NCBI GenBank assembly: GCA_016178125.1
Contig: JACOTV010000106.1
Location: 1 to 24,787, forward strand
Direction of reading: 5' to 3'
Source: Candidatus Microgenomates bacterium
GTDB taxonomy: Bacteria > Patescibacteriota > Microgenomatia > UBA1406 > GWC2-37-13
Length of the DNA stretch: 24,787 nt
Shown here in pieces: positions 1-24,787 of this stretch. The notes under the pieces are model-generated. The model was not told the origin of the DNA. It ran no database searches and worked only from the letters and a program-made list of their open reading frames with translations. Numbering within the stretch: the stretch's first letter is position 1; each line of letters begins with the position of its first letter. The position numbers and the translations under genes were made by a program.

Positions 1-720
1 AATGTGAAGGTTGTTCATGCAAAGGATCTCTTTCTCAAGAGACTCCGTGGGGTGACGGATCCTGAAAAAAAACGCAAGGTCATTGGAAAAGCCTTCATCG
101 ACGTTCTAGAAAAAGAAGCAAAAATTCTCAAGGCTACATTCTTAGTACAAGGGACCATTTACCCAGACGTCATCGAAAGCGCAGGGACCAAGCATAGCCA
201 AAATATTAAAAGCCATCACAATGTCGGAGGATTGCCTGAACGCATGAAACTCGCCCTCATTGAACCTCTTCGCAGTTTTTATAAAGACGAAGTTCGCAGC
301 ATTGGTAAAACGCTGGGCTTGCCAGATACCATAACAAAGCGCCAACCGTTTCCGGGGCCAGGACTTGCCGTTCGCATTATTGGCGCAGTCACCGAGTACA
401 AGCTTGGCATACTGAGTGAAGCAGACGCGGTAGTGCGGCAAGAAGTACATACTGCAGGCCTCGACCACAGCATTTGGCAGTCATTCGCCGTATACACGGG
501 GATTAAAACAACCGGTGTCCGAGGTGACGAACGAGCTTACGGAGAAACCATCGCCGTACGGCTTATCGAAGCAACCGATGCGATGAGCGCTCACTGGGCG
601 CGCGTGCCGTACACTCTCCTTGAAACGATCAGCACGCGCATTGTGACCGAGATCCCGGCGGTAAACCGCGTAGTCTACGACATTACGACCAAGCCTCCTG
701 CTACAATGGAATGGGAATGA
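1..720 (+). CDS. guaA: GMP synthase (glutamine-hydrolysing), C-terminal part; 5' end lies outside the window
   Basis: Open frame from base 1. Motifs [37 protein letters not shown] and C-terminal [16 protein letters not shown] match the GMPS ATPPase and dimerisation domains. Confidence 0.97.
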
Positions 721-1304
721 ACATCATAGATCTTCTTATAAAGGCAGGTATCATCGTGAGCATGATTCTGATACGTATATACTGGCGCGCCGCCGAAGAA
801 GAGGCTGACATGAAAATCCCGAGCACTTCTACCCGTCGTACCCGTTTTCGCAACCAGTTCCGTGCCATTGAAATAGCCTTTTATATCGTTCTTTTGATTC
901 AATGTTTTGTATATCCGATCCTTCCATTCAATCCATCTATAGTTACTCAGGCGCTTGGCCTAGTATTATTTGTGTCGGGCGTACGAATTAGTGTTTCCGG
1001 CCGCACCGCACTTGCCGAGAATTGGAATCATCTCATTGATTACCAGGTGAAAGAGAAACAGGAGCTCGTCACAGACGGCGTGTATCGCTTGGTGCGACAT
1101 CCAATATACGCTGGGTTCTGGTTCATGCTTACCGCAATCGAGATTCTTCTGCACTCCTGGTTGTTTATCGTAGTCGGGCTCGGGGTATTTGTTTTTATCT
1201 ATTTACAGTCCGTTAAGGAAGAATCAATCCTCGCTCGCCACTTTGGCAAAGAATATCTCAAATACATGCACCGGTCAAAAATGTTTATTCCCTATATTTT
1301 CTGA
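717..1304 (+). CDS. Isoprenylcysteine carboxyl methyltransferase (ICMT/PEMT) family membrane protein
   Basis: Several hydrophobic helices; motifs [17 protein letters not shown] and [16 protein letters not shown]...FIP. Start placed at ATG 717 because it forms an ATGA overlap with the guaA stop (the ORF track starts at 711). Confidence 0.85.
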
Positions 1305-1322
1305 TTAAGAGAAGAGCTATAC

Positions 1323-1919
1323 ATGCAATTACTTATTGCGACCCACAACCCTGCCAAAAAGAAAGAGCTCACTGAAGGACTGCTCGCGGTGCTACCTGAC
1401 TGCAACATAACTTCGCTCGATGACCTAGGCATTACCCGTGATCCCGAAGAAACGGGTAAAACATTTGAGGAAAACGCGTGCCTTAAAGCCACTTACTATG
1501 CCGCACAATCCGGACTGACTACCTTGGCCGATGACGGAGGGATACTCATTGATGCACTAAACGGCGAGCCCGGCGTATTATCAAAACGTTGGCTAGGGCG
1601 AGCCGCGACTGACCAAGAGCTCATCGATTATTGCTTGAAGCGCATGATGGGCGTTCCGCCTGAGAAGCGAACAGCCCGTTTTACTGTGGTGTTATGCGTG
1701 GTAGATCCCGTTACCAAAAATATGACAACGGTTACTGAGTCGATTGAAGGTTTCATAGCAGAAACAAGCTCGAAGCACTGGTCGCCAGGATTCTGTTACC
1801 GGGCAGTGTTTATCGTAAAGCAATTTAATAAATACTTTGACGACCTCACCCAACAGGAACATGAACAGATTAACCATCGCCTCATTGCCCTCAGGCGGCT
1901 TGCAAAAAAGTTGCTATAA
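1323..1919 (+). CDS. rdgB: Non-canonical purine NTP pyrophosphatase (RdgB/HAM1/ITPase family) with atypical base-recognition motifs
   Basis: ATHNPAK, EETGKTFEENACLKA, LADDGG..IDALNGEPGVLSKR and C-terminal NHR. Confidence 0.88.
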   Translation: MQLLIATHNPAKKKELTEGLLAVLPDCNITSLDDLGITRDPEETGKTFEENACLKATYYAAQSGLTTLADDGGILIDALNGEPGVLSKRWLGRAATDQELIDYCLKRMMGVPPEKRTARFTVVLCVVDPVTKNMTTVTESIEGFIAETSSKHWSPGFCYRAVFIVKQFNKYFDDLTQQEHEQINHRLIALRRLAKKLL

Positions 1920-1920
1920 T
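1912..1920 (+). promoter_or_regulatory. Extended -10 promoter (TGcTATAAT), 6 nt upstream of the serS ATG; probable leaderless transcript
   Basis: TG at 1912-1913, TATAAT at 1915-1920, ATG at 1927. The hexamer includes the rdgB TAA stop. Confidence 0.65.
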
Positions 1921-1926
1921 ACGTGT

Positions 1927-3171
1927 ATGCTATCAATCGATTTCATCCGCAAAAATAAAGAGAAAGTAATAGAATCTACAAAAAATAAAAATCGTGAGGC
2001 CGATATCGATAAACTCCTACTCCTTGATGACGAGCGACGTGGATACATTCAACAGATCCAAAAACTCCGTGAAGAGCGCAACGAGCTCGCCAAAAAACGC
2101 GATGATTCGGTTAAAACCCGCGGAAAAGAGATTAAAGAGGAACTCAAAGAAGCCGAGACAAAGCTGGCAGACCTCGAAATCGCCCTCCAAAATATGCTGG
2201 CCTATGTACCCAATGTACCCCTTGACGAGGTCCCCGTCGGGAAAGATGAATCTGCAAACGTTGAAATAAAAACATGGGGCAAACCCAAAATGTTTTCGTT
2301 TACCCCTAAGTCACATATCGATATTGCAAAAGACCTCGACCTCATAGACTTTGAACGCGGCTCAAAAGTATCGGGGTTTCGCGGATATTTTCTCAAGAAT
2401 CAACTGGCTGTTTTACATATGGGACTCCTTATGTATGTGTTTCAAAAACTTTCGCAAAAAGGATACACGCCTGTTGTTGCGCCCTCTATTGTGAAGGGCT
2501 TTAGCATGTTTGGTACCGCCCAGTTTCCTTGGGGCGAACCAGAGGTGTACAAATTAAATGACGACGACGCGTATCTTTCGGGAACAGCTGAAGTGCCAGT
2601 TACCTCGTATTATGCGAATGAAACCCTAAACGAAAAAGACTTGCCCAAGAAATTCGTCGCGTTTTCCCCTTGTTTTAGACGAGAGGCAGGGTCATACGGC
2701 AAAGATACCAAAGGGTTGTATCGTGTGCATGAATTTTGGAAAATTGAGCAGGTCTTAATTGGTAAAAACGATATGGACGCCGCACGTGAGCTCCATAAGG
2801 AATTACAAGCTAATTCCGAAGAAATACTTGAGGAGCTGGGACTTCCCTACCGTGTATTACTCATGTGTACCGGCGACATGGGGGAGCCGCAAGTTCTTAA
2901 ATATGATACCGAAACCTGGATGCCCGAACGAAATGCATACGGCGAAACCATGTCAAACTCCATTATGGGCGATTATCAAGCCCGTCGGTTGGGTATCAAA
3001 TACAAAACCGCCGAGGGAAAAACAGAATATTGTTACACCTTAAACAATACAGCGGTCGCGTCACCACGAATCCTGATCGCACTTCTTGAAAATTTTCAGC
3101 AAGAAGATGGGTCTGTCGAAATTCCTCATGTTCTTAGACCGTTCGTAGGCTTCAGCAGCATAGCCAAATAG
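1927..3171 (+). CDS. serS: Serine--tRNA ligase
   Basis: N-terminal coiled coil MLSIDFIR...; class II motifs FRREAGSYGKDTKGLYRVHEF and TLNNTAVASPRILIALLENFQ. The real start is ATG 1927; the 1837 TTG start in the ORF track overlaps rdgB. Confidence 0.98.
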   Translation: MLSIDFIRKNKEKVIESTKNKNREADIDKLLLLDDERRGYIQQIQKLREERNELAKKRDDSVKTRGKEIKEELKEAETKLADLEIALQNMLAYVPNVPLDEVPVGKDESANVEIKTWGKPKMFSFTPKSHIDIAKDLDLIDFERGSKVSGFRGYFLKNQLAVLHMGLLMYVFQKLSQKGYTPVVAPSIVKGFSMFGTAQFPWGEPEVYKLNDDDAYLSGTAEVPVTSYYANETLNEKDLPKKFVAFSPCFRREAGSYGKDTKGLYRVHEFWKIEQVLIGKNDMDAARELHKELQANSEEILEELGLPYRVLLMCTGDMGEPQVLKYDTETWMPERNAYGETMSNSIMGDYQARRLGIKYKTAEGKTEYCYTLNNTAVASPRILIALLENFQQEDGSVEIPHVLRPFVGFSSIAK

Positions 3172-3405
3172 TTACTTCCCTGAAGATTGTCGAGGTGGTT
3201 TGGTATAGATGTTCTTTCCAAAACGGGGTGTTTCATGCTTTCCGGTATCGTCGCCTTCTACGGCATGTCGCTTAAGTACCGTAGCCATTCTTTCCACAAT
3301 TCCTGGATCTGGGGCTATTAACCGATACGTATAGGCAGTCAGATTCGCACGGCAGATTGCTCGATCTTCATCAGTGACTCGAACCGGCTGAGTATGACTA
3401 GTCAT
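3172..3405 (-). CDS. Small hypothetical protein (77 aa)
   Basis: Fills the gap between serS and pepF; its stop abuts the serS stop; CATAAT lies 6 nt upstream of the ATG. No recognisable motif. Confidence 0.5.
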   Translation of the reverse strand: MTSHTQPVRVTDEDRAICRANLTAYTYRLIAPDPGIVERMATVLKRHAVEGDDTGKHETPRFGKNIYTKPPRQSSGK

Positions 3406-3478
3406 GTCGCTATTATGCTCAGTGTGGCGTGTACCTCGCGGCGATTCTTTACTCAGTAGATGTGATTGTACTCCGCGT

Positions 3479-5281
3479 CTATTTCTGTTTCAAGCGCTTC
3501 GCAAGGAGCTCTGTTTCGCTCAGTAGGGATTCAATTTCGTCAAGACCCTTCTCCCAAAATGCCGAATCACGAATATCAACGTTCATTTTCGCAAATATAT
3601 CGCGTGGTGATTCAGATGACCCGGCCGACAAAAATACTTTTACTTTTTCAATAAACGTATGGTCACGACGTACGCTGTTTTGCAACGACTTAGAAATAAG
3701 GAGCCCCGAGGCATAAGAGTACACATAAAAAAAGTAACGGAAGTGATTTACATAGATCCACCAGTTTTGCGATCCTGGTGACTGCTCGACTGCCGGGCCC
3801 ATATACTCTTTCATATGTTTTTGAAATAGTGCACCGATCTCAGTCTGCGAGAGATAGCCTTTTTCTCGGAACGTGCGGTGAAGCTCTTGTTCGAATCGAT
3901 AAAACGCCACTTGCCTAAATATAGTTGAGACATCGTCTTGTAGCCGCTTCATCGAAAGCGACAGCTGTAGTGTTTCATCAGCATTCTTCAAAATCCGCTC
4001 GACTACAAAATCTTCCATAAACGTGCTCGCGACTTCGGCAGTCGCCATAGGCGTTGAGAAGTTTATAGCGATCTGCTTTTGACGCATAAGCTCGTTGTTT
4101 ATCCCATGGCCCAGTTCGTGAGCGAGAGTAAGAACATCGTTTAGTGAATTATCGTAATTGAGTAAAATATACGTCGGAAGTGACTTAATGTAATGTGCAC
4201 AAAATGCGCCGTTACGCTTCCCTTTTGCAGGATATACATCTATTTGCCCGCCCCTCAGAAATACACTAAAAATACTCGCAAATTCCGGGTCGAGAGTATT
4301 GAAGACATCTAACACTAAGTCTGACCCTTCTTTAAAGGTGTATTTTTTCTCTCCTACACTATTAATGACAATGGGAATATTTCGCTCATGGTAGGCAAGC
4401 TTTTTGACGCCGTGCATCCGTGCCTTCAGCTTATAGAACCGGCGTGCGATATCGAACCGTTCGGCAACAGTCGATAACAGTACGTCGACAACAGCAGTGT
4501 CTATATCGTCACTTATGTGTCGTGTTAAGTCGGGACGGTCTACTCCTCGAATTGAATCATCTATCTTTTTGTTCAACAAGATTGCATTCATTTCGTGTTC
4601 GGCGGCTGCGGCGTTTGCTTCGAATATGTCGTTCACCGCCACAGCCGCCGAGTCGCGCGTTTTTTTATCAGCATCATCGAGGTTACTGACAATTTCTGAA
4701 AAGTTCTTTTTAACCTTTTTTCCTTTTTCAAATACGGTACGTTCTTCACGGGCCAAAAATCCCGACACCATTTCGGTCCACCGGCTGTGGGAAGGGCCGC
4801 TTTTAAGAAGCATTATTTTTTCTTCACTCTCTGAGAGCAGATACTTCGCTTCCTCGAAAAGACATTCTAAATGATGCTTGTACGGCAATAACTGGCTACT
4901 TGCCAAGAATGTTTTCTGCATCTGAGGAGTAACCCGTGCAAGGCGGAGACTGAAAAACTGCATGCTTGCAGCAATGTTTTGCGAAAATTCTTCTATTTTG
5001 TTTTGCCGCGCTTTCACGTCGGTGTTATTTTGGTCCAGCGAAAACAGTAAATCGAAGTAATATCCTTCCTTCCCACCCCCTGCATAATGCTCAAGCCATA
5101 CGTTATATTCACCCAATGCTTCAGTGAGCACCACCGGATCGCTCAGCCAGTCGGTTCGTTCGTGCCACTTGGTGACAAATGCTTTTGTTTTGTCTTCTAT
5201 AATCGCCCGATCGCGAGCTATCTGTGGATCAGTGGGGGTTTTATAAAGTGGTCTGAAATCCCATGCAGTTTTCATATTCAT
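3479..5281 (-). CDS. pepF: Oligoendopeptidase F (M3B metallopeptidase)
   Basis: HExxH (TLAHELGH), downstream AEVASTFME third zinc ligand, GKRNGAFC, FYVYSYASG; 600 aa. Start could be 5281 or 5275. Confidence 0.93.
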   Translation of the reverse strand: MNMKTAWDFRPLYKTPTDPQIARDRAIIEDKTKAFVTKWHERTDWLSDPVVLTEALGEYNVWLEHYAGGGKEGYYFDLLFSLDQNNTDVKARQNKIEEFSQNIAASMQFFSLRLARVTPQMQKTFLASSQLLPYKHHLECLFEEAKYLLSESEEKIMLLKSGPSHSRWTEMVSGFLAREERTVFEKGKKVKKNFSEIVSNLDDADKKTRDSAAVAVNDIFEANAAAAEHEMNAILLNKKIDDSIRGVDRPDLTRHISDDIDTAVVDVLLSTVAERFDIARRFYKLKARMHGVKKLAYHERNIPIVINSVGEKKYTFKEGSDLVLDVFNTLDPEFASIFSVFLRGGQIDVYPAKGKRNGAFCAHYIKSLPTYILLNYDNSLNDVLTLAHELGHGINNELMRQKQIAINFSTPMATAEVASTFMEDFVVERILKNADETLQLSLSMKRLQDDVSTIFRQVAFYRFEQELHRTFREKGYLSQTEIGALFQKHMKEYMGPAVEQSPGSQNWWIYVNHFRYFFYVYSYASGLLISKSLQNSVRRDHTFIEKVKVFLSAGSSESPRDIFAKMNVDIRDSAFWEKGLDEIESLLSETELLAKRLKQK

Positions 5282-5286
5282 ATACG

Positions 5287-6504
5287 TTATACGTGAACAA
5301 GCTTATATCCACGGGTTCGCACGGTTACTACCTGATACGGAAGTCCTTGTTTTTTTATCTTCTCACGGAGTCGTTCCATAAGTTTGTCTATCGACCAATC
5401 CGAAATGCCGTCTTCTGCTGACTCTGGCCAAACCTTATCAATAATAGCGTCTCGATCACAAATGGCACCGACATGCTCTTGGAGTACAAGAAACAGCGCG
5501 TGTTCTTTTCTCGTAAACTCAAGCGACTGTACTGCGTGCTTTGAGGCCTTATTTTTTTCTTTTATAAAATCTTTAAAGAGTGGAGAAAATATGACGCCGT
5601 TTTGAACCATTCCCGTATTTAGTAAGTAGGCGGGCATTTCTTGTTTTGACTCAGAAACGGCGACGCGCGACAGCTTGTGTTTCTCCTCGTCATTCAGACT
5701 TTCCCACAGCTCCTCGCATAGCAATAATATACGCTCTTCATGTAAAGCAGTTGACTCTAACGCTTCCGGATCCGTTTTGGCTTCGCGCAATATATCCATA
5801 AGTAATCGTAGATAGTGGAAATGTCCCCCTGAAAGCTCAACCAATGCATCGCGTGTTTTTGTATCAAAATGTACTTTGTATTTTGTCTGGTATTGATCAA
5901 TCTGGGTATTTACATTTTCTCGATCCGCGGGCTTTAGGTAGCGCGTGTAGAACAAATCAAACGGCATTTTTCTTCCATAAAAATCAGCGAGCGGTCGATA
6001 GCTAGTAAAGACACATGAGAGTTTATGATCTGAGGCATCATACATTCCATGCACATTATCGATGAATGCTTCACTGATCATATTTATCACGCGATCAAAC
6101 CGATTAAAGAAGATCACCGGTTCAATATTATTTTCGGCAAGTACCCGCAACGCTTCTCGAACACCATCATATGTTAGCTGCAGATTTTGATACTGAATAG
6201 ATGACTCGAATATTGACGTGACCTTAGTGCGTAACTCGCGGTCTGAGACCAAATCACGGACAGCATCTGAGATGCGCTTGAGGGTAAGCTGCCAAAACGG
6301 GAATGCCTCTCGCTCCACGAGATTGTTCAGATCGACAAATATGTACATCTGATTATCAGTCTTTCCATATTGGTGGCTATTAAAAAAATGTCGTAAGAAG
6401 GTGTTTATCCCCACACGACGCATGCCAACGAGCTCTACGCTGTGATTGTGCCTAAGATGTTCTGTTAAAAACGCGCCATCATCGTGGCGATATACGTCGG
6501 TCAT
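5287..6504 (-). CDS. Putative transcriptional regulator: degenerate AAA/STAND-like P-loop domain plus C-terminal OmpR/PhoB-type winged helix
   Basis: N-terminal LVGMRRVGINT (Walker A-like) and VIFFNRFD (Walker B-like); C-terminal FTRKEHALF...RDAIIDKVW...SIDKLMERLREKI...VTVRTRGYKL. Start moved from 6540 to ATG 6504 because TATAAT lies 7 nt upstream. Confidence 0.8.
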   Translation of the reverse strand: MTDVYRHDDGAFLTEHLRHNHSVELVGMRRVGINTFLRHFFNSHQYGKTDNQMYIFVDLNNLVEREAFPFWQLTLKRISDAVRDLVSDRELRTKVTSIFESSIQYQNLQLTYDGVREALRVLAENNIEPVIFFNRFDRVINMISEAFIDNVHGMYDASDHKLSCVFTSYRPLADFYGRKMPFDLFYTRYLKPADRENVNTQIDQYQTKYKVHFDTKTRDALVELSGGHFHYLRLLMDILREAKTDPEALESTALHEERILLLCEELWESLNDEEKHKLSRVAVSESKQEMPAYLLNTGMVQNGVIFSPLFKDFIKEKNKASKHAVQSLEFTRKEHALFLVLQEHVGAICDRDAIIDKVWPESAEDGISDWSIDKLMERLREKIKKQGLPYQVVTVRTRGYKLVHV

Positions 6505-6511
6505 GAAGCAA

Positions 6512-6517
6512 ATTATA
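6512..6517 (-). promoter_or_regulatory. -10 box TATAAT, 7 nt upstream of ATG 6504
   Basis: Plus-strand ATTATA at 6512-6517. Confidence 0.6.
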
Positions 6518-6579
6518 ATCCTGCAAAGCGTGTTACGCAAACAAAATATATCAAAACATCTCGTTCTAGGGGCCGTTGG

Positions 6580-6597
6580 AAGTCAGCAAAAAGTCAG
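6580..6597. promoter_or_regulatory. Direct repeat AAGTCAG-caaa-AAGTCAG (11-bp period); candidate OmpR/PhoB-type operator
   Basis: Two perfect 7-mers at 6580-6586 and 6591-6597 in the divergent intergenic region next to the winged-helix gene. Confidence 0.4.
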
Positions 6598-6656
6598 GGA
6601 AATATTCTCGATAAATCAAGTAAACTAACCTCTTCGCCCATATACTATGAGCTAAT

Positions 6657-8138
6657 ATGCAAACAGAACAGCTGAGGTTCCCCGGTCTAGATCAGGGTCC
6701 AAACCTCAATGTCGCTAAGCTAACTAGATCACACATGACGCCAGCAGAACTAGCATTAGACGCGGCAGCACGCGAGTACATTAGAAATCAAGGTCCCCAC
6801 GTTTCAGCTCCGCTCAGTGGCATTGATTTTCATTCATTGAAAGTCCTTCTTCAAGGATTTGATCGAGGTCAAGGTAATAATCATCTCGACAAATCAACAC
6901 CCACCACTCATCGTATCGGATACAGCGGTGAGTCGTCAGATGTGGCAAAACGAATAGCTGCCGCCACATCATATAACACACCCTTGGGTGAAGGTATCGG
7001 CAACCTTAATCTAGCTCACCCGGAAGCTCAGGGGTACCGAAGTGCAGCTACACTATATTATCAAGATAATCCAACCACGGTCATTGTGCCGATGGCTCGA
7101 GAACCGGTAACTGGAGAAGTAGCAGTCGATTACGCCAGTAGTATGGTCGGTGGAAAACACGTCATAGGAATAACAATAGGCCTCGATGATCAAACAGAAG
7201 AAGAGGCGAAACGTGCTGCCGATCGTAACGGCAGCAGTCATCTAAAGCAATCTGATATTTTAAGGGCAATCAACTGGAAAGCACTGTGCGCAGAGATCGG
7301 CATCCCCCATACTGAAGAAGATCCCCACCTTCCACCTTCAGGAACCAAAGGACTCACTATGCTGTCAGGCGTTCTCGCTGCACGCGTTATTAACGGACAT
7401 GCTCAGAATGGTGTTGCCTTCATAGACTCGGATATTATGAATAATAGCGCGGGCGGATACGATCCATTAGCATACCTCGCGCTACCTGGAGTTGTTAACC
7501 CTGGTAACGATCTCCGTGCCATTAGTGTCGCCAGAACTGGCCCTGGAAGAAATAACGAAATGACCGTAAATTCTCTCAATGAGCTCGCGTACGATACGGA
7601 TCAACTTGACGATGAAAGTCGACAGACTGCCTTTTTGCTGGCTGCCACAAACTCTTGGGCGCTCACCGGTGAACGACTTTTCCCAGCAGTCGACGGACAC
7701 TCTATGTTATTTTCCATGCCATGGACTACCGGCATGAGTATCGAAACACAAATGAATCTGTATCGCGCTGGAATTGAGCTTGCAAAACGCGGTGTACAAT
7801 CTGCACAAGTATTTAACCCTAATCCAAAGGTTGAGCGCGGAATATCGGATCCTGTGCGAGAATTTTCTATGTTAAGCAGATGTGTAGATTGGCAGGTCCA
7901 AGTACTAAGGCATGCATCGCGTGTAGGCAGACAGCTCCCCGATTTCAGCATAGCAGATATAGCTGATTTCAATAAGTCACACGGCGCTGTGGAGCAGACG
8001 AGATATTATGTGAGCGAAAGGCATGCTCCGAATACACCGCGGGTAATTGAGCGCGACTTCATGCTTCCCAGCGTAGATCAAATGATATCAATGGGCGCAG
8101 TTAATGTTGACGCTTTGCAAACCTATGGCACAAGATAA
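6657..8138 (+). CDS. Divergent glucosyl-3-phosphoglycerate synthase-like glycosyltransferase (GT-A fold, GT81-like) with an N-terminal extension of about 135 aa
   Basis: Collinear matches to the GpgS motif series: TVIVPMARE, DDQTEEEA, TKGLTM, VAFIDSDI (D257-S-D259), GRNNE, WALTGE, MPWTTGMSIE, AQV. Confidence 0.65.
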   Translation: MQTEQLRFPGLDQGPNLNVAKLTRSHMTPAELALDAAAREYIRNQGPHVSAPLSGIDFHSLKVLLQGFDRGQGNNHLDKSTPTTHRIGYSGESSDVAKRIAAATSYNTPLGEGIGNLNLAHPEAQGYRSAATLYYQDNPTTVIVPMAREPVTGEVAVDYASSMVGGKHVIGITIGLDDQTEEEAKRAADRNGSSHLKQSDILRAINWKALCAEIGIPHTEEDPHLPPSGTKGLTMLSGVLAARVINGHAQNGVAFIDSDIMNNSAGGYDPLAYLALPGVVNPGNDLRAISVARTGPGRNNEMTVNSLNELAYDTDQLDDESRQTAFLLAATNSWALTGERLFPAVDGHSMLFSMPWTTGMSIETQMNLYRAGIELAKRGVQSAQVFNPNPKVERGISDPVREFSMLSRCVDWQVQVLRHASRVGRQLPDFSIADIADFNKSHGAVEQTRYYVSERHAPNTPRVIERDFMLPSVDQMISMGAVNVDALQTYGTR

Positions 8139-9291
8139 TAATCTCAGAGAGCGAATAAGTACTTACTTCAGGCCGCTGCGTGAGATTGTAAAACAACCGC
8201 CGAACGGAGTTTTAAAATACTCGTATCTTTCCCCGGCGCCACAAAGTGTTTATAAGGAGCTATGGGACTGGGACGCATTTTTCATGGGTGTCAGCTTAAC
8301 TGACCGGAATCCAGATGATGGCATCTTCCTAAAAAATTGGGCGCTTAATTACATAATTAATGCTCAGCCTGATGGAAAAGTTCCCGGCTGTCTCACACCA
8401 GAGGGATACGATCCTCGTTTAAACCATATGAAGCCTTTTCTTGCGCAAGGAATATTGATCGCATCAAAAGCTCTAAATGATTTCACATGGATTAAGAAAA
8501 ACTGGGATGTTATCAAAAAGATTGTCCTCTATCGTGAAAGCACCATGTGGAATAACAAATATGACCTCGCAGTATGGTTCGATAGTATGGAGTCCGGAGC
8601 AGACAATAACGTTGCTGCATACAGAGGTGACTACTTGAATCACGATGCGGGCGACTATCCAAAAAAAAGCATTATTGCTGTTGACGCTAATGCTTACACA
8701 TATCAGGAATATATGTCGATTTCAGAAATTGCTTCAGTAATTGGCATGGCCGAGGATTCCCAATTTTTTGAGAGACGAGCTGAAACAGTCAGATGTAATA
8801 TGCAGGAACATCTATGGAGTGATGTTGACGGAATCTTCTGGAATCTCGACTCTTCAACGGGCCAATTCATTAAGCATGTATCATTTTCATGCTTTGTTCC
8901 CCTTTATGCAAAGCTTGCTACCCAAGAACAGGCGAAGCTTATGATAGAAAACTATCTCCTGTCGAGGGCTCATATGCAATCAAAGTTCGGCTTGCGAACG
9001 TTATCCGCGAGCGACCCGCTGTACAACAATATTAACATGCTCAAACCTCACTCTAACTGGCAAGGGCCAATCTGGCCCATCGCAAATTACATCTATGTAG
9101 TGGGCTTAAAAAACTATGGATACAATAGCGAAGCAAAACGGGTATCTGATGAAATCGCAGCCCTTGTCCTTACCGACCTAGATAAAAATGGGTGCATGCA
9201 TGAGGATTATGATGCCGAAACAGGCGAGCCACTCGCGGCCCCGAATTTCATCAGCTGGAATCTCTTAGTCGAAAATATGCTGGGTAATTAA
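8125..9291 (+). CDS. GH63/MGH1-like (alpha/alpha)6 glycoside hydrolase (glucosylglycerate/mannosylglycerate hydrolase- or trehalase-like)
   Basis: YKELWDWDAFF, MESGADN (catalytic Asp region), NWQGPIWPIANY, MHEDYDAETG (catalytic Glu region), FISWN. Start placed at ATG 8125, overlapping the upstream gene by 14 nt. No signal peptide. Confidence 0.82.
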   Translation: MAQDNNLRERISTYFRPLREIVKQPPNGVLKYSYLSPAPQSVYKELWDWDAFFMGVSLTDRNPDDGIFLKNWALNYIINAQPDGKVPGCLTPEGYDPRLNHMKPFLAQGILIASKALNDFTWIKKNWDVIKKIVLYRESTMWNNKYDLAVWFDSMESGADNNVAAYRGDYLNHDAGDYPKKSIIAVDANAYTYQEYMSISEIASVIGMAEDSQFFERRAETVRCNMQEHLWSDVDGIFWNLDSSTGQFIKHVSFSCFVPLYAKLATQEQAKLMIENYLLSRAHMQSKFGLRTLSASDPLYNNINMLKPHSNWQGPIWPIANYIYVVGLKNYGYNSEAKRVSDEIAALVLTDLDKNGCMHEDYDAETGEPLAAPNFISWNLLVENMLGN

Positions 9292-9302
9292 CCGTAAGAA
9301 GG

Positions 9303-9308
9303 TATAAT
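9303..9308 (+). promoter_or_regulatory. -10 box TATAAT, 6 nt upstream of ATG 9315
   Basis: GGTATAATTATCGTATG in the 23-nt gap after the hydrolase gene. Confidence 0.6.
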
Positions 9309-9314
9309 TATCGT

Positions 9315-10025
9315 ATGGTTCCCGAAACGTTTCCCCAGCCTACTGATGTACTCGCTCCCTTTGCGTATGCAGATTTGCTTGTGCAGCATCAGGTGATTGG
9401 CTCAGATCGACGCGATGAGGCGGCTGCTATCATTATGACCACCCCAACGTCGCTTCATTTACGAGAAGGATCGAAACTGTTGGTCGACAAGATACTTCAT
9501 GGCGGAAGCGATGTGATACTCTGGACCCAGGGCGACCCCGAGATGCAGCGCGCAAAGACCTCTACTTCGACACTTCTTGAAATGGGACAAGCAGCGCACG
9601 GAACTATATCGGCACTATGCGAATCCGACAAAATAGAGTCCCTTGGGAAAGTTATCACCAAAGAGTCGCTTGAGGGGAAAAACAGACTCGTGTTTGTCGA
9701 CGATAAGGCCGAACAATTGCTTCGCGCATATCAATCGATTCTTAAGCTAAAAGAAGTCGATCACATACCGATTCCGCACGATATCGAATACGTATGGATG
9801 CGTGTAGACCCCCATACAAGTCATAAGCTTCCTGAAGGATTTGTATCGAAAGAAAAACTCGCGGATTTTATGGATGGTCGACTTGCTGATGTCGCCGATA
9901 TTTCGGGAATTCCAGTATACGCTCAGACCCTCTACTTTCTCGATTTCGATAGAACGCTTTTTGATTTACCAAGGTGGCTTAGGGTCGTGCAGGACAGAAT
10001 CGCTAGCGAGTTGAGCCAGAGGTAA
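9315..10025 (+). CDS. HAD-superfamily phosphatase-like protein with motif I at the C-terminus (probable circular permutation)
   Basis: Motif II ILWT71QGD, motif III K106, motif IV VFVD129D130K, then motif I LYFLD210FD212RTLFD. Confidence 0.7.
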   Translation: MVPETFPQPTDVLAPFAYADLLVQHQVIGSDRRDEAAAIIMTTPTSLHLREGSKLLVDKILHGGSDVILWTQGDPEMQRAKTSTSTLLEMGQAAHGTISALCESDKIESLGKVITKESLEGKNRLVFVDDKAEQLLRAYQSILKLKEVDHIPIPHDIEYVWMRVDPHTSHKLPEGFVSKEKLADFMDGRLADVADISGIPVYAQTLYFLDFDRTLFDLPRWLRVVQDRIASELSQR

Positions 10026-12243
10026 ACGGCTGGCTTCCACGACAGAACGCGCGTTCGGTTCCGCGGACAAAGACCTCGCGTTTATTTCCCCCGCAGGCAA
10101 CTTCTACGATATTTGCAGGTTTCTTATACCACGATTCTTTTGTTGAGTAATTGGTCAGAAGATACGACATCATTTTGTTCCATATGGGCGCGGCTCCCGT
10201 AATACCCGAGGTAAGTGCTTGATTCATGGGAGTATTATCATTGTTGCCTACCCAGACAACTACCAAATAGTCGGGGGTGTACCCTATGGTCCAGTTATCT
10301 TTCTTGCTGTCGGTAGTACCGGTCTTAACAGCTACTTTGTATCCGGGTATTTCAAGCGCTGAACGGGGTCCAAATGCGGCAATACGGGCGATATTATCGG
10401 ACATAATATCCGAAAGTATGTATGCCGATTCTTCGCTCATCACCCGGCGCGGTTCCTTAGATCGCTCATATAATACTTTGCCATCAGTCTGAGTTATTTT
10501 AAGAAACGGCGTAACTGGCATCTTAGCCCCGAGATTCGCAAACACGCCGTACGCAGTTCCCATATCGACCATGGTAACTTCTCCGCCGCCTAGGGCAAGC
10601 GAGAGACCGTATCTGCTACTGTCACCCCAGGTACTAATACCGAGTGTCTTTGCAAAGCCAATAAAATCAGACAAGCCGATCGATTGGAGTGTTTTAACCG
10701 CTGGAATGTTATATGAATTCGCAAGCGCCATACGAAGTGTTACACGCCCATGAAATCGCTCGTCATAATTAACTGGTCTGTACGGCTCTGCTCCCGGCTG
10801 GGAAAAGTTTGTCGGCGAATCGTCGATCTGGGTCATGCTGGTCATGCCATGCTCTATCGCCATCGAATACACCAAAGGTTTTATCGAGCTTCCCGGCTGT
10901 CTGGTTGCGGTTGTTACATTGAATGCACCATAGGGAGATTCGTAATAATTTTTTGAGCCAACCATCGCTAAAATCTCACCAGTCGATGGTTTCGTAACCA
11001 ATATTGCCCCATTTGAAACGTTTAAATTGCGAATCTTTGCGATTTCTTCAGAAAGTATTTCTTCGGCTTTCTTCTGGATCGTGCTGTCAAGAGAGGTATA
11101 CACATTCAGTCCTCCCTCTTCAACGTCTCGGATGCCAAACTCTTTTTCGAGCTCTCCCTTGGTATAAAACACAAAATGCGGTGCGTCGATATTAGACGAA
11201 GGTTGAGCAATGGTCACTTCCTTAGATTGTGCTGCAGCATAATCCTGAGCATCTATGTATCCCTGTTCATACATTCGTAAGAGCACGTCGTTGCGGCGTG
11301 ATTTGGCAAGATTCGGATTTACAAATGGTGAGTATGCCGATGGAGCTTGGGGAAGGCCGGCCAGGAGCGCGGCTTCGGCGATCGTAAGTTCGCGCGCATG
11401 TTTGCCGTAAAACGTCTGTGCTGCTTCCTCGATACCATAGGCCGATCCACCATACGGTACTTGGTTAAGATACATTTCAAGTACCTGTCGCTTTGTATAC
11501 AATCGTTCCGTCCACAATGCCAGCAACATTTCTCGTGCTTTTCTCAGAAGAGTACGCTCTGGCGAAAGAAGCGAACTCTTAACCAGCTGTTGAGTAATCG
11601 TCGATCCTCCTTGAATCCCTTTAAAGTTACGATTTACCACTGCCTCCTTTATCGCGCGACCAATACCACCTATAAACGACACACCTTTGTGCTTAAAAAA
11701 ATCCTTGTCTTCAATTGCAATCGAGGCTTCGTATATATAGGGGGGCATGTCGTTAAGACGCACCGGCGTTCTGTTCTCATCGCGATATATTTCAAACAGT
11801 TGCTTTCCTGCACGGTCATATATATGGGTCGACAGGGCATAATTTACTTTTCCTATATTTGTTGGTGAGGGTAGGCTCTTGACGAGCAAATATGACTGAT
11901 AGGAAACGAACACAATGAATGAAGTTATAAAGCCTATAACAAAATATTTCAGTTTGAAGAACATACCGAGGATCGCACGCTTTTTACGCCGCTTGGGCAA
12001 CGGTGAAAAAGTAGCCTTTTGATGCTTTTTGATACTGTTTCGTTTATGTTTATTGTTCAATAATGACGAAATAGGACTATATATCAGTCTAAATATCGAC
12101 AATATTGCATGTGCTACCCTCTTAACGAGATTTGCTCCGGTACCCACGAACCAAATGATTTTTTTTACGATAAATCTGAGAGCATCACCTATGAAGATCA
12201 AAACATTAATTGCAAAGTAGAGTATATAGTAAATGATTTTCAT
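10003..12243 (-). CDS. Class A penicillin-binding protein (PBP1A-type transglycosylase/transpeptidase)
   Basis: GT51 motifs IAIEDKDF, QGGSTITQQLVK, RKAREM, LEMYLN; transpeptidase SxxK (SSIK), SxN (SYN), KTGT; N-terminal membrane anchor. Confidence 0.95.
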   Translation of the reverse strand: MKIIYYILYFAINVLIFIGDALRFIVKKIIWFVGTGANLVKRVAHAILSIFRLIYSPISSLLNNKHKRNSIKKHQKATFSPLPKRRKKRAILGMFFKLKYFVIGFITSFIVFVSYQSYLLVKSLPSPTNIGKVNYALSTHIYDRAGKQLFEIYRDENRTPVRLNDMPPYIYEASIAIEDKDFFKHKGVSFIGGIGRAIKEAVVNRNFKGIQGGSTITQQLVKSSLLSPERTLLRKAREMLLALWTERLYTKRQVLEMYLNQVPYGGSAYGIEEAAQTFYGKHARELTIAEAALLAGLPQAPSAYSPFVNPNLAKSRRNDVLLRMYEQGYIDAQDYAAAQSKEVTIAQPSSNIDAPHFVFYTKGELEKEFGIRDVEEGGLNVYTSLDSTIQKKAEEILSEEIAKIRNLNVSNGAILVTKPSTGEILAMVGSKNYYESPYGAFNVTTATRQPGSSIKPLVYSMAIEHGMTSMTQIDDSPTNFSQPGAEPYRPVNYDERFHGRVTLRMALANSYNIPAVKTLQSIGLSDFIGFAKTLGISTWGDSSRYGLSLALGGGEVTMVDMGTAYGVFANLGAKMPVTPFLKITQTDGKVLYERSKEPRRVMSEESAYILSDIMSDNIARIAAFGPRSALEIPGYKVAVKTGTTDSKKDNWTIGYTPDYLVVVWVGNNDNTPMNQALTSGITGAAPIWNKMMSYLLTNYSTKESWYKKPANIVEVACGGNKREVFVRGTERAFCRGSQPFTSGSTR

Positions 12244-12250
12244 CCACGGT

Positions 12251-12259
12251 ATTGTAACA
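12251..12259 (-). promoter_or_regulatory. Extended -10 promoter (TGtTACAAT), 7 nt upstream of the PBP ATG
   Basis: Reverse complement of 12251-12259 is TGTTACAAT; ATG at 12243. Confidence 0.6.
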
Positions 12260-12325
12260 TATATCCCAAGACGCCCACAATACTAATATGCGGATTTGCG
12301 ATACAATCCAACGCAAACGCGCGTA

Positions 12326-13123
12326 CTATAATGACGGAAGAGCGGTAAGGCGGGCCTTGACGACAAGCCGATTCCAATATGTCCCCGGTGGAACGCAGGT
12401 AATAAGAGTTACGTTAGCAGAGTCGTAACTTTGGTCAAGAACCGAAATCTGGTCTGGCTTAACTACGAACATATCATAGATTTCGTACTGATAAGATACA
12501 TCGGCGGCTTTTATGGCGATACGATCTCCTTTGTTGAGTGACGGCAAGTAGGTAAAGATTGTCTTGTAGTCTTTCACGTTATAAAGCTGTGGAAGCGTGG
12601 AATGGCCGAAAATAACCACATTCCCATTTTCGCCCGGCATGGTGACCGGCAGATAATGTATTAAACTCTCGGCAAGATTCTCGCCGCCCACCGTAACATG
12701 AGCATCCTTGATGTTTAACTTCGGTATGGAGAGATAATAATCCTTAAGCCATGGCTTTTTCTGGGGCTTTACATCGGCGATATCTTGCTCTGGCACCGTA
12801 GAATGCATTGTCTTACTGTCAGGAGCTGCAACCGACTTTGCTGTTGGGAACCACATACTTGCTTGCGTAAAGTCGCGAACATTATTAGAATACGTCAGTT
12901 TGTTTACGCTCACATTATTTGAGAGTTCGCTCGCTTTGGCAACGGGTATGGGACTTCGCAAGCCGTTCTGAAAAAAAACGCGTGAATACAGCTCAAACGA
13001 TATAACGGGATAAAATGCCCAGAACAGTAAAAAGGCACCAGCGGTAAGCGATAAATAGGATACGGCCGTCGCGACTTTTTTTTCCTTGATTCGCGTTTCC
13101 TTTCGGTATGTTTTTAATGCCAT
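12326..13123 (-). CDS. Sortase (class D/E-like)
   Basis: N-terminal TM helix; catalytic His (IFGHS), Cys (TLITC) and Arg (NRLVVKA). Confidence 0.92.
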   Translation of the reverse strand: MALKTYRKETRIKEKKVATAVSYLSLTAGAFLLFWAFYPVISFELYSRVFFQNGLRSPIPVAKASELSNNVSVNKLTYSNNVRDFTQASMWFPTAKSVAAPDSKTMHSTVPEQDIADVKPQKKPWLKDYYLSIPKLNIKDAHVTVGGENLAESLIHYLPVTMPGENGNVVIFGHSTLPQLYNVKDYKTIFTYLPSLNKGDRIAIKAADVSYQYEIYDMFVVKPDQISVLDQSYDSANVTLITCVPPGTYWNRLVVKARLTALPSL

Positions 13124-13136
13124 ATGATATAGATAC

Positions 13137-15266
13137 TTATTGATACTCCACTTCGACAGTAACGTTTTTCTTCATGATCGGCGTATACATATTCAGCACC
13201 GGAAGATTGGGTGTGGTAACCACACGGATACCCGTTGCATGAAACCCGTCTTTTACTATCTTATCAAGTGCGGAGACTGCTTTACCACTCATCCGCGAGA
13301 CAAGCTGCGACCTGTCAAAAACCGGCACGGCTTTTGAGGTTACTTTGAAGGTAACAGCACGCGCCTCGGGGTCGTCCTTTTTATCAATTCTCACAATGCG
13401 GTATGCAACCGTTTCTGCCTGTACCCGCGTTCCGCCGGCAAGTCCATGACTTAATTCCTTGGTGAATGCTGCTTTTAACGCATTTTCGTCGTATGTGTAA
13501 TAAGTAGTCTTAGCATCTGCGGTCAGTGAGATCGATTCAGCTTCGTCACCCGCCTTTTTTGAGAGTTTCTCACCGTCTAAGCTCACATCGGTCAAGTCTT
13601 CGACGATCACCTTGCCTGAACCGATTTTCGCCCTCAAATTAGCGGCAGTTTCCTTCTTAGCTTGTTCCATTACACTCGCTCGTAGTTTATTTATGTCGGT
13701 TGTCGATGCAACGCGAATCTGCTTCTTTGAACCCCCGCTAAATGCATTTTCTGTCTTTGCGATTACCGTACTTGAAGATTCACCCTGAATGTTCAGTTTT
13801 GTCCCCGATCCGATGTTGTATTCGGTCCCGATGTCGCCTGCTATGGCGGTTACCTTCGCAGTACTTGAACGGATGTCTGAGGCGTCCCCCGAGGCCGACG
13901 CAACTTTCACATCAGTCTCGAGAACAAACGAAAGATTGTTTGGACCTGTCAATTTCGTGCCTTTTGCGAGTGTTTGGCTTTCTGAAAGGCTACTATTGTA
14001 TATGGTCACTGTGCCTTTTGCCTTCTCCCCAACCTGCTTTTGGCCGGTTGTTTGCGCAGTCCCATCTACCTTACGTAAATCGGTTCCTTCATCGAGTTTA
14101 AGATCGCTTCCTATCGTGACGTCTTTATCGATTTGTTTCGCCGGGAAGGTTACTTGTACTTGAGCTTTGTGCAGAAAGTATTCAGTCGCGCCAAGCCCCA
14201 CTAGGACGAGCGCAACAACCACGACGGCAACTATCGGCAACATATGCCCGATAGACGGTACGGATATTTTTGGCATACGAATCTTAGGAACCACTCCCTT
14301 GGCCTTTTTGGCAGGAGTCGGGGGGGAGGCTTGCGCCGTAGTTTGTTGATCATCGTCGTCGCCGATCATAAAGCCCATAACCTGATTGGGGGTTTCCCGT
14401 ATATTACTTTCCTCGGGAACGATCGATGAAACTTCTGAGAAGGTAAATCCTTCCTCCATTGTTTCAAGGACCTCAGAAGGTGCCGCTGTCGCCGTTACAC
14501 TTGGCGTGGCTACCTGCATTTCATCTGTGTGGTGAATTTGCCGAGCAAACACATCGACCAAACTTTTGTGCAGATCTTCTTGGGTGAGTATGTCGATCTT
14601 GGGGGCTGTCGGAAATATCTCTTCGCTCCACCTGTTGGAAAGCAAGGTCGACACGTCGTTTGTGAGCGACTTTTCGTCATACATGATCAACCTGTTCGGG
14701 AGAACATAGTGTTGTTTCAGCGACTGAAACACAGGAGTCAACGTATCTATCACGTTTCCACTTCGGGCTAAGGTCTCTTGGTGAATATTATTGCCGCCTT
14801 GATAAAGGGTTATGGTTACGACGGTTCGGTCAAATTCCAACAGAATCATGTGAAGCGGAGCATGTTCACGAGCTTTAAAATGCTCAATAATTGCTTCCTG
14901 GCACTCTATATATCCAAGCGGTTTGAGGTCGAGACTCTTAGCAAGTTCTTTGATTTTTGAAAGAAACGGTCGCTTGATTTCGCGGTGCTGCGGATCGACA
15001 AAATGAGAATATATGAAAAAGATCGCCTGCTGCGGAGCAAGATGTGTTTTGGTTTCTAGTCGATAGAGGACTTCGTCTATATCGTCGACCAATTGCTCCC
15101 AACCGTTACTGTAGTTGAAGTACTCGGTACCGAGTATCTTAAGCCCTGCATGACCGTCTTCTAGGTACATAACGACACCATCTTGTTCCTTAAAGAAGAT
15201 CCCAATAAAAACGTCGTGCTTTTCTTCGGGCTTATTTTTTTTCTTTAAAAACGGAAGAGATATCAT
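13137..15266 (-). CDS. Single-pass membrane protein: degenerate FtsA/PilM-like actin-fold N-terminus, low-complexity linker, TM helix, C-terminal baseplate-J-like domain
   Basis: TM segment LPIVAVVVVALVLVGLG; C-terminal pattern KAKGTVTIYN...KGTKL...SFVL...TAIAGDIGTEYNI...FSGGS typical of baseplate J/gp47-like domains. The N-terminal assignment is tentative. Confidence 0.6.
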   Translation of the reverse strand: MISLPFLKKKNKPEEKHDVFIGIFFKEQDGVVMYLEDGHAGLKILGTEYFNYSNGWEQLVDDIDEVLYRLETKTHLAPQQAIFFIYSHFVDPQHREIKRPFLSKIKELAKSLDLKPLGYIECQEAIIEHFKAREHAPLHMILLEFDRTVVTITLYQGGNNIHQETLARSGNVIDTLTPVFQSLKQHYVLPNRLIMYDEKSLTNDVSTLLSNRWSEEIFPTAPKIDILTQEDLHKSLVDVFARQIHHTDEMQVATPSVTATAAPSEVLETMEEGFTFSEVSSIVPEESNIRETPNQVMGFMIGDDDDQQTTAQASPPTPAKKAKGVVPKIRMPKISVPSIGHMLPIVAVVVVALVLVGLGATEYFLHKAQVQVTFPAKQIDKDVTIGSDLKLDEGTDLRKVDGTAQTTGQKQVGEKAKGTVTIYNSSLSESQTLAKGTKLTGPNNLSFVLETDVKVASASGDASDIRSSTAKVTAIAGDIGTEYNIGSGTKLNIQGESSSTVIAKTENAFSGGSKKQIRVASTTDINKLRASVMEQAKKETAANLRAKIGSGKVIVEDLTDVSLDGEKLSKKAGDEAESISLTADAKTTYYTYDENALKAAFTKELSHGLAGGTRVQAETVAYRIVRIDKKDDPEARAVTFKVTSKAVPVFDRSQLVSRMSGKAVSALDKIVKDGFHATGIRVVTTPNLPVLNMYTPIMKKNVTVEVEYQ

Positions 15267-15323
15267 ATTTGGTTACGCGAATGGATAAGAAAACTGTATT
15301 CATGACAGTCCATGTGCCATTTC

Positions 15324-16919
15324 CTATTGTACCTTAATATTGTATTTAGCGAAGACTTGAGTGACACCTTGGGCAACGGTAGACATCGCCTGGCTATAAC
15401 TTACCCCCTGAATCGTTTGGTCAATCGCAGTCTCCATATATTTGACTATTTCATCGTTTAGTCCGTTATCAAATGTACGGGCGATCATCGGCATAGTTAT
15501 ATACTCTCCGTCTGTTGCCTGTTTTATGACGGGCGCCAAATATTCCTGGTTCGCCAAGAGCGGTGCCAAATCTTTTCTCGAATACGCAGCTCCAAAAAGA
15601 CGTGTTTTGCTTTGCTCGGCGTAGAGCTTGGTCATGGTGTCTTTCTCGGATAAGTACTTTAAAAACTGCCATGCCTGCATTTGGTTCTTGCTAAACTTCG
15701 ATACTCCCTCGGCCCAGTAGCTTGAGATTGACACAATATTCGTTTCGGGCACTTGAGGTACCGGAGCTACTTTCACACGGATTTGCGGATTTGCCGCTTT
15801 TATAGCAAGGATCTCCCATGAGGGCACAAAAATCATCGCCACCTTCTCCTGAATAAAAGCATTTAATGAATTTTGCATCCCCGCGTCCCAGAATGCGCCG
15901 GGTTCCTCGGCAAACTTGCGGTAGGATTCGAGTGCGGCTGCGGCTTCTTTAGAATTAAGCGATTTCATGTCGACCCCGTTTTGAGTCAAAAATAGCGCCA
16001 TAATATCTGAGAAGTGTTCAATGTTCCCGGCAGTCCCAAGCGCTATACCCGAGGTAATGATTTTCTTGTCGTTATTCTGTACGGTAAGTTTTCCAATGTA
16101 GTTGTAAACGTCTATCCACGTTGTTGGTGGATTGTTAATCCCGGCTTTTTTAAAGAGCCCATCGTTATACACCAGAACCAACCCATCTATCATGAGCGGA
16201 ATACCATAATATTTACTTCCTAGTTTGAGGTCATTTTGGTGCACTTTATAAAAAGTACTGTTAAATTCAGCCGTCGACATAACAGACTCAGGAAGGGGCG
16301 CGGCTATGTCGGTAAGCTCGGGAAGCCAGGTATTGTGGTACCTAAAAATATCCGGACCATTTGTTTTTCGGTTAACCAGTTTGTCGCGATAACTGACGGG
16401 ATCCATTTTTTTGTATTCGATCTTGATTTCAGGATGCTTCTTGGTATATTCGTCGATAATCGGTTTCATCGTCTCAGGATCATCCCACAGTCCCCAATAC
16501 AACAGATTTGCCGCAACAGGCTTTGGGGTCTTACGTCCACCTAATAAAAGACCGAGAATAACCGCAAAGACCACCACAAAAATGAGTCCCGCCGCGCCAA
16601 TCACGAGGTATTTGGTGCGGCTATTTGCAGTTGGGCTGTCAGTCGGTGGGATAAACTCCTGTTCAGGCGCAACTTGAGCCGGCGTCAGGTCGGCGGGGAC
16701 TTCCTCGGGGACCAACTGGTCAGCAGATGTAGGTTGTGGAGGCGGTGGTGGGTTCGCCTCTGGGACTGCAGGGGGTGGCATAACTTCGGCTGAAGGCTGT
16801 GGTTGTGGCTGCGGGGGCACCTGGGGAATAGGAGCCGCTTGCGGAGGATCCTCAGCAAGCGGAACGGGAGCCTCAGAATCAGTTTGATTTTGAGGCAGAT
16901 TTACTTTATCATCATCCAT
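15324..16919 (-). CDS. Extracellular solute-binding protein (sugar ABC family 1-like) with Pro-rich N-terminal tail and TM anchor
   Basis: GPDIF, YYGIPLMIDGLVLVYN, PPTTW, AFIQEKVAMIF..SW; TM segment LVIGAAGLIFVVVFAVILGLLL. Start moved from 16943 to ATG 16919 because 16943 overlaps vanW and a -10 box precedes 16919. Confidence 0.85.
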   Translation of the reverse strand: MDDDKVNLPQNQTDSEAPVPLAEDPPQAAPIPQVPPQPQPQPSAEVMPPPAVPEANPPPPPQPTSADQLVPEEVPADLTPAQVAPEQEFIPPTDSPTANSRTKYLVIGAAGLIFVVVFAVILGLLLGGRKTPKPVAANLLYWGLWDDPETMKPIIDEYTKKHPEIKIEYKKMDPVSYRDKLVNRKTNGPDIFRYHNTWLPELTDIAAPLPESVMSTAEFNSTFYKVHQNDLKLGSKYYGIPLMIDGLVLVYNDGLFKKAGINNPPTTWIDVYNYIGKLTVQNNDKKIITSGIALGTAGNIEHFSDIMALFLTQNGVDMKSLNSKEAAAALESYRKFAEEPGAFWDAGMQNSLNAFIQEKVAMIFVPSWEILAIKAANPQIRVKVAPVPQVPETNIVSISSYWAEGVSKFSKNQMQAWQFLKYLSEKDTMTKLYAEQSKTRLFGAAYSRKDLAPLLANQEYLAPVIKQATDGEYITMPMIARTFDNGLNDEIVKYMETAIDQTIQGVSYSQAMSTVAQGVTQVFAKYNIKVQ

Positions 16920-16936
16920 AGATTTATCATACCAGA
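16920..16936. promoter_or_regulatory. Bidirectional promoter with overlapping -10 boxes: TATCAT (+, 16925-16930) and TGgTATGAT (-, 16934-16926)
   Basis: Each hexamer is exactly 6 nt from its ATG (16937 on +, 16919 on -). Confidence 0.65.
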
Positions 16937-18340
16937 ATGGCAAGCAAACAATACTTTCTTTTACGCACGATTGGGGTATGTCTTTTTTTGGTTTTTGGTG
17001 TCATTATTGGTGGTATAACGTTCGTTATACGCCAGGAACAACTTCTGTCAAACCGCATATACCCCAACGTATTTATTGACGACTACCCTGTTGCCAATAC
17101 GACAAAAGCACAGGCCGCAACTATTCTCTCACACAAAAATGATGCTATCAATAACGCAACGATTTCGGTTATATACAAAGACGCGCCGGTTGCCACCATG
17201 TCGGCGACTCGCCTCGGCCTCAAATATAATACCGACGAAGTGATTGACCGTGCGTATTTAATCGGACGCGTTAATAATACCCCTTCCCGTATATATCAAA
17301 AGATCACCACACATCTAAAACTCGTCCCGTACCGCTTCTCTACTCAGCTTGCTTACGACACAAGTTATGTGCAGGATTTTCTCACCGGGAAGAAGATACA
17401 GTACGAAAAGCCCGCGAAAAATGCCCTTTTTACTTTTGAAAACGGAAAGGTCTCGGAATTTAAACCCGAAGAAAAGGGGCTTACAATAGATGAAGAAAAG
17501 TTTACCGCAGAACTCGATGCGGCGATTCAATCGTTTAGGTACAATCCTCGCAATGTTACTCTCACGCTTACTGACCATATTATTGACCCTGAGGTAACAC
17601 TTGCTAAAGCAAACGAATTTGGAATAGAAGAAGAAATTGGAGTCGGGAAGTCTGACTATTCACATTCAATCCCTGAACGGATTCATAACGTGATTTTGGG
17701 TGCGACTAAATTAAATGGTGTATTAATTCCAAAAGGCGAGTCGTTTTCGTTTAACAAATACTTAGGAGATATCGATGCGGCCCACGGGTTTCAACCGGCC
17801 TACGTAATACAAAATGGCAAAACAGTACTCGGTGATGGCGGTGGTATCTGCCAGGTATCAACAACAATGTTTCGCGCTGCAATGAACGCGGGACTTCCCA
17901 TTACCGAACGTCATGCACATGCCTATCGCGTGGGATATTATGAAAATGATGCGAAGCCTGGACTCGACGCAACCATCTATTTACCAACAGTCGATTTTAA
18001 GTTCAAAAACGACACACCTGGAGCACTGCTCATACAAACTGAGATCGTGGAAGATCAACATCTGCTGTTGTTTCACTTATTTGGGAAGAAGGACGGTCGA
18101 AAAGCCGAGCTTACCGATCCGATACTCACCAACGTCGCGCCTCCGCCTCCAGCCCTCAATCAAGAAGATCCTACTCTACCTCGTGGAGTCACCAAACAAG
18201 TAGACTTTGCAGCATGGGGAGGACGATCGTCATTTAACTATAAAGTCACCTATCCTGACAATAAAATTGAGGAGCAGACTTTCGTATCAGTATATCGCCC
18301 ATGGCAGGCGATCTTCCTTGTCGGAACTAAAGATAGCTAG
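16937..18340 (+). CDS. VanW family protein with N-terminal TM helix and peptidoglycan-binding (PG_binding_4, YoaR-like) region
   Basis: RIHNVILGA..LNGVLIPKGESFSFN, GDGGGICQVSTTMFRAA, ERHAHAYRVGYY, GLDATIY..VDFKFKNDT. Confidence 0.92.
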   Translation: MASKQYFLLRTIGVCLFLVFGVIIGGITFVIRQEQLLSNRIYPNVFIDDYPVANTTKAQAATILSHKNDAINNATISVIYKDAPVATMSATRLGLKYNTDEVIDRAYLIGRVNNTPSRIYQKITTHLKLVPYRFSTQLAYDTSYVQDFLTGKKIQYEKPAKNALFTFENGKVSEFKPEEKGLTIDEEKFTAELDAAIQSFRYNPRNVTLTLTDHIIDPEVTLAKANEFGIEEEIGVGKSDYSHSIPERIHNVILGATKLNGVLIPKGESFSFNKYLGDIDAAHGFQPAYVIQNGKTVLGDGGGICQVSTTMFRAAMNAGLPITERHAHAYRVGYYENDAKPGLDATIYLPTVDFKFKNDTPGALLIQTEIVEDQHLLLFHLFGKKDGRKAELTDPILTNVAPPPPALNQEDPTLPRGVTKQVDFAAWGGRSSFNYKVTYPDNKIEEQTFVSVYRPWQAIFLVGTKDS

Positions 18341-18520
18341 TTATCTGATATACGATGTTTCAACCGCCGGGTGAGCAAGCGCTCTTTGCATGTCGAAACC
18401 GATATTCATTCCCCAAATAAAGGCTATTATAGGGAGCGAAACGAATAAGATCATCGCAAGCGTTTTAGAAAACGGGGTTACCGTATTCCACATATTCTTC
18501 TGTGATTTGGTTTTAGCCAT
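18341..18520 (-). CDS. Small single-pass membrane protein (59 aa), absent from the ORF track
   Basis: Hand translation MAKTKSQKNMWNTVTPFSKTLAMILFVSLPIIAFIWGMNIGFDMQRALAHPAVETSYIR*. ATG is 1 nt after the acetyltransferase stop; its stop abuts the vanW stop; it fills the gap exactly. Confidence 0.75.
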   Translation of the reverse strand: MAKTKSQKNMWNTVTPFSKTLAMILFVSLPIIAFIWGMNIGFDMQRALAHPAVETSYIR

Positions 18521-18521
18521 A

Positions 18522-19115
18522 TTATCTGAACAGGCGTGGTCTGCCTAATTTGTATTTTGGATCCTTGTGTTCGCGCTCTGAAATTACCTTTGCAGGTACA
18601 CCCCCAACTACTGCAAACGGTGCAACATTTTTGGTTACAACGGCGCCTGCTGCAACAATCGCTCCTCGACCTATCGTCACACCTGGTAAGATAATTGCGC
18701 GCGGTCCTATAAATACATAATCCTCGATATGCACAGGTTTTGCAACTGCTTTAAAAAAAGGATCATGAATATCGTGCTGAGAGTTGTAAATCATTACCTC
18801 AGAGGCGAGCGCGACGTGGTTCCCGATGACGAGTCGCGCTCGCCCATCAAGAACCGCCTTTTCACCAATAATCGTATCGTCACCGATCACGATATTTTTC
18901 GTGTCATAGAACGTTACTCCCATATGTATGGTTGATCCTTTTCCCATTTTTACGCCTGCAGATTTGTGAAGGGCCTTTCTAAACGTATGCGAAGGAATTC
19001 TACCGAGTACATGAATAATGAAGAGCTCTGTTTCAAGAGCGACGTTTTTTACCCTATTCTCGATCTTCTTGCCAATCTCCTGGTTACTCAACGCTTTTCC
19101 TTGACTATCTTTCAT
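18522..19115 (-). CDS. Hexapeptide-repeat (left-handed beta-helix) O-acyltransferase, sugar acetyltransferase-like
   Basis: IVIGDDTIIG, VHIEDYVFIGPRAIILPGVTIGRGAIVAAGAVVTKNV..VGGVPAKVI. Confidence 0.9.
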   Translation of the reverse strand: MKDSQGKALSNQEIGKKIENRVKNVALETELFIIHVLGRIPSHTFRKALHKSAGVKMGKGSTIHMGVTFYDTKNIVIGDDTIIGEKAVLDGRARLVIGNHVALASEVMIYNSQHDIHDPFFKAVAKPVHIEDYVFIGPRAIILPGVTIGRGAIVAAGAVVTKNVAPFAVVGGVPAKVISEREHKDPKYKLGRPRLFR

Positions 19116-19116
19116 A

Positions 19117-20220
19117 TCATTTTATATTATCCACTACCTTCTTATATACTTCCACCGTTTCTTTCGCCATCTGATCAAATGAGTATTTTTTGACGATTTT
19201 CTTGTAGTCAAAGCGTCGACGTTTTTCAATAAAATGCTCTATTTTTTCGGTCATGTCGGTCGTAAAAAGCGGATCAAATGCTACGTACTCATCGCCCAAC
19301 ATTTCACGAATTACTGGTATGTCGGAGGCAATAATGGGACACCCAAAAAATGCCGCTTCAAGTAATGTTAACCCAAACCCCTCAGCCAATGATGGATGGA
19401 TAAGGGCTTTTGCGTGATTGTAAAAATATACGAGATCGTTACGGCTTGATTTGGTATGCACGAGTATCTGATTCTGCATACCAAGACTCTCGATGTGTTT
19501 TTGAATGCGCCCAGCAAAATGATCTTCTGGTCCCACCAAAATTAAGGGAATTTTAGTATCTACTAAGCGATATGCCTCAACGAGTTTCTCAACGTTTTTA
19601 TGCGGGTAAAAATTACCGACATATACAAAAAAGTCATGTGGTAATTGCTTAGAAAGCTTCTCGTTTTCTTTTAAGTCTACTAAGCTCTCGTCGAGTCCTT
19701 CGTATATCGCAACAACCTTATCGGCGTATCTTGCGCCAAAGGTCTGTAGTATTTCACCACGCACAGCATTTGAAGGGGTAATTACGGCCGCTGAACGCCT
19801 CATGAGCTCGCTTAAGACCAATTTAAGCCCCATATGCTTCACTTCATAATAGAGCGTATGGTGAGTCGATGCTTTGCCGGTTTTATATAGAAGCGGTGTA
19901 AGGTCGTGGATTGTTGAAACAAACGGTCTACGGTACATAGCCGGATAACTAAAATAGGTAAAATGCATAAGATCGAGGTTGTCTCGCTGGAGCATTTTGT
20001 AAAATGCTGTTTGTTCAGAAAATGTATGCCAGTGAATGTCTGCTAGTCGCTTATTGAATCGTTTAGTCCCAAACCCAAAGGACTCATAATCCACTTTTTT
20101 TAGATATACGTTTACTTCCCAGTCGCGGGGGACATAGTCCTGCAAGTAGTACAGCAAGTTCCTGGTATAAACACCCACGCCGGTCTGTGATATGAGTCTT
20201 GCATCAATACCGAGTTTCAT
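19117..20220 (-). CDS. GT4 family glycosyltransferase
   Basis: MKLGIDAR...TGVGVY, YVGNFYPHKN, EGFGLTLLEA (EX7E). Confidence 0.92.
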   Translation of the reverse strand: MKLGIDARLISQTGVGVYTRNLLYYLQDYVPRDWEVNVYLKKVDYESFGFGTKRFNKRLADIHWHTFSEQTAFYKMLQRDNLDLMHFTYFSYPAMYRRPFVSTIHDLTPLLYKTGKASTHHTLYYEVKHMGLKLVLSELMRRSAAVITPSNAVRGEILQTFGARYADKVVAIYEGLDESLVDLKENEKLSKQLPHDFFVYVGNFYPHKNVEKLVEAYRLVDTKIPLILVGPEDHFAGRIQKHIESLGMQNQILVHTKSSRNDLVYFYNHAKALIHPSLAEGFGLTLLEAAFFGCPIIASDIPVIREMLGDEYVAFDPLFTTDMTEKIEHFIEKRRRFDYKKIVKKYSFDQMAKETVEVYKKVVDNIK

Positions 20221-21080
20221 TTTTTTGCCTCCAGTATACGATAAACGGCTTTGTTGATAAATAAGGGATACTGTTTTTCATAATGCTTCTTATAGAAAAT
20301 TCTCATTGCCTCATAAAAATGACTACTCGTTTTTTTCTTTTGTGTTACATCGGTATGTTTTCGTCCGCTCTGCCCCTTAATGTGCACGATCGACATGAGC
20401 GGATAATACCAAATTTTATACCCTGCTTGTTTTATGCGAAGTGACAGATCGAGATCCTCACCGTACATAAAAAATGCCTCGTCAAATCCACCAACTGCGT
20501 CAAATATCTCTTTCCTCGTTAAGAAGAACGCACCACTGGGGCTATCGATCTCGTGCTCCGTTTCTTTATCCAAATGCGATAAGTGGTATCCACCGAAAAG
20601 ACGGTTCAGTCCGGGGATTTTTGTGGTTAATTTTTCTAGTTTAGAAAAATACGCAAACGACCGCCATAGCGTTGGAAATCCTCGGTGACTTGCGGGGTCG
20701 ATTGATCCGTCAGGAAGAACAAGCCTGACGGTTAGCACCCCTATGTCAGAATGCTCGTGCATGATCTTAAGGAGTTTTGCAAAGTCTACATGGTCAACAA
20801 TCGTATCTGAATTGAGAAGAAGAAGGTATGTGCCACGCGCATGTTTTGCGGCAATATTGTTTGCGGCTCCAAACCCCACATTCTTTCCGTTTTCAATAAA
20901 CACGATGCCCTTTTCTTTTTTCAGAGACTCGACTGACCCATCGGTTGAACCATTGTCTATCACGATGATTTCATACGATACAGAAGGAGTTTTACTGAGG
21001 GATTGCTTCAGAGAATGAATCGTCTGCAATGTAAGATCACGCGTATTGTAAGAAAGCGTAATAACAGACAGGTCTTTCAT
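20217..21080 (-). CDS. GT2 family glycosyltransferase (WbbL/rhamnosyltransferase-like)
   Basis: LSVITLSYN, IIVIDNGSTDGS, NVGFGAANN, LLLNSD, GGFDEAFFMYGEDLDL. ATGA overlap with the GT4 gene. Confidence 0.92.
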   Translation of the reverse strand: MKDLSVITLSYNTRDLTLQTIHSLKQSLSKTPSVSYEIIVIDNGSTDGSVESLKKEKGIVFIENGKNVGFGAANNIAAKHARGTYLLLLNSDTIVDHVDFAKLLKIMHEHSDIGVLTVRLVLPDGSIDPASHRGFPTLWRSFAYFSKLEKLTTKIPGLNRLFGGYHLSHLDKETEHEIDSPSGAFFLTRKEIFDAVGGFDEAFFMYGEDLDLSLRIKQAGYKIWYYPLMSIVHIKGQSGRKHTDVTQKKKTSSHFYEAMRIFYKKHYEKQYPLFINKAVYRILEAKK

Positions 21081-21087
21081 GTATGAA

Positions 21088-21093
21088 AGTATA
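21088..21093 (-). promoter_or_regulatory. -10 box TATACT, 7 nt upstream of the GT2 ATG
   Basis: Plus-strand AGTATA at 21088-21093 in the 23-nt rpsI-GT2 gap. Confidence 0.55.
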
Positions 21094-21103
21094 CAGGACC
21101 GGC

Positions 21104-21607
21104 TTACCGCTTCGGAGACTGCTTCTGGCGGCGTGCTTTACCACCGGTACCAACCATACGACGCTGGCGTACTTTTGCGTTGCGGGTCAAGAGACCTTTT
21201 GCTTTAAGTGCCGGACGAACGGTTTCTTTATCGGTTTTTTCAAGAGCGCGTGCGATACCAAGAATAAGCGCTTCAAGCTGTCCATTGGGACCGCCGCCGG
21301 ATATGTGGGCAGACACAGCAAAACGATCTTCGGTATTGGTTACCTTAAATGGCTGAGCAATGCGTATTTTGTGTGAATCACTATTAAAGATCACGGCAAC
21401 GGCTTTTTTGTTGACCATTATTTCGCCTTGTTTTATTTTGGCTCCTTCAACGGTTGCGACTTTTTCGCGGCCGGTAAGATACAAACGTACACGGGCAACA
21501 GCTTCCTTGCGGCGACCGATACCTTCGTAATATTGCGTAGCTTTTACTTTAGGTACTTTAACTACTTTTTCTCCTTTTTCTGGTTTATCGGTCTTTGCTT
21601 TTGCCAT
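21104..21607 (-). CDS. rpsI: 30S ribosomal protein S9
   Basis: GIGRRKEAVARVRL, SGGGPNGQLEALILGIARAL, GLLTRN, C-terminal KR; Lys-rich N-terminal extension. Confidence 0.96.
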   Translation of the reverse strand: MAKAKTDKPEKGEKVVKVPKVKATQYYEGIGRRKEAVARVRLYLTGREKVATVEGAKIKQGEIMVNKKAVAVIFNSDSHKIRIAQPFKVTNTEDRFAVSAHISGGGPNGQLEALILGIARALEKTDKETVRPALKAKGLLTRNAKVRQRRMVGTGGKARRQKQSPKR

Positions 21608-21612
21608 AGGTA

Positions 21613-22053
21613 TTATGAATTTTTAGTCTCGAATTTATCACCATGTGTGTGATTTGCGTCGGGAAACACAAACAATCGTGCTAATCGTCGGCTTCTGAGC
21701 TTGTTCTTAGGAAGCATCCCCGAAACCGCATGACGAATCAGTTCGGTCGGGCGCGTTTCACGCATGCGTGCTGCTGTTTTAACGGTTCTTCCCCCTGGAT
21801 ATCCAGAATAGCGATCGTATGTTTTCACTTGTTCCTTGCGACCGGTCAGTTTTACTGACTGGGCATTTAGAACGACAACGTAGTCGCCTCCGTCGAGGTT
21901 GGGTGAATAAGTTGCCTTATCGGTCCCCTGAAGCATACGCGCTATGCGACTTGCTTCACGTCCAAGGATTTTGCCATTTACGTCAATTAATTTCCAGCGG
22001 CGCACAATAGCTACTTCTTTTGCTGATTTTGTTGAATTGGTTCGTTTTAACAT
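21613..22053 (-). CDS. rplM: 50S ribosomal protein L13
   Basis: WKLID...LGREAS, DGGDYVVVLNA, YSGYPGG, VSGMLPKNKL. Confidence 0.97.
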   Translation of the reverse strand: MLKRTNSTKSAKEVAIVRRWKLIDVNGKILGREASRIARMLQGTDKATYSPNLDGGDYVVVLNAQSVKLTGRKEQVKTYDRYSGYPGGRTVKTAARMRETRPTELIRHAVSGMLPKNKLRSRRLARLFVFPDANHTHGDKFETKNS

Positions 22054-22055
22054 AA

Positions 22056-22535
22056 TTATTTAGCAGTCGCTTTGCGCGCTTTTCTAACGGTTACTTTAGC
22101 ACCAGACTTGGTTGTTTCGGTCACGCCTTCTTCTTTCTTGGGTTTAGCTGGCTCGATGACTTTTTTGTCGTACAAAACAACCGGGGTGACCCATTCAAGC
22201 TTCATAAGCATGGTCGCATCTGACTCGCGCTCTGCCAGTCGCTGTGACTTGGTGAAACCACTGGTGCGTGCACCAACGGCCCCAGGAATACGGGTCACGA
22301 GCAAGGTAACCAACTCACGGTCCCCAAGGATCCGAAGCATCGAGTTTTTTGAGCCTTCGGTGTTCTTTCTGGCTAAGGTCACTACCTTATCTATCCGGCC
22401 TTTTATATATTTGACCTTTGTTTCGGTACTGGTTAGCCGTCCATGGGTAAAAAAGTTTTTCAGAAGTTTACGAGTCAGCATCTGATTCGCATCTTGTCCT
22501 TCTTTAAACTTTACCGTTTTATATCCGTGTCTCAT
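22056..22535 (-). CDS. rplQ: 50S ribosomal protein L17 (divergent, with C-terminal extension)
   Basis: MRH start, HGRLTSTETKVK, R.SGFT; position directly after rpoA. Confidence 0.88.
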   Translation of the reverse strand: MRHGYKTVKFKEGQDANQMLTRKLLKNFFTHGRLTSTETKVKYIKGRIDKVVTLARKNTEGSKNSMLRILGDRELVTLLVTRIPGAVGARTSGFTKSQRLAERESDATMLMKLEWVTPVVLYDKKVIEPAKPKKEEGVTETTKSGAKVTVRKARKATAK

Positions 22536-22537
22536 AG

Positions 22538-23467
22538 TTAGTCCATTTCGATATCAATACCCATCTTTTTCAATTCGTCTTCGATGAGGACAAATGATTT
22601 TTTACCGAGTCCCTTTACGCCGACCAGCTTTTCTTTGCCGATACGTACGAGGTCTGCAACGGTTTCTACGTTTTCACGAAGAAGCGCATTGATGACGCGT
22701 GAGGGGAGGTTGAGTTCATCGATGATGATGTCTTTAAGACGTGCATCGATTACTTTCTCGCCTTCCTCGGCCGCTGCCTCTTCTTGTGAGACCGGTGTGT
22801 CGCGCCCTGAAAGAACATGGGCAAAATGCTCAGAAAGAATATGCCCGGCCTGTTTCAGTGACTCTTCGGGAGTGACTGATCCATCGGTCCAAATATCCAT
22901 AACCAAGCGATCAAAGTTTGTCTTGCGGCCTACGCGTGCTTCTTCGATTTTGAAGTTTACCTTCTTAACCGGTGAGAAGAATGCATCGACTGCAATGTAT
23001 TCGGCGCCTTTTCGCTCTACTTCGTCTTCCATAAGTGACCCAATACCTGTCTCTACGACGGCTTCGATGTCGATCTTACCCTTGTCATCGGTGATCTCGG
23101 CAAGGTACAGATCGGTGTTTACGACCTTAACTTCGCCGGTTATCGCCTTGGCGGTCACTTTTTGTGCGCCTTTGATTTCGAGATTAATGACATACTTACC
23201 GTCTTGGGGTACTTCAAACCGGAGTTGCTTCATGTTAAGAACGATCTCGATGATCGATTCTTTAACACCTTTGATGGTGCTGAACAAATGATCTGCATTA
23301 TTTATGCGGACCTGGGTGATTGCGGCACCTTTTAACGAGGAAAGCAGGGTGCGGCGAAGCGCATTTCCCATGCTGTTTCCAAAGCTCAAAGGAAGCGGCT
23401 CAAGAATGAATTTACCATAGTTTGGCGTTTCTTCCGCCTTCTTAGTGAAAAAGTTTGGGTTTAACAT
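22538..23467 (-). CDS. rpoA: RNA polymerase alpha subunit
   Basis: EPLPLSFGNSMGNALRRTLLSSL.GAAIT, VDAFFSPVKKV, ARVGRKTNFDRL; alpha-CTD IDELNLPSRVINAL...GLGKKS. Confidence 0.98.
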   Translation of the reverse strand: MLNPNFFTKKAEETPNYGKFILEPLPLSFGNSMGNALRRTLLSSLKGAAITQVRINNADHLFSTIKGVKESIIEIVLNMKQLRFEVPQDGKYVINLEIKGAQKVTAKAITGEVKVVNTDLYLAEITDDKGKIDIEAVVETGIGSLMEDEVERKGAEYIAVDAFFSPVKKVNFKIEEARVGRKTNFDRLVMDIWTDGSVTPEESLKQAGHILSEHFAHVLSGRDTPVSQEEAAAEEGEKVIDARLKDIIIDELNLPSRVINALLRENVETVADLVRIGKEKLVGVKGLGKKSFVLIEDELKKMGIDIEMD

Positions 23468-23505
23468 AGACTTTGTATGTCCTTAGATCGGACAAATTAT
23501 AAAAA

Positions 23506-24129
23506 TTACCGTGAATAATATTCAATAACTGATCTCATATTCACTTGCTTCTCGATATCGTCGCTTGTGGGCGCCTGTATTTTTGTGGTGTTTGCTTCGC
23601 GCTGTATCCATTCGGGGGCGATACGGCTCTTGTTGTTGAGGATTTCCTCGACATACGGAATTTTGGTAGTCTTTTCGTTTGCAAACGTAAGAACGTCGCC
23701 CACACTGAGTTCATGTGAAGCAATGCTTAATACTTTACCGTTCACCGTAATATGGCGATGATTGACCAACTGGCGGGCTGCAGCACGGGTGGGTGCAAAT
23801 CCCGAGCGATACACGGCATTGTCGAGACGGCGTTCAAGGATTTCGGCCAAAATGGTCCCGGTATTTCCCTTAATGCGCACTGCTTTCGTGTAATACTGTT
23901 TAAGTTGGCTTTCTGAAATACCAAAGAGGAATCGAAGTTTCTGCTTTTCACGCAACTGGCGTGAACGCTCTGAAACTTTTTTGCGGCGTCGACCGGTGCG
24001 CTGTTGGGCGCCGGGGGCAACGTTAATTTTGCGAAGCAACGAAGCCTGTGCTTTAGAACCTGGTGTCTTAAGCTCAAGATCCATTCCTTCTCGGCGTGCT
24101 ACTTTGTTTCTTGGTCCTGTGTATCTCAT
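23506..24129 (-). CDS. rpsD: 30S ribosomal protein S4 (zinc-free type)
   Basis: MRYTGP, QLREKQKLR, LERRLDNAVYRSGFAPTRAAARQLVNHRHI, EYYSR. Confidence 0.98.
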   Translation of the reverse strand: MRYTGPRNKVARREGMDLELKTPGSKAQASLLRKINVAPGAQQRTGRRRKKVSERSRQLREKQKLRFLFGISESQLKQYYTKAVRIKGNTGTILAEILERRLDNAVYRSGFAPTRAAARQLVNHRHITVNGKVLSIASHELSVGDVLTFANEKTTKIPYVEEILNNKSRIAPEWIQREANTTKIQAPTSDDIEKQVNMRSVIEYYSR

Positions 24130-24138
24130 AGGTATATA

Positions 24139-24510
24139 TTAAACGCGACGAATTTTTGGTGGCCGTACTCCGTTGTGCGGGATAGGCGTAACGTCTATAA
24201 TTTTACTGATTTCGATCTGTGATCCTTTAATGACCCGTAGCGCTGCTTCGCGACCAGGACCAATCCCTTTTACAAAAACAACTGCTTCACGGAATCCAAA
24301 GTCTCCGGCTTTTTTGACTGTTGCCTCGGTAACGATAGTTGCTGCGTAGGGAGTTGATTTACGCGTTCCGGTAAATCCATGCATGCCGCACGAACCTGAT
24401 ACGACCGGCGCACCTGTTGGATCGGTGAAAGTGATTAACGTATTGTTAAAGGTCGCGGTTATATAAATGCGTCCTTTTTCGATTGTTTTCTGAGTCTTAG
24501 CTTTTTTCAT
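24139..24510 (-). CDS. rpsK: 30S ribosomal protein S11
   Basis: ATFNNT, GFTGTRKSTPYAA, GIGPGRE, DVTPIPHNG.RPPK.RRV. Confidence 0.98.
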   Translation of the reverse strand: MKKAKTQKTIEKGRIYITATFNNTLITFTDPTGAPVVSGSCGMHGFTGTRKSTPYAATIVTEATVKKAGDFGFREAVVFVKGIGPGREAALRVIKGSQIEISKIIDVTPIPHNGVRPPKIRRV

Positions 24511-24516
24511 AATAGA

Positions 24517-24787
24517 TTACTTTTTAGCGGCTGTTGCTGCAGCTTGCTGCGTCTGCTCAAGCTTTGCCCATGCCTCTTTCTTAAGGGCGCCGACGGTCTT
24601 GCGCTTACCACGACGGGTGCGACCATTTGATTTGGTGCGTTGTCCGTGTACGGGCAATCCACGAATATGTCGGATACCACGGTAACTGCCGATTTCCTTA
24701 AGGCGTTTAATGTCGTCGTTAATCTGCTCACGCAAATTTCCTTCGATAACCAATTGGTTTTTCTCGATCGCATTTTGAATTCTTTTG
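24517..24787 (-). CDS. rpsM: 30S ribosomal protein S13, C-terminal part; start lies outside the window
   Basis: EGNLR...[34 protein letters not shown]; frame open to the window edge. Confidence 0.96.

Follow-up and report, generated by a model that had tools for sequence, protein, structure and literature searches.

HAD enzymes form one of the largest phosphatase superfamilies and are recognized almost wholly through the fixed order of four motifs. The best profile and structure matches to the protein described here are 2p11 (BXE_B1342, Burkholderia xenovorans), 2pke (Xanthomonas campestris) and 3ddh (Bacteroides thetaiotaomicron), three uncharacterized C1-capped HADs from structural genomics. 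Like our protein, they carry the signature (T/S)-x-G-(D/N)-x3-Q-x2-K...SGL after strand S2, a D-K motif III region, an hh(V/I)DD(K/R) motif IV, and a motif I of the form (F/L)D(F/C)D(N/R/H)TL(F/L)D that leads into a cap helix. Unlike it, they follow the canonical order of motif I, cap, II, III and IV, whereas here the first ~40 residues of the fold, comprising strand S1 and cap helix 1, lie at the C-terminus. Because none of the three has a known substrate, no function can be transferred from them.

The gene analyzed here lies in a 24,787-nucleotide stretch of DNA (the window). We propose, with a probability of roughly 80%, that it encodes a single-domain, circularly permuted HAD enzyme, likely an ordinary phosphotransferase. 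That it is catalytic and depends on Mg2+, and that it acts on a phosphorylated sugar or glycoside, we infer. In the proposed arrangement, a short linker would connect the old C-terminus (after S5/S6) to strand S1. The new termini would split the C1 cap, so that its helix 1 becomes the last helix of the chain (218-233) and its helices 2-4 form the N-terminus. In three dimensions the chain would re-form the standard HAD active site, with D210 and D212 of motif I placed beside T71 (II), K106 (III) and D129/D130 (IV). An aspartyl-phosphate would form on D210 and then be attacked by water.

Gene boundaries and motif order

The source genome comprises 963 kb in 133 contigs and is 78% complete. In the 236-residue protein, the HAD motifs run II (T71), III (K106), IV (D129-D130) and I (D210-x-D212-x-T214), and direct reading places the motif I codons at 9942-9944 (gat), 9948-9950 (gat) and 9954-9956 (acg). 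The preceding gene stops at 9291, leaving a gap of 23 nt before the HAD ATG, and an in-frame TAA at 9285-9287 leaves just nine open codons ahead of it. A DxD motif therefore cannot lie further upstream in an extended N-terminus. At the 3′ end, the HAD gene and a convergently oriented PBP1a gene (10003..12243) overlap by their ends. The coordinates of the gene, its motifs and its upstream neighbors are collected in Table 1.

Table 1. Window coordinates of the permuted HAD gene, its motifs and structural elements, and the two genes upstream
Feature	Coordinates	Strand	Evidence
Upstream gene 1, 493-aa GT-A glycosyltransferase, glucosyl-/mannosyl-3-phosphoglycerate synthase-like	6657..8138	+	ESM Atlas features 0.96; structure TM 0.52-0.57 to GpgS/MpgS clusters
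Upstream gene 2, MGH1-like glycoside hydrolase (GH63/trehalase-like)	8104..9291	+	Pfam PF22422 at 1.9e-36; weak NCBIfam match to glucosylglycerate hydrolase
Putative ribosome-binding site AAGAAGG	9296..9302	+	12 nt ahead of ATG; inferred from direct reading only
Circularly permuted HAD-fold protein CDS (P0001)	9315..10025	+	236 aa; ORF list, translation, homologues, AF2 model (pLDDT 94)
Residues 15-62, cap helices 2-4 and core helix into strand S2; new N-terminus inside C1-type cap	9357..9500	+	DSSP H15-24, H30-42, H53-62; aligns with 2p11 cap; 36-43 contact C-terminal helix
Motif II, W70-T71-Q72-G73-D74, end of strand S2, then subfamily signature Q78...K81	9522..9557	+	W70, T71, G73, Q78 and K81 invariant
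Motif III lysine, K106	9630..9632	+	Invariant; in predicted interface with motif-I fragment
Motif IV, V126-F-V-D129-D130-K131, end of strand S4	9690..9707	+	Aligns with 'vmvDDK' of 2p11; 124-128 pair with 205-210 (predicted)
Strand S5, residues 156-162, 'EYVWMR'	9780..9800	+	DSSP of model; conserved VW(I/M)(N/R) block
Strand S1 with motif I, T205-L-Y-F-L-D210-F-D212-R-T214, nucleophile and acid/base Asp, moved to C-terminal end	9927..9956	+	D210, D212 and T214 invariant; aligns with 2p11 8-40 and P0031 4-25
C-terminal amphipathic helix, residues 218-233, equivalent of first C1-cap helix	9966..10013	+	DSSP; contacts 36, 39, 40 and 43; matches post-motif-I helix of 2p11 and P0031

Conservation was assessed in a family alignment of 29 sequences (A2). 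All 29 share the same linear order, with WTxG at ~75, (V/I/L)DD(K/R) at ~135 and DxDxT at ~220, and a second DxDxT, sought in each of them, was found in none. At identities to the query of 19-58%, eleven residues are invariant throughout the alignment: W70, T71, G73, Q78, K81, K106, D129, D130, D210, D212 and T214. They comprise the HAD catalytic residues and the subfamily signature. In motif IV, K131 is retained in at least 90% of the sequences. The pattern T-x-G-D/N-x3-Q-x2-K is common to our protein, 2p11, 2pke, 3ddh, NANP and two canonical-order relatives described below (P0030 and P0031).

The original prediction had described a HAD protein with its motifs in the order II, III, IV, I, with neither a DxD at the N-terminus nor room for one upstream, and with all catalytic residues retained. 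Each of these points holds: the residue numbers it gave are correct, the intergenic gap and the stop codon close off the upstream side, and the catalytic positions (T71, K106, D129, D130, D210, D212 and T214) do not vary across the family. With a full DxDxT, an Asp at +2, and the Thr, Lys and DD motifs all in place, phosphoryl transfer would proceed through an aspartyl-phosphate on D210, and the Asp at position +2 of motif I speaks for a phosphatase or mutase and against a dehalogenase. The protein is probably an active phosphatase or phosphotransferase.

Swapped homology to canonical HADs and the predicted fold

When searched against the PDB, the 29-sequence profile matched 2p11 with a full-sequence E of 3.5e-5, in two pieces whose order is swapped. 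Profile positions 215-247 fell on residues 8-40 of 2p11 (lFDCDNTLLD, motif I and the first cap helix), and positions 18-154 fell on residues 57-179 (cap, motif II with GDxxxQxxK, and motif IV, vmvDDK). Weaker matches were obtained to 2pke, 3ddh and NANP; an earlier profile built from 5 sequences found nothing in the PDB. The exchange was already visible in sub-threshold HAD matches within individual homologues, in which HAD_2 positions 2-32 aligned to residues 251-281 of P0012 and Hydrolase positions 88-136 to residues 49-99 of P0008.

Metagenomic relatives with the canonical order, P0030 and P0031, surfaced in a profile search of a large protein collection. P0031 starts MKIFLDFDRTLFDLDAF, a segment almost identical to residues 206-220 of our protein, and BLASTP aligned the two proteins in swapped order, with residues 208-229 on 4-25 (55% identity, E 7e-5) and 66-132 on 104-160. 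In hhalign comparisons, the cap-to-motif-IV part of the family alignment matched P0030 at 97.2% (E 3.8e-11) and P0031 at 97.0% (E 9e-11). Additional canonical-order relatives were found as ORFs in same-class genomes (L042, L045, L046 and L048), with DxDxT at 11-46 and hhhDD at 162-191. In P0030, P0031 and these ORFs, unlike the permuted family, motif I is N-terminal, within residues 4-46. A family core HMM gave canonical-order relatives 21-40 bits and generic HAD_2 proteins no more than 1.3 bits. The canonical-order relatives look like a sister or ancestral form of the permuted family.

If the protein is a permuted HAD, placing its C-terminal segment in front of the rest should improve its match to HAD profiles, and the original prediction had suggested this comparison. 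As a reference we used a home-made profile of 22 canonical HAD_2 proteins from related genomes. All 29 members scored higher with the HMM once their last ~35 residues had been placed first. In native order, hhalign paired the family with the canonical HAD_2 profile at 71% (E 3.7e-5) over 90 columns; with motif I placed first, by any cut at 150-205, the values rose to 96.3% (E 1.6e-9) over 162-166 columns. Cuts at 215 or 225, which lie past motif I, brought them back to the native level. The permuted alignment matches motif I, the cap, motif II and motif IV to their canonical counterparts.

A first AF2 model, built from 5 sequences, reached a pLDDT of 69, was not trustworthy and was replaced by one built from the 29 sequences (pLDDT 94, pTM 0.90). 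DSSP assigned to the latter helices at 15-24, 30-42 and 53-62, a strand at 66-72, further helices, strands at 98-103 and 124-129, a helix at 132-147, a strand at 156-162, a helix at 179-185, strands at 190-193 and 205-210, and a helix at 218-233. VIA-align was run exhaustively against 48,161 chains, and HADs made up almost the whole of the top 50. The best was 2p11 (Z 11.6, rmsd 4.0 A, 172 residues aligned), followed by 2pke (Z 9.9) and 3ddh (Z 9.8). The alignments pair residues 1-203 of the model with HAD chains from residue ~20-50 to the end, so that the S1 strand and first cap helix of the HADs are left unmatched, as are residues 204-236 of the model. Neighbors in the ESM Atlas were all HAD families, with a structure match to 'Haloacid dehalogenase' at TM 0.57. 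With either model, the Foldseek matches in the PDB were generic Rossmann-like noise with no HAD among them, and a Foldseek search of the AFDB clusters gave just two unnamed full-length look-alikes. We attribute the missing HADs to the limits of sequential alignment on a permuted chain and do not count them against the assignment.

The position of the relocated strand was examined by predicting residues 1-203 and 204-236 as separate chains. The docking score was 0.91, compared with 0.44 for the best control; 58 of 80 solved complexes attain that mark, as do 2 of 110 mismatched pairs. Contacts agreed to at least 95% across three runs, and the partner pLDDT was 88. The lowest-error contacts join 205-210 to the T71 strand (65-69) on one side and to the D129 strand (124-128) on the other, and the strand is therefore predicted to be central, as S1 is in every HAD. 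The predicted interface takes in T71, K81, K106, D129 and D130, and the cap bundle is completed by the packing of helix 221-229 against 36-43. As regards the squiggle and flap that directly follow S1 in HADs, DSSP marks isolated bridge residues at 212, 216 and 49 of the model, and the separate chains make contacts at 53:215 and between 48-50 and the C-terminal fragment. In the split-chain prediction, the contacts of 48-50 and 53 would fit a flap closed from both ends of the chain.

The separability of the motif-I segment raises the question of whether it acts in cis. In a domain-swapped arrangement, the C-terminal S1 strand and helix would enter the core of a second subunit, so that only an intertwined dimer could be active. 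Many HADs oligomerize, the segment docks confidently as a chain of its own, and the loop that tethers it is only ~11 residues long (194-204). Nonetheless, the monomer is predicted with confidence throughout, with pLDDT values of 94-98 for residues 200-230 and a pTM of 0.90, so closure in cis is sterically possible, and in the kinase fusions described below the motif-I segment is internal to the chain. We consider the swapped dimer improbable.

The permuted HAD remains our reading, and it can be set against the features by which HADs are defined. The model has a Rossmannoid three-layer alpha/beta core that VIA-align superimposes on solved HADs, and motif I is predicted to sit at the C-terminal end of a central S1 flanked by S4 and S2. 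Motifs II, III and IV align with those of 2p11 and of canonical HAD_2 proteins, and HMMER and hhalign recover the C1-capped subfamily signature of 2p11, 2pke and 3ddh, (T/S)xG(D/N)xxxQxxK...SGL with hh(V/I)DD(K/R). The linear order I, cap, II, III, IV is absent from all 29 members; the difference is one of how the chain is connected and does not touch fold or active site. Curated HMMs from Pfam and NCBIfam gave no match to the protein even at E 10, and a PF13419 scan of the source genome did not pick up the gene. Every testable structural and catalytic hallmark of the superfamily is present, the exceptions being motif order and recognition by curated HMMs.

These results also speak to the structural expectations of the original prediction, that the C-terminal DFD strand would insert at the center of a HAD core, and that the new termini lie inside the cap with the last helix corresponding to the start of the C1 cap, and to the two comparisons it proposed, a re-joined chain against HAD profiles and a look for homologues with the same order. 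The confident model, its 1-203 match to HAD chains and the placement of 205-210 between the T71 and D129 strands agree with the first. The packing of helix 221-229 and the alignments to 2p11 and P0031 support the second, and the gain on re-joining and the 29 same-order sequences, with canonical-order relatives aligning swapped, are the outcomes of the two comparisons that favor it.

Distribution, kinase fusions and alternative readings

A word-indexed search returned 4 close homologues at 47-59% identity, and an exhaustive HMMER search of 1.84 billion representatives returned 26 homologous proteins. The family is rare: among 301 same-class genomes, full matches in the permuted order were found in 3, the source genome included, and a distant permuted copy in 1 more; the remaining profile matches were canonical-order relatives. 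A permuted copy is present in each of the two same-genus genomes that were searched. The gene of genome G002 seemed to be truncated, a possibility we rejected when the apparent break proved to be a masked (N) stretch. A related-locus search with alignment A3 found one fusion member in a Candidatus Curtissbacteria MAG, which places the family in the CPR/Patescibacteria; the same search with alignment A1 found no relative.

About half of the representatives are 584-630 residues long and consist of the HAD domain followed, right behind the post-motif-I helix, by an APH/choline-kinase-like domain. The fused kinase domain had no match among PDB sequences. The 493-residue protein encoded upstream of our gene was considered as a counterpart of this kinase and rejected, as the two are not similar. 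In a shared-core tree, the standalone proteins P0001-P0006 form a clade with support of 100/100 that adjoins a fusion clade; the tree did not separate a single from a multiple origin of the permuted forms.

The fusions suggest a second alternative, in which the protein is a permuted HAD whose chemistry is not simple hydrolysis. It could act as a phosphomutase, moving phosphate between sugar positions, or as a phosphotransferase or regulatory module that works with the APH-like kinase. Both the frequency of the fusion and the repeated occurrence of a beta-phosphoglucomutase-family HAD as a neighbor favor this view, and there is a precedent in ACAD10, in which the HAD domain restrains the kinase domain (PMC11342911) and which our protein could resemble in this respect. 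Against it, a search of the source genome (78% complete) for a fusion-type kinase found none, and the standalone clade stands well apart and keeps the full DxD signature, whereas the ACAD10 HAD is without a complete DxD motif (PMC11342911). We regard non-hydrolytic chemistry as an outside chance for the standalone protein, and retain an ordinary phosphatase-type HAD as the preferred reading.

The remaining alternative is that the gene is decayed or artefactual, a catalytically dead, N-truncated HAD joined by tandem duplication or misassembly to the stump of a second copy. By the textbook path, a permutation arises when a tandem duplication is truncated twice, and an intermediate of this kind must once have existed, but the present gene can be dismissed as such a remnant: its boundaries and catalytic residues are kept in 29 proteins from independent assemblies down to ~20% identity, it recurs in both same-genus genomes, the model is a confident single domain, the supposed stump is predicted to occupy the central strand position, and misassembly or a decayed duplicate is excluded since the family sequences come from many independent assemblies. 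The view taken in the original prediction, of functional permutation rather than decay, is supported accordingly, and the misassembly or truncated second copy that it named as a refutation is rejected on the conservation across assemblies.

No description of a natural circularly permuted HAD was found in the full-text literature searched, the coverage of which is incomplete, so that this is absence of evidence only, and such a family seems not to have been described before. A bolder interpretation is that these proteins are the first natural circularly permuted HAD lineage, cut in the specificity cap, and that motion of the cap is mechanically coupled to the fused kinase. In the ~600-residue members, cap helix 1 and the nucleophile strand would sit directly against the APH-like kinase. 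We think this combination unlikely; if true, it would mean that CPR bacteria possess a built-in kinase/phosphatase (or kinase/mutase) sugar switch, of which the standalone protein is the freed phosphatase half.

The permuted family bears on several wider matters. It indicates that the HAD fold can be rewired at the cap, a property of use to protein engineers and in studies of folding, and the canonical and permuted sister families offer a concrete pair in which to study the origin of a permutation. Annotation that depends on motif order (Pfam, NCBIfam, Foldseek) is blind to permuted HADs, which for that reason remain "hypothetical" in CPR genomes. The family is also a candidate for an unassigned phosphatase step in sparse CPR sugar metabolism. 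Its chemistry is known, and no new chemistry is revealed; the chain topology is unusual, and the kinase-HAD fusion defines a new architecture.

Gene neighborhood and comparison with known systems

The two genes immediately upstream encode a glycosyltransferase (GT) and a glycoside hydrolase (GH). No Pfam model matches the 493-residue GT, which gave sub-threshold collinear profile matches to M. tuberculosis GpgS. The GH gene overlaps the GT gene by 35 nt, and the three genes, tightly packed with the HAD gene last, probably form one operon; a scan for promoters and terminators found sites no more often than expected by chance. The GT-GH-HAD order recurs in one other assembly (L050), where the HAD is 59% identical to ours.

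The HAD gene is a resident of a locus between a Trans_reg_C regulator and PBP1a. Other instances of this locus have it alone or preceded by different genes, either a GH1 or a kinase gene together with a beta-phosphoglucomutase-family HAD. Close homologues occur elsewhere without the GT, and the GT-GH pair occurs elsewhere without the HAD; the functional link between GT and HAD is weak. Among recurring neighbors, GH1 was found beside two different subclades and a beta-phosphoglucomutase-family HAD beside two others, and MIP channels were also found. The theme common to these neighborhoods is sugar or glycoside phosphate metabolism. A sugar substrate is supported by the adjacent GT and GH, by the GH1, beta-phosphoglucomutase-family HAD and MIP neighbors, and by the kinase fusions. 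At this locus, the best single guess is the glycosyl-3-phosphoglycerate that the upstream GpgS/MpgS-like GT might produce. It is a doubtful one, and the GT could itself be a one-step synthase with no need of a phosphatase.

If that guess were correct, MpgP and GpgP would be the functional analogues, a likeness that comes from gene context only, namely a GpgS/MpgS-like GT together with a glycosylglycerate-hydrolase-like GH. Known MpgP enzymes are Cof-type HADs with a C2B cap, and mycobacterial GpgP is a histidine phosphatase. Homology of our protein to either was sought and not found: no NCBIfam or Pfam model matched, the cap is of C1 type, and its best relatives resemble subfamily IA. The sugar phosphatases of that subfamily, among them NANP/HDHD4 (2w4m, 4knw), are C1-capped, Mg-dependent HADs that act on sugar phosphates and carry T-N-G-D-x3-Q-x2-K. 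NANP gave weak profile matches in swapped order and a VIA-align Z of 8.1. It differs from our protein in being distant (E ~1), in having the canonical order and in its biological context. Finally, the ~600-residue members resemble ACAD10-type proteins in domain layout, with a HAD placed N-terminal to a small-molecule kinase of the APH fold; the ACAD10 HAD, unlike the permuted family, keeps its motifs in the canonical order.

Flanking genes of the permuted HAD locus

The features discussed here are collected in the table below. Divergently upstream of the locus lies a gene for a 416-aa protein that ends in a DNA-binding Trans_reg_C domain, a winged helix of OmpR/PhoB type; within the first ~320 residues, neither a receiver nor any other domain was recognised. 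This gene is kept in the same divergent position in several relatives (L035, L036 and L050). Downstream of PBP1a are a sortase gene and a gene for a 709-aa protein, for which a weak match to the GlxA beta-barrel was the only one obtained. The block of PBP1a, sortase and large uncharacterised protein is syntenic across all close relatives examined (L033, L034, L035 and L050).

Table. Coordinates of features at the permuted HAD locus and at related loci.
Feature	Location	Strand
C-terminal Trans_reg_C protein	window 5287-6540	-
GT-like protein, 493 aa (ESM Atlas features and structure, sub-threshold profile matches)	window 6657-8138	+
MGH1-like (GH63/trehalase-like) glycoside hydrolase	window 8104-9291	+
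Sortase and 709-aa protein	window 12326-15266	-
Permuted HAD + kinase-like fusion	L036 2432-4213	
Permuted HAD + kinase-like fusion	L039 6965-8746	
Canonical-order relative	L042 1357-2526	
Canonical-order relative	L043 859-2028	
GH1-like, permuted HAD and MIP genes	L054 573-3229	one strand

Kinase fusions and other relatives

In P0007-P0021 and other proteins of ~590-630 aa, the permuted HAD domain is fused to a C-terminal APH/choline-kinase-like domain carrying HxDxxxxN and DxEW motifs. In L036 and L034 a gene for a HAD of the beta-phosphoglucomutase family comes after the fusion gene, and in L036 it precedes MIP, enolase, iPGM and 2-hydroxyacid dehydrogenase genes. At L054, in the same-genus genome G002, a P0025-like permuted HAD gene lies between an upstream GH1 beta-glucosidase-like gene and a downstream MIP channel gene; part of this HAD gene reads N, a stretch of masked bases that mimics truncation. 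The canonical-order relative with motif I at residue 11 (L042 and L043) has an additional C-terminal domain of ~190 aa.

The probable GT-GH cassette upstream

The 493-aa protein gave no Pfam, NCBIfam or PDB sequence match. By its ESM Atlas features and structure and its sub-threshold profile matches, it looks like a GT-A glycosyltransferase of the glucosyl-/mannosyl-3-phosphoglycerate-synthase type that carries a long N-terminal extension. Its gene overlaps the GH gene by 35 nt, and an MGH1-like hydrolase gene comes next after nearly all of the 11 homologues found. The GT-GH pair moves as a cassette, and in other assemblies (L051, L052) it is also found beside CBS, CitMHS-transporter and hexokinase-like genes. 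Together with its homologues, the 493-aa protein appears to constitute an unannotated GT family.
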